Source of the DNA: Gammaproteobacteria bacterium
GTDB taxonomy: Bacteria > Pseudomonadota > Gammaproteobacteria > Pseudomonadales > Pseudohongiellaceae
NCBI GenBank assembly: GCA_002723195.1
Contig: PBNR01000044.1
Coordinates: 54,415 to 118,414 of the forward strand
Length of the DNA: 64,000 bases
Reading direction: 5' to 3'
The position numbers and the translations under genes were made by a program. Each line of letters begins with the position of its first letter. The first letter of the stretch is position 1. This document shows positions 1 to 64,000 of the stretch, one piece after another. The notes under the pieces were generated by a model. It searched no databases, was not told the DNA's origin, and was given only the letters and a program-made list of their open reading frames with translations.

Positions 1-38
1 ATCTGGGCGTTTCATTTCCGGTAGATATATAAAACTGG

Positions 39-872
39 TTGCGAGTAAAAAAGGTACAGTTTATGAAACAAGGCTCCTTGTATGAAGCTCTCTTTCAGGT
101 CGGCGCGTTAATACTAGTTGTGATAATTGTACACGGGACTTATGTAACAGTAATTCGCCCAAGCGCAGACTTAATACAAGAGCAACAAGCACTGATGCAG
201 GAACAGAATCCAGAAATTGTTCCTGAAAGGTCTGTGTTCATTATCCTTCGCAACTACGAGCAAGAGTTCTGTATCATATTTTTTCTTTGGGCTGTCACTA
301 TCATCGGGATGAAAACACAGCACACTATACGTCAACGCAGTCTGTTAGATAGAACATTGATTCAGCTGCAAGAAGGCATGAGTATTTTGCCGGAAGACTC
401 ACGCAATATTGCACGGCCTGTGCAGGCATTGTCAGAAAAAGAGCGCGAGTATTTGTTACCTAGAGCTCTACTTGCCGGTCTTCATCGATTCCAGAGCACT
501 CAAAACATTCAGGCGGTTTCGTCAATAATTAAAGATACCTGTGAAACAGAGGCTGATCGTATGGAAACTGAGCTTACTATTGTCAGATATATTGCTTGGG
601 CAATCCCATCAATTGGTTTCTTAGGCACTGTGAGGGGTATTGGCACTGCCTTGGGGCAAGCGTATCAGGCCGTTGCAGGAGATATAGCTGGGGTAACTCA
701 AAGTTTAGGGGTCGCATTTAACTCAACCTTCGTGGCCTTGGTGGTCAGTATCTTTCTTATGTTTCTGTTGCATCAGTTGCAATTACTGCAAGACCGATTA
801 GTACTGGACTGTCAGAACTATTGTGATGAGAGGCTAATTAACCACCTGCAAGTCCCAGACAGGGGTGAGTAA
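39..872 (+). CDS. MotA/TolQ/ExbB-family proton-channel membrane protein (stator A-subunit-like). The ATG at 63 is a more likely start than the TTG at 39.
   Basis: The C-terminal half carries the family signature AIPSIGFLGTVRGIG ... LGVAFNSTFVALVVSIFLMF (cf. TolQ/ExbB GLLGTVxGI ... AL.TTa.GL.vAIP). It has four hydrophobic segments. It is the first gene of a tightly packed + strand cluster. Confidence 0.75.
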   Translation: MRVKKVQFMKQGSLYEALFQVGALILVVIIVHGTYVTVIRPSADLIQEQQALMQEQNPEIVPERSVFIILRNYEQEFCIIFFLWAVTIIGMKTQHTIRQRSLLDRTLIQLQEGMSILPEDSRNIARPVQALSEKEREYLLPRALLAGLHRFQSTQNIQAVSSIIKDTCETEADRMETELTIVRYIAWAIPSIGFLGTVRGIGTALGQAYQAVAGDIAGVTQSLGVAFNSTFVALVVSIFLMFLLHQLQLLQDRLVLDCQNYCDERLINHLQVPDRGE

Positions 873-891
873 TCTAAAAGGCGTGCGCTAG

Positions 892-2241
892 ATGTCGTTG
901 AAAGTAATAGAGCTAAACGACTGCGGTATAAAAGTCGGCGATGAAAGTGGCATCATTCTTGAAAGCCCAGGCTTTGCTTTGGTCACAGATGACAAAGTTG
1001 AGGTAGGGGAATCTGCTAAACAACATGCGCGTTTACAACCAACGAATAGTTTTAATAAATATTGGCACGAACTGAGTCTCGACCCGGTTTCTCAGAGCGA
1101 AAAAGTGCGCCATTATGCAGACTTGGCTTATGCACAATTACTGCAATTATCTGAGGCTGCAAAGATCGATAAAGACGTCATTTTTGCTGTTCCTGGCAAT
1201 TTTACCCGCCAACAACTTTCTATTCTATTAGGGCTTGTGCAGCAATGCCCTTTCGAAACCATTGGCCTTGTCGACGCTGCACTTGCTGCTTCAGTGTCCT
1301 TAGCCCAGTCTGAACACATTGTTTACGCAGACATTCAATTGCATCAGGTAGTAGTAAACAAGCTTACCGTTATTGGAGATAACGTTGAAACAGGTGGAGT
1401 CGTTCAGATTCCTGGAGTTGGTTACCAGAACTTTATCAACTTGATGATGCAGATTGCCACGGATATGTTTATCCAGCAGTGCCGATTCAATCCACAGCAT
1501 AATGCGGAGTCAGAACAACAACTTTACAATGAGATACCCTCTTGGTTGTTGCAGGGAGAAACGGAAAAGACCCTACAGTTGGAGCTTAAGAATGCAGGTG
1601 CGACTTATGTCGCTAAATTGCCTAGGGAAGCCCTCATTTCGGCGCTTAACGACTACTACACAAAAATTGTAGAACAGGTTCAAGCGATGGCTTCCACCAC
1701 TAATACACAACTTTTGTTAAGTGCCAATTTGGCTGAATTACCGGGGTTCCAATCTGCGGTTAAAAAGTTTAGTAATTTCTCCGCTGTTGAAGAAGATTTA
1801 GTTAACTATGCTTGTCACCAATACCGCGACCTTATCACGTGTTCAGGCCGAGCAATTCATCTAGTTCATAAGTTGCCTGCCGAGTCACAACATGGCGAAG
1901 CCTATAGCGATAATAAATGGGAATCTCAATCCGAGCACCCAACTCACGCGCTCTTTTCCGGTCGTGCGATTGCAATAGATAGGATAGAGATCAAAAACAA
2001 AACAAAATTGAATGGCAGTTTCCAAGTAGGAGCGGCCATTGTAATGAATATAGAGAGCCTTCCCGAATCACTCGGTCGTATAGAGAAGCGCGGGGAACAA
2101 GTGTATCTCAATACTGACGAACTAGAAGTATTTTTGAATGATTATCCAGTAACTGGTGAGCGTTTGCTGAGTCTTGGTGACCGTATTTGTTTTATCAAAA
2201 GTGGCGAGGAAATTAGCCTAATTCAGGTTAGTGATGGCTAG
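892..2241 (+). CDS. Cytoplasmic Hsp70/actin-fold-like protein with degenerate nucleotide-binding motifs and a C-terminal FHA-like region
   Basis: ESPGFALVTDDKVEVGESAKQHARLQPTNSF and IFAVPGNFTRQQLSILLGLVQQCPFETIGLVDAALAASVS line up with DnaK TPS.VAF...VG.PAKRQAVTNP.NT and [40 protein letters not shown]. The phosphate-binding motifs (DLGTT, DLGGGT) are replaced by ELNDCG and ADIQLHQ. The tail GRIEKRGEQVYLNTDELEVFLNDYPVTGERLLSLGDRICF has FHA-like spacing. There is no signal peptide or TM segment. Confidence 0.5.
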   Translation: MSLKVIELNDCGIKVGDESGIILESPGFALVTDDKVEVGESAKQHARLQPTNSFNKYWHELSLDPVSQSEKVRHYADLAYAQLLQLSEAAKIDKDVIFAVPGNFTRQQLSILLGLVQQCPFETIGLVDAALAASVSLAQSEHIVYADIQLHQVVVNKLTVIGDNVETGGVVQIPGVGYQNFINLMMQIATDMFIQQCRFNPQHNAESEQQLYNEIPSWLLQGETEKTLQLELKNAGATYVAKLPREALISALNDYYTKIVEQVQAMASTTNTQLLLSANLAELPGFQSAVKKFSNFSAVEEDLVNYACHQYRDLITCSGRAIHLVHKLPAESQHGEAYSDNKWESQSEHPTHALFSGRAIAIDRIEIKNKTKLNGSFQVGAAIVMNIESLPESLGRIEKRGEQVYLNTDELEVFLNDYPVTGERLLSLGDRICFIKSGEEISLIQVSDG

Positions 2242-3337
2242 TAATAGTAAATCTAACAGACGCAAAGTAAATCCGCTCAGCCTGGCCTTCCTTGATGTCA
2301 TGTTTTGTGGCTTTGGTGCTGTGATTTTGATTTTCCTGATACTCGATCATGCAAGCACGATGTCACCAGAAGAATCTAACCCAGAATTACTAGCAGAAAT
2401 CAATCTGCTAAATGAAGAAGTCAAACAAGGTGAGTTGGGCCTTGTTCGCATTCGTAATATTTTATCCGATGTGGATTTTGAAGTCGTTACAGCGGAAGGA
2501 TTAGCCCGTCAGATCATGGAACAAATCGATACCTTTCTGCAAGAACTTGCTGCCCTTGAAAACAGCAGCATGGCAACAGAGGAAGACTTAGCTAAGCTGC
2601 GTTCGGACATTGAAGCGCTGGAACAGGAGGTATTGCGCTTACAGGCCACCGCTTTTGAACAAGAAGGCAATAGTGTGCGTCAATTTCTCGGTGATGGCAA
2701 TCGGCAATACTTGTCAGGTTTATTCTTAGGTGGGCAACGCATTTTAGTTTTGGTGGACAGTTCTGCGAGCATGCTGGATAGCACCATCGTAAATATTATC
2801 CGCACCCGTAACATGAGCGATGAACTTAAGCGGAATGCACCTAAGTGGAAGCGTGTGGTTAGCACGGTCGATTGGATAAGCACGCAGCTGCCTGTTACCA
2901 GTCAATATCAAATTTGGAGTTTTAACACGGAAACTAATTCGGTTATTGAGGGCACTAAAGGGTTATGGTTAGAGGTTGCCGATAGGGACCAGCTCAATCA
3001 GGCGATCGAAAATGTAAATACCATTGTGCCTGCCGATGGCACTAATATGGAACAGGTTTTCAGGGCCGCCGCGAACATGTCACCACGACCCGACAATATT
3101 TTCTTAATCACGGACGGATTACCCACTTTGGACGACAGGGGTTCCTCAGATCCCTTGGTTACTCCAAAGGAGCGAGTAGCGTTATTCGAAGAGGCAGTAG
3201 AGGAACTGCCGCCGTCAATACCTGTCAATATAGTATTGATGCCGCTGGAAGGAGATCCCGCAGCTGCCGCAGTATTTTGGCAGTTAGCGCAGTACACTAG
3301 AGGATCATTTTTAACGCCTTCAAAAGATTGGCCCTAA
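2231..3337 (+). CDS. Membrane-anchored protein: ExbD/TolR-like Asp-containing TM segment, coiled coil, then a periplasmic von Willebrand factor A domain
   Basis: The basic N-terminus (NRRK) is followed by LAFLDVMFCGFGAVILIFLIL (cf. ExbD/TolR P.iDV...LLiFF). Residues ~50-145 are heptad-rich (EINLLNEEVKQGELGL...LRSDIEALEQEVLRLQ). The MIDAS motif is LVLVDSSASM (D at 2756-2758), followed by ADGTNM and IFLITDG. The start (GTG 2231 or ATG 2234) overlaps the stop of the preceding gene. Confidence 0.7.
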   Translation: MMASNSKSNRRKVNPLSLAFLDVMFCGFGAVILIFLILDHASTMSPEESNPELLAEINLLNEEVKQGELGLVRIRNILSDVDFEVVTAEGLARQIMEQIDTFLQELAALENSSMATEEDLAKLRSDIEALEQEVLRLQATAFEQEGNSVRQFLGDGNRQYLSGLFLGGQRILVLVDSSASMLDSTIVNIIRTRNMSDELKRNAPKWKRVVSTVDWISTQLPVTSQYQIWSFNTETNSVIEGTKGLWLEVADRDQLNQAIENVNTIVPADGTNMEQVFRAAANMSPRPDNIFLITDGLPTLDDRGSSDPLVTPKERVALFEEAVEELPPSIPVNIVLMPLEGDPAAAAVFWQLAQYTRGSFLTPSKDWP

Positions 3338-3423
3338 AATAGTATTGTAGGCGCAAGAAGCTAGATGTATCGATATACATATAAATTGGCCTTAAAAAAG
3401 AAGAGAGACATTTTTAAGTACTA

Positions 3424-4434
3424 ATGGCGAAACGTAAAAACAGAGAAACTGATTCTTTTTCCGTATCCTTCTTGGATGTAGCTTCTTGTGGATTTGGAGC
3501 AATGATAATTTTGTTGATGATTACCAAATCTTCCGCGCCAACAACATTAGAGGTTGTTCAAGATATAGTGCCGGAAGGCGCAGTTGCGCAGCTGCAGGAA
3601 CAGCTTTTCGAGATACGCGGCGAAACAACTGTTCTGAATCGTGATTTGAACGCGAAGCATGAACAACTTTCTGCGCTGAATGAGCGGATTGCCCGCTTGC
3701 GTCGAGACCTAGAAGACATTGAAGGGCGGTATGCCACAAGCAAAGACTTGTCGGACGAAACGACAGATGAGTATGGACGCCTAGCATTAGCGCAGCAATC
3801 CTTGACAGACGAGATGCAGCGCTTGCTGGCCAATACTCGAGCACCTGATAACAACGCTATCGGTGGAGTGCCTGTAGATAGCGAATACATTATTTTCGTT
3901 ATCGATACATCGGGCAGCATGTTTCAGAATCCTAGTTGGGACAAAATGCTGGGCGTAATTGAAGATACATTGGACGTCTACCCTGAAGTTAAGGGAATAC
4001 AAGTAATGAATGACATGGGCGATTATATGTTTGATTCCTATAGAAGCGAATGGATTCCTGACACACCAGGGCGACGTAATCAGATTATTTCCACGCTTCG
4101 AACTTGGAACCCCTACAGTAATAGCAGTCCGGTGGAGGGTGTAACGCGGGCTATCGATACTTTTTACGAGCGAGATAAAAAGATTAGTATTTATGTGCTT
4201 GGGGACGATTTTCAGCCGGGCGGATCCATCCGAAATGTTTTACAAACCATAGATCGGATCAATATCGAGGATGAAAATGGAGACAGATTGGTTAGAATCC
4301 ATGGAATAGGCTTTCCTACTATTTTCGCGGGCCCTAGACGCTTTCAACAGAGTGTTTATCGATATTCGACCTTAATGCGGGAGATGACACAGCGAAATGG
4401 TGGTACATTTGTGGGCTTGAATGATTATCAGTGA
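3424..4434 (+). CDS. Paralogous membrane-anchored ExbD/TolR-like TM + coiled coil + vWA domain protein
   Basis: It has the same architecture as 2231-3337. The N-terminus is basic (KRKNR). The TM segment is VSFLDVASCGFGAMIILLMI, with its Asp at 3475-3477. A coiled-coil stretch follows (LQEQLFEIRGE...LNERIARLRRDLEDIE). The MIDAS motif is IFVIDTSGSM, with D at 3904-3906. Confidence 0.7.
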   Translation: MAKRKNRETDSFSVSFLDVASCGFGAMIILLMITKSSAPTTLEVVQDIVPEGAVAQLQEQLFEIRGETTVLNRDLNAKHEQLSALNERIARLRRDLEDIEGRYATSKDLSDETTDEYGRLALAQQSLTDEMQRLLANTRAPDNNAIGGVPVDSEYIIFVIDTSGSMFQNPSWDKMLGVIEDTLDVYPEVKGIQVMNDMGDYMFDSYRSEWIPDTPGRRNQIISTLRTWNPYSNSSPVEGVTRAIDTFYERDKKISIYVLGDDFQPGGSIRNVLQTIDRINIEDENGDRLVRIHGIGFPTIFAGPRRFQQSVYRYSTLMREMTQRNGGTFVGLNDYQ

Positions 4435-4483
4435 TTTGCATTTAATACCAGCGGACGGCAAATGGGATTTGAAGGAAATAGTT

Positions 4484-5110
4484 ATGAACTTATTTAATAC
4501 CTCAATTAGCGCCATTCGTACCAAATTGTCAATTCTGTATTTAACAGGGTTACTTGTAGCTTGTGGAGCGAGTAATGTAGTAATTCAGGGGAATTTCCCA
4601 ACGCCAAATATTAATAAAATGCCATTGTCTGTCGCCGTTTATTACGACGATGCGCTGCGCGGATTCTCTTACATGGAATACAGTGAGACTGGCCGCGAAG
4701 AAATTAATATTGAAAGCGGTGAGTCCCATATTCGGTTATTTGATGCTGTACTGCCAGCTATGTTTGATCGAGTGGTAAACATAAATAGCCTCGAAGATGC
4801 CGTTAGTCAGAATGTAGATGCCGTTTTTGCTCCGGCTATCGAAGAATTCCAACTTGCGTTGCCAGCTAAAACTAAGCTGGAACTTTACGAGGTCTGGATA
4901 AAATACAATATGCGGTTGCTTAATTCCGAAGGTGACTATATAGCGGACTGGGTACTAACGTCCTATGGTAAGACGCCTCCAGAAACATTCCGCTCAGTAG
5001 AAGATGGTATTAACGAGGCGGCTATCGTTGCACTAAGAGATCTTGCTTCCAGCTTTTCATTAAGCTTTGCGCAGGTCCCAGAAGTACGTGATTGGTTAAA
5101 TAAACCCTAG
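4484..5110 (+). CDS. Lipoprotein of unknown function (start moved to the ATG at 4484; the track ORF starts at 4421)
   Basis: MNLFNTSISAIRTKLSILYLTGLLVACG is a signal peptide with an L-V-A-C lipobox. AAGGA lies 9 nt upstream of ATG 4484. I recognise no family motif. Confidence 0.55.
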   Translation: MNLFNTSISAIRTKLSILYLTGLLVACGASNVVIQGNFPTPNINKMPLSVAVYYDDALRGFSYMEYSETGREEINIESGESHIRLFDAVLPAMFDRVVNINSLEDAVSQNVDAVFAPAIEEFQLALPAKTKLELYEVWIKYNMRLLNSEGDYIADWVLTSYGKTPPETFRSVEDGINEAAIVALRDLASSFSLSFAQVPEVRDWLNKP

Positions 5111-5136
5111 AGCGAGATGCTCGAAATAGTGTCGTT

Positions 5137-5811
5137 ATGATAAAGAGTGAAATAGCAAGTGTGATAAACATAGGCATCATATCATTAGTGATGGTTTTTT
5201 TTGCTTCCTGTACTAGCACCACTGTTGATGAATTTCGTCAAGGTGAGACAGGCATTGAGAGTGGCGAGTCTATCGTAATCCTTGGTCGTCGACAGGCCAG
5301 TGATTATGAAACACGATCAGAGTTTGTTGAGTGTGTTGGTGATCGGATGCGGCGTGGACAGAACGCGATCAACGTTGTGCCAGAAAAAGAATTTGTCGAT
5401 GCAATGTTCCCTTGGTTTGAACCGCGCACTGCACCCTTGCGCCCTAGTGGCCTAGAACAACTTATGGCAGAGGACGCTGTCGCCAGCAAGATAAACGACT
5501 TCGGTATTCGCTACATAATTTGGATTGATGGCTTTACTGAAACCAGTGGTCGAGCGGGATCGATTTCCTGTGCTGTTGGACCAGCTGGTGGTGGGTGTTT
5601 CGGGTTTGGCACATGGGAAGACGACGCTAGTTTTGATGCATTTGTATGGGACATCGATTCATTAAGAAACGTTGGGACAATAAACGCAGACGCTACCGGA
5701 CAATCCTATCTGCCCGCACTCGTGGTACCTATTCCTCTCTTGGCGCGAGTTGAGGAAAACGCATGCAGCCGTTTAGCGACTCAGCTCAAAGATTTCGTTA
5801 AGGGCAGCTAG
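5137..5811 (+). CDS. Lipoprotein of unknown function
   Basis: The N-terminal signal IISLVMVFFASCTS has a lipobox Cys. It lies 26 nt after the previous gene and 4 nt before the next. I recognise no family motif. Confidence 0.55.
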   Translation: MIKSEIASVINIGIISLVMVFFASCTSTTVDEFRQGETGIESGESIVILGRRQASDYETRSEFVECVGDRMRRGQNAINVVPEKEFVDAMFPWFEPRTAPLRPSGLEQLMAEDAVASKINDFGIRYIIWIDGFTETSGRAGSISCAVGPAGGGCFGFGTWEDDASFDAFVWDIDSLRNVGTINADATGQSYLPALVVPIPLLARVEENACSRLATQLKDFVKGS

Positions 5812-5815
5812 CACT

Positions 5816-7333
5816 ATGAATAAGCGGAGCGCCTCAAATATCTTCAATTTACGGATTATAGATGTGAATTCCAAAGTGATTTTAGTACCCATTACTGCCT
5901 TGATGGCTTCAATACTTTTTTCGTCTTGTGCCGTTAATCCAGCTACAGGTGGCGCTAATTTGGTTTTAATGACAGAAAATCGCGAAAAAGAAATCGGACT
6001 CGAAGAACATGAAAAAGTAATGTCTTCCATGCCCTTTTCCGAAGATGAGGAACTGGTTGCTTATGTACGTGAGATTGGCCAGAAGATGGCAGATGTAAGT
6101 CACCGGCCAGACCTTGAATATAAGTTTTATGTGATCGACAGCCCAGAAATAAACGCCTTTGCTTTGCCGGCTGGCTATGTTTATGTGAATAGAGGGTTGC
6201 TTACTTACATGAATTCAGAAGCCGAACTTGCCGCTGTTCTGGCTCATGAGATTGGTCACATTACCGCACGTCATGCCGTGCAGCAACAAGCAAGAGGTGC
6301 GTTAGCGCGAGGCGCTGCGGTAGCAGGTGGTCTTGTGGCCGGCATTGCCACGGGCAGTGGTTACGCGGCATCACAAATAAGTGAGGTTGCATCAATCTGG
6401 GCGCAAACAGGCCTGTCCGGATTTGGTCGTGAGCATGAATTGGAAGCGGACAGTCTTGCCGCAGAATACTTAGTTAGGGCTGGTTATGACCCTGCGGCCG
6501 TGATCGATGTGATTACAGCGTTAAAGAATAATGAGGATTTTAATCGTCGCGTATCCGGCGGTGGTGGCACTTACCATGGATTGTTTGCCACTCATCCGCG
6601 AAATGATCGTCGCTTGCAAGAGGCAATTGCACAAGTAGGTCAGTTAAATCAGAATGAAGTTGCCGCTTTAAACAACGACATATTTAGACAAAAGCTGGAT
6701 GGGTTGATTATTGGGCAAAGCAATGCCTCCCAAAGAACCGATCAGCGCAATCGCTATTATCAGGATTTGCTCGGTTACACCTTAGTATTTCCAGACGATT
6801 GGTCTATCGATGAAACTACTACTACGGTAACTGCAGTTTCCCCTAATGTGGGTAAGTTGCACATCGAAGCGCGGCGCCTACAAGGCAATATAGAGCCACG
6901 AGTATTTATAAGAGACAATATGGGCGTGGAAAACCTCCAAAAATCTGAAGCTTTATCTCAGTATCGTTTAATAGGACATACAGGAACTGCGGTTAACCCT
7001 GATACCGGTAACATAGAACGAATCGCTACTTTGTATTTGGGTCCTCGTGCATTGACTTTTCGGGGTGAAATCATTGACAGCGCTAGTTTAAACGAAATCG
7101 ACGATATGCTCCTAGCATCCATTCGTTCCTTTCGAGCAATTCAGCAAGGTGAAGTAGTAGCAGGAAATGAGATGAAGATTAAATATGTACAAGCTAGCGA
7201 ATACTTCGATTTTTCAGTTATCGCCCAGCAAAGCAAAATAGCCAACTTCCCGGAAGAAACTTTGCGTCTAATTAATGGCTACTATCCGACCGGCAACCCA
7301 GATGCAGGCGAATGGATAAAGTTAGTTGAGTAG
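5816..7333 (+). CDS. M48-family zinc metallopeptidase, predicted lipoprotein, with a ~200-aa C-terminal domain of unknown function
   Basis: The HExxH motif LAHEIGHITARH is at 6245-6259, with a downstream EHELEAD third-ligand region typical of M48 (LoiP/BepA/HtpX-like). The signal peptide is ALMASILFSSC, with a lipobox Cys. Confidence 0.8.
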   Translation: MNKRSASNIFNLRIIDVNSKVILVPITALMASILFSSCAVNPATGGANLVLMTENREKEIGLEEHEKVMSSMPFSEDEELVAYVREIGQKMADVSHRPDLEYKFYVIDSPEINAFALPAGYVYVNRGLLTYMNSEAELAAVLAHEIGHITARHAVQQQARGALARGAAVAGGLVAGIATGSGYAASQISEVASIWAQTGLSGFGREHELEADSLAAEYLVRAGYDPAAVIDVITALKNNEDFNRRVSGGGGTYHGLFATHPRNDRRLQEAIAQVGQLNQNEVAALNNDIFRQKLDGLIIGQSNASQRTDQRNRYYQDLLGYTLVFPDDWSIDETTTTVTAVSPNVGKLHIEARRLQGNIEPRVFIRDNMGVENLQKSEALSQYRLIGHTGTAVNPDTGNIERIATLYLGPRALTFRGEIIDSASLNEIDDMLLASIRSFRAIQQGEVVAGNEMKIKYVQASEYFDFSVIAQQSKIANFPEETLRLINGYYPTGNPDAGEWIKLVE

Positions 7334-7544
7334 CAAAAAAAAGCGGTATTTCTTCAAAAAGCCAATGGTAGCCTATATCTGAGATTTACTTCCTGAAAAC
7401 CATGATTTTTCGGGGCGCGAGTCGCTTCTCTTAACTAACAAGTGTTGTCTCGCATTATTAGATGGGCACTAAGCTTGAATTATTAATGTTGCCAAGGAAG
7501 GTCCTCGGGAAAAAAATAAAAAGCCTAAGCTTCAGGTTTTAGTT

Positions 7545-8588
7545 ATGGTTGAGCCAGCTACAAGAAATATTTTGGTAATCGGGCCTTCTTGGGTCGGGGA
7601 CATGGTGATGTCTCAAGTCCTTTATAAGAGTCTTAAGGAACAGCACCGCAATAGCCACATAACCGTATTAGCTACAAACTGGGCTCGGCCAATTCTAGAA
7701 CGTATGCCAGAAGTAGATGACACTATGGATTTGGAAATTGGCCATGGTGAACTGCGCCTTTCAGATCGTCGAAGTTTAGGCAAGTCTCTCCAAGAGCTCC
7801 AGTTTACTCAAGCTATAGTACTGCCGCTTTCTTTTAAATCTGCGTTGATCCCATTCCATGCGAATATTGGAATTCGCACGGGTTGGCGAGGTGAGTGGCG
7901 TAATTTATTGCTAAACGATTGCCGCGCGCCGAACGATGAGCTATTTCCTCTAATGGTGCAACGATTTGCAGCATTAGCGTATGCAGAGTGCGCAGAACCA
8001 CCTAAAAAAATCCCCAAGCCCAGATTAGTCACTCATCCAAAGAAAGTGCAGGATTGCCTTAGTAAATTTAATTTGCAAACTGAATCTAGAATTCTTGCTA
8101 TTTGTCCTGGAGCGGAATTTGGAGAAGCAAAACAGTGGCCTCCGGAGTACTATGCCGAATTGAGTAATGCCATGCTGGCCCAAGGTTGGCAGATTTGGAT
8201 ATTTGGTTCGATGAATGATGAGCTAGTTACTGAAGCTATTTTGGCAGATATAGGGCAGAGCCATGCGGAGAAATGTCATAATCTGGTTGGCAGGACGAGC
8301 ATGGCAGAGGCCATAGATCTGATGTCTGTCGCCAGTATTGCCGTATCTAACGATTCCGGGTTAATGCATGTCGCTGCAGCCCTAGATATCCCGGTGGTAG
8401 CAATTTATGGATCAACATCACCGGACTTTACGCCACCATTTGCGGAAAGGGTAAAATTGCTGACTACTGACATAGAATGCCGGCCTTGTTTTAAGAGGAA
8501 GTGTCCGTATGGCCACTTGCGTTGTCTAACAGATCTTAAAGCAATAGAGGCCATAGAGTCAGTGCATTCATTATTAGTTCATAAATGA
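7545..8588 (+). CDS. waaF: ADP-heptose:LPS heptosyltransferase II
   Basis: NILVIGPSWVGDMVMSQ matches E. coli WaaF KILVIGPSWVGDMMMSQ. The length fits GT9. It is followed by waaC-waaG-waaP. Confidence 0.9.
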   Translation: MVEPATRNILVIGPSWVGDMVMSQVLYKSLKEQHRNSHITVLATNWARPILERMPEVDDTMDLEIGHGELRLSDRRSLGKSLQELQFTQAIVLPLSFKSALIPFHANIGIRTGWRGEWRNLLLNDCRAPNDELFPLMVQRFAALAYAECAEPPKKIPKPRLVTHPKKVQDCLSKFNLQTESRILAICPGAEFGEAKQWPPEYYAELSNAMLAQGWQIWIFGSMNDELVTEAILADIGQSHAEKCHNLVGRTSMAEAIDLMSVASIAVSNDSGLMHVAAALDIPVVAIYGSTSPDFTPPFAERVKLLTTDIECRPCFKRKCPYGHLRCLTDLKAIEAIESVHSLLVHK

Positions 8589-8605
8589 GATAGGGATAGT
8601 GATTA

Positions 8606-9664
8606 TTGCGAATATTGATAGTTAAGGTTTCTTCGCTGGGCGATATTATTCACACATTGCCAGCAGTAACTGACGCCCATAAAGCCCATGCCGATTTAAC
8701 TTTTGACTGGGTAGTAGAGGAAAACTTTGCAGAAGTCCCTTCATGGCACCCTGCGGTCGACAAAGTAATTCCGGTAGCAATTCGGCGCTGGCGTAGGAAC
8801 TTACTTCGGACTTATTTAACTGATGAATTTCGATCTTTTAAGCGCACGTTGCAGGGTGTCCATTACGATCTAGTCATTGATGCACAAGGGCTGATAAAGA
8901 GCGGTTTCATCAGTCGTTTATCCCGGGGCCTGACAATTGGATTGAGCAACAGGACTATTCGAGAGCCTTTGGCTACGCTCTTTTATAACAAAGTTTATTC
9001 TGTTCCTTGGACGGAGCACGCCGTCAATCGAGTCAGGCAGCTATTCTCTAGAGCGTTAAAGTATCGCTACGATAAAGAGGTTATTGATTACGGGATAGAT
9101 GTTGCGAAATTAAAAGAAAACAGAGAGGAAAATACGGCCGAGCAAATAGTTTTTCTTCATGGAACGACTTGGGGGACCAAACATTGGCCTGCGAAGTATT
9201 GGCGTCATCTAGCACAAATTGCTTCTGAATCAGGCTATGAGGTATTGCTACCTTGGGGGAATAATGAAGAGAGAAAAAGAGCTGAATTCATTGCAAAAAA
9301 TAATAACTTGGTCACTATATTAGATAAGCAGTCACTTACGGGGCTTGCTCAGCACATTAATAACTCTAAAGGCGTGATTGCTGTCGATACTGGGTTGGGG
9401 CACTTGGCGGCGGCTCTCAGCAAGCCAGCCGTTTCTCTCTATGGGCCAACTAATCCAGGATTGTCCGGAACTTTCGGCGAAAATCAACTCCACCTGTATT
9501 CAAAATTTAGTTGCGCCCCATGCGTAAAGAAAGTTTGTAGTTATAAAGGGCCTGTTATAACTGACAATTTGGAAAATCAACCTTTTGCAGTAATACCGCC
9601 TTGTTTCTCTGTCAATAAGCCTGAACAGGTATGGCAAAGATTTAAGAACCTTCTTAAGGAATAA
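8606..9664 (+). CDS. waaC: ADP-heptose:LPS heptosyltransferase I
   Basis: The TTG start gives MRILIVKVSSLGDIIHTLPAVTDA (cf. E. coli WaaC MRVLIVKTSSMGDVLHTLPALTDA). Confidence 0.9.
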   Translation: MRILIVKVSSLGDIIHTLPAVTDAHKAHADLTFDWVVEENFAEVPSWHPAVDKVIPVAIRRWRRNLLRTYLTDEFRSFKRTLQGVHYDLVIDAQGLIKSGFISRLSRGLTIGLSNRTIREPLATLFYNKVYSVPWTEHAVNRVRQLFSRALKYRYDKEVIDYGIDVAKLKENREENTAEQIVFLHGTTWGTKHWPAKYWRHLAQIASESGYEVLLPWGNNEERKRAEFIAKNNNLVTILDKQSLTGLAQHINNSKGVIAVDTGLGHLAAALSKPAVSLYGPTNPGLSGTFGENQLHLYSKFSCAPCVKKVCSYKGPVITDNLENQPFAVIPPCFSVNKPEQVWQRFKNLLKE

Positions 9665-9672
9665 GCAAACCC

Positions 9673-10797
9673 GTGAAGTTAAGTTTTTTGATTTATTACT
9701 ACTTTCCTTATGGGGGGCAACAGAGAGACTTTCTTCGAATTGCAAAAGAGTGCATCAAGCGCGGCAATGAAGTTGATGTTTACGCTATTCGCTGGCAGGG
9801 TGAAGTCCCAGAAGGCCTCAACCTCATCCCAGTTCCGGTAAAAGCGATAACACGAACTAGGCTTTACATAAAGTACACCGCATGGATGGAGAGCACTATA
9901 AGAAAATCAGCAGGATCCACTGTGGTTGGTTTCAATAAAATGCCTTTGTTAGATATCTATTTTGCTGCTGACCCCTGCTTTGCAGAGAAAGCCCATACAC
10001 AGCGACGCTTTTACTACAAACTTACTCCGCGCTACCGCCACTTCAGCAAATATGAGAATGCTGTTTTTGGTAAAGGTTCAAATACTCATTCACTGATACT
10101 TTCGCCTCAGCAACGACTAGCTTTTGAAAAGTACTATCCTGATTGTTGTGAGCGATTACACGAACAGCCTCCAGGTGTTTCTTTGGATCGTAAAGTAGAA
10201 AGCCGCGATGTGTTAGCTCGTCAGCAGTTTCGCGATGAATATGGGATAAATACGGATGAATTATTGCTGCTACAAATAGGCTCAGGATTCAAAATAAAAG
10301 GAGTAGATAGAACTTTGCATGCTATAGCTTCTTTGCCAGACGAGCTATTATCTAGAACGAAATTTATGTTGGTAGGGCAGGACAAAAGTACCGGAGTGGT
10401 TCGCCTCGCTAAGCGTCTCGGTATTGCAGATAGATTACTTATTTTTGGCGGGCGTGACGACATTCCTCAGTTTCTCGCGGGAGCGGACTTATTAATCCAC
10501 CCGGCTTATGTAGAGAGCGCAGGTTACGTCTTATTAGAGGCGACAATAGCCGGGTTGCCAGTACTAACCACGGCTACATGCGGGTACTCATTCCACGTGG
10601 AAAGGGCACGATCTGGACAAGTTTGTCCTAGCCCGTTTAAGCAATCTGATTTAAATCAGAACCTAGCGTATATGCTGAAATCACTGCAGGATGAAGCGTG
10701 GTCGCGGAATGGGTTGAAATATGGCAAGAACGAAGATCTCTATTCCATGCCTGAAGTAGCAGCCGAACTGATAGAAAAATTGGCCCTTAATAACTGA
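9673..10797 (+). CDS. waaG: LPS core glucosyltransferase I (GT4)
   Basis: MKLSFLIYYYFPYGGQQRDFLRIA matches E. coli WaaG MIVAFCLYKYFPFGGLQRDFMRIA. The C-terminal GT4 region is HPAYVESAGYVLLEA. Confidence 0.85.
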   Translation: MKLSFLIYYYFPYGGQQRDFLRIAKECIKRGNEVDVYAIRWQGEVPEGLNLIPVPVKAITRTRLYIKYTAWMESTIRKSAGSTVVGFNKMPLLDIYFAADPCFAEKAHTQRRFYYKLTPRYRHFSKYENAVFGKGSNTHSLILSPQQRLAFEKYYPDCCERLHEQPPGVSLDRKVESRDVLARQQFRDEYGINTDELLLLQIGSGFKIKGVDRTLHAIASLPDELLSRTKFMLVGQDKSTGVVRLAKRLGIADRLLIFGGRDDIPQFLAGADLLIHPAYVESAGYVLLEATIAGLPVLTTATCGYSFHVERARSGQVCPSPFKQSDLNQNLAYMLKSLQDEAWSRNGLKYGKNEDLYSMPEVAAELIEKLALNN

Positions 10798-11588
10798 TGA
10801 CAATGCTTTATATAAATAAAGAGATTGCGGATACTTTTGAAGGGCAAGATCCTTATAATTTCCTAGAGGCTGTTGAATGTGAAATATACCGGGATGTTAA
10901 AGCGCGAAAAACATTTAGGTTTAAATTAAACGCAAAAGGTTATTTCGCAAAGCTGCATTCCGGCGTCGGTTGGTTAGAAATTTTTAAAAATCTATTTACT
11001 TTTCGTTTTCCTATAGTTGGCGCGCGTAACGAATGGGAGGCAATTCACCGAGTAAAAAATCTAAATATCGCCACAATGAATATTGTCGCCTACGGAGAGT
11101 GGGGCTGGAATCCAGCACGTAAAAAATCATTCATTATTACTGAAGAATTAATAAATACGATAAGCTTGGAAGATTACTGTAAAAAATGGAAAAACTCGCC
11201 GCCAAATCCTGCGCAAAAGCGCAACTTAATAAAGGAAGTTGCGAAGATTGCTGGCAGATTGCATCGCAACGGAATATGCCATCGCGACTTTTACCTCTGC
11301 CATCTTTTGTTGCATACAGAGGAAATCTCATTTCCAAAAATATCGGTTATTGACTTACATCGCGCGATAATTCGGAAAGATCTTGCGGCGCGTTGGGTTA
11401 TAAAAGACTTAGCTGGGCTTTACTACTCGGCGAAAAACATCGGGCTTACCCAGGGGGACTTATTGCGATTCGTCCGCCACTACGACGGTGGGGTTTTACG
11501 CTCTTCCCTGATCAAAAAAGATTCTTTTTGGCGGCAAGTAAATTTTAGGGCGAATAAAATGTATAAAAAACTGGGACCTTCAGTCTAG
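10797..11588 (+). CDS. waaP: LPS core heptose(I) kinase
   Basis: It is collinear with E. coli WaaP, including SFIITEEL..TISLEDYC, the catalytic loop HRDFYLCHLLL (E. coli HRDCYICHFLL) and ISVIDLHRA. Its ATG overlaps the waaG stop. Confidence 0.9.
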   Translation: MTMLYINKEIADTFEGQDPYNFLEAVECEIYRDVKARKTFRFKLNAKGYFAKLHSGVGWLEIFKNLFTFRFPIVGARNEWEAIHRVKNLNIATMNIVAYGEWGWNPARKKSFIITEELINTISLEDYCKKWKNSPPNPAQKRNLIKEVAKIAGRLHRNGICHRDFYLCHLLLHTEEISFPKISVIDLHRAIIRKDLAARWVIKDLAGLYYSAKNIGLTQGDLLRFVRHYDGGVLRSSLIKKDSFWRQVNFRANKMYKKLGPSV

Positions 11589-11592
11589 CTCA

Positions 11593-13047
11593 ATGATTAA
11601 TTTCACATGCGAACAATTAATCTCTATGGGACGGAATATTCCAACTCCTTTTATTCTTAATCTAGATAAAATGGGGCAGAAAGAGGAAATAAGTATTGAA
11701 ATTATTTTACGTCTTATTCCTGGAAAAAGGCTCGTCGGAATATCTAGTTGGCGGAACCAAAAGGTTATTTTAAAACTTTTCTTCAAGCCGGGCCACTCCC
11801 AGCGCAATATGTTATCTGATATTCGTGGCATAACCTTACTGCAAAAGCGTCACATACCTACCCCCGAAATACTGCTCCAGGCCTCTACAACGGATAAAAA
11901 GGGCGCGGCGTTACTCATAGAGTATCTAGAACAAGGCATAAGTCTGAAATCGTTAGTCGAAAAAGCAGACGAAGAAGAGCAGGTAACTTCTCATATTAAA
12001 GTCGCGACGACTTTAATTGCAAAATGCCACCAGCAAGGCCTTTGGCAAAATGATATCCATCTGGATAACTTCATGATGGTAGAGGAAACAGCCTATATTT
12101 TGGATGGTGGCGATATCCGCGAAGTGAGCACTGACGTACATGCAGAGGCGTCACTACAAAATCTTGCATTGTTCTTGGCCCAATTTACTGTAGGTAAGGA
12201 TAGATATATTCCGACTATAATTAGTATTTATCAATCAGTTCGAGAAAATTTTCCAGAAATAGAGTTAGAAGATTTTATTTTGCGAGTAAAAAGACAGCGT
12301 AATGGCAGATTGGGCCACCTAGAAAAAAAATTATTTCGCTCCACTACGGTAAACCGTGCCATTAGAAACCAAGAAAAATTTGTTGTTTACAATCGCCAAA
12401 TACATTCAAATGAAGTGGAAAAGTTCATTGAAAACCCTGGTATAAAAATTGATTGGGACGAGATTATAAAAAATGGGAATGCTTCTACGGTATACCGGAT
12501 AGCTTTGGGGGGGGATAGGTACGTGCTAAAACGTTATAATTTGAAATCGTTTTGGCATGGTTTTAAGTATTTATTTAGGCGAAGTCGAGCTCACCACAGC
12601 TGGAGAAATGCATGGGTATTGAATATGCTTGGGATCGATACTCCTCATCCATACCTGATGTACGAAGAAAGAATGGTCTGGTTTTTGCGAAAAAGGGCCT
12701 ATTTTCTTTGTGAAGACTTAAATGAAAAAAATTTACTGGATAAATTGGAAGTCGATTTCAAAGAGCTACCTATCGAAAAGATCGTACGGGCATTCAGAGC
12801 TCTGTTTGAGATTATGATAGAGTACAAAATTAGTCATGGCGATATGAAAGCTAGCAATTTTGTCTTTCATGATGACCGATTGTATGTGTTGGATCTTGAT
12901 TCGATGAAACGGCATAAAAATAGAGATAAATTCACTAAAGCGATGAAAAAAGACTTAGATAGATTTTTAAGAAATTGGGAAGGTGGTTGTTTAGAAAGTA
13001 GATTTAAACAACTAGTCGCTGACATAAATCTTATTGAACGAATATAA
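11593..13047 (+). CDS. Two-domain LPS-kinase-family protein (Kdo/WaaP/InaA-like)
   Basis: The N-terminal half has the catalytic-loop-like motif NDIHLDNFMM. The C-terminal half has ISHGDMKASNFVF and LYVLDLDS. It sits directly after waaP, as the extra core kinases do in Pseudomonas-type clusters. Confidence 0.7.
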   Translation: MINFTCEQLISMGRNIPTPFILNLDKMGQKEEISIEIILRLIPGKRLVGISSWRNQKVILKLFFKPGHSQRNMLSDIRGITLLQKRHIPTPEILLQASTTDKKGAALLIEYLEQGISLKSLVEKADEEEQVTSHIKVATTLIAKCHQQGLWQNDIHLDNFMMVEETAYILDGGDIREVSTDVHAEASLQNLALFLAQFTVGKDRYIPTIISIYQSVRENFPEIELEDFILRVKRQRNGRLGHLEKKLFRSTTVNRAIRNQEKFVVYNRQIHSNEVEKFIENPGIKIDWDEIIKNGNASTVYRIALGGDRYVLKRYNLKSFWHGFKYLFRRSRAHHSWRNAWVLNMLGIDTPHPYLMYEERMVWFLRKRAYFLCEDLNEKNLLDKLEVDFKELPIEKIVRAFRALFEIMIEYKISHGDMKASNFVFHDDRLYVLDLDSMKRHKNRDKFTKAMKKDLDRFLRNWEGGCLESRFKQLVADINLIERI

Positions 13048-13141
13048 ATATAATCAATACTGTTTAATTAGCTAAATTAGAGAACAAATTCTATTTCACT
13101 TACATAGGCATGTCGCTTCCATCTATGAAAGATAACTCGAA

Positions 13142-14668
13142 TTATAAGGGGTTGGTACGTTTATAAATAGCTAGTTGTTGGTTTTCCGGGCTTGGGAATA
13201 CAGCTTGGAGTTGGATGAATGGTTTTACATCAGCTCTTTTGACCAATTCAGACATTTCATAGTGCATTTCAATAGCAATAATGTCATCAGGTTGGGCGCC
13301 AATAATTTCGCTTTTTGTCAAAAATCTGATTGTTTCATCGTATTTTTCAACCTTGCCACTGAAGTATGCTATCGCATTATTGTTAGTGATTAATCCCGCG
13401 CGAGGATCTGTTCGAGATGTAATCCAATCGACCGAATCAAAGACAAATGTTTTGGACTGACCAAAACTGATGAAAGAGTCAAAAGCACAATAGCCAAAAT
13501 AAAGAATGATAATTCTCATCCCAATATTTTTCAGCACAGTTTTTTCTAACCGCTTTACTATATTGGAGATAACAATTGGCACTAAAAGAGCTAATATCAA
13601 GCAGAATAACATGGCATAACGACTCGACATATATCTAGTAACGAGGATGAATGTAAATACAATCGCCATATTGGTGACTACAAAAAACAGTATTGGTAGA
13701 TATATATTCCTTTTTAATTTGTAGTTCCGTTTGTAAGTGCCGTAAACCAATAGCCAGAAAAATGGGCCACCAATGCCTGAGAAAAGCTTTACAAGCAGTA
13801 TTGCTAATAAGCCTGTAAATAAAAACAAATTGATATAAGGACCTGAATAAGATGCAGCGTATTCTCCAAATATTGCGGAGCTAAGCGCATAAGTGTCGGC
13901 TTCGCTTGGGTAAAAGGTGCTATTTATAAATGGCTCATAGACAGAGAGGAAATCAGTTAATAACGAAACGATACTGATTTCGAAAATTGCCAATATAATA
14001 GATGTGGAAATAATAATACCGGTTGACAAAAATATCGCTTTTGAGAAGTATCGACGCCGGTCTATCATATCCAAAGAATTATCAACCAATAAAACAAATG
14101 GTGTGACGATTAGATATACGATAGCTTCCGCCCTAAAACTACTTGCGACAAGTAAACCTAATGAAAATGCGATCAAGTTATAGTTTTGGTGATATTTATA
14201 GAACAGTAAAAACTGCCATAGCGCGAATATGGAGAACGCCCAGTAACCAATATCCCTAATGATATAAAATCGGAATTCGTTAAGCTGTGGATAAAGTAAT
14301 ATACACAGCGCAGATATTATGCCAACCAATCGTGAATCATCGATGAGTTTTACGATGCTTAAAAAAGAGTATATTAACACCACAAAAAATACTGAGTTTA
14401 TTAAGTAAGCGGAGGTTATAAAATCGAAACCAAACTGGCTAACTAACGCCATGAGTAATGAGTAGCTTGCCCAGGCGTAATGCTGAATAGCCGCACCAAT
14501 GCCGTCAGTCAAAGCAATTTCGGCAGTGCGGATATAAGCGTAGGCATCATCGTTGGGTGCTTCTTCAACGAACAGAAGTAAAAACGAAATAAATAAGCTG
14601 GTAGCCGCAGCTAATAGTCGCGGATCATTTAGGTGCAAGATAAATCTATTCACGATGGCGCTCGCCAA
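13142..14668 (-). CDS. Polytopic inner-membrane protein, possibly a GT-C-fold (ArnT/PMT-like) glycosyltransferase or other LPS-modifying enzyme
   Basis: It has about a dozen hydrophobic helices, an acidic NDDAYAY motif after the first helix and a ~120-aa soluble C-terminus. It lies within the LPS cluster. The family assignment is not secure. Confidence 0.4.
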   Translation of the reverse strand: MASAIVNRFILHLNDPRLLAAATSLFISFLLLFVEEAPNDDAYAYIRTAEIALTDGIGAAIQHYAWASYSLLMALVSQFGFDFITSAYLINSVFFVVLIYSFLSIVKLIDDSRLVGIISALCILLYPQLNEFRFYIIRDIGYWAFSIFALWQFLLFYKYHQNYNLIAFSLGLLVASSFRAEAIVYLIVTPFVLLVDNSLDMIDRRRYFSKAIFLSTGIIISTSIILAIFEISIVSLLTDFLSVYEPFINSTFYPSEADTYALSSAIFGEYAASYSGPYINLFLFTGLLAILLVKLFSGIGGPFFWLLVYGTYKRNYKLKRNIYLPILFFVVTNMAIVFTFILVTRYMSSRYAMLFCLILALLVPIVISNIVKRLEKTVLKNIGMRIIILYFGYCAFDSFISFGQSKTFVFDSVDWITSRTDPRAGLITNNNAIAYFSGKVEKYDETIRFLTKSEIIGAQPDDIIAIEMHYEMSELVKRADVKPFIQLQAVFPSPENQQLAIYKRTNPL

Positions 14669-14671
14669 TTA

Positions 14672-15613
14672 CTAATAAGGTCGTGCTGACTTTCCAGCAG
14701 CTTGGGTTTTAAACCTTTTATGTAACCAAAGATATTGATCTGGTTGTTTCCTAATGGCCTCTTCAATGAGGTCATTGATTTTTATGGCATCCTGCTCTCG
14801 ATTTCCTGTGGGGTAATTTTCTAGAGCGGGACTAAAGTGCAAATGATAACCTGAGTTGTCATCGTTCCGGTAATGACTATAGAACACTACAGCTGAATTA
14901 TTAAAATTTGCAAAACGACCCGGCGCAGTAATTGTTGCTGCTTCAACACCAAAGAATGGAACGAATACGGAGTGTTCGGCGCCATAATCCTGATCTGGTG
15001 CATACCACAGTATATGTCCTTGTTTCAAACTTCGCATAGCGCCCCTTATGTCTTTCCGGTCAAGTACGGAAGGGTAGTGTCGGATTCTTCCGTTATACAT
15101 TGCTGTATCGAACAAGGGGTTTTTGTTTCCTCGATACATCACGTCCATTTTATGGAATAGGTTAAACAGAAAGCCGCCAAACTCGAGTGTGGTAAAGTGC
15201 GCACATAGTAATAACACACCTTTGCCTTGGGCTAGTGCCGCCTCTAAATTTTCTAGTCCAGTTGCTCTGACTCGTTCTTTATATTCACTTGGGTCTCGGT
15301 GCCAAGCGATTGCAATTTCAATCAATCCAATAGCATTTGAGATAAAGGTTTTGCGAACTAAGGAAAGTCTTTCCCTGGCATTAAGTTCAGGAAAACAAAG
15401 GCTAAGATTTACCTCACAGATGTGCTTGCGCTCCTGAGCTAGATGATAGGTTATGATGCCAATCAGATGACCAATTTTCATTTGCAGAGAAAAGGGGAGA
15501 TGCGCCACTGCTTTCATGAGGCCTAGGGCAAGCCAGGTAGGCCAGTAGCGTGGTGAAATGAAGTCTCGCAGTGATCGGTACTTAACGGGGAATTCAGGCT
15601 TGCGCGTCGCCAT
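14672..15613 (-). CDS. lpxL: Lipid A biosynthesis lauroyl/myristoyl (Kdo2-lipid IVA) acyltransferase
   Basis: The N-terminal FISPRYWPTWLALGLM and the acyltransferase box LLLCAHFTTLEFGG (E. coli LpxL GVHFMSLELGG) fit the family. At 313 aa the length is typical of LpxL/HtrB. Confidence 0.85.
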   Translation of the reverse strand: MATRKPEFPVKYRSLRDFISPRYWPTWLALGLMKAVAHLPFSLQMKIGHLIGIITYHLAQERKHICEVNLSLCFPELNARERLSLVRKTFISNAIGLIEIAIAWHRDPSEYKERVRATGLENLEAALAQGKGVLLLCAHFTTLEFGGFLFNLFHKMDVMYRGNKNPLFDTAMYNGRIRHYPSVLDRKDIRGAMRSLKQGHILWYAPDQDYGAEHSVFVPFFGVEAATITAPGRFANFNNSAVVFYSHYRNDDNSGYHLHFSPALENYPTGNREQDAIKINDLIEEAIRKQPDQYLWLHKRFKTQAAGKSARPY

Positions 15614-15893
15614 TGTTTACAGGGGCCAGTTTGATTGCGTTTCGTATTGGAAATACTTCACATTGTAGCAGATAGGTTTGTTGCTCACATATCTGTGAAA
15701 TTGGGCTTCATATAGGCAGAAATATCTAATATAAACCCCACTTTTAACTAAATTATTACGATAAATAGACATCTAAATACCACTTTTACGCTTTCTGAAG
15801 AATTCGATCAAATCCCTCTAAGCTATGTTTGATATGCCTATGATATGATCAGTCGGCAAGGATTGAGGCTGACAAACCTATTGGAGATGAGTC

Positions 15894-17324
15894 ATGAAAC
15901 TGGAAATGCCAGCATTTCAGGAAGCTCGGCTATTAGTTATTGGCGATGTTATGCTGGATCGCTACTGGCATGGGGCGGCTTCTGGGGTTTCGCCTGAAGC
16001 ACCAGTGCCTGTAGTGCGTGTCGGGAATGAGGAAAATCGACCGGGCGGTGCAGGCAATGTAGCCTTGAATATTGCAGCATTGGGTGCTGCTGCTCGACTG
16101 ATTGGACTTGTAGGTAATGATGAAACTGGGAGGGAACTTAACTCGCGTTTAAATGCTGCGGGCGTTTATTGTGACTTTATTGAGTCGAATGACAAACCGA
16201 CGATTACCAAACTACGTGTTATCAGTCAGCACCAACAGTTAATTCGCTTGGATTTTGAACAATTATTTGATAAGCCGGATGTAGGGGATTTATTTGAAAA
16301 GGCGAAAGCCTTAATTGATGACACTCAAGTATTAGTTCTTTCTGATTACGCCAAAGGTGCGTTACAGGGGGTAGAGCAGCTGATTGAATTAGGCCGTAAT
16401 CGTGGCATTCCTATCATCGTGGACCCAAAAGGTTCATGCTTTGAAAAGTATCGTGGTGCCACCTTGATTACGCCGAACTTAATTGAATTTGAGAAAGTAG
16501 TTGGTAAAAGCCAGAACGAGGAGGAGTTAGTAAACAAAGGTTTAAAACTACTAAGTGAACTAAGTCTAGAGGCCTTGTTAATTACTCGTGGCGAGCACGG
16601 TATGACTTTAATCCGTCCTCATTCTCCCGAGTTGCATTTACCGGCAAGAGCACAGGAAGTGTTTGATGTTACCGGCGCCGGAGACACTGTTGTTGGCGTG
16701 TTATCTGCAGCTATCGCAGTCGGTGAAAACTTAGCAGACGCAACAGCGTTAGCCAATCTTGCCGCTGGACTTGTAGTTGGCAAACTTGGAACTGCAGCAA
16801 TTAGTGGCCCGGAACTACGCCGGGCGATTTTAGCTGAACAAGGCTCTGGACGCGGTGTGATGACCTCCGATCAGCTGATATTTGCAGTACAAGATGCTAA
16901 AGCACACGGTGAAAAAATCGTATTTACTAATGGCTGTTTCGATATTATTCATGCTGGGCATGTTGGTTACTTATCAGAAGCAAAAGAGCTTGGAGATCGC
17001 CTAATAGTTGCAATTAATGACGATGATTCAGTTCGAAGAGTTAAAGGATCGGGTCGCCCAATTAATCCTGTTGAAAGACGTATGGCTGTCCTTGCTGGCT
17101 TAGAGGCTGTGGATTGGGTAGTTAACTTCTCCCAAGATACCCCGGAGGATTTGCTGAAACAATTAAAGCCGGAAGTATTGGTAAAGGGTGGCGACTATAC
17201 CCTGGACCAAGTAGTAGGCGCTGATTATGTTCAATCTTACGGAGGTGAAGTAAAGGCTTTGGAGTTTCTCGATAATTGCTCAACCTCAGCTATTGTTGAA
17301 AAAATGAAAGAGGTAGGCGAGTAA
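15894..17324 (+). CDS. hldE: Bifunctional D-beta-D-heptose 7-phosphate kinase / heptose 1-phosphate adenylyltransferase
   Basis: [23 protein letters not shown] matches E. coli HldE [23 protein letters not shown]. The C-terminal cytidylyltransferase motif is [17 protein letters not shown]. Confidence 0.95.
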   Translation: [476 protein letters not shown]

Positions 17325-17333
17325 CCTCTTAAA

Positions 17334-18110
17334 TTAACGCAGAATATTTTCTACGATTTGCACATTAGTTTGAAGATGCTCAGGGTTAACCGTCCCTATA
17401 ATTACGCTGCTAACCCCTTCTTTGTTTAGAACAAAGTCAAAATTTTTCTTGAAAGCATCTTCGCAAATGTGGCCACTATTCAAGGCTTTCTTGATAAGTA
17501 CACCTTTATTTTTATTGTTGGCGTGGTTAATAACAATTCCTTCTTCAGTGCTGATGGGGTTGTAAGTAACCATTACCAGGTCAGTCAGATCGGCGGCTTT
17601 AATGCCTCCTTCTACACTCTTGGTGGACATACCAATTGCGCGAATGGTGCCTTTTTCTTTCAGCTTCTGCAGTGTACTTAAACAATCAGTCGATTCAATG
17701 ATATCTATGTCATGGCCATTAGAATGTATAAGAACAATATCGAGATAGTCGGTTTTAAGATTGATTAAGCTACGTTCAACACTCTTTTTTGTATAATCAG
17801 CAGAGAAATTATAGACAGATTTTCCGTTTATAAATTCTTCACCAACCTTGGTGCAGATCACCCAATCTTGACGACCCGCTAATAATCGGCCAAGACGTTC
17901 TTCGCTGCTCCCATATGCGGGTGCTGTATCCAATAAATTGATGCCAAAAGATTTTGCTTGGTCAAGCAGGTCCGCCACTTGTTCGTCCGACGGCAAAGAA
18001 TAAGTATTTGGATATTTCACTTGTTCGGTACGACCAAACTTAACAGTGCCTAGGCCTAGGCTGGAAATGCTAAGATCGGTTTGACCTAACTTGCGTTTTT
18101 TTAATGACAT
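17334..18110 (-). CDS. Aldo/keto reductase family oxidoreductase
   Basis: LGLGTVKFGR and LLDTAPAYGSSEE are AKR hallmarks. It is convergent with hldE, with a 9-nt gap. Confidence 0.85.
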   Translation of the reverse strand: MSLKKRKLGQTDLSISSLGLGTVKFGRTEQVKYPNTYSLPSDEQVADLLDQAKSFGINLLDTAPAYGSSEERLGRLLAGRQDWVICTKVGEEFINGKSVYNFSADYTKKSVERSLINLKTDYLDIVLIHSNGHDIDIIESTDCLSTLQKLKEKGTIRAIGMSTKSVEGGIKAADLTDLVMVTYNPISTEEGIVINHANNKNKGVLIKKALNSGHICEDAFKKNFDFVLNKEGVSSVIIGTVNPEHLQTNVQIVENILR

Positions 18111-18115
18111 AAAAG

Positions 18116-19324
18116 TTAATCCCAGCGGGCCTTTGCGGGCTCAGGATTTCCGAGTAATTCGTTAAGTGCAGCGATTGCGCCACTATTATCGATAGCAGGA
18201 ACTGGGTCCTCACCCTCAGTTATAATCTTAACTACTTTATTAACCAAGGAAGGAGCAAGAGTAAGCTTTGTGGGCCAACCGAGAATGATGTTTGATTCGA
18301 CAGAAATATAAGCGTCATCCGGCCGGTATTTATTATTGATATTTGCTTCGGCCCTGTTGATCGAGAAACAATCCCAGCTAGCAGTGGCAGTATCGATCCA
18401 AGGAAGAAATTTATCCAGTAAATGTTTCGCAGATAAAATCTGTTCATCGCGGCCCTTATTTACGCCTTCTTCCGCTAGGTTACCGCCTAAGTACCAGACT
18501 GTTTGTCCATCCAGACCAGTATGTGAAGTTACTGTAAGCTCCGGTGTTAGGCTGAAATCATCGCCAATGAAGTGTGAATACAATTGGGGTAAGTCAGAAT
18601 CTTTAAGGTAAACCATATGTAATGGCCTTTCCTGTGCACTTGTTCTTTCAATGCCGGTTTTTTCGATTAGTTGCTTATTGCCTGCGCCAGCACAGAAAAT
18701 AAAGCGCTCTGCTTCGATCACTATTTGCTCGCCATTAATATCTATTTTCAAAATGTGTTTATCATTTTGAGTATTTATCTTGAACTGATAAATTCCTTCC
18801 TTAATTGCTAACAACCTATTGGCAACAGGTTCTCGTAACCTTTCTAATAAACTCGGCGTATGAATTACGAAATCAGGCAATTGATACAAAGTACCCTTAC
18901 TCGTTATTCCACTAAAGATTTCCGGGTAGGTTTCCTCTTTTACAACCTCGATTCGACCGGTTAGGCTCCTACTCCCCAAAAACGCTTTGAGTTTAGAACG
19001 TAGACTGCCGTGAGACCACATGTAATAGTGATTGCTTAATACAGGAACGCCCGTAAGATCTGGTTCACCTTGTCCACTCAGATGTTGACGCCAAACCGAG
19101 GGCATATCGGCAATAACCTCTGACGCTTGGGTTAGAGAGCCGCTAAGTGCGTACTTTAGCCCGCCATGAATTATCCCCTGTGAAGCTAGAGTTTGGCCTC
19201 CACCTAAAGTATTAGTTTCAAATAGAAGGGGGCTATAGCCAATATTTTGTAATCGATTAAGCAACCACAGGCCTGCTATGCCACCACCAAAAATGACGAT
19301 GTCTGTTGAATAGCGTAAAGTCAT
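18116..19324 (-). CDS. FAD-dependent oxidoreductase (DAO/glycerol-3-phosphate dehydrogenase-like)
   Basis: The N-terminal Rossmann motif is DIVIFGGGIAGLWLLNRL. As I recall it, the AKR + FAD-oxidoreductase pair next to waaA is also seen in Pseudomonas. Confidence 0.75.
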   Translation of the reverse strand: MTLRYSTDIVIFGGGIAGLWLLNRLQNIGYSPLLFETNTLGGGQTLASQGIIHGGLKYALSGSLTQASEVIADMPSVWRQHLSGQGEPDLTGVPVLSNHYYMWSHGSLRSKLKAFLGSRSLTGRIEVVKEETYPEIFSGITSKGTLYQLPDFVIHTPSLLERLREPVANRLLAIKEGIYQFKINTQNDKHILKIDINGEQIVIEAERFIFCAGAGNKQLIEKTGIERTSAQERPLHMVYLKDSDLPQLYSHFIGDDFSLTPELTVTSHTGLDGQTVWYLGGNLAEEGVNKGRDEQILSAKHLLDKFLPWIDTATASWDCFSINRAEANINNKYRPDDAYISVESNIILGWPTKLTLAPSLVNKVVKIITEGEDPVPAIDNSGAIAALNELLGNPEPAKARWD

Positions 19325-19443
19325 TGGTTACCTTTATAGATCTATTGGATGATTTGTAGATAGTAATTGAAAGCGACCTGAGTATATCGATATCAATCCT
19401 ATTTTCTCAACAACACTTTCTAAATCTACAGCTTGCGTTAAAG

Positions 19444-20721
19444 ATGTTTAATTATCTATACAATTTTTTGTTGATCCTTTTTTTACCCCTCATGCTTTTG
19501 CGCCTGTATCTGCGAGGAGCCCGAGTGCCAGGATATAGACAACGTATCGGTGAACGCTTTGGCCGCTTCAATCCGCCGGCAGAATTCAATAAACATGAAA
19601 AATCTATTTGGATCCACGCTGTGTCCGTAGGGGAGACGGTTGCCGCAGAACCACTAGTGCGATTAATTAGCGAAACGTACCCTAAGACCCAGCTATTGAT
19701 CACTTCTACGACCCCTGCTGGCTCTGATCGAGTTAAAGACCTCTTTGGCAATTCGGTGCTCCACTCGTATCTGCCTTACGATTTATCAGTACTAGTTAAC
19801 TGCTTCTTAAATCGTGTAAACCCTTGTCTGTTAATAGTTATGGAAACCGAATTGTGGCCGAATCTAATTTATCAGTGCAGGAAGCGGGGAGTTAAGATTT
19901 TACTGGCCAATGCAAGGCTGTCTGAACGATCTGCTGTTAGGTATTCTAGAATACCTGCCACTACCAAAACCATGTTGCAATCAATAAATGCAATTGCTGC
20001 TCAATCGGAGGCAGATGGGAAAAGATTGGAAACTCTGGGTGCCAACGCCCAGCAGGTCACAATTACTGGCAACTTGAAATTTAACGTTAGGCAAAGTTTG
20101 ATCTCTAGCATAGAAGATCCTTTCTTTAACGCTATAAAAAAATTAGGACGCACAATTATTATTGCCGCGAGCACGCGAGAAGGTGAAGAAAAGATATTGC
20201 TGAATACGATTATAGAGATTCTTAGCGATAACCCTAACGTACTGTTTCTTGTTGTGCCGCGCCATCCAGAGCGATCTAATCAGGTATGTGAGATTTTCGG
20301 GAAAGCAGGGCTAGTTACCCTGCGCCGAACTCAATGGCCAAGCATAACGGAAGAACTGCAAGTTATAGTGGGTGACAGCATGGGAGAGATGGATGCTTAT
20401 TATTCCATGGCTTCGATAGCCTTTGTTGGAGGCAGTCTAGTAGATACTGGTTGTCAGAATGTCCTTGAGCCCGCCGCACATTCATTACCAGTCTTAGTCG
20501 GACCGTCACAGTTTAATTTCGAACAGATTTGCAATCAACTTGAGAAGGAAGGGGGATTGCAAACTGTTGCTACTCAAAAGGAACTTTCCAGAGCTTTGGT
20601 TGAATTACTTACCAATACTGGAAAACGACAGCGAATGGGCGCCGCAGCAAGATCCGTTATTGATTCTAATCAACAAGCGTTGCGAGGAGTTATGGAATTG
20701 GTAAACAGGCTGTTAAAGTAA
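19444..20721 (+). CDS. waaA: 3-deoxy-D-manno-octulosonic acid (Kdo) transferase
   Basis: IWIHAVSVGE, METELWPNL and VVPRHPER are typical KdtA/WaaA motifs. The protein is 425 aa. Confidence 0.92.
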   Translation: MFNYLYNFLLILFLPLMLLRLYLRGARVPGYRQRIGERFGRFNPPAEFNKHEKSIWIHAVSVGETVAAEPLVRLISETYPKTQLLITSTTPAGSDRVKDLFGNSVLHSYLPYDLSVLVNCFLNRVNPCLLIVMETELWPNLIYQCRKRGVKILLANARLSERSAVRYSRIPATTKTMLQSINAIAAQSEADGKRLETLGANAQQVTITGNLKFNVRQSLISSIEDPFFNAIKKLGRTIIIAASTREGEEKILLNTIIEILSDNPNVLFLVVPRHPERSNQVCEIFGKAGLVTLRRTQWPSITEELQVIVGDSMGEMDAYYSMASIAFVGGSLVDTGCQNVLEPAAHSLPVLVGPSQFNFEQICNQLEKEGGLQTVATQKELSRALVELLTNTGKRQRMGAAARSVIDSNQQALRGVMELVNRLLK

Positions 20722-20725
20722 CAGA

Positions 20726-22051
20726 TTATTCGTACTGTCTCGTTAGGTTTTCGACTCCGTTGCTAGTTATCAGGACATTATCTTCCACGCGAATACCTCC
20801 ACATGGATATAACTCGTCAATAAGCTTCCAGTTAATTACGCTCCCCCTTTTCGTGGTTCTTTCTGGTTCTAATAACAGAGGGATAAAATAGCAACCCGGC
20901 TCGATAGTAAACACCATGCCTTTGTTTAGTTTCCTAGTATTTCGTAAATTTGGCGAATGATTCGGGGGTAACTTGATTTTCCCGCTTATGTTTTGCTGAT
21001 GGCCACCTACATCGTGAACCTGTATGCCAAGCAGATGACCGACACCGTGGGGCATGAACAATTGGGGGATTTCATTTTCCAAAAGTTCATCTGCGGTTCC
21101 TCCGCAGATTGCTAGATCAATTAACAGTTGCCCGATTTTTTTCAGAGCAGTGAGATGAATTTCAGGGTAGGCAATACTCGGCTTTAGCAGCAGCACTAAT
21201 TCTTGCTCGATGATTTCCATGCCGGCCAGCAACTCCTTAAAAGTTTCGTTAACGGTCCGTTTTGCACTGGTCCGTGTCACATCTGAACTATAACCGTTTA
21301 CGCGGCAACCCGCGTCGATAAGCAACACTTTACTGATATTTGGACGATTTTTGTTTTTTTGCTGGTAGTGCAGTACTGCTGCATTTTTATCTAAAGCAAC
21401 TATATTCGTGTAAGGGCTCTCTTCTTCTAGCATAGCGCACGCATTCAAATAAGCCATATGGATATCGTATTCGCTGCCTCCTGATAGGAAAGTTTGTCGT
21501 GCAGTGATATGACCAACAAGCGCTAAACGATTTGCTTCCTTTAATTGCGCTACTTCATAGGAAGATTTATAGGCACGTTGGTAATTGAGATAGTCTATAA
21601 TCCCCTGTGGATTAATTGCCCGAGATTCGATTCCTATTTCTAGCGCCATAGCCGCGTTTGGACCCAGGTAACCAGTTTGTGAGTTAGGTATTTGTTTAGT
21701 AATTTCACTAGTAGACCTTAGGCGAATTATCTGGAAACTGTTGGCCCACCAACTGACATTTTCTATGTTTTGGTCATGCCAGTAGTCATCAGGAATTATC
21801 TGAAAATAAATTGGTTTTTGTCCGGGTACGTAATAAGCAAATTGGTCTGGTTTATTAATTGGCAACCAATGCAAATAATGACCATAGGCTTGAAACGGGA
21901 TAGCGCGATCATCGGCGAAGTAGAAGGCCGCACTGCCGCTATGCACTAGGAGAGCCTCCAATCGCCCGCCTTGCTCACGATGCAATGCCAGTGCTTCAGC
22001 ATAGTAATCAGTTAGAGAATTAATATGTTGTTGAAAAAGCTTCGAGTTCAA
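20726..22051 (-). CDS. pepQ: Xaa-Pro dipeptidase (M24B prolidase)
   Basis: The M24B metal-ligand regions are LLIDAGCRVNGYSSDVTRT, HGVGHLLGIQVHDVGG, FTIEPG and IRVEDNV. Confidence 0.85.
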   Translation of the reverse strand: MNSKLFQQHINSLTDYYAEALALHREQGGRLEALLVHSGSAAFYFADDRAIPFQAYGHYLHWLPINKPDQFAYYVPGQKPIYFQIIPDDYWHDQNIENVSWWANSFQIIRLRSTSEITKQIPNSQTGYLGPNAAMALEIGIESRAINPQGIIDYLNYQRAYKSSYEVAQLKEANRLALVGHITARQTFLSGGSEYDIHMAYLNACAMLEEESPYTNIVALDKNAAVLHYQQKNKNRPNISKVLLIDAGCRVNGYSSDVTRTSAKRTVNETFKELLAGMEIIEQELVLLLKPSIAYPEIHLTALKKIGQLLIDLAICGGTADELLENEIPQLFMPHGVGHLLGIQVHDVGGHQQNISGKIKLPPNHSPNLRNTRKLNKGMVFTIEPGCYFIPLLLEPERTTKRGSVINWKLIDELYPCGGIRVEDNVLITSNGVENLTRQYE

Positions 22052-22230
22052 TATTCATTCTTGCTGGTCATGTTATAACGCTGCAAATTATACTGCTGAA
22101 GAACAACAATAAAAGGGGGATAGCATACGAATTGCTATAATTATGCTAGGAAAAGAATAAAGATAGAGTTGCAATATCCAACTTTAGGGATAGCAAATTC
22201 TTCACTTAGTTAAATTTAGGGAGCTAAAAG

Positions 22231-22512
22231 ATGTCAAAAATTCCTGTTTATATGATTGCTAACTTAGTAGTAAGCGATGTGGACGAGTATAAAAATTACG
22301 AAAAAGGATTTTTCCCAATTCTTAAACGCTTTGGTGGTGAATTCATAACTTTCGATGATAATCATGAAAACTTAGAAGGGGCAGATCCATTGGAAGGTCG
22401 TGTGATCATATTCAGATTCCCATCAGAACAAGTTGCGAAAGATTGGTACAACGACGACGAATATCAAACCCTATCGGAATCCCGTCGGGCGGTACTACGC
22501 TTAGGTCTTTAA
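22231..22512 (+). CDS. DUF1330-family small protein
   Basis: This 93-aa protein has YMIANLVVSDVDEYKNYEKGF...RVIIFRFPS...AKDWYNDDEYQ, which fits the DUF1330 pattern as I recall it. Confidence 0.65.
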   Translation: MSKIPVYMIANLVVSDVDEYKNYEKGFFPILKRFGGEFITFDDNHENLEGADPLEGRVIIFRFPSEQVAKDWYNDDEYQTLSESRRAVLRLGL

Positions 22513-22754
22513 CTCTAGTTCATGGGCTACCTCCGCGAGATTAAGAATGAGTTGCGGTGCCCAGGATTTTTTCCTAGGTGACATAGCTTTATTTATCGGT
22601 AATGTTAACTATCCTGGTTCCGCGCGGTCTTGAAATAGTCTCACAACATAGACATTGCGTCATGTAACTGTCGAAGTTGAATTTACTTTATAAATTGCAT
22701 GTTCAATTGCTGATCTTAAAGGTGGTGGATGGCTTTGGCCGCACAATCAATTAC

Positions 22755-25712
22755 TTACTCTTCGTAATTTTCTATCGGTGGACAGGTACATAATAAATTT
22801 CTATCGCCATAAACATTGTCGATACGATTAACCGGTGGCCAGTATTTCCCTTCCACGTTACCACCCAAAGGAAAGGCTGCCTGGGTTTTGTTATAAGGGC
22901 GCTCCCATTCATCAACCATGTCAAGCATCGTGTGAGGTGCTTGTTTCAGAGGATTATTTTCGGCATCAATTTCACCGGATTCGACTTGTTTAATTTCCTG
23001 GCGAATCTTTATCATGGCATCGATGAAACGATCCAATTCCTCTTTTGATTCACTCTCAGTTGGCTCGATCATCAAGGTGCCAGCAACTGGGAAGGACATA
23101 GTCGGCGCATGAAAACCAAAATCCATTAAACGTTTTGCAATGTCTTCTTCACTAATACCTGTGGCCTGTTTTAATGGTCGCATATCGATGATGCACTCGT
23201 GGGCTACCATGCCAGTGGTGCCGGTATACAATACAGGAAAGTGCGGGGCCAGTTTCAGGGCGATGTAGTTGGCGTTTAGAATCGCTACCTGAGTAGCCTT
23301 TAACAAACCAGAATCGCCCATCATTGCGATGTACATCCAGGAAATTGGCAGAATGCCGCAACTACCCCAAGGAGCGGCCGATATGGCGCTGTTTTCTGCT
23401 TTTGGTCCCTCAATACTTATAACCGAATGGTTTGCCAGATAGGGCGCCAGATGATTTTTGACCCCTATTGGACCCATGCCCGGACCCCCACCGCCATGCG
23501 GGATGCAGAACGTCTTGTGGAGATTCACATGAGACACATCCGCGCCGATCTCAGCTGGTTTTGCGATTCCTACTTGGGCATTTAAGTTTGCCCCATCCAT
23601 GTAAACCTGGCCGCCATTATCATGAATTATCTGACAACTTTCTTTTACTGATTCTTCATAAACCCCATGAGTCGAAGGATACGTAATCATCAGTGCAGCT
23701 AGTTCATTTTTGTGTAACTCTGCTTTCGTTTTTAAATCTGCACAATCAATGTTTCCATCTTCATCGCAGGCAACAAGAACAACTTTCATACTTAGCATTT
23801 GTGCGCTGGCTGGATTGGTTCCATGGGCTGAGCTTGGGATCAAACAAACATCGCGGTATCCACTGCCCTCGCTAGACAGGTACTTTTTGATTGCGAGCAA
23901 GCCCGCATATTCCCCTTGGGCTCCGGAATTCGGTTGCATGCTAATCGCGTCGAACCCTGTAATCTCTGCCAACATGCCTTCTAACTCTTTGATTATTTGT
24001 TGATACCCCGCCATCTGCTCTAGCGGAGTAAAGGGATGTGGCTTGGCAAACTCAGGCCAGCTAATTGGAATCATTTCTGCTGCTGCATTGAGTTTCATAG
24101 TGCAGGAACCCAATGGAATCATTGCGTGAGTAAGTGAGATATCTTTATTTTCAAGGCGTTTTATGTACCTCATCATTTCAGTTTCGCTGTGGTAGCGATT
24201 GAATATTGGATGCTGTAGATAGGAACTTCGCCTCAGCAAATTGTCTGATATAGCTGAAGAAACTTCAGCTTGGGTTATTGCAGCGTCGATAACAGAGACA
24301 GAAAGCTTTTGGCAGCCTTCTCCGAGTAGTACCTTCCAGAGTCTTTCTACATCTTTGCTTGTTGTGCACTCGTCAAGACTAATGCCGACGGTACCGTGCT
24401 CTACTACTCTGTCCATGCGCAAATTAATTCCTGCTAATGTGCAGCGTTCCTTCAGCGCCTGGACTTTGTCCTTATGAATTTTTATCGTTAGCGTGTCAAA
24501 GTAATTTTCATTTACTATGGACAAACCCGATTGCTCAATGCCTTTTGCGAAAATAGTAGTTAAACGATGAATCCGTTGAGCAATAATTTTAAGCCCATCC
24601 GGGCCATGGTACATAGCATAAAGCGCTGCAATATTCGCAAGTAATACCTGGGCGGTGCAGATATTGCTGTTGGCTTTCTCTCTGCGAATGTGTTGCTCTC
24701 GGGTTTGTAATGCCATACGGAATGCTTGTCTTCCCCGCTTATCGATAGAAACTCCTATGATGCGACCGGGAACTGCACGCTTATATTCATCTTTTGTTGC
24801 AAGGTAAGCGGCGTGTGGCCCTCCATAACCCATGGGTACACCGAACCGCTGTGTACTGCCAATTACAACATCCGCATTCATTTCACCTGGCGGTTTAAGA
24901 AGAGCAAGACTCATTAAATCAGCAGCTACGATGGCTATGGCTTTGTTAGTATGAAGGTCTGCAATAACATCAGTAAAATCTATAGCTTCACCAAGCATCG
25001 AAGGGTATTGAAAGATGGCGCCAAATAACTCTTCATGGTTTATGGCATCAATTCCACCAATTATTAATTCCCATCCAAAGCACTCGGCGCGCGTCTTAAT
25101 GACGTCAATAGTCTGCGGGAAACAGTGTTCATGGACAAAGAATTTATTGGCCTTGCGGTTTTTGCTTACCCGCTTGGCTAGAGCCATTGCTTCGGCGGCC
25201 GCGGTGGCCTCATCTAGAAGTGATGCATTTGCAAGGTCCATCGCGGTTAGATCCAAGGTTAATTGCTGGAAGTTAAGTAAACATTCCAGGCGCCCTTGAG
25301 AAATTTCCGGTTGGTAAGGTGTATAGGCTGTGTACCATCCGGGATTTTCGAGCACGTTACGCAGAATCACATTTGGGGTATAAGTGTCATAATAGCCTAG
25401 CCCTATGAAGGAACGCGTATTTTTATTTTTAACTGCAATAGATTTTAGTTTTGCCAGAGCTTTGTTTTCTGTTGTTGGTTTTCCGAGCGATAGCGGTTTA
25501 TTGGCCAGGATTGAATCAGGAACAGATTTTTTAATCAGTGCTTCTAGTGAGTCTAATGACAGCACACTAAGCATTTTCGCTATATGGTCATCCCCTGGAC
25601 CTATATGACGGTTTATAAACTCATTCTGTTGTTCAAGTATTTCTAAGGTGGGTGCTGAATCATTCTGGGCGGAGTCAGGCGGTATGGGTGAGGTTTTCGC
25701 TGGTGTCTGCAT
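22755..25712 (-). CDS. gcvP: Glycine dehydrogenase (decarboxylating), glycine cleavage P protein
   Basis: It is a 985-aa single-chain P protein. The PLP-lysine region is [16 protein letters not shown]. It is collinear with enterobacterial GcvP. Confidence 0.97.
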
Positions 25713-25814
25713 AAATCCTTTCTACTTGATAAGAGCTGTTTAAACAAGAACAAATACTTGAATGTGTTCGCAGTACTATAGCATTTGATCTGTTCTAGCA
25801 AGGTTCTACTAGCA

Positions 25815-26204
25815 TTATTCGTCTTCGCAATGGGTCGAATAGCTATCCTTGTCCATAAGTTTTAGTAGCTCCCCCTCGTTAGCGATTGTTACTTTGAAAA
25901 ACCACCCATCTTGATAAGGAGACGAATTCACCGTTTCGGGAGCATCTAGCAGTTCATTGTTAATTGCAGCGATCACTCCAGAAACTGGGCTGTAAATATC
26001 AGACGCTGCTTTGACTGATTCTACTACTGCCACTTCATCTTTAGCATTTATGGTGGAACCGATTTCGGGCAACTCTACGAAGACAATATCGCCAAGAGCA
26101 TATTGGGCATGATCACTAATCCCAACGGTGGCAGTACCATCATCGTTTTTTCGAATCCACTCATGGGTTGGAGCATATCTTAAGTCATCAGGAATATTAC
26201 TCAC
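25815..26204 (-). CDS. gcvH: Glycine cleavage system H protein
   Basis: The lipoyl-lysine motif is [17 protein letters not shown]. The protein is 129 aa. Confidence 0.95.
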
Positions 26205-26260
26205 GCAATGGCTCCCTCACTAATTGATGCGCGAGCAGCGCTCTTGATGCTCGCTTATTC

Positions 26261-27349
26261 TTATTCAAAGACTTTCTTACCAAATCGCACAAAATTGGGC
26301 TTAACAATGCGCACCGATGTTAGCGTGCCACGCAGATCAACTTTGCAGGATTCGCTGTTGATAGGGATTCTAGCTAATGCAATTGACTGCTTCAATGTCG
26401 GTGAAAACGAGCCGCTGGTAATGAAGCCATTACCCTTATCCGTAACTACTTTTTGGCCTTCCCTAAGCACTCCTCGCCCTTCCAGGACCAATCCAACTAA
26501 TTGCGGTAATTTACCCTCATCGCGCAATAGCTTGTGGGCAATAAGTGCTGGTTTCCCAATGAACTCACGATCCGTTGGTTGGTAGGCTATAGTTTTTTCC
26601 AAGTTAGCAGCGAGGGGTGAAGTGCTTTCATCCATGTCTTGACCGTATAAATTCATACCTGCTTCCAGGCGAAGTGTGTCCCGTGCCGCCAGCCCGATCG
26701 GTTTTATGTCCGCTTCTAATAAACTATCCCAAAACTCAGATGCTTCTGAAGCAGGAAAGATAAATTCCAATCCTTTCTCGCCGGTATAACCGGTGCGAGC
26801 TACAAACCAGTTTTCTAATTCAATACCCTTAAAGTTGCTTAGCTTACGAATCCGCTGAGTATATTCGTCCGATAAAATTTCACAGACCTTGTCGATTGAT
26901 TGTGGGCCATGGACTGCCAGAATAGCGAGACGAGGTCTTTCTTCTACCGAAACGCCGAACCCAGAAGTGTGGTGGATCATCCAACGCATGACCTTTGTTC
27001 GGGTGGCACAGTTTGTAACCAAGCGATAACCGAACGTCATGTGGTATACAATCAGATCGTCTAAGACGTTGCCTTCATGATTCAGCATAGTGCTGTATAG
27101 GGCGTGGCCGGTTTCTTTGAGCTTCGCTACGTCGTTGGCCAACAGATAGCGCAAATATTTTTCTGCCTCTTCGCCGCTTACATCGATTACAGTCATATGG
27201 GAAACGTCAAATACACCCGCAGCGCTCCGAACCTGATTATGCTCTTTAATTTGGGACCCATAGTTAATGGGCATGTCCCATCCGGCAAAATTTACGACTT
27301 TTGCGCCAGCTTTAATGTGTTTTTGGTATAGAGCGGTTTGTTGTCCCAA
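26261..27349 (-). CDS. gcvT: Aminomethyltransferase, glycine cleavage T protein
   Basis: The TTG start gives MGQQTALYQKH (cf. E. coli GcvT MAQQTPLYEQH). The GVFDVSHM motif is present. Confidence 0.95.
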   Translation of the reverse strand: MGQQTALYQKHIKAGAKVVNFAGWDMPINYGSQIKEHNQVRSAAGVFDVSHMTVIDVSGEEAEKYLRYLLANDVAKLKETGHALYSTMLNHEGNVLDDLIVYHMTFGYRLVTNCATRTKVMRWMIHHTSGFGVSVEERPRLAILAVHGPQSIDKVCEILSDEYTQRIRKLSNFKGIELENWFVARTGYTGEKGLEFIFPASEASEFWDSLLEADIKPIGLAARDTLRLEAGMNLYGQDMDESTSPLAANLEKTIAYQPTDREFIGKPALIAHKLLRDEGKLPQLVGLVLEGRGVLREGQKVVTDKGNGFITSGSFSPTLKQSIALARIPINSESCKVDLRGTLTSVRIVKPNFVRFGKKVFE

Positions 27350-27667
27350 CTTGCAGTACTGAGATTCAATGTATTAGAGAGAACTTAATACTACCCCATT
27401 AACTCAGGTTTTTGACAGTTTTGTATGCGTACTACAAAACCGCCTGAAATAATTGCTCTCATTGATAATTTGGCTGTTTGACTTGATTCTTACAATGATG
27501 GCCGCGGGCTGGACTAGGGGTGCTTGATATTTTAAGTCGCAACAAGCTTTGTACTACCTTGCTCTGAATTGCGCTGGTTAAATGGGATACACCTTCAAAT
27601 AAGAGCGATAAGCGCCCATTCGAGCTGGGTTTCACTGGCGTCGGCAACGTATCTAAACTTCTTAACT

Positions 27668-29908
27668 CTAGGGTTGCCAGGCGTAACTAAACTTGGCGAA
27701 AAAAGTGCGGTTGGTGTATTCGAGGGAGCTGTAGCGGTCGTCTTCGAAACCTGTATCAGAATAGCCAATAAAGAAGCGAGTCGCCGCATTGACTCTATAG
27801 CTATAGAGTAGCTGAGTGCCAAGCTCTCGAGTACGACCATCCACGGGGAAAATGTAGTTGTCTTTATTCCGTTCTCGGTCTTCATATTGAACTGTTAGTC
27901 TTAAAAAACTGCGGGAATCGAACTGGTAGGTTGCTCTGATATCAGTGAGGTTCGCGGTAAATAGATTAGCACTATTTGATTCGAAATCTTGGTACTGATG
28001 CCCTATATCTAGTAGCAAGTGTCGACCAAAGCGATAACGAATACGAGGCCCCCAGCGTGTTGAATACCCTAACCGAGTGTTAGCGAAATCGACAACATCT
28101 TCATATCGAATCAGTGAGCTAATAGTCAAGTTAGGTGTTGGTGAAAAGCCAATATTGATCATATTAAATTGTTCATCGAAGTATTTGCCATTCCAATAAG
28201 TTTCGCTACTTCCGAATAATCCGTTTAAGAAAGACTGCAAGGGCCCATTCATGTTAAGAAAGAATTCTGTTTCTTCTTCAATTTGCAAACCAGATTGATC
28301 TTCAGTGCGGTCATAATCTGCAGCAAAGCGAATTCTACTGAAGAACCCCTCGCCATCCCATCGCCAGGTATGTCCGATAGTCGCGACTATGTGTTTGAAG
28401 TCGACGCGATTAATAAACCCTACATCAGCTCTAAAGTCCTCACCCCAATCGTAGTAACCGAGACGCCAATCCCAATTTCGGTCATTGTGGCGATACTCGA
28501 ACACATGGCTGCTATCATTAATACTTGAGTTCTGCGCAAATTGGTTCTGAATCAGTAGTGGGTAATCAGAGCTAGAATACATACTCTGAATCGATATTGT
28601 GTCTGAATCTGTAGGCCTTAAGGAGGCGTCTAGACTTATTACAGTGTTGTTGTAATCGTCGCCTCTTCTATCTGTTATTAAGGCGCCGATTGTGGAGTTT
28701 TCAAAGATGTCCATACGGTAGCGACCTATGGCTACCTTGCTTTTCATATCTCCTATGGAAGCTATGCGAGAGCTTAAGCTTTTGGGTATGATGAAATTGG
28801 TAGTTTCATCATTTGCTGCGATTAATCCATAAGTATGATCGCCAGTTTTGCCGGTAACTTTTAAACCATATTCAGGGGAAGCGATGTTTCTTGTGTGAAC
28901 TAAGTTCTCATATGTATCGAAGTAGTCCGCGCCATCGAGGAAAAAAGTTCGGCGCTCTGGAAAAAATAAACTGAAAGTATTATTTACGTCCAATTGAGTG
29001 CTGTCCGCCTCTACTTGGGAGAAATCCGGATTTATAGTCGCGTTTAAATAAATATCCTGGGTAATCCCCCAACGAAGATCGAGGCTCCCTTCAGGGTCAA
29101 AATCTTCGCGTTTCCAGTCTCTATTGACTGATGGGTCGCGGTTTTCGATTGACGAAGCGGTGAGTGTTGGAATAATTTCAAGGTTGCGACTTTGTTCAAG
29201 GTCATTGAGACCTTCCAATTTGCTTATTTGACACAGATAGCATGAGATATCCCTGCTGATTTCTTGGAGGTGTATTTCGGTACTTCGATCGCGCGGGTAA
29301 TGTCTGTATAGGTCTATCCCCCAAGTTTGTGAGGAATCGCTTTCTGGAAAGCGCAGTTGCTTTAGCGGAATAGCGAGTTCAATGCTATAGCCTGTTTCCG
29401 TAATTTGACCAACGCTGTCCCAAATTGCATTCCAAGACTCATCCTCTCTTTGATTTATACCGTCATAAATTGTGTCCATTTGTACACCTAGTGGATTGAC
29501 ATAAAATCCAAAAGCTCGCCGCTCATCATTGAACGTGTCGAGAATAATTCCCATATAATCCCCATCCCAACCGTTGTCTCGGTCTTGATAGAAGCCGCGT
29601 ATTTTTTCAGGATCAGGATCTTTAGCAAGAAAAGCAACGTATATTGTCTCACCATCCTCCATAATTAGAGCATCCGCAGACACGTCAGCATTAACGTTAT
29701 CTCGGGGCTCCACCTCTATATTCACGGGGATGCGCGCGGCTAACTCCCATTCGGAGGTTCCGATGGTGCCGTCTATCGCAGGGGCTTTGGACACACGGGG
29801 AATTGTAAAGTTATTTGCAGATTGCCCAGAGAGCAATCCGGATAGCAGTAAAACAACTGATCCTATACATAAGGAATCAAGGGAAACGATGCTGCGCCTT
29901 GCAACCAA
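27668..29908 (-). CDS. Secreted/outer-membrane protein with an N-terminal CBM9/DOMON-like domain and a large beta-rich C-terminal domain (DUF5916-like)
   Basis: It has a signal peptide (SVVLLLSGLLSGQSA). The N-terminal APAIDGTIGTSEWELAA...YVAFLAKDPDP resembles carbohydrate-binding family 9-like domains. The long alternating-pattern C-terminal region ends FFAKFSYAWQP. Confidence 0.55.
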   Translation of the reverse strand: MVARRSIVSLDSLCIGSVVLLLSGLLSGQSANNFTIPRVSKAPAIDGTIGTSEWELAARIPVNIEVEPRDNVNADVSADALIMEDGETIYVAFLAKDPDPEKIRGFYQDRDNGWDGDYMGIILDTFNDERRAFGFYVNPLGVQMDTIYDGINQREDESWNAIWDSVGQITETGYSIELAIPLKQLRFPESDSSQTWGIDLYRHYPRDRSTEIHLQEISRDISCYLCQISKLEGLNDLEQSRNLEIIPTLTASSIENRDPSVNRDWKREDFDPEGSLDLRWGITQDIYLNATINPDFSQVEADSTQLDVNNTFSLFFPERRTFFLDGADYFDTYENLVHTRNIASPEYGLKVTGKTGDHTYGLIAANDETTNFIIPKSLSSRIASIGDMKSKVAIGRYRMDIFENSTIGALITDRRGDDYNNTVISLDASLRPTDSDTISIQSMYSSSDYPLLIQNQFAQNSSINDSSHVFEYRHNDRNWDWRLGYYDWGEDFRADVGFINRVDFKHIVATIGHTWRWDGEGFFSRIRFAADYDRTEDQSGLQIEEETEFFLNMNGPLQSFLNGLFGSSETYWNGKYFDEQFNMINIGFSPTPNLTISSLIRYEDVVDFANTRLGYSTRWGPRIRYRFGRHLLLDIGHQYQDFESNSANLFTANLTDIRATYQFDSRSFLRLTVQYEDRERNKDNYIFPVDGRTRELGTQLLYSYRVNAATRFFIGYSDTGFEDDRYSSLEYTNRTFFAKFSYAWQP

Positions 29909-30067
29909 GCAATTACTCCATTCTTAGCTCGTTAGAATTTCTCTCAAGTGAGGAGGTAAGCGGAAGTGTAATCGACAAAGGCCAAGTAATGTTTGGCATT
30001 TTGTAACTATTTATTAGGTGTAAATAAAACAACCGTGAACTCTTTTTTCTGTTTTATTTGTTTCCGG

Positions 30068-30652
30068 CTATAAATTTGAAGCAGCCTCAATAATGTTATC
30101 GAAATCCGGTCTGGCCCGAAAACCTTCCTCAGCAAATTTGGCACGGATTACGCCATCGGGACTAATTAGGAATATTCCCGGATGAGGCACACCGTAGGCA
30201 CGATCACCTGGCTCATAATCTTCATTCAAGATTCCAAGGGAGTTCACATGAGTTATGCTCTCATCACGAAGTAGACTAAATTCGACCCCCTGCTCTTCTT
30301 CCACTAATTTTAATACTTCAACAGAGTCATAGGTCATTGCAGCTATATTTACCCCCATAGCCGCAAATTGATTGCTAATTTCTGTAAGCTGCACGAGCTG
30401 ACTCTTGCAAAATGGTCACCATTCGAACGAGCGACTTAACATAAATAGCAAGCCTTTTTCTCCAACAAGATCTCCAAAAGAACGTAATTTGCCATTCTGA
30501 TCTTGTGCAGAAATTTCTACAACGGAAGAACCTACAGGAAAATTCGAGGCCCATACATATTCCTGAGCCTGTGAGGTTTGATAAAAACCAATGGAAAAAA
30601 AAATGAGGAAAGTCTTACTAAGTAGCATCGCTCCTTGGTTGAAAAAACGCAT
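30068..30652 (-). CDS. Secreted AhpC/TSA (redoxin) family thiol-disulfide oxidoreductase with one in-frame TGA at the first Cys of the CxxC motif: candidate selenoprotein, otherwise a pseudogene
   Basis: Track ORFs 30416-30652 and 30068-30394 are in the same frame. They are joined by TGA (30416-30418) followed by CCA TTT TGC AAG AGT CAG CTC. The continuous reading is ...LSRSFEW-[TGA]-PFCKSQLVQLTEISNQF.... The 'start' of the downstream ORF is only a GTG (Val) in that frame. The N-terminus has a signal peptide ending SQA-QE. Confidence 0.6.
30384..30402 (-). promoter_or_regulatory. Candidate SECIS-like hairpin downstream of the in-frame UGA
   Basis: The mRNA reads UGA + 13 nt, then GUCAGCU-CGUGC-AGCUUAC. 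This is a 7-bp stem with one C.U mismatch and a 5-nt loop, so it is short and imperfect. The position fits where bacterial SECIS elements lie. Confidence 0.3.
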
Positions 30653-30800
30653 ATCTTCTCCTAGTTGCCTAGCAATTTTAATCTATCTGAAAGAAAATGC
30701 AGTAAGTCACTTTAATAATACCTAATTAAGTGTGATGTATTACTTTAGAAATAAATTACAGCATCAAAACGAACTTCCTTGAAGAAAACTAAACTTAGTC

Positions 30801-31496
30801 TTAATTAAGTTCCGATAAGAAGCGCTCGGTTCTTGGCAGATAGCTATTCTCACTATCTAAGGAAAATACCACCGAAGAGGAGCGCCCTATAATTTCTTCG
30901 CGAGGGACAAAACTGTAGATTCTGCTATCAGCACTGTTATCTCGGTTATCGCCCAGCACAAAATATTGATTCTCTGGGACTACAGTTGGACCGTAACTGC
31001 GATTATTGCGGTTCAGATAACCGCGGGATAATCTCGCTCGGTATTTTTTTTCCGGGAGATGCTCCTGGATAATAATTGATGAGCCTTCAGTTGACAGAAC
31101 TTCATAGTCTGCGGCTACGTCATTGATCACCAGGTTATTGTTCTGCATGTAAATAGTATCGCCCGGTATTCCAACAATGCGTTTCACCAGTCGTTTGTCA
31201 GCAACTTTGGAGTCAATCATAACAATGTCACCTCTCCTAGGATCAGAAACTTCCGTGAGTGAGATTTCTGTAAACGGTATTTTCACGTCGTAAGCTAATT
31301 TATTAACCCATACCTTATCGCCGTCTAGCAGAGTGGGCAACATAGATGCGCCAGATATAGAACTCAAGTCAGCGATTGCGCTTTTAAAGAAAACGATACA
31401 GAGCAAAAGAGCAAAAAATTGCCGATTTTCCTCCCAGAAAATCGACAAATAGCCTCGAATACGATTAGGCAGACTGTGTTTGTTTGATTCGTGCAC
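30801..31496 (-). CDS. lepB: Signal peptidase I (S26), short form
   Basis: The catalytic Ser is in SGASMLPTL and the catalytic Lys in KRIVGIPGD. The conserved GDNRDNSADSR box is present. Confidence 0.9.
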   Translation of the reverse strand: MHESNKHSLPNRIRGYLSIFWEENRQFFALLLCIVFFKSAIADLSSISGASMLPTLLDGDKVWVNKLAYDVKIPFTEISLTEVSDPRRGDIVMIDSKVADKRLVKRIVGIPGDTIYMQNNNLVINDVAADYEVLSTEGSSIIIQEHLPEKKYRARLSRGYLNRNNRSYGPTVVPENQYFVLGDNRDNSADSRIYSFVPREEIIGRSSSVVFSLDSENSYLPRTERFLSELN

Positions 31497-31705
31497 GCAA
31501 GATTCTCAACTTTGAGCGATTAAATTAGCTGTGCATTCTGTTTATGTCAATGTAGCTTTTTGTTCAAATGGAATTGAGGCCATAATGACCCCTGTAATTC
31601 ATTGGTATTAGTTAGGCCCCGGTTCTTGTTGGCGAATCTCTAAGCTACAGCAACTGAAGAGTCGGTTTTAACCCCTGGTTGCAAATCATAGCTGGCTCAA
31701 ATAAC

Positions 31706-31721
31706 CTGTACGGCTGTACAG
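31706..31721. promoter_or_regulatory. Putative LexA (SOS) box, CTGT-N8-ACAG
   Basis: CTGTACGGCTGTACAG, followed by TA, ends 38 nt upstream of the lhr ATG (31760). It matches the gammaproteobacterial consensus CTGT-N8-ACAG (E. coli TACTGTATATATATACAGTA). Confidence 0.5.
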
Positions 31722-31759
31722 TATTTTAAGAGCTTACAAAACTGGCCGGTACCCAATCC

Positions 31760-34700
31760 ATGGCTTTATCGAATTTACATCCTGCTAGCGCAAACTGGTT
31801 TGAATCCAAGTTTGGTCAGGCTACTGCTGTCCAAAAGAAGGCCTGGGAGGCTATTCAAGCCGGGAAAAATACCCTGATCTCAGCACCAACCGGCAGCGGA
31901 AAGACGCTGGCGGCTTTCTATGCAGCTATCGACGATTTAGTGCAGAAAGGCACCAAGGGTCAGTTACTAGAGGGAGTTCAAATTCTTTATGTTTCACCTT
32001 TAAAGGCATTAAGTAATGATATCCATAAGAATTTGGAAACTCCGCTTGACGGTATTGCAGAACAACTGAATCTGCTAGGGGAATCACCGGTAAATATTTC
32101 TATAGCGGTTCGCACAGGGGATACACCTGCTAAAGAACGGCAAAAGATGGTTAGAAACCCTCCTCATATTTTGGTTACCACGCCGGAATCACTCTATTTA
32201 CTACTTACCAGTACAGGCGGTCGTTCAATCTTGTCCGCTGTTTCAACCCTAATAGTAGATGAAATTCACGCCATGCTTGGGGACAAAAGAGGCTCACATT
32301 TGGCGCTATCCATGGAACGGTTGCAAAACCTAGTGAACAAAAACACCGGGCAATACGTACAGCGCATTGGTCTTTCGGCCACTCAGAAGCCTATACAGGT
32401 GGTGATGAAATACCTAGTTGGTTGTGGAGGTATTGCTCAGCGGACTGAAGGTGAAAAGGAAACTGAATGTGAAATTATAGATAGTGGTTTTCAGCGGGAT
32501 ATAGACGTTACTTTGGAGGTACCGGAGTCACCTTTATCAGCACTCATGAGCAATGAGGTGTGGGAAGAACTATATAGAAGGCTGGTTGAGTTGATCCATC
32601 AGCATGAAACCACCCTAGTTTTTGTTAATACTCGGCGGCTTTCAGAAAGATTAGCATTGGCACTCTCAGAGCGCCTGGGTGAACGATTTGTTTGTTCTCA
32701 TCATGGCAGTATGAGTAAAGACCTACGTTACGATGCGGAACAGAAACTTAAAGCGGGAGAATTAAAAGTATTAGTAGCAACTGCTTCCATGGAACTTGGA
32801 ATAGATATTGGTTCGATCGATTTGGTTGTACAGTTTTCTTCGCCAAAAAGTATAGCCACTTTCCTCCAAAGGATTGGGCGCAGCGGTCACACCATACACG
32901 GGACACCAAAGGGCATACTTTTTCCTTTAACAAGAGATGATCTAGTCGAATCAACAGCATTATTGCACAGCATTAAGAAAGGAGAGTTGGATAGGGTCGT
33001 GGTGCCTCAGAAACCAATGGATATACTGGCACAACAAATTGTTGCCGAAGTCTCTGCTAAACCTTCAGCTTCCAGTAGTTACGATGACAGTTGGGATTTA
33101 GGCGAATTATTTGCATTATTCAAAAAAGCCTATTCATATGGTGATTTAACCTCGGAAGAATTCAATAAAGTAGTTCAAATGTTATCAGACGGTTACTCCA
33201 CTAGAAGAGGTCGCCGCGGAACCCACCTGCATCTTGATGCCATTAACAACAAGGTTAGAGCACGTCGTGGTGCTAACCTAATATCCATCACTAATGGTGG
33301 CGCGATACCGGATATGTTTGATTATCAAGTCGTGCTGGACCCCGAAGACGTTGTTGTTGGCAGTCTCAACGAAGATTTTGCCTTGGAGGCATTGCCAGGG
33401 GATGTCTTTACTTTGGGTACCCACGCTTGGCAAATGTTGCGGATAGATGGACTAAAAGTGAGAGTAAGAGACGCAGAGGGCGCCCAACCCACAATTCCTT
33501 TTTGGTTTGGCGAAGGGCCGAGTCGAACTCAAGAACTTTCGGTCTCCGTTGCAGAGATAAAACAAACTATCGCTGACTTTCTAACTGATAATTGTGCGAA
33601 TGCTGCAATACAATTTCTAGTTGATGAAGTGTCTTTGCCACTTTCTGCTGCAATTCAAGTAACGGAATACTTGCAATCGGGCATAAATGCTTTAGGTGTA
33701 ATGCCGACGCGCGAATTGATCGTAATAGAGAGGTTTTTCGACGAGGTTGGTGACATGCATGTCGTCATTCATTCGCCTTATGGTAGCCGTATAAATCGAG
33801 GCTGGGGTTTGGCCTTACGTAAACGCTTTTGTAAATCATTCAATTTTGAGTTACAAGCCGCCGCTAATGAAGACAGTATTGTTATTTCTCTTGGGTCAAT
33901 TCACAGCTTTCCATTAGATGACGTTTTTAAGTATTTGCGAAGTGAAAACGTAAGAGAAGTATTAATACAAGCCATGTTGGATGCGCCAATGTTTGAAGTC
34001 CGTTGGCGTTGGAATGCGACTCGATCATTAGCAATTCAAAGGAATCGAAATGGTAAACGAGTACCTCCACAATTTCAGAGAATGGATGCTGAAGATTTGA
34101 CCGCTCATATTTTCCCTGATCAGATCGCTTGTCAGGAAAACATTGTGGGTACGCGAGATATTCCTGACCATCCATTGGTGAAGCAGACTGTAAACGATTG
34201 TCTGACGGAAGCTATGGATATTAAAGCGTTGGAAAAGTTAATAGGCAATATAGAACAGAAATCCTTAACCTTGGTTTCAAAGGACCTAAGAGAGCCTTCG
34301 CCTTTCGCTCAAGAAATTATTAATGCAAGGCCCTATGCTTTTTTAGATGATGCGCCTTTCGAGGAGCGCAGAACCAATGCCATTCGCAATCGAAGGTGGT
34401 TAGACCCATCAGAAGAAAAGGATTATAGCCTTTTAGATTCCGAGGCGATTTTGCAAGTCAGACAAGAAGCCTGGCCTTATGTAAGCAATGCAGAAGAGCT
34501 TCATGACGCCTTGTTATCTCTAAGTTATATGACGGATGCAGAATTTACGCTACATCAGTGCGGGCGTTGGAAAGAACAGTTAATTAGAGAAGGTCGCCTC
34601 TTGCAGCTCAAGAGCCACATAAATCAATTATGGATTGCGGCTGAGTATTTTCCGAAGTTTAAAGTTATTTTCTCAAGCATGAAAGACCAGATTGCTTTGC

Positions 34701-36256
34701 CAGAGAGTTTGCTCGCGCAAGATTGGTCGGAAGAAAAGGCGTTGATTGCGATTATAAGAGGAAGGCTAGAAGGCTCGGGTCCAATCCTGGCATCATCGAT
34801 TGCTGATCAGTTGAAAGTAGACATTAAGAAAATAGATGCCACCTTGATAGCATTGGAAACAGAAGGGTTTGCTTTTCAGGGGCACTTCAGCAATAGGGAA
34901 GGAAAAATTTCTAAAACCGAAACAGAGTCAACCAAACAGAAAGAATGGTGTGAGCGTCGGTTATTGCAGCGTATACATCGTTATACGATCGACGCACATC
35001 GGAAAGCGACTAAACCTGTTTCTATAGAAACTTATAATGAATTTTTATTTGAACAACATCAACTCGTTCCGATTAATAAAAACACTAGTGGGCAGGAACC
35101 TTCACTCGATGGCCCGACCAAACTTCAAAACACATTGAATTTGTTGGATGGCATCGCTTGTCCCGCTGCTACGTGGGAGGCGGATATTTATCCAGCAAGA
35201 ATCGAGAATTACGATCCGAGTTGGCTCGATACTATGTGTATTAGCGGGAAGGTAGCCTGGGGTCGCTATAGCTTGCCAAATAGCTTCCGTCGGCCAGGTA
35301 AGACTAGAGCAATGGGACCTGTAAAGAGCACACCTATTACCTTGGCCGGGCGCAAAAATTTAGACATTTGGCAGGCATTAGCAAGATCACAATTGTCAAA
35401 AGAGTCGGTAAAGTTCAGTGGAATTGCTTCTAAAATTGAAGCGGATTTAGAGGCTCATGGTGCGAGTTTCTTTGGGCAGATTCAATCACGAACCGGATTG
35501 TTAAAATCACAGTTAGAGGAAGGATTAGGTGAGCTTGTTGGTTTCGGTCGGGTTTGCAGTGATAGTTATACAGGGCTTCGTGCATTGTTAACACCAGCTA
35601 ATAAAAAGCCGAGCACAAGAAGGCGACGTAATCGAAGGACTATGTTTGGCGTCGAGGACGCAGGGCGTTGGAGTCTTTTAGATACATTTCAATTGCAATT
35701 ATCGCAGGAAGGCGCAAACAAAAAACCTTCCCACACTTGGCAGATATTGGACGAGGAACAAATTGAAAGATTAATCAGTATATATCTGCAGCGTTGGGGA
35801 GTGCTGATGCGATCCTTATTGGAAAGAGAGTCGTTTGCCCCACCTTGGCGAGTATTATTAATGCATTTACGCAAATTGGAATCGCGCGGTGTGTTGCGAG
35901 GTGGGAGATTTGTAGCTGGGGTTGGAGGAGAGCAGTTTGCTTTCCCGGAGACAGTTGATGCGTTGCGCAAATTACACAAGAAAAAAAAGAAAAATCAGCT
36001 ACATAAACCATTTTATAGTTTAAGCGCGAGCGACCCCCTAAATCTATTAAGCCTTTCCTTACCAGGCAAAAAGATTGCACGATTTTTGAGAAATAGAGTG
36101 CTTTATCAAGGAGGCTCCCCAATTGCAATTTTGGAAAATGGTGAAGTACATTTCCTACGAAACGTTGAATCGCAAAAACAATGGGATTTAAGTCAAATAT
36201 TGCGCAAACGAAATTTTCCTGAGCGACTTCGCAGTTACCTTGGTGTACATAATTGA
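31760..36256 (+). CDS. lhr: Large ATP-dependent DEAD/DEAH-box helicase Lhr
   Basis: The helicase motifs are APTGSGKT, VDEIHAM and LSATQ. At 1498 aa, it has the long Lhr-type C-terminal extension. Confidence 0.95.
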   Translation: MALSNLHPASANWFESKFGQATAVQKKAWEAIQAGKNTLISAPTGSGKTLAAFYAAIDDLVQKGTKGQLLEGVQILYVSPLKALSNDIHKNLETPLDGIAEQLNLLGESPVNISIAVRTGDTPAKERQKMVRNPPHILVTTPESLYLLLTSTGGRSILSAVSTLIVDEIHAMLGDKRGSHLALSMERLQNLVNKNTGQYVQRIGLSATQKPIQVVMKYLVGCGGIAQRTEGEKETECEIIDSGFQRDIDVTLEVPESPLSALMSNEVWEELYRRLVELIHQHETTLVFVNTRRLSERLALALSERLGERFVCSHHGSMSKDLRYDAEQKLKAGELKVLVATASMELGIDIGSIDLVVQFSSPKSIATFLQRIGRSGHTIHGTPKGILFPLTRDDLVESTALLHSIKKGELDRVVVPQKPMDILAQQIVAEVSAKPSASSSYDDSWDLGELFALFKKAYSYGDLTSEEFNKVVQMLSDGYSTRRGRRGTHLHLDAINNKVRARRGANLISITNGGAIPDMFDYQVVLDPEDVVVGSLNEDFALEALPGDVFTLGTHAWQMLRIDGLKVRVRDAEGAQPTIPFWFGEGPSRTQELSVSVAEIKQTIADFLTDNCANAAIQFLVDEVSLPLSAAIQVTEYLQSGINALGVMPTRELIVIERFFDEVGDMHVVIHSPYGSRINRGWGLALRKRFCKSFNFELQAAANEDSIVISLGSIHSFPLDDVFKYLRSENVREVLIQAMLDAPMFEVRWRWNATRSLAIQRNRNGKRVPPQFQRMDAEDLTAHIFPDQIACQENIVGTRDIPDHPLVKQTVNDCLTEAMDIKALEKLIGNIEQKSLTLVSKDLREPSPFAQEIINARPYAFLDDAPFEERRTNAIRNRRWLDPSEEKDYSLLDSEAILQVRQEAWPYVSNAEELHDALLSLSYMTDAEFTLHQCGRWKEQLIREGRLLQLKSHINQLWIAAEYFPKFKVIFSSMKDQIALPESLLAQDWSEEKALIAIIRGRLEGSGPILASSIADQLKVDIKKIDATLIALETEGFAFQGHFSNREGKISKTETESTKQKEWCERRLLQRIHRYTIDAHRKATKPVSIETYNEFLFEQHQLVPINKNTSGQEPSLDGPTKLQNTLNLLDGIACPAATWEADIYPARIENYDPSWLDTMCISGKVAWGRYSLPNSFRRPGKTRAMGPVKSTPITLAGRKNLDIWQALARSQLSKESVKFSGIASKIEADLEAHGASFFGQIQSRTGLLKSQLEEGLGELVGFGRVCSDSYTGLRALLTPANKKPSTRRRRNRRTMFGVEDAGRWSLLDTFQLQLSQEGANKKPSHTWQILDEEQIERLISIYLQRWGVLMRSLLERESFAPPWRVLLMHLRKLESRGVLRGGRFVAGVGGEQFAFPETVDALRKLHKKKKKNQLHKPFYSLSASDPLNLLSLSLPGKKIARFLRNRVLYQGGSPIAILENGEVHFLRNVESQKQWDLSQILRKRNFPERLRSYLGVHN

Positions 36257-36265
36257 CTTTAGGCT

Positions 36266-36305
36266 CCTAAAAAATCCCGCTGCTACTAGTGCAACAGCGG
36301 GATTT
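36266..36305. terminator. Rho-independent terminator hairpin, usable in both directions but with the better U-tract for - strand transcripts
   Basis: AAATCCCGCTG (36272-36282) pairs with CAGCGGGATTT (36295-36305) across a 12-nt loop. An A6 run precedes the stem on the + strand, which gives U6 on the - strand. Only TTT follows the stem on the + strand. Confidence 0.6.
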
Positions 36306-36682
36306 ACTACTGTATGGGAGCATAGGAACGCCAACGGAGCCGACAATTCCCCTCCAGCTATCCGACCAATTGTTCTAGAAGAAATAGCCGGAGGCTCCCT
36401 TAATAGATTGACTATTGATGGGATCACCTCCTTTGATTGCCAGGGTAGCAAAGAGTGCTAGAAGGTCCCCCCTGTTAGAACCGCTAACACAAGTTTAGAG
36501 TTTTTATATAACAGCTTTACACAGGAGTAAAGTCCTCAGTGTAGGCCAATTATTGAACAGAAAAGTCGCTTTTTAGCAGTGGCTAGATAATCACGTCTAT
36601 CTCTGGAAGCTGGGTTATGTGCTTCTTTATCTGAATGCTTATTACTTAGACGAACTATAAAAGTTTTACGCCGAGTATTTAA

Positions 36683-37042
36683 TCAAAGGGATAGGAAAAA
36701 ATTCAGAGAAAAATAGAGAATCAGACATATTAGTCCCATATATAAGAGAAAATGAACTGGATTCTCCAAAAAAATATGCCACATGTTTTTTGTTTCACCC
36801 CGTTTTTTGTTAAGTTCAAACTCATCTTGGATTCTAGCGGTTCTGTGTTTTTGGTAATCATCAATTAGTTCCCGAGCTCGGTTATATTGATCGTCGTTTA
36901 CTATCCAAATCGCGGGAACTGAAATACCCCAGTTGCCAGCCGAGGTTTCAAAAAACTCGAGGTCGTTATTTTCCAACAAATCCCGCACTTCCTGTGCTTC
37001 ATCTTCAGGAACATATCGCATTTTAAATAAAAGTCTAGACAT
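36683..37042 (-). CDS. Small conserved hypothetical protein with a C-terminal membrane anchor (DUF6164-like, from memory)
   Basis: This 119-aa protein has a soluble N-terminal part, MRYVPEDEAQEVRDLLENNDLEFFETSAGNWG. Its C-terminus is hydrophobic: FLLYMGLICLILYFSLNFF. Confidence 0.45.
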   Translation of the reverse strand: MSRLLFKMRYVPEDEAQEVRDLLENNDLEFFETSAGNWGISVPAIWIVNDDQYNRARELIDDYQKHRTARIQDEFELNKKRGETKNMWHIFLENPVHFLLYMGLICLILYFSLNFFLSL

Positions 37043-37134
37043 AATTAGCTCTATCTTTGATTTGCTTTTAATAAGTACTTAAGCATACTAAGTCAAATCT
37101 GACTTTGTAATAAAAACCTAAGCAGGGCGAAACC

Positions 37135-38010
37135 ATGAGATACATTATTAATATAGGAAAGGTGAGTTTTGTATTCATGTCTCTAGCGCTTGGCACCGCA
37201 ATCTTTGCTGATTCAGCTGTCTGGCAGATTGCCTCTGGATCAAGCAAAGTTTATCTAGGTGGTACGGTGCACTTACTAAGGCCGAGTGATTACCCTTTAC
37301 CGCGGGAGTTTGAGCTAGCTTATCAAGCTTCGAGTGAAATATATTTCGAAACTGATTTAAGTGCTATAGCCGACATCTCGGTACAAACACAAATGTTAAA
37401 CCAGCTCACTTATCAAGATGAACGAACCCTACAAACAGTTTTATCTGCTGAGGCTTACTATACGTTAGCAAATTACGTTACCGATATAGGTATGCAAATG
37501 ACGATGATAGAGAGGTTCAAGCCAGGTATGGTTATTAGTACTTTACAGGTGTTGGAGTTTGAACGCCTTGGCTTCACACTGCAAGGTGTGGATACTTATT
37601 TTGCGAGCCTTGCTAGTCGACATGGGAAACCTATTGGTCAGCTTGAAACGGTCATGGAACAAATTGGGTTTCTTTCTTCGATGGGCGAAGGCAATGAAAG
37701 CGAATTTATACTATTTTCATTAGAAGACCTAGAAGGGGTCCCTAGCGTAATCGAAAATATGATTACAGCTTGGCGAGAAGGAAATAATGATCGCCTAGCT
37801 GAACTTTTTGTAAATGAAATGCAGACTGAAGCGCCCGCGTTATACGATGCTTTGCTAAAACAACGCAATCTGAATTGGATTCCTAAGATAGAGCAAATGC
37901 TAGAGGACAGTGAAACGGAATTTGTCCTGGTCGGTGCAGCTCATCTGGTAGGTCGTGACGGTCTTTTGGAGTTGCTTTCCGCGAAAGGTTATTTAGTTCG
38001 CCAGATTTAA
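37135..38010 (+). CDS. TraB/GumN family protein (secreted)
   Basis: It has a signal peptide. GGTVHLLRPSDYPLP and FVLVGAAHLVGRDGLLELL are typical of the TraB/GumN family. Confidence 0.8.
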   Translation: MRYIINIGKVSFVFMSLALGTAIFADSAVWQIASGSSKVYLGGTVHLLRPSDYPLPREFELAYQASSEIYFETDLSAIADISVQTQMLNQLTYQDERTLQTVLSAEAYYTLANYVTDIGMQMTMIERFKPGMVISTLQVLEFERLGFTLQGVDTYFASLASRHGKPIGQLETVMEQIGFLSSMGEGNESEFILFSLEDLEGVPSVIENMITAWREGNNDRLAELFVNEMQTEAPALYDALLKQRNLNWIPKIEQMLEDSETEFVLVGAAHLVGRDGLLELLSAKGYLVRQI

Positions 38011-38082
38011 GCGCCGATCCTCAACTCATCTCACCTAAAAATTGAGACCAATACCTATCTCTTTAGTTTTTAAAATTAGTTA

Positions 38083-38274
38083 CTAGCTGGTTTTATGGCT
38101 TAATACGATCTGTCTAGGGCCGCTTGTAGAGGTTTGACCACTCACGCCTGAAGGAATTTGTTGCACTTTACCACCGGCCTTTAAAAAAGCTTCTATTTGC
38201 TCTGCCAAGTTTTCGTGGTTACTGTCTACTGCGTCTTTTTTTGTTTTATTATTAGGCATAAATCTACTACTCAT
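38083..38274 (-). CDS. Small hypothetical protein; its C-terminal motif resembles SutA-type RNA-polymerase-binding proteins (tentative)
   Basis: In this 63-aa protein, IEAFLKAGGKVQQIPSGVSG resembles the FL..GGKVQ.I segment I recall from Pseudomonas SutA. It stands isolated between two intergenic regions. Confidence 0.35.
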   Translation of the reverse strand: MSSRFMPNNKTKKDAVDSNHENLAEQIEAFLKAGGKVQQIPSGVSGQTSTSGPRQIVLSHKTS

Positions 38275-38558
38275 TACGGCAAGGGGGCCTGAGTATACAT
38301 CAATAGGTTACTTTCGGCCAATTGGGCTTACATTTGGGAATATCGCCCCAAGCAATTAATTAAACTAGCAGTCATTGGCAATGCTAGAGCATGCGGCCTT
38401 GGCGTCACAATAGCTTATGCCCCATACCTCATACTGAAATATGGCAATATTCCACTTCCAAAGAGCCCACACAAAAAGAAGAAGCTCGTTTAAATGGTGA
38501 GTTTTAGAAACAATTTGAATAAAATCTCTATATAGCTAGCTCAATGAACTTTTAAGAT

Positions 38559-39110
38559 ATGGATGAATTAGACAATCCACACGACCCAACTGAAACTAAA
38601 TCTATAGAACACTGTGTTTCGAATAATAAAGTCGTTGCTTTTAACTATAGGCTATGCGAAGTGTTACCTGATGGTGAGTTCTCTGAATGGATGGAACATA
38701 CGAAAGAGGGCGAGCCACTTTATTATTTACATGGATTTCAGAATGTTGTTGTAGGCTTGGAACAAGCTTTAACAGGAAAGAAAAAAGGTGAAAAAATTGA
38801 AATTACGTTGAAGCCTGAGGAGGCATACGGGCAACGTAATCCAAATGCTATACAGCGAGTTCCGTTAAAGCACCTGCAACTTCCTAATGGTATAAAAGTG
38901 CCTAGGGTTGGTGGATTGGCTAGAGTTAGATCGGATCAAGGGTGGCACAATGTAATAATATTAAAGTCTGGGAAATTTCATGCAGACGTTGATTTTAATC
39001 ATCCGCTTGCAGGGAGGACTTTACATTATGAGATTGAAGTTGTGTCAATAAGAGATGCAAGCAAAGAAGAGATTGCACAGGGACATGCTATTGTCCCAGT
39101 CAATTATTAA
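38559..39110 (+). CDS. slyD: FKBP-type peptidyl-prolyl cis-trans isomerase, SlyD-like (no His-rich tail)
   Basis: PLYYLHGFQNVVVGLEQALTGKKKGEKIEI, AYGQRNPNAIQRVP, DFNHPLAGRTLHYEIEVVSIRDASKEEIAQGH are collinear with E. coli SlyD (LDYLHGHGSLISGLETAL..., AYGQYDENLVQRVP, DGNHMLAGQNLKFNVEVVAIREATEEELAHGH). Confidence 0.85.
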   Translation: MDELDNPHDPTETKSIEHCVSNNKVVAFNYRLCEVLPDGEFSEWMEHTKEGEPLYYLHGFQNVVVGLEQALTGKKKGEKIEITLKPEEAYGQRNPNAIQRVPLKHLQLPNGIKVPRVGGLARVRSDQGWHNVIILKSGKFHADVDFNHPLAGRTLHYEIEVVSIRDASKEEIAQGHAIVPVNY

Positions 39111-39515
39111 TAGTTTTATATCGCCTTTTGGTGCAGTTTCAGGCGCGTTATCAGCAAAGATATGGGAAGAATTAAAACGGTATGCAAAATAGCATTAATT
39201 TCTCTTCCATCGTTTGAATAATTCGTGTGAAGTACGAGCTTCAGGCGCGATGAGTTGGCTTTAAAGGGGTAGACAAAACTAGTTTCATCAAAATCAAGCG
39301 CTTAAAGAGTGAGTAATGCCTAAGGGAGCCGGCGCAGGGGCCCCAAACGATGTCTTTTGGTAAGGAGTAAAGGGTAATAAAGGGAATAGATTCGTAGATC
39401 TGATAACTCGCGATGGGAAGATTCAGGGTTGTTGTGGTAAGGTTTATCCCTGCGATGAAAATAAACGTATGCCCGAAAATTCTATGAAATTCGGTCTTAA
39501 TGAGAGAGTAAAACA

Positions 39516-40682
39516 ATGAATCCGGAAGATACAGGTAGGCGCAAGGTCCTTAAAGGCGCTCTTAGTTCAGGTGTCCTCGCTGCAGGTGCAGTGACAGCGC
39601 CAAGTTTATTATTTCCAGCTCTAGCACAAGGTGAAAGGTTGATTCCTTTTACTGATGATGCCTCAGAGGCTTTTCAGTGGCGACCGATTGAACCTAATAC
39701 CACTCATTGGCAAGACACGAGGGAAATTACTTCCTTTTTCACCTCTAACGAAGATTTCTATTTGGTTCAGCATTATGGCCAGCCAGAAGTAGATAATGAT
39801 TCCTATCGTTTGAAAGTTACCGGTATGGTAGACAATGAATTGAATTTATCACTGAGCGACCTGGTGAACGGTGACGTTATAGAACAACAAATTGGATTCG
39901 AGTGTGGCGGGAACAGCCAGCGCCTTCTGTATGGTCTTATCGGCAATGCAAATTGGCGAGGGGTTACTTTAACTAGCATATTAGAGCAAGCTGGAATTCA
40001 GGACGGTGCCAAAGAAATTGTCTTTTTTGCCGCTGATGTCAGCCAGGAAGAAATTCGCGGCAGGGAAGTCGATAAAGCTTTTGCTCGCAGTCTTTCTGTC
40101 GAAGATGCTATGAGGGCAGAGAACATGCTTGCCTTTGAAATGAACGGAGAGTCTTTACCACACTACCATGGCAAACCTGTTCGGCTGTTAGTGCCTGGTT
40201 GGTATGGCGTGGCAAACGTAAAATGGCTGACACAGATTCATGTACAAGATACTCGCTACATGGGTAAATTTATGGGTCGCGATTACGTCACTCTAAAAAA
40301 AGCAAATGTTGGTGGTGTCGAACGCTGGGTTGAGAATTCCGTAACCAAAATGAATCTAAAATCAGCTATTGTAAGAGTAGTTGAAAGTAATGGTCGATTT
40401 TCAGTGCAGGGTTTCGTTCTAAATGATGGAACTCCGCTAGAGAGAGTAGAAGTAAAAATTGATGATGGTCCTTGGGAAACGGCTCAATTAAATCCACGTA
40501 ATACTAAATATTCATGGAAGCTGTGGGGTTACGATTGGGATAATCCAAGTCCTGGCGAACACACTTTAGTGTCACGCGTAATAGACGTAAACGGTAACAT
40601 ACAACCGACAGCGGCAGAACTTCCAGAGAAAGTTAGTTTCTGGGAGGACTTTGGACAGTTCCCTCGCCAAGTTATCGTCTAA
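39516..40682 (+). CDS. Periplasmic sulfite-oxidase-family molybdopterin oxidoreductase (SorA-like) with a Tat signal
   Basis: The twin-arginine motif is TGRRKVLKGAL. The Mo-ligand Cys region is GFECGGNSQR (family CAGNRR). The C-terminal part is a dimerisation-type domain. Confidence 0.85.
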   Translation: MNPEDTGRRKVLKGALSSGVLAAGAVTAPSLLFPALAQGERLIPFTDDASEAFQWRPIEPNTTHWQDTREITSFFTSNEDFYLVQHYGQPEVDNDSYRLKVTGMVDNELNLSLSDLVNGDVIEQQIGFECGGNSQRLLYGLIGNANWRGVTLTSILEQAGIQDGAKEIVFFAADVSQEEIRGREVDKAFARSLSVEDAMRAENMLAFEMNGESLPHYHGKPVRLLVPGWYGVANVKWLTQIHVQDTRYMGKFMGRDYVTLKKANVGGVERWVENSVTKMNLKSAIVRVVESNGRFSVQGFVLNDGTPLERVEVKIDDGPWETAQLNPRNTKYSWKLWGYDWDNPSPGEHTLVSRVIDVNGNIQPTAAELPEKVSFWEDFGQFPRQVIV

Positions 40683-40999
40683 GACATTCCCTGGATCTAA
40701 GGGACTAACCCGATTGCATATACTTATAGCAATTTACTTAGTCCTTTAGCGCTCTGGTGACGTAACTTTAGTCTCCGTGCAATCAGGTTCGCTAAAGGCA
40801 TTTTTACTAACACGCCAATGGTTTGATTCCAGTTCAGGCCTTGAACTTGTGTTCTGGTTCGCATCCGAAAGCGGACCGCTTCGATTGCATTTAAAGAAAC
40901 AGTTATCACCTATAGCTGATTCTATACTAGGCTTTAGATCTTCCTCTATGGATGCCATCCTTAATTAACAGATAGATCTATTCTAACTTGAGGTAAATC

Positions 41000-41512
41000 A
41001 TGACCGCTTATTTAGTACTAACTGCGATTGGCGAGGACCAACCAGGCTTGGTGGAAGCACTTGCAGAAGTGATTGCAGATAATTCTGGTAATTGGCTCGA
41101 AAGTAGCATGTCACAATTAGCCGGTAAATTTGCTGGTATTCTCCGTGTGAGCGTTGCTGACGATGAAGTAGACAATCTTGTTACCGCACTAAAGGGCGTT
41201 TCAGATAGGCTGAAGTTGGTAATTGAACGAGTAGACATTGATATAAAAAGGGAGGTATCGCGCACGGTTGAGCTCAATTTGATTGGTAATGACCGGCCGG
41301 GTATCGTTCGCGAGATTTCTCATGCACTGACGAGTTTTTCGGTAAATGTAGAGAAACTTACGACCGAATGTGCGCCAGCGCCAATGTCCAGCGATGTATT
41401 ATTTAAGGCAACAGCTATTTTGACTGTACCCAAGGAATTAGAATTAGAGTTTCTAAAACATAATCTTGAACGACTAGCCGATGATATAATTGTAGAGGTA
41501 AGGCTAAACTAA
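41000..41512 (+). CDS. gcvR: GcvR-like tandem ACT-domain regulatory protein
   Basis: YLVLTAIGEDQPGLVEALAEVIADNSGNW matches E. coli GcvR YLVITALGADRPGIVNTITRHVSSCGCN. A second ACT repeat is LNLIGNDRPGIVREISHAL. Confidence 0.7.
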   Translation: MTAYLVLTAIGEDQPGLVEALAEVIADNSGNWLESSMSQLAGKFAGILRVSVADDEVDNLVTALKGVSDRLKLVIERVDIDIKREVSRTVELNLIGNDRPGIVREISHALTSFSVNVEKLTTECAPAPMSSDVLFKATAILTVPKELELEFLKHNLERLADDIIVEVRLN

Positions 41513-42783
41513 TTAGACTCGGAAAGAGAGATTTTAACTTGCTGCAGGTAGTCGACCATATTAGCGACTAAATTAATGCATTCGACTATTTCAAATTCTT
41601 TTTCTGAGTTGACCGTCAATTCTTCTGGAATTCCAAGCGTGCTATATAGTAGAGCGAGACACCTCTTACTAGAATCAAAATTCTGAAAGAAAAATTCTTC
41701 GAAATCTTGGGATAGGTGAGCAAATATTGTGGCCAGTCTTTCGCCATCACTGTCGGTTAATTCGAGTAGTAGTTGTTCCACGCTGCTTAGTTGGGCAGAT
41801 ACTGCACTTGGGGAAGAGTGGCTATAAGCCGCTTGAATACTGTCTTCGTAATTACCATTCAATAACGGATAGAGTGTTTTCAACAATATTTCTTCATTTA
41901 ACATATTATTTATCGAGTCTATTAATAGAATGACGAGTTCAGTACTTCTTATATCATTCAATCTTAGTTTTAAACTCTCACTGCCTTCGGACCTGATGAC
42001 TTGACTACTGGAAAATTTGGTATTAAGTGATCGCACAGTAAGAGAGAGTATTTGCCGCCTTCGGTTACTGCTCAATTGTTCTAGGCTAATACCGTTTTCT
42101 ATATTATCGGCATTGAGCTTGTGAACTAGCACATAGTCGGATGGTGGGCGCTCTGATCTTCGATCTTTGTTCTCACCCCAGATTAAGAATTCTAGTACAT
42201 GAAATCCCAACGTGGCTTCGGATATATCGAATGCTCCGTGTTGCTCCTCTAGGGAAGCAATATCTAAGGTGACATTGATGTCGTTAACGATCCCACTGTT
42301 ATTATAGCCTCGAACATAGTCCATATAACCTGGCAGAATAGGCCAGTGGTCCATTTGATAATGAAGTTGGTGTAGTATGAGGGATTCGGGCTCCGGTAGA
42401 ATCAAATCGAAAAAGTACCGATGCAAGCTTGTTAGCTCATAACTAGAATGGGCGCTTAACCAGCTGTCACGCATTCTATCCATGGCAATGGATTGTGGCT
42501 CTTCGAGAAAAGCTTCTACTTGCTCTCGGAATTCAACTAGCCCTACCGATAAATTATCATAATCAATTTTGATCTGGTTCAAATAGGCCAACATGATATT
42601 GCGAACGGCTGAATCAAAGGAATTGTCTAGAGCAGGAGTTAAATTATCTATAATAGAATTATTCTGCGAGTTAGTTTCAGTTTGCGGCTGCTCATCATTA
42701 CCGCAGTTTGCTAGCAGAATCGCTAACGAGATAAGCAAAATCTTCAGCATCTTCAATTCCGAAATAGACAAGCTAATATTCAC
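41509..42783 (-). CDS. Imelysin (peptidase M75-like) family periplasmic protein
   Basis: It has a signal peptide with Cys (LAILLANCG). The conserved GFHVLEFLIWGEN (HxxE...WG) motif is typical of imelysin/IrpA-like proteins. Confidence 0.65.
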   Translation of the reverse strand: MNISLSISELKMLKILLISLAILLANCGNDEQPQTETNSQNNSIIDNLTPALDNSFDSAVRNIMLAYLNQIKIDYDNLSVGLVEFREQVEAFLEEPQSIAMDRMRDSWLSAHSSYELTSLHRYFFDLILPEPESLILHQLHYQMDHWPILPGYMDYVRGYNNSGIVNDINVTLDIASLEEQHGAFDISEATLGFHVLEFLIWGENKDRRSERPPSDYVLVHKLNADNIENGISLEQLSSNRRRQILSLTVRSLNTKFSSSQVIRSEGSESLKLRLNDIRSTELVILLIDSINNMLNEEILLKTLYPLLNGNYEDSIQAAYSHSSPSAVSAQLSSVEQLLLELTDSDGERLATIFAHLSQDFEEFFFQNFDSSKRCLALLYSTLGIPEELTVNSEKEFEIVECINLVANMVDYLQQVKISLSESN

Positions 42784-43460
42784 CCATGTAAGTTTTGTAT
42801 TTTCCAGCCGTTTTCTGTTGAAATTTTTAACAGTTGCGGGTCGGGATTGACAGCTATTGGAGTGGAAACCTGCTCCAGAAGGGGTAGATCATTGATGGAA
42901 TCAGTGTAGAAAACACAATTATCAAGAGAAAGTCCGGTGGTGTTATCAGAAAGCCACCTTTTAAGCTTTAGGACTTTACCTTCTTGATAACAAGGTACGC
43001 CAACGATACGGCCAGAAAGCTTGTTATCAATTATTTCAATATCTGTTGCCAAAAGCTGATCTACTTTAAATAGCTTTGCAATTGGCGCGGTTATGAAAGT
43101 ATTCGTTGCTGTGATAATCAACGTGTAATCGCCATTTTTTTGATGTTTAGCTACTAACTCGAATGCTTTATCGGTTAGTAAAGGCTTTACGGCTTTCTGC
43201 ATAAACTCTTCATGCAGTAGTCTTCTTTTTTCCTCTGTGTAAGATAGGATGGGCCTAAGTGAAAACTTAACATAATCATGAATATCCAGCCGACCTTTCA
43301 GATAATCCTGATAAAACTGATTATTTTTTTCCCTATGGACTGTCTGATTGACCAAATTTTTTGAAATCAAAAACTCTCCCCAAGCATGATCGCTATCACC
43401 TGCGAGAAGTGTATTATCCAAATCAAATAGTGCTAGACGCTGCAGCATTCTTGAGTCCAA
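42780..43460 (-). CDS. HAD-IB family hydrolase (phosphoserine-phosphatase-like)
   Basis: The motif I sequence is LALFDLDNTLL. LIITATN and YTDSINDLPLL are also present. The stop overlaps the imelysin start by 4 nt. Confidence 0.85.
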   Translation of the reverse strand: MDSRMLQRLALFDLDNTLLAGDSDHAWGEFLISKNLVNQTVHREKNNQFYQDYLKGRLDIHDYVKFSLRPILSYTEEKRRLLHEEFMQKAVKPLLTDKAFELVAKHQKNGDYTLIITATNTFITAPIAKLFKVDQLLATDIEIIDNKLSGRIVGVPCYQEGKVLKLKRWLSDNTTGLSLDNCVFYTDSINDLPLLEQVSTPIAVNPDPQLLKISTENGWKIQNLHG

Positions 43461-43660
43461 AAACCACCATTATAGCTCGGGAGTAGGCCTATCTTGCAGA
43501 CCTCCACACCGTTATTTTTTTACCGTTAAGCGGGTCGGTATTCTGAGTAAGTCCTTGATTAAATGGAATAAATAAGTTAGGACACGATATTTTATTGTTG
43601 AAAAAATCGGAAACTTTATGAAACAATAAATGCATATATTTGTCATAAGGATTGATGAGT

Positions 43661-44152
43661 ATGATTGATTCAGAAGGCTATCGTCCAAATGTCGGAATGG
43701 TAATTTTCAACCAGCTCGGTGAATTACTTTGGGCAAAACGTATCGGCCAGTCCGGTTGGCAGTTTCCTCAGGGTGGTGTAAAAGAGTCCGAATCTTTGGA
43801 ACAAGCTCTATATCGAGAGTTGGTTGAAGAAGTGGGCTTGGAAGAGAAGGATGTGAGAATTATCCAGCAGACTTCAGAATGGCTGCACTATCGCCTGCCG
43901 AAAAATTATATTCGTTATCACAGAAATCCACTTTGCATTGGGCAAAAACAAAAATGGTTTCTACTTAGTTTGGAAAGCGATGAAAGTAAAGTCGCGTTGG
44001 GCAGAAATAGAACACCTGAGTTTGATGATTGGCGGTGGGTAAATTACTGGTACCCGGTTGAACAGGTAATTAAATTCAAGAGAGATGTATATTTCAGAGT
44101 GCTTACAGAGCTAGAAAACTCGCTAAATAACTACTTAAGGCAAAGACAATAA
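43661..44152 (+). CDS. rppH: RNA pyrophosphohydrolase (Nudix). Start set at ATG 43661; the track ORF starts at TTG 43652.
   Basis: [17 protein letters not shown]...SGWQFPQGG matches E. coli RppH MIDDDGYRPNVGIVICN...HSWQFPQGG. AAGGA lies 9 nt upstream of the 43661 ATG. Confidence 0.93.
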
Positions 44153-44272
44153 TTTCTCTGCTTAACTGCCAGATATTTTTTAGCTTACGCTGTGCCGATA
44201 CTAATAAGCCCTTTCGGAAGAGAGATTTTTGTAATACGCCTCTATCATTTTTAGATAGTGCGAGGAACAGAT

Positions 44273-46546
44273 ATGCTCGATCAGTTGCGTGGCATCGTAC
44301 AAAGCGTTAATGCAGCAAAAGACCTTAAGTCTGCGTTAAACATAATTGTGCATCGTGTTCGCGAAACTTTGAAAACGCAGGTTTGCTCGGTTTACTTATT
44401 CGACACTGATGTTAATAGTAATGTACTGATGGCGTCTGACGGCCTTAAGAAAGAGGCGATAGGAAATGTTAGCCTCGATATGGGAGAAGGCTTGGTTGGG
44501 TTAGTGGCTATGCATGCTGAACCAATAAATCTTCAAGACGCGTCGAAGCATCCAAGCTATCACTATATTAAGGAAACTGGGGAAGAAATCTTCCATGCTT
44601 TTTTGGGAGTGCCAATCATACACCATCGTTCGGTTCTCGGCGTCTTAGTTGTTCAACACGAGGAACTTCGGGCATTTGGTGAAGGTGAAGAAGCCTTTCT
44701 GATTACACTTTCTGCTCAATTGGCTGGAGTCATTGCCCATGCTGAAGCGACGGGAGCAATTCAAGGTTTAAGTCCATCAGGCCATAGGGTCTCTGATACA
44801 GTATTTCCTGGCATTCCTGGTGCTTCTGGCGTGACAGTTGGGGAAGTGGCAGTGATATTCCCGCAGTCTGATCTTAGCCAAATTCCCGAAAGGCGAATCC
44901 AGGATATTGAAAGGGAAGTCGATTTCTTCAATTCTTGTTTGATCGCTGTACAAAAAGATATATATGAACTTAAAAAGCAGATTGCTGATCAAATCGCAGA
45001 AGAAGAGCGCCGACTATTTGATGTCTATATCAGTATGCTAGACGATGATGCCTTAGGAGGTGAAGTAGTTTTACGAATAAAAAAGGGCTATTGGGCGCAA
45101 GGCGCACTTGCTTATGTTGCGAAAGAACACATAAGAAAATTTGAAATGATGAGTGATGATTACTTACGAGAACGAGCTGTTGATATCAGGGATTTATGTA
45201 GCCGTGTACTTGTTTATTTGCAGCAAAAGGAACCAGTAATCGCAGATTATAACGAAGAAACAATTTTAGTTAGCGAAGAACTAACGCCTTCGATGCTCGC
45301 CGAGGTTCCAAAAGAGAAATTGAATGGCCTAATATCTGTCAAGGGTTCGGGAAGTTCACATGTTGCGATACTTGCCCGTGCTATGGGAATTCCCACTGTA
45401 ATGGGAGTGGTGGATCTACCATTGAGCCAACTTGATGGCAAAAAAGTTATTCTCGATGGCTATAAGGGCGAAGTAATTAGCAATCCCTCAGATCAGTTAT
45501 TAACTCGTTATAGGAATACTATTAAGGAACAAGATCAGTTAATCGCAGGGCTTGCAGATCTCAAAGATCTACCTTGTGTCACAGCTGATAACCATCGTAT
45601 TAATCTTTGGGTAAATACAGGTTTAATGTCTGATGTTATGCATTCTCTAGATCAGGGAGCAGAAGGTATCGGGTTATTTCGAACTGAAGTACCTTTCCTT
45701 TTGAGTGAGCGATTTCCTTCTGAACTAGAGCAGTCCGAAATTTACCGAGAACAATTGGAAGCTTTTTCTCCGAAATTAGTTACTATGAGGACTCTAGATA
45801 TCGGCGGTGATAAAGACTTGTCTTATTTTCCAATTGACGAAGAGAATCCATTTCTGGGTTGGCGCGGTATTCGAGTAACACTGGATCACCCAGAAATATT
45901 TATGGCGCAAGTGAGAGCAATGCTCCGAGCTAGTATTGGCTTGGAGAATTTGCAGATTATGTTACCAATGATCAGCAATGTAAACGAAGTTAACTCTGCC
46001 TTAAAGCTTATAAAAAGGGCCTTTCGTGAATTATTGCAAGAGCATCTCGATATTAAGTTCCCGGCAATTGGTGTAATGATTGAATTACCTGCAGCCGTGT
46101 ATCAAACACGAGCGCTAGCTAAAATGGTTGATTTCATATCAGTCGGTAGCAACGATTTAACTCAATATCTCCTCGCGGTAGATAGAAATAACCCGCGAGT
46201 GGCAAACCTTCACTCTGCATTTCACCCTTCTGTGCTGCGCGCCTTACATCACGTAGTAACTGAAGCGCGGAAGGAAAAAAAACTTGTTACTATCTGTGGG
46301 GAGATGGCGGGCGATCCTGGGGTTGCTGTGTTATTAGTGGCTATGGGCTTTGACATATTATCTATGAACGCCGCGTCCTTATTAAAAGTAAAATCGGTTA
46401 TTCGCAGTGTTAGTCTAGAAGTTGCTGAGGATCTATTGGAGCAAGTTATGCGGATGGAAGATGCACAAATGATTAGAGCGGCGGTTGACCTAACCCTATA
46501 TAACGCTGGTGTTGATAGATTGCTTCGTTCATCTAGAACCAATTAA
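44273..46546 (+). CDS. ptsP: Phosphoenolpyruvate-protein phosphotransferase PtsP (EI-Ntr) with an N-terminal GAF domain. Start set at ATG 44273.
   Basis: MLDQLRGIVQSV matches E. coli PtsP MLTRLREIVEKV. A GAF domain is followed by the EI domains (GSGSSHVAILARAMGIPTV, GSNDLTQYLLAVDR). The rppH-ptsP synteny is classical. Confidence 0.93.
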   Translation: MLDQLRGIVQSVNAAKDLKSALNIIVHRVRETLKTQVCSVYLFDTDVNSNVLMASDGLKKEAIGNVSLDMGEGLVGLVAMHAEPINLQDASKHPSYHYIKETGEEIFHAFLGVPIIHHRSVLGVLVVQHEELRAFGEGEEAFLITLSAQLAGVIAHAEATGAIQGLSPSGHRVSDTVFPGIPGASGVTVGEVAVIFPQSDLSQIPERRIQDIEREVDFFNSCLIAVQKDIYELKKQIADQIAEEERRLFDVYISMLDDDALGGEVVLRIKKGYWAQGALAYVAKEHIRKFEMMSDDYLRERAVDIRDLCSRVLVYLQQKEPVIADYNEETILVSEELTPSMLAEVPKEKLNGLISVKGSGSSHVAILARAMGIPTVMGVVDLPLSQLDGKKVILDGYKGEVISNPSDQLLTRYRNTIKEQDQLIAGLADLKDLPCVTADNHRINLWVNTGLMSDVMHSLDQGAEGIGLFRTEVPFLLSERFPSELEQSEIYREQLEAFSPKLVTMRTLDIGGDKDLSYFPIDEENPFLGWRGIRVTLDHPEIFMAQVRAMLRASIGLENLQIMLPMISNVNEVNSALKLIKRAFRELLQEHLDIKFPAIGVMIELPAAVYQTRALAKMVDFISVGSNDLTQYLLAVDRNNPRVANLHSAFHPSVLRALHHVVTEARKEKKLVTICGEMAGDPGVAVLLVAMGFDILSMNAASLLKVKSVIRSVSLEVAEDLLEQVMRMEDAQMIRAAVDLTLYNAGVDRLLRSSRTN

Positions 46547-46751
46547 GTTATTAGCTTTATAAATCACATGTAGCCATCTGTTTTTCCAAGCACGTTTAGT
46601 TCGCACAAAATCTTATTAGCTTCTGTCTTGCTAGTTAAATTCATTAACGCTTCATGGCTGGTATTGAATATCTTACCTATACTTTCAAGTATTCTCCCAC
46701 AGGTGTAAGCTAGTGTTTGCGATTGGGCCTTATGCTTTCAAAGTTATAGCT

Positions 46752-47348
46752 TTAGTAAAATTCAACGGTGCCAGACTTAAGGTAATATTCCGCGCCGACT
46801 ATTTTTAGTCCTTCATCGGTAACCTTATTCTGCAAAATTTTCGAGTTATTCAAAAGATTTTCAATCGTTGATTGTACATTAGCGCGGGTTGCCTTTTGAA
46901 CTCTAATGTTGAGGGGATCTTTATTACTAAAACTGGCTTTAATGCCAGGTTTAATCCCATCAATTATTACCTGTAGGTTAGGTGACAAAGATTTACCTGT
47001 ATTTTCTAGATTTTCTACAGCCGCCTCAATCGCTCCGCAAGAACTATGTCCTAGTACTACAATCAATTTAGTGGCAAATTTATTTGCTGCGAACTCTATA
47101 GTACCTATCTGGGAAGGCATAGCGATGTTACCTGCTACACGGATGACAAATAATCTACCCAAATTTTGAGCAAATATTAATTCTGGAGAAACCCGAGAAT
47201 CGGAGCAGCCAAGAATGATCGCGAAAGGGTTTTGTTGTTTTTCTAATTCCGATCGATCGTTGTTGTTTAAATCAAGGTCTAGAACGCCGCTACGAAACAG
47301 TTCGTTTCCTCGTTTTAGACGTGATAAGGCACTATCTGCATTAAGCAT
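46752..47348 (-). CDS. Beta-class carbonic anhydrase
   Basis: The zinc-ligand motifs are LGCSDSRV and GHSSCGA. Confidence 0.88.
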   Translation of the reverse strand: MLNADSALSRLKRGNELFRSGVLDLDLNNNDRSELEKQQNPFAIILGCSDSRVSPELIFAQNLGRLFVIRVAGNIAMPSQIGTIEFAANKFATKLIVVLGHSSCGAIEAAVENLENTGKSLSPNLQVIIDGIKPGIKASFSNKDPLNIRVQKATRANVQSTIENLLNNSKILQNKVTDEGLKIVGAEYYLKSGTVEFY

Positions 47349-47548
47349 GGGGGCAGACTCACATAAACTTGATATACATGTGCTACAGGAGTGTGTCAGA
47401 GTAGCTATTTTAAGCTATTACCTAATATTTCACATGTTTGTTGTGTAATATAAAGAATGGCAGGGGGTAATTTCTCATAATTTCAATGGTGATTCAGAAT
47501 ATTTTAACATTTCACCAATTATATGCGCTATTTGCACGGTTAGGACTC

Positions 47549-48331
47549 TTAAGCAGATTTTGAAAATTTATAACAGTGACGCTCAGCTTTAATACCATCG
47601 TCATTGTAGTTTTGTTCACTGAACCAAAACTCCCCTTCTTTACTTGCTATTATAGCGGTCGTGCACATCGTTCCGTAGCCACGATTAGTGTTAAGTATGA
47701 ACGCAGAAGAAAGAGCTGCCCCTGATTCCGGGTATACTCCAGTATCCGCTAAGTTTTCATCAGTGGGTAGTTCACGATGATTCATCATATTAATTAACTC
47801 ATCTGTATTTAACGAGTTGCTATTCTGCATGAGTAAGAACAGCTCTTTTCTTCCTCGGTTTACTTTAGGCCAGGCAGAATTGATGAGGCCATTGGACAAA
47901 CCGTAAATACCAGGCTTAAGTTCGTAGACCAAGTTTTCTCGGTTGTTTAGGTAATACATATTATTCTCATCACCTAACAGTAAGTTAAATCCGGCATATT
48001 GTTGAAATTTCCCTGGTATGCTTCGGGCATAATCTTCAGCAGAAGCTCCGCTTTCAAGGAAATCTAGGGGGAGTTCTCCTCGAGATCTCGGCGCCTGCTC
48101 TGAAGATTGATCACTTATATTTGTAACAGCACTGAAGTGCCCGGAATTTGATAAACCTAACCAAGTTCCGCCTGCAAGAAGGTCCTTACCGGCAAGAATG
48201 GAAGTTTGGTTATCACCAAGTTTCCAGAATGCTGCCTGTTGAGTTGGCCGACTAAAAAACTCATCCCTGTTAGCAGCCAATATCAGAGGGAATCCGCACT
48301 TGGCTTTATGAGCAAAAATTATAAGGCACAT
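47549..48331 (-). CDS. NRDE family protein (DUF833/TANGO2-like)
   Basis: The N-terminus is MCLIIFA and the eponymous motif is LAANRDEF. Confidence 0.8.
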   Translation of the reverse strand: MCLIIFAHKAKCGFPLILAANRDEFFSRPTQQAAFWKLGDNQTSILAGKDLLAGGTWLGLSNSGHFSAVTNISDQSSEQAPRSRGELPLDFLESGASAEDYARSIPGKFQQYAGFNLLLGDENNMYYLNNRENLVYELKPGIYGLSNGLINSAWPKVNRGRKELFLLMQNSNSLNTDELINMMNHRELPTDENLADTGVYPESGAALSSAFILNTNRGYGTMCTTAIIASKEGEFWFSEQNYNDDGIKAERHCYKFSKSA

Positions 48332-48502
48332 TTAATTTTTCTTCACCAAATAGAATTGGTATGGAGTTACTATGTATTATTTAGGCGATCTTAAAATATC
48401 CCATTTTTATTCGTCAATGATAGACGCATTGTTGATATACTTTAGCTGAGACTTTAGAAATTATTCGATTAAGGTTAACCAATCAATAGAATTTGAAAGA
48501 TA

Positions 48503-49300
48503 ATGCTAGTTTTCCCTCAATTTGATCCGGTAGCAATCGCCTTAGGGCCTATTAGCATCCATTGGTATGGTGTGATGTACATTATTGCCTTTGCAGGAGC
48601 CTGGTTTCTTGCTAGTTATCGCGCTAATAAGGCTCCAGGCCAATGGAATAGAGATCAAGTATCAGATCTGGTTTTTTATGGTGCTTTAGGTGCGGTTCTC
48701 GGCGGGCGCATTGGTTCAGTCTTTTTTTATAACTTTGACAGATTTTTGGATAACCCCACTTGGTTATTTCGCGTTTGGGAGGGCGGTATGTCTTTCCACG
48801 GTGGATTTCTTGGTGTATTGATTGCTTTTTATTTCTATTCGAAGACTATAGGGAAGAATTTCTGGGAGACCATCGATTTTATTGCACCTTTTGTTCCATT
48901 TGGCTTAGGTGCTGGTCGTTTTGGTAATTTTATCGGCGGAGAACTATGGGGTAGGCCTACGGAGGTAGCATGGGGTATGATATTTCCCCATGTAGATAAT
49001 TTATCGCGTCATCCTTCTCAACTTTATCAAGTAGCTCTTGAGGGGGTGGTATTATTCTTCATTATTTGGTGGTTTTCGTCTTCACCGAGACCTCGAAAAG
49101 CGGTCTCAGGTTTGTTTTCGCTTAGCTACGGCTGTCTTCGCTTTTTCGTAGAATTCTATAGAGAGCCTGATTTACATTTAGGTTTCGTCGCGTTCGGTTG
49201 GATGACGATGGGACAATTATTGTGTATCCCGATGATTCTAGTCGGTATCGGTTTATTATATCTCTCATACTCTAACAAGCTTTGGTTTGCGAAAAGCTAA
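48503..49300 (+). CDS. lgt: Prolipoprotein diacylglyceryl transferase
   Basis: IHWYGVMY, GGRIG, GMSFHGG and GRFGNFIGGELWGRPT are all Lgt hallmarks. Confidence 0.95.
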   Translation: MLVFPQFDPVAIALGPISIHWYGVMYIIAFAGAWFLASYRANKAPGQWNRDQVSDLVFYGALGAVLGGRIGSVFFYNFDRFLDNPTWLFRVWEGGMSFHGGFLGVLIAFYFYSKTIGKNFWETIDFIAPFVPFGLGAGRFGNFIGGELWGRPTEVAWGMIFPHVDNLSRHPSQLYQVALEGVVLFFIIWWFSSSPRPRKAVSGLFSLSYGCLRFFVEFYREPDLHLGFVAFGWMTMGQLLCIPMILVGIGLLYLSYSNKLWFAKS

Positions 49301-49324
49301 ACTTAGAACTGGACACCCTCCGAT

Positions 49325-50176
49325 ATGAAACAATATCTAGCCCTTTGTCAACGCATTATTGAGGAGGGCACCTGGACTCAAAACAAACGAACAGGAAAAA
49401 AATGCCTTACCGTTATCGATGCCGATCTCACTTATGATGTTGCTAGCAATAAATTTCCTATAGTCACAACTCGAAGAAGCTTTTGGAAGGCGGCAATCGC
49501 AGAGTTTCTTGGCTACCTAAGAGGCTATGATAATGCCGCTGACTTTCGTGTCCTTGGTGCAAAGACTTGGGATGCCAATGCAAATGAGAATAAGGCGTGG
49601 CTCGATAATCCTGCACGTAAAGGCGAAGATGATTTGGGAAGAGTTTATGGTGTGCAGGGCCGGCGCTGGCAGAAGCCTGATGGCTCAACTCTAGATCAAC
49701 TGCGAAAACTTGTAGATGATTTGTCCAGCGGTCTTGACGATCGAGCAGAAATTCTGACTTTTTACAATCCTGGTGAGTTTGAGTTGGGATGTCTGCGCCC
49801 TTGTATGCACACCCATACGTTCTCCTTGCTAGGTGATACACTTTTCCTGACCAGTTACCAAAGGTCTTGTGATGTGCCCCTGGGTCTTAATTTTAATCAG
49901 ATACAGGTATTTGCTTTTCTAGCATTGATGGCACAAATAACTGGGAATAAACCTGGCAAAGCCTTCCATAAGATTGTGAATGCTCATATTTATGAAGACC
50001 AGCTCGAACTGATGCGCGATGTGCAATTGTCGCGTGAGCCATTTATCCCACCAAAACTGCATATCAATCCCGACATTAAATCTCTTGAAGACATTGAAAG
50101 TTGGGTCACTCTGGATGATTTCAAGGTTGAAGGATATCAACACCATGAACCTATCGCTTACCCTTTCTCTGTTTAG
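49325..50176 (+). CDS. thyA: Thymidylate synthase
   Basis: MKQYL..., the catalytic Cys region RPCMH and [14 protein letters not shown] (E. coli YQRSCDVFLGLPFN). Confidence 0.97.
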
Positions 50177-50185
50177 ACGGGAACG

Positions 50186-50695
50186 GTGATGAAACTCTCT
50201 TTAATATGTGCAATGGCCGAAAACCGAATAATCGGTCGCAATAACAGCTTGCCTTGGCATCTATCGGACGATCTAAAATATTTTAAGAACACTACAATAG
50301 GGAAAATCGTCATTATGGGTCGTAAGACGTGGGAATCTATTGGTCGTGCTCTTCCCGGTAGAATCAATATTGTAATTACTAATAACCCTGACTATGAAGC
50401 TGAAGGAGCAAAGGTCGTGCGCTCTTTGGAAGAAGCGACGAAATTGGCCGAAAAAATCTCTCTCATCGATGGCAACGACGAAGCTTTTGTTATTGGTGGT
50501 GCGGGCATTTATAAAGAAGCACTGCCGCAAGCGCAACGATTTCATCTTACTAGAATCCACGCGGAAATTCTGGGGGATACCTGTCTGGAGCGTTTTAACG
50601 AAGACGAATGGGAAGAAATAGCACGCGAAGAGCATATAAAGAATGAGTCCAATACTCATAATTATAGTATCTGCGTTTTGCAAAGGCGAAGCTAA
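50186..50695 (+). CDS. folA: Dihydrofolate reductase
   Basis: ENRIIGRNNSLPWHLSDDLKYFKNTT and IVIMGRKTWESIG. Confidence 0.93.
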   Translation: MMKLSLICAMAENRIIGRNNSLPWHLSDDLKYFKNTTIGKIVIMGRKTWESIGRALPGRINIVITNNPDYEAEGAKVVRSLEEATKLAEKISLIDGNDEAFVIGGAGIYKEALPQAQRFHLTRIHAEILGDTCLERFNEDEWEEIAREEHIKNESNTHNYSICVLQRRS

Positions 50696-51843
50696 AAGCA
50701 GTTGGCACTGATTAGTTTCTTTAAAACTTTGATAGTCGGGTTAATCATGTCCATCGACATATATTCATTTGGTTGATGAGCCTGGTCGATGTTTCCCGGC
50801 CCCATTACTATGGTATCCATACCAAGCTGCTGAAGAAATGGGCCTTCTGTACCGAAAAGCACACTAACCCCACCGTGGCCAGTTAGCTCTTCAGCCGTTT
50901 TTAACATTTTACTATTCTCCTCGGCAAAAAAAGCCGGTACTCCAGAGAAAATTTCTTCCATCTTGAATTCGACTCCGGATGGCTCGGTGACCGATTTTAC
51001 TAGTTTATTTATTTCTGCTCTCACTGTATCGATATTCATTCCAGGTACTAACCGGATATCAAATTCTAGATCACAGTGGCCGCAAATTCGATTGGGGTTA
51101 TCGCCACCGTGTATAGCACCTAAGTTTAATGTAGGGTATGGGATTACAAATAATTCAGAGCTATATCTTTCCTTAAGTTGATTTCGATATTTAACCAGTT
51201 CTGAAATAACTTGATGCATTGTGTCTAATGCATTTTTGCCTAATGATGGATCGGAAGAGTGACCACTTTCTCCCAGTAAGCGGATTCTATCCATCATGAT
51301 TCCCTTGTGAGCTGATACCGGTTTCAATTCCGTGGGTTCGCCGATTAGCGCAGACCGCGCTTTGGGTCTGCCTAATTTAACCAGTGCCTTGGCGCCAAGC
51401 ATAGAAGACTCTTCATCTGCTGTTGCCAGGACTATCAATGGCTCTTTGAATTTCTCATCGAGTAAAGGTTTTACTGCATCCATGACAATTGGGAAAAATC
51501 CCTTCATGTCTGTTACGCCGAGGCCGTAAATTTTGTTACCTTTTTCGGTTAGCTGGAATGGGTCGACTGACCACAATTTCTGGTCGAATGGAACGGTATC
51601 CGTATGGCCAGCCAAAACAAGGCCGCCCGGCCCGGTTCCGAGCGTTGCAATAAGATTGAATTTGGTCTCCGCTGGATCACATGGAATTATTTCGCATTTA
51701 AACCCCATAGACAAAAATGAAGTAGCCAGATGATCGATTACGGGCTTATTACTCATGTCGAGGTCTTTATTAGCCGAGCTAATGCTAGGTAGACTAATTA
51801 TTTTATCCATCTGTCGCAGAAGATCTGGTAGAACTGAATACAT
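50692..51843 (-). CDS. argE: Acetylornithine deacetylase (M20 family)
   Basis: LAGHTDTVP, GVTDMKG and ATADEE are M20 metal ligands. The length and N-terminus are ArgE-like. It is convergent with folA, with a 4-nt overlap. Confidence 0.85.
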   Translation of the reverse strand: MYSVLPDLLRQMDKIISLPSISSANKDLDMSNKPVIDHLATSFLSMGFKCEIIPCDPAETKFNLIATLGTGPGGLVLAGHTDTVPFDQKLWSVDPFQLTEKGNKIYGLGVTDMKGFFPIVMDAVKPLLDEKFKEPLIVLATADEESSMLGAKALVKLGRPKARSALIGEPTELKPVSAHKGIMMDRIRLLGESGHSSDPSLGKNALDTMHQVISELVKYRNQLKERYSSELFVIPYPTLNLGAIHGGDNPNRICGHCDLEFDIRLVPGMNIDTVRAEINKLVKSVTEPSGVEFKMEEIFSGVPAFFAEENSKMLKTAEELTGHGGVSVLFGTEGPFLQQLGMDTIVMGPGNIDQAHQPNEYMSMDMINPTIKVLKKLISANCF

Positions 51844-51866
51844 AATTATTTCGACGTTTTTGCTTA

Positions 51867-52217
51867 CTAGGGTCCTGAGAACTTAGCGATCATGTCAGTT
51901 TTTGCGGCCATGATGAAGTCATTAATGTGTAAACCATTAATTTTGTGTGACCACCAAAATACGGTAACTTTGCCCCATTCTGTCATAATTGATGGGTGGT
52001 GGTTCTCCCTATCGGCGAGGCTAGCGATTTTGTGAGTAAAACTGAAAGCATCTTTAAATTCAATAAAATGAAATTCTCTTATTAGTTTCTCGACACCATC
52101 ATGAAATTGGCGCTTCCAGGCGGGAACGCTTAATAGTAACTTGTTGGCCTCCTCTTCTGTCACAACGGGGGACCCGAGCTGACAAGTTTCGCAATGTTTC
52201 TGATACAAGGCTTTCAT
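51867..52217 (-). CDS. phhB: 4a-hydroxytetrahydrobiopterin (pterin-4a-carbinolamine) dehydratase
   Basis: This 116-aa protein has the ADRENHHPSI motif and F.DF..AF.F-type elements. Confidence 0.88.
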   Translation of the reverse strand: MKALYQKHCETCQLGSPVVTEEEANKLLLSVPAWKRQFHDGVEKLIREFHFIEFKDAFSFTHKIASLADRENHHPSIMTEWGKVTVFWWSHKINGLHINDFIMAAKTDMIAKFSGP

Positions 52218-53374
52218 TAGAGAAATTCTCCGATTACGTTGTTAAGAAAGAGATAACCTTTTGGGGTTGTTGAAATAAATAATTGGCCTTCAACGCTAGT
52301 TCTCTGCATTAGTCCCCGGTTAACCAAGGATTCTACTCCTTTTGTAATTTCATCTAAAGACAAGCCGGTTCTAGTTTCAAATTGACGCCGGCTAAAACCA
52401 TCTTTTAATCTTAACGCATTCATTAGAAATTCTAGCGCTATTTGGCCTGAAGGAATTTCTATAAGCTCTGCAGTTCTATCATTTAGCGCGGAGGTATAAT
52501 GATCGGGCCGTCGTAATTTCCTTGTCCTGATGAGTTTTGCCTCACTAATTAAGCTTAACTTCCCGTGTGCGCCCGCACCAATACCCAAGTAATCTCCAAA
52601 ACTCCAATAATTTTTGTTGTGTATCGAAGCGTATGTTTCAGTAGCGTACGCTGAAACTTCATATTGCTTATACCCTGAGCTTTCCAATAATTTATGACCT
52701 TCATCCTGTATGTTTTTTAATACAGGCTCCACCGGTAAAATAGGAGTTTTTCGATAGAATTTAGTATTTGGCTCTATAGTTAGTTGATACCAACTAATAT
52801 GTGTAGGTCTTCTGTCAATGACATTTTGTAAATCGTTCAATGCTTGATCAATGGTTTGGCCAGGTAAACCGTGCATTAAATCTATATTAAAATTAGTAAA
52901 ACCTGCACTTGTTGCTGTTTTTATGGCATTAAATGCTTGTTCCGCACTATGAATGCGTTCAAGCTGTTTTAAGCAATTGTTGTCGAAACTTTGGACACCT
53001 ATCGACAAACGATTGATACCTGCTTCACGGTAACTAATAAAACGTCCAGCCTCCGCTGTTCCCGGGTTGACCTCTAACGTAATTTCAATTTTATTAGAGA
53101 ATGGTAGTTTTAAATTTATTTCTTCTAGTAAGTATTTATAAGACTCTCCGCTAAATAAACTTGGAGTACCACCACCAATAAATATGGAGATCAGTTCCAC
53201 ATCTAAGTCTTCCAGGCGAGAATATTCGTACTTAAAATCTTCAAGTAAAGCATTGACGTACTCTGATTCAGGAAGTGGTGAGCTAGCTTCATGTGAATTG
53301 AAATCGCAATAGGGGCACTTGTGTTCGCACCAAGGAATGTGTATGTACAGGCTTAAGGGAGGTCTTTCCAACAT
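52217..53374 (-). CDS. hemW: Radical SAM heme chaperone HemW (HemN-like). Start set at the ATG at 53374; the track ORF extends to 53452.
   Basis: MLERPPLSLYIHIPWCEHKCPYCDF carries CxxxCxxC. The 26-aa upstream extension in the track lies inside rdgB. Confidence 0.88.
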   Translation of the reverse strand: MLERPPLSLYIHIPWCEHKCPYCDFNSHEASSPLPESEYVNALLEDFKYEYSRLEDLDVELISIFIGGGTPSLFSGESYKYLLEEINLKLPFSNKIEITLEVNPGTAEAGRFISYREAGINRLSIGVQSFDNNCLKQLERIHSAEQAFNAIKTATSAGFTNFNIDLMHGLPGQTIDQALNDLQNVIDRRPTHISWYQLTIEPNTKFYRKTPILPVEPVLKNIQDEGHKLLESSGYKQYEVSAYATETYASIHNKNYWSFGDYLGIGAGAHGKLSLISEAKLIRTRKLRRPDHYTSALNDRTAELIEIPSGQIALEFLMNALRLKDGFSRRQFETRTGLSLDEITKGVESLVNRGLMQRTSVEGQLFISTTPKGYLFLNNVIGEFL

Positions 53375-53964
53375 TTTAAGAGCTGGCGCAATGCCTGGCC
53401 ACGATGGCTTAGTAAATTTTTTGTCTCTGTATCTAATTCTGCAGAGGAACAATCATGGGTTGGGACGTAGAATAGCGGGTCGTAGCCAAATCCATTTTTA
53501 CCTTTTTGTTCAAATAAGATATAGCCTTCCCAGGTACCCTGACAAATTAATGGTGTAGGATCCTTTGCATTACGTAGGTATACAATAACGCATTGAAAGC
53601 GCGCAGTTCTATCAAGCTCAGGTACTTTCTCGAGCTCTGACAAAAGCCTGGCATTATTTTCGGTATCCGCGGCTGGTCCTTTAATGCCTGCGTAACGGGC
53701 AGAGTAAATGCCAGGTTCACCATTTAATGCATCAACTTCGATACCTGAATCGTCAGCTATGCTAGGTAGTCCAGTTTTGGCACATGCATGTCTTGCTTTG
53801 ATAAGGGCATTTTCAACGAAACTAAGGCCAGTCTCCGCAATTTCATTCACTTGAAAATCAGATTGAGGAATTACTTCAACCTTCTTTACACCGATGATAG
53901 TCTGCAACTCCCTAAGTTTACCTGGATTACCACTTGCTAAAACTACTTTTCTTGACGTCGCCAC
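53353..53964 (-). CDS. rdgB: Non-canonical purine NTP pyrophosphatase (dITP/XTP)
   Basis: VLASGNPGKLRE, SGIEVDALNGEPGIYSARY and FGYDPLF. Confidence 0.93.
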   Translation of the reverse strand: MATSRKVVLASGNPGKLRELQTIIGVKKVEVIPQSDFQVNEIAETGLSFVENALIKARHACAKTGLPSIADDSGIEVDALNGEPGIYSARYAGIKGPAADTENNARLLSELEKVPELDRTARFQCVIVYLRNAKDPTPLICQGTWEGYILFEQKGKNGFGYDPLFYVPTHDCSSAELDTETKNLLSHRGQALRQLLKCWKDLP

Positions 53965-53966
53965 TT

Positions 53967-54560
53967 TTAATTTTTAGTGATGTGATAAATTGCAATTTCC
54001 CCGAGAAAATTTGGCCATGCTTTCATAGCCCAGCTACCTTGGTGCTGAGAATCTACAACAGTGCGAGTGAGTATTTTGATGTTTCTATCTTGGCACAATG
54101 TATCAAAATCTTTTACCGTACAAAAATGGATATTCGGTGTGTCGTACCATGCATTAGGCATAAACTTTGAAACAGGCATACGGCCTTTAGTCGAGAGATA
54201 TATGCGACTCTTCCAGTTTCCAAAATTTGGGAAAGTTACAATACCGTTTTTACCGATTCGCAGCATCTCTTCGACCAACTGATCGGGGTTGCTTAAGGCT
54301 TGAAGTGTCTGAGTGAGCAATACAGTGTCGAAACTGTTCGTCTGAAAATTGGACAGTCCCTGATCCAGATTTTGTTCAATTACGTTGACGCCGTGCTCGA
54401 TGCAGCGCAAAATATTCTGGTCGTCGATCTCCAACCCAATCTCGTTAATTTGCTTGGCAGTTTTCAGGTAGTGTAAAAGTGTGCCATCGCCGCATCCTAA
54501 ATCCAACACGCGGCTATTAGGTTCGATCCACTGCTGGATAATCTGAAGGTCAGGGCGCAT
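53967..54560 (-). CDS. metW: Methionine biosynthesis protein MetW. Start set at the ATG at 54560; the track ORF extends to 54656.
   Basis: [26 protein letters not shown] carries a SAM-binding-type motif. The ATG overlaps the last codons of metX, as is usual for metXW. Confidence 0.9.
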
Positions 54561-55746
54561 CGCAAATCTCTTGATAAACTTTCCGCAAATAGGCCTTAAA
54601 GCTGCTGATATAGCGAGGAATCGGCATAAGGAAGGCATCATGTCCTTGGTCTGCATTTATTTCCAGATAAGTCACTTTTCTCCCAGCCTTCAATAAATCA
54701 TTTACGATTTCTCGAGAACGTTCCGGAGGGAATCGCCAGTCGGTCGTAAAGGAGATCAGCAGGAATTTGCATTTGCTGTTAACGAAAGCTTTGCTTAGAT
54801 CACCACCATAGTCGATAGAAGGATCAAAATAATCTAAAGCCTTTGTCATTAATAGATAAGTATTGGCATCAAAATTTGCAGAAAATCGTTCACCCTGGTA
54901 GTGCAGATAACTCTCAACTTGGAAGTCTACGTTGAAGCCAAAACTCAATTTTCCTGAGCGCAAATCGCGACCAAAATTACCGCCTTCATTCTCAAAGTCC
55001 GCTACTGTTTTTCCGAATTTAGCACGCATAGCATTATCAGAAAGATAAGTAATGTGCCCAACCATGCGGGCTAATGTTAGGCCTTGTTTTGGATAGGTGT
55101 TATGTTCCAGATAGTAACCGTCATGAAAATTTGGATCCGTAGTAATCGACTGACGAGCTACCTCATTAAATGCAATATTTTGTGCAGACAGTTTTGGTGC
55201 TGCGGCTATGCAAATTGCATGAGCCAGTTTTTCTGGGTAGCTAATAGCCCAGCGCAATACCTGCATCCCACCTAGACTGCCGCCAACAACAGCAGCCCAT
55301 TTAGTAATGCCGAGTTTATCCATTAGCACTGATTGGCTATTTACCCAGTCTCTAACGGTCACAACAGGGAAATCTGGACCCCAATAATTTCCAGTTTCTG
55401 GATTAATGGTGGCAGGTCCCGTAGTTCCGCCGCAGCCTCCCAAGTTATTCATGCATACCACGAAATATAGATTAGTATCGATGGCCTTCCCAGGGCCTAT
55501 GCAAGTGTCCCACCAACCTGGTTTCTTTTCTTCCCTGGAATGATAACCCGCAGCATGATGATCCCCGCTGAGGGCATGACAGACCAGTAAACCATTAGAT
55601 TTATCAGCATTCAGATTGCCGTAAGTTTCATATACGATGTCGTAAGCAGGCAAAATTTTACCACTCCGCAATGTAAGTGGCTCTTCAATATAGATTTTCT
55701 GAGGCTCAATAATTCCGACTGAGTCTTCAGGTAGTTCCATTGCCAT
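54550..55746 (-). CDS. metX: Homoserine O-acyltransferase (MetX; acetyl vs succinyl specificity not resolvable here)
   Basis: It is an alpha/beta hydrolase with the nucleophile elbow [10 protein letters not shown]. The N-terminus is typical of MetX: [10 protein letters not shown]...YETYG.LN. The metW partner is downstream. Confidence 0.93.
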
Positions 55747-55808
55747 TCCAAGTAGCTCGCTAATTCCTAGAGATTACGATAGAGGACCATTTTTTAACGG
55801 TAGCAGTG

Positions 55809-56408
55809 TCAAAGACCAATTACGACCAATGCAATATATTGGCTAACACCAAATGATTGGTAAATGATGTTTCGAATTAACCCAATCCCGATGAAAATAA
55901 ATATTGGAGAAAAATCAAGCCCACCCATCGGCGGGATGACCTTTCTTAGTGGAGCCATAACGGGTTCCGTCAATTGCCAGATAAGTCTAAGGAACGGATG
56001 GGGATTCATGTTCCCCGAAAACATCATTACAAAAGACATTATGATCGAAGCGATAATGGCATAGTAATAAATCATTATAATGAAATGCAGCACCCCGATA
56101 AATGCCCAAGTTACCAAGAAACTAAAAGATGGAATACTTCCACCGTAAAGAAGAATTAAGCCAGCAATAGCCATTGCTTGAACCACAAGCGCCAACATCA
56201 AGCATGAAAAATCTATGCCTCTGTAACCTGGGATAAAACTGCGAAAAATGCGTACACCAGGATCTGTTATTTTTACAACGGACTGGGAAATTGGATTATA
56301 AAAGTCGGCTTGCGCAACCTGCAGTAGGAAACGGAGTATAACTGCCAGTAAATATAGGCCTACCAGGGCATTAAAAATAAGTGCGGTTGAACTTCCTACA
56401 ATTTCCAT
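55809..56408 (-). CDS. yggT: YggT family membrane protein
   Basis: It has two YGGT-type repeats (PVMAPLRKVIPPMGGLDFSPI). The context is yggS-proC-yggT. Confidence 0.85.
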   Translation of the reverse strand: MEIVGSSTALIFNALVGLYLLAVILRFLLQVAQADFYNPISQSVVKITDPGVRIFRSFIPGYRGIDFSCLMLALVVQAMAIAGLILLYGGSIPSFSFLVTWAFIGVLHFIIMIYYYAIIASIIMSFVMMFSGNMNPHPFLRLIWQLTEPVMAPLRKVIPPMGGLDFSPIFIFIGIGLIRNIIYQSFGVSQYIALVVIGL

Positions 56409-56419
56409 TGGTTAACTCA

Positions 56420-57235
56420 CTATGTATTCGAACTTTCGGCCAATTCTATCGATCGTTTTTTCGCTGCTATTAAAGCTCTTCTTACTATAGCCTTCAGCCC
56501 GTTTTTCTCGAAAGTTTCTATAGCCTGTTCTGTAGTGCCGCCGGGAGAAGTAACTTTATGTCTTAACTCTGAAGTCGTATCCTCGCTTTCAATCGCTAGT
56601 TTTGCTGCGCCCAAGGCAGTTTGGTAAACTATTCTCTGCGCGACGTCTTCTGATAAACCTAATTCAGAAGCAGTTTCCTGCATTGCTTCCATAAATAAAA
56701 AGAAGTAGGCAGGCCCGCTGCCTGAAACTGCAGTGACTGTATCAATATCTATCTCATTATCAACCCAAACGCTAATTCCAACTGAATCCATCAAAGATTT
56801 CGCTACAATTCTCTGAGCGCTGCTAACAATTTCGTTCGCGTAAAGCCCAGTCGCGCCCTTACCGACAAGTGCTGGCGTATTTGGCATACAACGGACAATT
56901 GCAATATTATCGCCCAGCCATTTCCGTAGCAGGTTGACAGTTATTCCAGCAGCTACCGAAACGACCAAGCCTGAATCCGAATTCAGTACTATTCCCCTAC
57001 AGACACTCTCCATCATTTGAGGTTTAACTGCTAATACAATGACATTTGCTTCATCAGCGATGCTCTGATTATCGGCTATCCGAATACCACATTCTGAGTT
57101 TAGAGCTTGCAATTTCCCATCGTCGACATCGGCTGCAATTATTGATGAATGGCCCAGACCCTCTGCTAGCAAGCCGCGAATGAGGCAATTTGCCATATTG
57201 CCTGCGCCAATAAAACCTACTGTGATATTCTCCAA
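56420..57235 (-). CDS. proC: Pyrroline-5-carboxylate reductase
   Basis: VGFIGAGNMA, SGSGPAYFF and VTSPGGTTE. Confidence 0.95.
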   Translation of the reverse strand: MENITVGFIGAGNMANCLIRGLLAEGLGHSSIIAADVDDGKLQALNSECGIRIADNQSIADEANVIVLAVKPQMMESVCRGIVLNSDSGLVVSVAAGITVNLLRKWLGDNIAIVRCMPNTPALVGKGATGLYANEIVSSAQRIVAKSLMDSVGISVWVDNEIDIDTVTAVSGSGPAYFFLFMEAMQETASELGLSEDVAQRIVYQTALGAAKLAIESEDTTSELRHKVTSPGGTTEQAIETFEKNGLKAIVRRALIAAKKRSIELAESSNT

Positions 57236-57319
57236 TTCCTCTCCAACTCGCTGTACATCAAGATAAATTTCAATTATGCCTAAAACCTATTCTATCGCAT
57301 TAGCGGTAAATAGGCGTAA

Positions 57320-58003
57320 TCAAGATCTTGGGCCAAAAAGTGCAGTTCCCAACCTAAGCATCGTTGACCCTTCGGCAATAGCAGCTTCAAGGTCATTACT
57401 CATTCCCATAGAAAGGGTATCCATTGTAGGGAATAAGTTTTGCAAACGGCTATATTCAACAAACAACTGTTGGAAACACTCTCTCTGTTTAGTGAAGTTT
57501 TGCTCCGGCGCTGGTATCGCCATTATTCCCCGAAGTCTAAGTTGCGGTAACTCTTTGACTAGTGCGCATAAACTCTGCGCGTTCTCTATATGAGTACCTG
57601 ATTTAGACTCCTCTTCAGATAAATTTACCTGAATACAAATGTTTAACTGGGACTTATTTGATGGCCGTTGTTCGTTTAATCGGATTGCTATTTTTTCACG
57701 ATCCAAACTTTGTACCCAGTTGAAGTGTTCCGCTATACCTTTAGTCTTATTGGATTGGATAGGGCCAATAAAATGCCAATTTAATTGCAGACTACTCAGT
57801 GCAATTATCTTTTTTTCAGCTTCTTGTAGAAAATTCTCGCCAAAGTTGACCACCCCGGAACTAGCGGCTTCACGAATGCTATTAATGGAGTGATGCTTGC
57901 TGACAGCCAACAACCTAAGGCTTTTCTCTCGGCGTCCGTATTTGATCTCAAGCTCTCGAATCTTTTTGATCGTAGCGGATATATTTTCTTTTATGTGGAC
58001 CAC
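57320..58003 (-). CDS. yggS: YggS family pyridoxal-phosphate homeostasis protein
   Basis: LLAVSKH (PLP lysine), WHFIGPIQSNK, and the MGMSNDLEAAI and GST.LRLGTALFG motifs. Confidence 0.92.
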   Translation of the reverse strand: MVHIKENISATIKKIRELEIKYGRREKSLRLLAVSKHHSINSIREAASSGVVNFGENFLQEAEKKIIALSSLQLNWHFIGPIQSNKTKGIAEHFNWVQSLDREKIAIRLNEQRPSNKSQLNICIQVNLSEEESKSGTHIENAQSLCALVKELPQLRLRGIMAIPAPEQNFTKQRECFQQLFVEYSRLQNLFPTMDTLSMGMSNDLEAAIAEGSTMLRLGTALFGPRS

Positions 58004-58186
58004 GTTTTAGAACTTTATGGTGAGCTTTATCAAATGAATATTTACTATATTTCACGCTTTTATCGGCATATTAGGGTAATGTATTTCTATAGCGCCCAAT
58101 TTGCTACTTATCATTTATACAATATTTGTTTTGTGGGTAGTCGTCCCTGATACTACAGTAGTTTTAGGTCTCGAACCCTATTTTTA

Positions 58187-58636
58187 TTACTGTAAATTGT
58201 ATTCGTTAAACCAGCTTTCCAGAATAATTTGCGCCGCCACGCCATCGATGGGTTTCTTTTTCCTGCTCTCTTGACTGTTTATGATTTGGTTAATAGCGGC
58301 TTTTGAAGAAAGTCTTTCGTCAATTCCGTAGCAGTTAATTTTGAAGCGGCCGCTGACTCGGTTAGCAAATTTAATTGCGCGATTTAAAAGTTCACTACTA
58401 CTTCCATCCATATTGTAGGGTAGACCAACAACGCAGCAATCCGGTTTCCATTCCTCCAAAAGTTTTTTAACCTGACCCCAGTCTGGAACTCCATTCTTCG
58501 CGTCTAGTACCGCAACGGCTTTCGCAGTGGCAGAAATACTTTGACCAAAAGCGACACCAATGCGCTCGGTGCCATAATCGAAAGAAAGTGCTGTGATCGG
58601 ATTAGGGCATGTGCTGGGAAAGAGGTTTATGGGCAT
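58187..58636 (-). CDS. ruvX: Putative pre-16S rRNA nuclease / Holliday junction resolvase-like YqgF
   Basis: ALSFDYGTERIGVA, GLPYNMDGS and DERLSS. Confidence 0.92.
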   Translation of the reverse strand: MPINLFPSTCPNPITALSFDYGTERIGVAFGQSISATAKAVAVLDAKNGVPDWGQVKKLLEEWKPDCCVVGLPYNMDGSSSELLNRAIKFANRVSGRFKINCYGIDERLSSKAAINQIINSQESRKKKPIDGVAAQIILESWFNEYNLQ

Positions 58637-58656
58637 TTCAGGGGTCTAAGCTACCG

Positions 58657-59235
58657 TTACGAATGGCCGGTTTGGGGAGAGATTTGTTGCATATCTATGC
58701 CGAGTAGAGCCGCTGCTTTATTGACTTTCGAAGCGTGATCTTTAGAAAAAATTAATTCTGAACTTGCAGGTGCAGTCAACCATGCATTCTCGCTAATCTC
58801 TCGTTCTAACTGCCCAGCTTCCCATCCTGCACAGCCAAGTGCTATAAGATAGTTAGAAGGCCCGCTTCTACTTGCAATGTCTTTTAATATAGATTTGGAA
58901 GTGCAGATAGTAATGTTAGAAGTTACTGAAATGGAAGATTCCCAACGGTTTTCTGCATCATGGATTATGAAGCCTTTATCAGGCTCCACAGGTCCGCCTG
59001 CAAGAACATGTTGCTTCTGAAACTCATCTTCGTCTGCATCACAGACAATATCTAATTCATCAAGAATGTCGAAAACATTGGCTTGCAGAGGCTTATTGAT
59101 CACTATGCCCAACGCACCTTGTTTATTGTGTTTCCAGAGATACGTTACGGTATTCGAAAAATAGGAATCGGCCAACTGGGGCATGGCGATAAGAAATTGA
59201 TTTTCTAGATAGTTCTCTAGTGAGCTGTCAGCCAT
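58657..59235 (-). CDS. yqgE: YqgE/AlgH family protein
   Basis: FLIAMPQLADSYFSNTVTYLWKHNKQGALGIVINKP and GGPVEPDKGF.IH. Confidence 0.9.
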   Translation of the reverse strand: MADSSLENYLENQFLIAMPQLADSYFSNTVTYLWKHNKQGALGIVINKPLQANVFDILDELDIVCDADEDEFQKQHVLAGGPVEPDKGFIIHDAENRWESSISVTSNITICTSKSILKDIASRSGPSNYLIALGCAGWEAGQLEREISENAWLTAPASSELIFSKDHASKVNKAAALLGIDMQQISPQTGHS

Positions 59236-59254
59236 TAAACCAACCGGAGAGTCT

Positions 59255-60163
59255 TCAGAAGCTAGTTAATGCGTTGCCTTCGTGGAAACGCCAAGTACGT
59301 ATGATCTCGAGTATATCAGCTTCGGCCCGCATTGCCTCAGGAAGTGGGTCAAAAGGAGAGGCTAGGTGTACAATTCTTTCGGCAGCGTCATCCAGGATAC
59401 TAAAGCCGGACGATTTCAGAATTCGAACCTCACGTACCTGCCCGTCCGGTAAGATGGCTACAAGCATTCGCAAGCTGCCATAAATTTGTTCCCGTCTCGC
59501 TTGATCTGGGTAATTAATGTTACCAACTGCTTCAATCCGTCGGCGCCAGTTGTCTAGATATGCAGCATCATGGCTCTTTTGAGTAGAAGCAGAAGAGATA
59601 GTGTAGTGGCGCGGTCGCTTTGCATAGGCCTGTCTTTGTTGATCGAGTTGAGCTTGTAAACTCTTGATGGCTAAATTTAATTCATGCACTGTCGTCTCTT
59701 CTTTAATTAGACGCTTATCTTCTCCTCGATCTGTGTCTATAGGTTGGCGGGTTTGATCATAACCCGCGATAGAAGTAATGACGGCTAAATCAGTTTCATG
59801 AACTTCATTCATTGCCGCTTGCGGAGAATAAATAGGAGCTACTTCTTGAATGAAGTCGCTATTAAAATTTGAGTCGAATGGGGTACTTGGTGAAGTCTTC
59901 TCTTCAAGATTGCCACTACCAATTTGATTTTCCTGGCTTAGAAAATCAGCCTCGTTTGGCCTGAGTTCGCTCCGATATTGAGCTAGAGTAATTTCAAGGG
60001 AAGGCTTACTATTTAGTTGTTCTAGATAGGTGAACCCGACCCCTAGAATTACAATCGCATGGGCACATATAGAGAGAAAAACGGTAAAACCGAATCGCTC
60101 TTTAGATAGTTCTGCATCGCTTGGTGTCATAACTCTTTCTCGCTCTACAAGATTAAGCAACAC
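59255..60163 (-). CDS. tonB: TonB-family energy transducer (GTG at 60163 overlaps the gshB stop; ATG at 60130 is an alternative start)
   Basis: The TM segment FTVFLSICAHAIVILGV has the S-x3-H motif. The C-terminal TonB domain is YPDQARREQIYGSLRMLVAILPDGQVREVRILKSSGFSILDDAA. Confidence 0.8.
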   Translation of the reverse strand: MLLNLVERERVMTPSDAELSKERFGFTVFLSICAHAIVILGVGFTYLEQLNSKPSLEITLAQYRSELRPNEADFLSQENQIGSGNLEEKTSPSTPFDSNFNSDFIQEVAPIYSPQAAMNEVHETDLAVITSIAGYDQTRQPIDTDRGEDKRLIKEETTVHELNLAIKSLQAQLDQQRQAYAKRPRHYTISSASTQKSHDAAYLDNWRRRIEAVGNINYPDQARREQIYGSLRMLVAILPDGQVREVRILKSSGFSILDDAAERIVHLASPFDPLPEAMRAEADILEIIRTWRFHEGNALTSF

Positions 60164-61122
60164 TAGCCTTTTATTGTTTCAATTTTGCCCTCGATACAAT
60201 CCATGAGCTCGCCGGCAATATCTAGATTCTTAGCCCGATCAATTTCTCGCAGGCAAGTTGGGCTTGTTACATTTACTTCGGTTAGATAATCGCCAATTAT
60301 ATCAAGACCAACAAATAGTAAACCTTTTTCTTTTAGCACAGGGCTGATTTCGTCACATATCCAACGATCTCTGTCGCTTAATTCCTGTGCAACGCCCGAG
60401 CCACCTGCTGCAAGATTACCCCTTGTTTCACCAATTGAAGGAATACGAGCTAAACAATAGTCTATCGGCTTTCCATCAATCATTAATATGCGCTTATCCC
60501 CTGCGGATATTTCCGGGATATATTTCTGTGCCATTATTTGACGTTGACCACCCGATGTTAAGGTTTCGATGATAACACTTAAATTCATGTCATCTTGCTT
60601 TACTCTAAATATTGAAGTTCCGCCCATTCCATCAAGAGGCTTATAAATTACGTCTTTGTGTAAATCGTGGAATGCTTTAAGTTGATTTTCAGAAGAGGCC
60701 ACTAGAACTGGAGGGCAGCATTGTGGAAATTGAGTAGCAAATAATTTTTCGTTACAGTCTCTTAAACTTCGAGGATCGTTGACTATCAGTGTGCCTTCGC
60801 ATTGGGCGCGCTCTAGTAAGTAAGTGGAATAAATGTAATCTAGATTAAAAGGGGGATCTTTGCGCATTAGTATGACATCGAGTTGCGACAGCGGCTGTTC
60901 TGAAAGGCCCCCTAAATCGTACCAAGAATCTTTCTCGTCCTTAACAGACAATGCCTGCATGGCGGCTCTTGGTTCTCCTTGGTTCATATACAGATCGGAT
61001 TGCAGCATGTAGTTAATAGCCCATCCTCGCTTTTGCGCTGCTAACAGCATAGCTAGAGTGGTATCTTTTTTTACTGTTATGGACTCAATTGGATCCATCA
61101 CAACCCCAAGCTTTATGCCCAT
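60163..61122 (-). CDS. gshB: Glutathione synthetase (ATP-grasp)
   Basis: MGIKLGVVMDPIESI..KKDTTLAMLLAAQ.RGW, IYKPLDGMGG and EVNVTSPTC. Confidence 0.95.
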   Translation of the reverse strand: MGIKLGVVMDPIESITVKKDTTLAMLLAAQKRGWAINYMLQSDLYMNQGEPRAAMQALSVKDEKDSWYDLGGLSEQPLSQLDVILMRKDPPFNLDYIYSTYLLERAQCEGTLIVNDPRSLRDCNEKLFATQFPQCCPPVLVASSENQLKAFHDLHKDVIYKPLDGMGGTSIFRVKQDDMNLSVIIETLTSGGQRQIMAQKYIPEISAGDKRILMIDGKPIDYCLARIPSIGETRGNLAAGGSGVAQELSDRDRWICDEISPVLKEKGLLFVGLDIIGDYLTEVNVTSPTCLREIDRAKNLDIAGELMDCIEGKIETIKG

Positions 61123-61313
61123 TATTGATTCCTGATAAAAGACCGGCTTAATTTTGGTATCTGTTCAATCAATTCCTAAGCGCAGAGAAATCATATCTCA
61201 CTTTAACCGGAGAAGCGATTCTACAAGAATTAAGCTTTTAGTCATTAACTAGTTCTTCTCTATCATGTTAAACAGTCTATAATGGACAATTTAAACTCTA
61301 GGTGTGTTAAAGA

Positions 61314-61841
61314 GTGAGGTTGATTGGTTTTTGTTGGGGCATTGGGGGCATTCTTCTGATTTTGCTGTTTGCAATTTATCGATTAACACCAATGGCTTTG
61401 GAGCTTGAGTATCTTCCAATGAGGATTTCCCATTGGCTTTCTTTAATTATTAGTATTATCTATATGGCCTACGCAGAAGGTTATAAAGGTTTCCACCTTA
61501 GCTTTGCCCCTAGGGCGGTGTTGCGAGCAATGTACTTGCAAGAAAACCCGAAAACAGTACATGTAATAATGGCGCCACTTTTCTGTATGGGTTTTATACA
61601 TGCAACAAGGAAGAGACGGTTATTATCGATAGGGCTTACCTTGATGATTTTCTGCTTTGTTGTTCTTATCCGTTTTGTGCCACAACCATGGCGAGGGATT
61701 TTGGATGCCGGGGTCGTCGTTGGTTTGAGCATCGGCGTTATTTCAATTTTTTATTATATTTATCAGGTAAGAAATAATCCTGAAATATTTTCAGTAACTG
61801 CAGATGTTCCACATAATGATTGGGGAATAAAGTTTACTTGA
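61314..61841 (+). CDS. Hypothetical polytopic membrane protein
   Basis: This 175-aa protein has a GTG start and 4-5 hydrophobic helices. I recognise no motif. Confidence 0.4.
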   Translation: MRLIGFCWGIGGILLILLFAIYRLTPMALELEYLPMRISHWLSLIISIIYMAYAEGYKGFHLSFAPRAVLRAMYLQENPKTVHVIMAPLFCMGFIHATRKRRLLSIGLTLMIFCFVVLIRFVPQPWRGILDAGVVVGLSIGVISIFYYIYQVRNNPEIFSVTADVPHNDWGIKFT

Positions 61842-61871
61842 TTCCAATATAATGAAGAGAATTTGTTCTTT

Positions 61872-62780
61872 ATGAGCAATTATGAAAAAAAGAGAAGCTG
61901 CGCCATAGTAGTGACATATAAGCCCGATGTTACAGCGATGTTAAAGTTGCTTGGGCAGCTTAATAAAGAGACGGATTTTATTGTAATCGACAATTTCTCC
62001 CCGGGAATTGAACGAATTTCACAATCTATTACTGTGTACAAGCGTTGTAAGGATTTAGTTAGACTAGATACAAATAAAGGTTTAGCGAAAGCATTAAATA
62101 TCGGTATCGAATGGAGTATTGCAAATAGCTACGATTTCGTTTTTTTATTTGACCAGGACAGCAGCCTTTGCGACTTATTTGTTAATCGTATGATCGAAGC
62201 GTACTATGACGCTAAACAATACAGTAAACGAGTCATAGCAGCTGTTGGTCCGCGTATCATTAATCCACAAACGATGCGTCAAAAACCATTTAAGCTATTT
62301 AATCGGTTAATACTTCGCTCTGATCAGGTTTATGCTAAGTCGACCTCTCATTTTATAGCTGATTTTCTAATCACATCGGGGACATTATTAATACTCAAAC
62401 ATATTAAAGAAATTGGCAGCATGAAAGAAAGCTATTTTATCGACAATATAGACCTTGAGTGGTGCTTTCGAGCTAAGTCTAAAAACTATGATTTAGTTGG
62501 AACCGATGATGCTGTTTTATACCACGCAATAGGTGAACGTAGCAGAAATCCTTTAGTGAGGGCAGGGGTCATGGCTCAACATAATCCAACCAGAAGTTAT
62601 TATTCTTCTAGAAATAGAACTCATCTGTATAGCGTGCCCTACTCCCCATTAGGATGGAAACTACGGGATATGATTCGTTTTTCCATTAAAGCATCTTGGA
62701 TATTAATTACCTCGGATAACCGCAGGGCTTACTGGCAAAATATACGGTCCGGAATTCGGGATGCAAAAATAATTAGCTAA
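61872..62780 (+). CDS. Family 2 glycosyltransferase (rhamnosyltransferase-like). ATG at 61872 is preferred over TTG at 61863.
   Basis: CAIVVTYKPD, IVIDNFS and the DxD-like FLFDQDS. The C-terminal region resembles WbbL/RgpB-type GT2 enzymes. Confidence 0.75.
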   Translation: MSNYEKKRSCAIVVTYKPDVTAMLKLLGQLNKETDFIVIDNFSPGIERISQSITVYKRCKDLVRLDTNKGLAKALNIGIEWSIANSYDFVFLFDQDSSLCDLFVNRMIEAYYDAKQYSKRVIAAVGPRIINPQTMRQKPFKLFNRLILRSDQVYAKSTSHFIADFLITSGTLLILKHIKEIGSMKESYFIDNIDLEWCFRAKSKNYDLVGTDDAVLYHAIGERSRNPLVRAGVMAQHNPTRSYYSSRNRTHLYSVPYSPLGWKLRDMIRFSIKASWILITSDNRRAYWQNIRSGIRDAKIIS

Positions 62781-62799
62781 CTATTACACCAGTCGTTCA

Positions 62800-63738
62800 A
62801 TGAATCTTAATCCTAAAATTGCAATTTTGCTATGTACCCATAATGGGGAGGAATATCTAGTAGAGCAACTGACCTCCATAGTTGAACAATCATATTCTAA
62901 TTATATTATTGTAATTTGGGACGATGCCTCTTCAGATTCCACACCTGACTTAATTTCTAAATTTGCAAAGACCTATCCGGAAAAAACCCATATCGTTTCC
63001 AATCATAATAATAATTTGGGCGCAAGAGGCTCTTTTTCATTTCTTATAGAGTATGTTTTAAAAAATAAGGATATTCTGGATTTGGAAGATGCTTACATGA
63101 TGTTCTGTGATCAGGATGATATTTGGCTCAAGAATAAAGTTGAAGAACTTGTAAACACGATCATCAATGCTGAGGAAAGCGCAAATGAAGTGCGTTTCCC
63201 CGTGCTTGTCCATTCGGATCTAATAGTGGTATCAGAAAAAAACCAGAATATTTCTGAGTCGTTTATTAATTATCAGGGTTTGGAGATAAAACGAAATCGG
63301 TTTGCGAATATGGTAATTAGCAACTTAGTTACTGGGTGCACCGCTATGATTAATGAAAGCCTGGCGAGAAAGGCCATTCCAATCCCTAAACATGCCATTA
63401 TGCATGACTGGTGGTTAGCTTTGGTTGCAGCTGCATTTGGTAAAGTGATTTTTCTTACTAAGCCATTGGTTCGCTATCGACAACATAGTAACAATGCCAT
63501 TGGAGCGAAGGAATTTGTAAAATCCTCTCCTAATGCCAGATCCTTTTGGAGGAATCTATTTGGGATGAAGGGTAATGAACACTTATACGAAGTTGCCAAA
63601 CAGGCTAAATATTTTCAAAGGCGCTTTAAATCTGAATTGGGTTTTAAAGAAAATTTAGGATTAAGAATTTCATCTTGCATGTCTGTGAGGATTGGGATAG
63701 TGCAGAGATTTTTTTATCGTATTGCCCGCTGGTTTTAG
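62800..63738 (+). CDS. Family 2 glycosyltransferase
   Basis: KIAILLCTHNGEEYLVEQLTSIVEQSY, IWDDASSD and the DxD motif FCDQDDIW. Confidence 0.8.
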   Translation: MNLNPKIAILLCTHNGEEYLVEQLTSIVEQSYSNYIIVIWDDASSDSTPDLISKFAKTYPEKTHIVSNHNNNLGARGSFSFLIEYVLKNKDILDLEDAYMMFCDQDDIWLKNKVEELVNTIINAEESANEVRFPVLVHSDLIVVSEKNQNISESFINYQGLEIKRNRFANMVISNLVTGCTAMINESLARKAIPIPKHAIMHDWWLALVAAAFGKVIFLTKPLVRYRQHSNNAIGAKEFVKSSPNARSFWRNLFGMKGNEHLYEVAKQAKYFQRRFKSELGFKENLGLRISSCMSVRIGIVQRFFYRIARWF

Positions 63739-64000
63739 TCAAAGATAAAATTCAGATTCCGCCAGAAATTTTCTACAGAACAGTCTTTTGCTACGGATGT
63801 TAATCCAGCATTTCTTATTGATCCCCACAGTCTTTCGTCTTTATATAATCGTAGGCATTGGTTAGCGAAATCCTCTGGATCAACTCCGGCCAATAATTCT
63901 TTTTCATGTTGCCAGTCTAATTGGTGGGCCAATAAAGGAGTCGCCACGCAAGGAATTCCCACTGCTGCCGCTTCGTGAACTTTATGAGGAATTCCCGCCG
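63735..64000 (-). CDS. C-terminal fragment of a GT1/GT4-type glycosyltransferase (5' part lies beyond the window edge)
   Basis: The reading frame stays open to position 64000. Reading upstream of the track 'start' gives ...HKVHEAAAVGIPCVATPLLAHQL, which is typical of the GT-B C-terminal domain. Confidence 0.55.
   Translation of the reverse strand, partial: AGIPHKVHEAAAVGIPCVATPLLAHQLDWQHEKELLAGVDPEDFANQCLRLYKDERLWGSIRNAGLTSVAKDCSVENFWRNLNFIFD

Follow-up and report, generated by a model that had tools for sequence, protein, structure and literature searches.

The window, a 64,000-nucleotide stretch of gammaproteobacterial DNA, opens within a tight operon whose genes overlap or stand closely spaced (Table 1). 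The conserved operon comprises about 10 genes and is cut by the left edge of the window. The part retained runs from a channel gene (ORF1) through ORF2 and the paralogs ORF3 and ORF4 to three predicted lipoproteins (ORF5, ORF6 and ORF7), one of them an M48 peptidase, at the operon end. The gene order is identical in 80/80 related genomes retrieved, most of which are labelled Pseudohongiella or Pseudohongiellaceae, and the composition of the locus is not atypical. Conservation within the operon is highest in ORF4, with 59–93% identity across loci, and ORF2 evolves fastest.

Table 1. Genes and protein features at the locus, in window coordinates.
Feature	Position	Strand	Basis or remark
ORF1, MotA/TolQ/ExbB-like channel subunit	39..872	+	likely true start ATG 63, giving 269 aa
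ORF2, cytoplasmic Hsp70-NBD-fold and FHA-like protein	892..2241	+	AlphaFold2, Foldseek
Alternative ORF3 start	2231	+	GTG
ORF3 (a paralog): basic stub, transpore helix with Asp, coiled-coil stalk, MIDAS vWA	2234..3337	+	ATG start
ORF3 transpore helix, residues 14–42	2273..2359	+	AlphaFold2 helix 14–42
ORF3 stalk, residues 50–143	2381..2662	+	AlphaFold2 helices 50–110 and 116–143
ORF3 vWA, residues 169–360	2738..3313	+	Pfam VWA_2, VWA_3; AlphaFold2; Foldseek
ORF4 (b paralog): same architecture as ORF3	3424..4434	+	hhalign against ORF3 family, E 1.5e-25
ORF4 transpore helix, about residues 12–35	3457..3528	+	ortholog conservation
ORF4 stalk, about residues 40–140	3541..3843	+	heptad periodicity; aligns with ORF3 stalk (hhalign)
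ORF4 vWA, about residues 155–333	3886..4422	+	hhalign column correspondence
ORF5, predicted lipoprotein	4421..5110	+	lipobox LVAC; likely start M22 at 4484
ORF6, predicted lipoprotein	5137..5811	+	lipobox FASC, Cys25
ORF7, M48 metallopeptidase related to BepA, with lipobox	5816..7333	+	lipobox FSSC, Cys38

ORF3 and ORF4 each carry a basic N-terminal stub (NRRK and KRKNR, respectively) ahead of one hydrophobic helix beginning F-L-D-V, as the first-pass annotation of this DNA had read from the sequence. Its proposal that the two are paralogs is borne out by profile–profile comparison (hhalign probability 99.7, same E value as in Table 1), in which the aligned region covers the membrane helix, the stalk and the greater part of the vWA domain, and the MIDAS columns (DxSxS, Thr/Ser and Asp) coincide in the two families. 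The ORF3/ORF4 pair is far beyond chance; the family counts 1248 clusters (50% identity) at E ≤ 1e-3 and 294 at E ≤ 1e-30. The earlier start of ORF3 at the GTG had to be given up: the downstream ATG is almost certainly the true one, a 100%-identical database protein being 367 residues long, and the membrane Asp of ORF3 is therefore D21 rather than D22.

The two membrane Asp codons are in frame (GAT 2294–2296 in ORF3; GAT 3475–3477 in ORF4, D18). The first-pass annotation had made its reading depend on conservation of this Asp, and it is kept in every N-terminally complete member of a set of 96 diverse ORF3-type sequences of 33–51% identity. In this set, conservation reaches at least 90% at residues F19, D21, C25, G26, G28, A29 and L32; the family motif is LSFLD-x3-CGFGAV. 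In 27 orthologs of ORF4, F12, F16, L17, D18, V19, C22, G23, F24, G25 and A26 are invariant. Among genes from 80 metagenomic loci whose N-terminus is intact, all carry the Asp (81/81 of a-type, 73/73 of b-type). The transpore segment is also the best-conserved part between the paralogs, with an identity of 0.69 in the metagenomic and 0.45 in the Pseudohongiellaceae-type loci as against 0.20 over the whole proteins, which fits two helices that would share one pseudo-symmetric pore. Helix alignment places the Asp near the basic end, as in TolR, ExbD and MotB. The description of the pair as ExbD/TolR-like holds for the membrane helix only, given that the ExbD periplasmic domain is missing; even there, the helices have F-[LI]-D-V-M in common with E. 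coli ExbD and TolR, and the likeness beyond it (about 0 bits) is statistically undetectable. In both paralogs and all homologs, 4–5 basic residues precede the helix and the sequence after it is net acidic. The N-in, C-out orientation assigned earlier thus stands, and by these charges the vWA domains are predicted to be periplasmic.

The helix is followed by about 100 heptad-periodic residues (z = 5.2 for ORF3 and 5.8 for ORF4 against shuffled controls), in agreement with the first reading. Profile searches matched the ORF3 stalk to SMC, tropomyosin and EnvC coiled coils and gave coiled-coil-type matches in Pfam and NCBIfam for that of ORF4. In 111 a/b pairs, the distance from the helix Asp to the MIDAS Asp is 153–157 residues in a and 141–144 in b, so that the stalk length is almost invariant although identity is low. 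The DxSxS motifs of the heads were found where first reported (DSSAS from 2756; DTSGS from 3904), and the MIDAS set is complete in both proteins of the window. In ORF3 it consists of D175, S177, S179, T270 and D294, which are 85–100% conserved in the 96 sequences; the corresponding residues of ORF4, D161, S163, S165, S234 and D261, are all invariant in orthologs. The ORF3 head exceeds the Pfam VWA_2 cut-off (30.9 versus 27 bits) and is modelled with pLDDT >90; its fold is nearest to ligand-binding MIDAS vWA domains, with Foldseek matches to ITIH1, TEM8/ANTXR, alpha2delta and CLCA1. The ORF4 head lies under the Pfam threshold (E 0.072). The first MIDAS Asp is gone from the a paralog in a distant clade of Verrucomicrobia type, where the motif is retained in 9/9 b genes inspected; MIDAS binding by both heads is thus not universal.

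Genes a and b are adjacent in 70/70 loci, and in a neighbor-joining tree the b-type genes group in a single exclusive clade; by these sequence comparisons the pairing is obligate and ancient. The pair is preceded by a MotA/TolQ-like gene in 42/47 loci, and the helix motif is still intact in the 5/47 where none stands beside it. In the window this gene is ORF1 (Pfam MotA_ExbB 1.2e-16; TIGR tolQ 3e-7), which would form a pentameric ion channel. Conserved in 79 orthologs, its GTVRG (T197) and NST (T230) motifs correspond in alignment to T148 and T181 of ExbB. It does not directly adjoin the pair, as had been stated, since ORF2 intervenes. No ExbD, TolR, MotB or OmpA-type gene was found in the operon.

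ORF2, whose stop overlaps the ATG of ORF3, has no membrane helix. Its residues 1–330 have the fold of an Hsp70 nucleotide-binding domain, with phosphate motifs that are degenerate (AF2 mean pLDDT 87; Foldseek against Hsp70 NBDs in the PDB, E about 1e-16, TM about 0.70); residues from about 350 to 449 make up an FHA-like beta-sandwich. The homolog at locus L139 matches Pfam FHA at 4.6e-14. An ORF2 homolog is found in 38/47 loci and absent from 9/47. Downstream, ORF5 has a conserved Cys-Gly behind a hydrophobic leader (lipobox Cys48, counted from 4421) and follows the pair in 80/83 related loci and also in several distant ones; neither ORF5 nor ORF6 matches a Pfam family. ORF7 matches Pfam Peptidase_M48 (1.2e-39) and, below the cut-off of that model, NCBIfam BepA (2e-38), and in the distant clade an M48 gene is likewise linked to the cluster. 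Upstream, the loci of relatives encode two single-pass inner-membrane proteins, a TPR protein and a PEGA/FGE-sulfatase protein, as well as a small acidic secreted protein. A TonB/TolA-type SHLS motif in the membrane helix of the PEGA/FGE-sulfatase protein is conserved in one family only.

We consider it fairly probable that ORF3 and ORF4 form the heterodimeric (1+1) inner core of an ion-driven 5:2 motor of the MotA/TolQ/ExbB type, with ORF1 as the pentamer. We infer this 5:1:1 complex from synteny, conservation and the published AlphaFold 3 model of a homologous system (PMC12204202); its proton coupling, periplasmic placement, ligand identity and biological output are likewise putative. In the putative mechanism, the two N-in helices would lie side by side within the pore of the pentamer, where D21 and D18 would load and release protons against the threonine ring (T197 and T230) of ORF1, rotating pentamer and dimer relative to each other. 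The parallel coiled coil of about 100 residues per subunit would replace the periplasmic domain of ExbD/TolR or the peptidoglycan-binding domain of MotB; up to about 14–15 nm long and nearly fixed in length, this stalk would position the vWA domains in the periplasm. There, the MIDAS sites of the heads may clasp an acidic residue on a partner, and with the partner thus gripped, proton flow is proposed to become torque or pull on it. Likely partners from the same operon are the lipoproteins ORF5 and ORF6 and the M48 lipoprotein ORF7; alternatives encoded upstream in relatives are the PEGA/FGE-sulfatase protein anchored in the inner membrane and the small, acidic secreted protein. On the cytoplasmic side, ORF2 is probably a regulator or scaffold of the motor.

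The same 5:2 complex might instead hold the pair as a static, MotB-like anchor, the heads tethering the dimer to a partner in the outer membrane or periplasm while the ORF1 pentamer rotates around that dimer and drives something at the cytoplasmic or membrane face, for example ORF2 or the TPR or PEGA/FGE-sulfatase proteins through their membrane helices. MotB offers a parallel in its succession of plug helix, linker and anchor; between the channel and plug genes lies ORF2, which encodes a conserved cytoplasmic partner, and the upstream proteins of relatives could supply the driven helices. The absence of ORF2 from some loci and the restriction of the SHLS motif to one family speak against it, and the observations fit anchor and transducer alike; we regard the anchor as rather unlikely. 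A motor could also be dispensed with altogether, the pair being vWA adhesins or co-chaperones anchored in the membrane like BatA/BatB, with the Asp-Gly helix serving only for heterodimerization and ORF1 an unrelated or regulatory channel. Bat-type operons indeed hold membrane-anchored vWA proteins with TPR partners, the helix resemblance to ExbD/TolR is not significant, and five loci lack the adjacent MotA gene. However, packing alone hardly explains an Asp at equal depth in both helices that is invariant over very wide divergence. The tight synteny with MotA in an operon devoid of ExbD, TolR and MotB, the conserved pore threonines of ORF1, and the failure to find MoxR or DUF58 genes in the operon further make this reading improbable.

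A Zorya-type anti-phage defence module with a MotAB-like sensor is suggested by a weak PADLOC match of ORF1 to ZorA (E 2e-4), next to LmuB and JetC matches that are coiled-coil-only. Genes for ZorC, ZorD and a nuclease effector are absent, instead of defence effectors the cluster has genes for lipoproteins and a peptidase, and its constant order and ordinary composition also argue against such a module, which we find very hard to credit. Equally implausible is an inverted topology, in which cytoplasmic vWA domains and the ORF2 FHA domain would associate in a phospho-dependent switch like ArnA/ArnB. FHA and vWA domains are a known interacting cytoplasmic pair, the ArnAB complex (8s05) is among the Foldseek matches, and ORF2 homologs do carry an FHA domain; the charge pattern about the helix, the Asp near its basic end and the predicted lipoproteins downstream all point to the opposite orientation.

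The preferred reading, a motor with ORF3 and ORF4 as its plug, agrees with that part of the first-pass annotation and allows comparison with known machines. As in TolQ–TolR–TolA and ExbB–ExbD–TonB, a MotA_ExbB-family channel with two pore threonines would serve a periplasmic output, and like TolR and ExbD both plugs are N-in and single-pass, with an Asp near the cytoplasmic end and an F/L-L/I-D-V-M/L opening. Unlike the TolR and ExbD homodimers, the pair is proposed to be a heterodimer; it has no Pfam match to the ExbD/TolR periplasmic domain and bears a CGFGA signature after the Asp. No separate TolA/TonB-type transducer is evident, because the plug itself bears a long stalk and a binding head. 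MotA–MotB and PomA–PomB, in which the plug Asp is essential, share with the window pair an Asp plug helix, a linker, a periplasmic anchoring domain and a channel gene alongside; the window pair differs in lacking an OmpA-like peptidoglycan-binding domain and a flagellar context, and in having the coiled coil and vWA instead. MIDAS vWA domains such as the integrin I-domain, ANTXR/TEM8, ITIH and alpha2delta bind an acidic residue of their ligand. The window heads have their fold and complete DxSxS...T...D site at about 12–18% identity, and are bacterial, predicted to be periplasmic, and fused to a putative motor plug.

In type IX secretion and gliding, GldL–GldM and PorL–PorM, with GldK/PorK, form an inner-membrane motor powered by ions, in which a dimeric subunit with a single membrane pass reaches across the periplasm. 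The FGE-sulfatase fold is that of GldJ, GldK and PorK, and relatives of the window locus likewise co-encode a protein of this fold, which is an analogy only: no sequence relationship to GldM or GldN was found, and in contrast to an outer-membrane lipoprotein ring, the FGE-sulfatase protein is inner-membrane-anchored and has PEGA repeats. AglR–AglQ–AglS, the Myxococcus gliding motor, combines a single TolQ-like channel with two unlike plug subunits, so that a heterodimeric plug is not as unusual as first supposed. Paired heterologous tolR-like genes in PVC bacteria (PMC12204202) provide another such case of two unlike plugs. Those plugs and AglQ/AglS are short, TolR-like and work via separate transducers, whereas in the window each plug continues into a stalk and head of its own.

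The reading of ORF3/ORF4 is not new in kind. Pairs of vWA proteins encoded beside tolQ homologs, without tolR, and carrying a 'transpore helix' with an Asp were first described, on the basis of sequences and models, in 'Origin and Evolution of Bacterial Periplasmic Force Transducers' (Mol Biol Evol 2025; PMC12204202; Fig. 4c–d, second vWA family). That family ranges over Proteobacteria and Verrucomicrobia, with Idiomarina loihiensis as reference species, and AlphaFold 3 models of the Idiomarina system place both Asp inside the threonine ring. Matching by description supports membership of the window pair in this TPH-vWA kind, and no finding here contradicts it: in common are a vWA tethered by one membrane helix without an SHLS motif, the transpore Asp, heterologous pairs, the channel threonine ring, and an adjacent tolQ-like gene with no tolR, exbD or motB. 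Beyond the text of that study, the present analysis adds the intervening Hsp70-fold and FHA gene, the PEGA/FGE-sulfatase and upstream TPR genes and the three lipoproteins including the M48 peptidase within a roughly 10-gene operon, together with the fixed stalk length and the clade whose a paralog lost its first MIDAS Asp.

ORF3 and ORF4, the a and b paralogs of the operon, share one architecture: a basic stub, a single hydrophobic helix starting with F-L-D-V, a coiled-coil stalk and a vWA domain. The first-pass annotation had read the stubs and helices from the DNA, and both are present in the two proteins, as are the in-frame GAT codons of the membrane Asp residues at 2294-2296 (ORF3) and 3475-3477 (ORF4) and the motifs of the MIDAS metal site, DSSAS from 2756 and DTSGS from 3904. 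ORF3 almost certainly begins with the ATG of position 2234, overlapping the ORF2 stop, so that its membrane Asp is D21, the counterpart of D18 in ORF4; a database protein identical to ORF3 comprises 367 residues. Each protein has one helix devoid of His, that is, of the SHLS motif of TolA/TonB, and the vWA domain follows it. The proposed heptad-rich stalks were recovered with periodicity z-scores of 5.2 (ORF3) and 5.8 (ORF4) against shuffled sequences, and both match coiled-coil proteins in profile searches. ORF3 scores above the Pfam thresholds for VWA_2 and VWA_3 (PF13519 / PF13768), and its AlphaFold2 model, built from 61 sequences, comprises a membrane helix (residues 14-42), two long helices (50-110 and 116-143) and a vWA domain (169-360, pLDDT >90), which Foldseek matched to the MIDAS-type vWA domains of ITIH1, TEM8/ANTXR, alpha2delta and CLCA1. 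The vWA domain of ORF4 falls under the Pfam threshold, and its MIDAS positions are occupied by D161, S163, S165, S234 and D261, which are invariant among orthologs. The suspected paralogy of the two genes is evident from BLASTP (1e-8) and from hhalign of the ORF3 family against ORF4 (probability 99.7, E 1.5e-25, columns 1-298 versus 2-268). At the sequence level, these alignments show that the paralogy of ORF3 and ORF4 runs from the helix through the stalk into the greater part of the vWA domain.

When 1.84 billion cluster representatives were searched exhaustively, 1248 clusters fell into the ORF3 family at E <= 1e-3, and 294 at E <= 1e-30. The first-pass annotation had made its reading hinge on conservation of the membrane Asp; in a set of 96 full-length sequences with 33-51% identity to ORF3, the residue is kept in every N-terminally complete member, within the motif LSFLD-x3-CGFGAV, and the MIDAS residues reach 85-100% conservation. 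A profile of the distant, Verrucomicrobia-type clade retrieved another 80 metagenomic loci, in which the Asp is kept in all a-type (81/81) and b-type (73/73) genes with an intact N-terminus. The b gene lies 3' of the a gene in 70/70 loci having enough downstream sequence. Since a neighbor-joining tree groups the b-type genes into a single exclusive clade, the duplication is older than the split of the sampled clades. The two paralogs share about 20% identity overall; over a 26-residue helix window the identity is 69% in the metagenomic loci and 45% in the Pseudohongiellaceae-type loci, a level one would expect if both helices shared a single pseudo-symmetric environment. The membrane Asp and the MIDAS Asp are 153-157 residues apart in the a paralog and 141-144 in the b paralog (111 pairs), an almost fixed spacing; the stalk behaves like a ruler, and its constant length is itself informative. 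Covariation of stalk lengths was tried as an indicator of heterodimers and dropped (r = 0.18), because the lengths are almost invariant and yield no correlation. In the distant clade (L086-L122), the a paralog has Arg or Glu in place of the first MIDAS Asp, and IDTSGSM is retained in the b paralog (9/9 b genes inspected), which suggests a functional asymmetry of the two heads.

The channel gene, ORF1, belongs to the MotA_ExbB family (Pfam, 1.2e-16); a sequence search of the PDB with ORF1 gave no match. Its GTVRG (T197) and NST (T230) motifs, both kept in 79 orthologs, correspond in the alignment to T148 and T181 of Escherichia coli ExbB; in known motors, these pore threonines lie opposite the plug Asp. 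No ExbD, TolR, MotB or OmpA-type gene occurs in the window operon or among the relatives' upstream genes. In 42 of the 47 loci with enough flank, a MotA-like gene is found just upstream of the pair. In the other five (L129, L133, L134, L138 and L139), no MotA-like gene separates the PEGA + FGE-sulfatase gene from ORF2 and the vWA pair downstream of it, and the helix motif is still intact; the channel gene of these loci may lie beyond the fetched flanks.

The closely packed genes of this plus-strand operon occupy the left end of the window, whose edge (1-39) cuts the operon; relatives have three further genes 5' of ORF1. ORF5, ORF6 and ORF7, three predicted lipoproteins in a row, have no Asp at position +2 of the lipobox. 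The ORF3-ORF4 spacer (3338-3423) measures 86 nt; in relatives, it ranges from 14 to 108 nt or the genes overlap. Directly 3' of the operon lies a plus-strand LPS core biosynthesis cluster (window 7545-13047) of two family-9 heptosyltransferases, one group-1 glycosyltransferase and two Kdo/WaaP-family kinases, and the G+C content falls to 0.36 at 12-14 kb of the window. This adjacency is not kept in loci at about 50% identity.

Coordinates of the operon genes in the window and of the upstream genes in two relatives
Feature	Position	Strand	Description
ORF1	39/63-872	+	MotA/TolQ/ExbB-like channel
ORF2	892-2241	+	Hsp70-fold + FHA-like, cytoplasmic
ORF3	2234-3337	+	a paralog
ORF4	3424-4434	+	b paralog
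ORF5	4421/4484-5110	+	predicted lipoprotein, lipobox LVAC, no known family
ORF6	5137-5811	+	predicted lipoprotein, lipobox FASC, no known family
ORF7	5816-7333	+	M48 peptidase, BepA-related, predicted lipoprotein, lipobox FSSC
Three upstream genes	L001 1-3795; L081 1-4881		TPR, PEGA + FGE-sulfatase, small protein of ~90 aa

ORF2 has no Pfam or NCBIfam family. Its model (pLDDT 87) adopts the fold of an Hsp70 nucleotide-binding domain (Foldseek E ~1e-16, TM ~0.70), followed by a beta-sandwich that forms an FHA-like C-terminal domain; at the same position a distant homolog matches Pfam FHA at 4.6e-14. The phosphate-binding motifs of the Hsp70 part are degenerate (NDCGIKVGD and DIQLHQ). ORF2, which is translationally coupled to ORF3, evolves faster than any other gene of the operon and is missing in 9/47 loci. 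Comparison of at least 80 relatives (63-90% identity, mostly labelled Pseudohongiella/Pseudohongiellaceae) and of two loci at about 50% identity gave a gene order of TPR, an inner-membrane-anchored protein with four to five PEGA repeats and an FGE-sulfatase domain, a small secreted acidic protein, the MotA-like channel, ORF2, a, b, two lipoproteins and the M48 peptidase. The small secreted protein (L001 3523-3795) is very acidic and has a conserved C-terminal RFxPxExISQDxGVSFP; it is a candidate for a ligand of the MIDAS or for a peptide that docks as a beta-strand. The distant clade retains the order MotA, ORF2, a, b, with TPR and M48 genes near; no PEGA + FGE-sulfatase gene was detected in the loci of this clade. 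Separately, the idea that the PEGA + FGE-sulfatase protein rides on the pentamer in the manner of TonB/TolA was rejected, because the His of its membrane helix is kept in Pseudohongiellaceae alone and distant orthologs lack it. In distant loci (L135, L145, L153, L158 and others), this protein has a cytoplasmic N-terminus of 130-180 residues with an FHA-like look, which Pfam does not match and HMMs match only weakly (1e-5 to 1e-3, against a very small database). Considered as a substitute for ORF2, these N-termini are also present in loci that retain it.

Both the observation of the first-pass annotation and its interpretation of the pair as partners of the channel are supported by these results. 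What they show directly is architecture, paralogy, conservation and synteny. For the assembly, its coupling to protons, its ligand and its output, we infer a proton motor of ORF1, ORF3 and ORF4 as the most likely reading, and hold it with moderate confidence. An ORF1 pentamer would surround one ORF3 helix and one ORF4 helix, and relative rotation would be driven as D21 and D18 go through protonation cycles facing the ring of threonines. The two MIDAS vWA heads would be held in the periplasm, a topology predicted from the charge distribution and by analogy, by a parallel coiled coil whose length, if it is continuous, would be about 14-15 nm. The heads would take hold of a partner by one of its acidic residues; the most plausible partners are products of the same operon, and ORF2 would act at the cytoplasmic face.

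The same complex might instead be a MotB-like static anchor, which we regard as unlikely. Less probable still is a membrane vWA pair without any motor function: the five loci that have no adjacent MotA-like gene would suit it, and the two pore threonines of ORF1 and the unbroken retention of the membrane Asp speak against it. We give very little credence to an inverted topology in which the pair and ORF2 form an FHA-vWA switch. A PDB search with the ORF3 family profile returned mainly coiled-coil proteins, and its weak matches in the vWA region were ITIH4 and 8s05, the ArnAB complex of FHA and vWA proteins; the basic stubs of both paralogs point to the opposite orientation. A Zorya-like defence system seems equally remote. 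ORF1 matches ZorA weakly (2e-4), in the MotA core only, and searches of defence-system libraries gave no ZorB, ZorC or ZorD, only weak coiled-coil or MotA-core matches, whereas in Zorya systems ZorA has a long cytoplasmic tail, ZorB carries a domain that binds peptidoglycan, and ZorC/D or ZorE serve as effectors.

Returning to the proton motor, a more far-reaching and rather doubtful proposal is that the pair might be the moving part of a new envelope machine of about ten genes. Such a machine would consist of a 5:1:1 proton motor with integrin-like MIDAS "hands" on a coiled-coil ruler of fixed length, acting on the outer-membrane lipoproteins of the operon, the M48 protease or the inner-membrane PEGA + FGE-sulfatase protein, and gated from the cytoplasm by the pseudo-Hsp70 + FHA protein. 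It would correspond, in Proteobacteria and Verrucomicrobia, to machines of the GldKLMN or Tol type, and its output might lie in remodelling the outer membrane, in handling surface proteins or in motility, for example.

Flagella, TonB-dependent uptake, maintenance of the envelope by Tol-Pal, gliding and type IX secretion all run on ion-driven 5:2 motors. The present family, widespread in marine Gammaproteobacteria and Verrucomicrobia, would be a motor whose plug subunits themselves bear a periplasmic stalk and a metal-dependent binding head, and proton flow could hardly be wired to a mechanical grip more simply than by such plugs. The locus contributes a parts list of the channel, the pseudo-Hsp70 + FHA protein, two plugs, three lipoproteins (one of them the M48 peptidase) and, from relatives, the upstream TPR and PEGA + FGE-sulfatase genes; together with the conservation statistics, it makes the hypothesis readily testable by binding and genetics. 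As the core idea has already been published (PMC12204202), the value lies in extension and testability, not in discovery.

Among known systems, Bat (BatA/BatB)-MoxR operons encode membrane vWA proteins together with MoxR, an AAA+ ATPase, and DUF58; neither of these two genes turned up in the window operon or among the relatives' upstream genes. MotB and PomB end in an OmpA-like domain that binds peptidoglycan; the C-terminal domain of ORF3 and ORF4 is a vWA domain. As to the label "ExbD/TolR-like" of the first-pass annotation, the pentapeptide F-[LI]-D-V-M and the place of the Asp with respect to the basic stub agree with it; the ExbD/TolR periplasmic domain (PF02472) is absent from the pair, with no Pfam or NCBIfam match at E <= 1, and the PDB search with the family profile gave no ExbD or TolR chain. 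With E. coli ExbD and TolR as targets, a 35-position helix HMM reached about 0 bits, versus 45 bits on ORF4, so the label draws on position, context and pentapeptide only. By analogy, the pair would work like the plugs ExbD, TolR or MotB yet stand outside those families. The closest counterpart is the "second family" of membrane-helix-tethered vWA proteins, which co-occurs tightly with tolQ homologs in the absence of tolR or exbD, is encoded mostly by heterologous gene pairs in Proteobacteria and Verrucomicrobia, and, in the Idiomarina loihiensis system as modelled with AlphaFold 3, has its Asp pair within a threonine ring (PMC12204202; Mol Biol Evol 2025). Compared by this published description, the locus fits in every descriptive respect: an SHLS-less helix with a vWA domain, a conserved Asp, heterologous pairs, linkage to tolQ without tolR, exbD or motB, and a threonine ring. 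The range found here (Pseudohongiellaceae, Halieaceae, other Pseudomonadales and Opitutae) agrees with the published one. The wider gene cluster is not discussed in the text of that paper, and our literature search found no other description of a MotA + vWA + FHA/Hsp70 or FGE-sulfatase + PEGA combination. The central idea is thus not new, and the locus is a further member of the kind of system described in silico in 2025.
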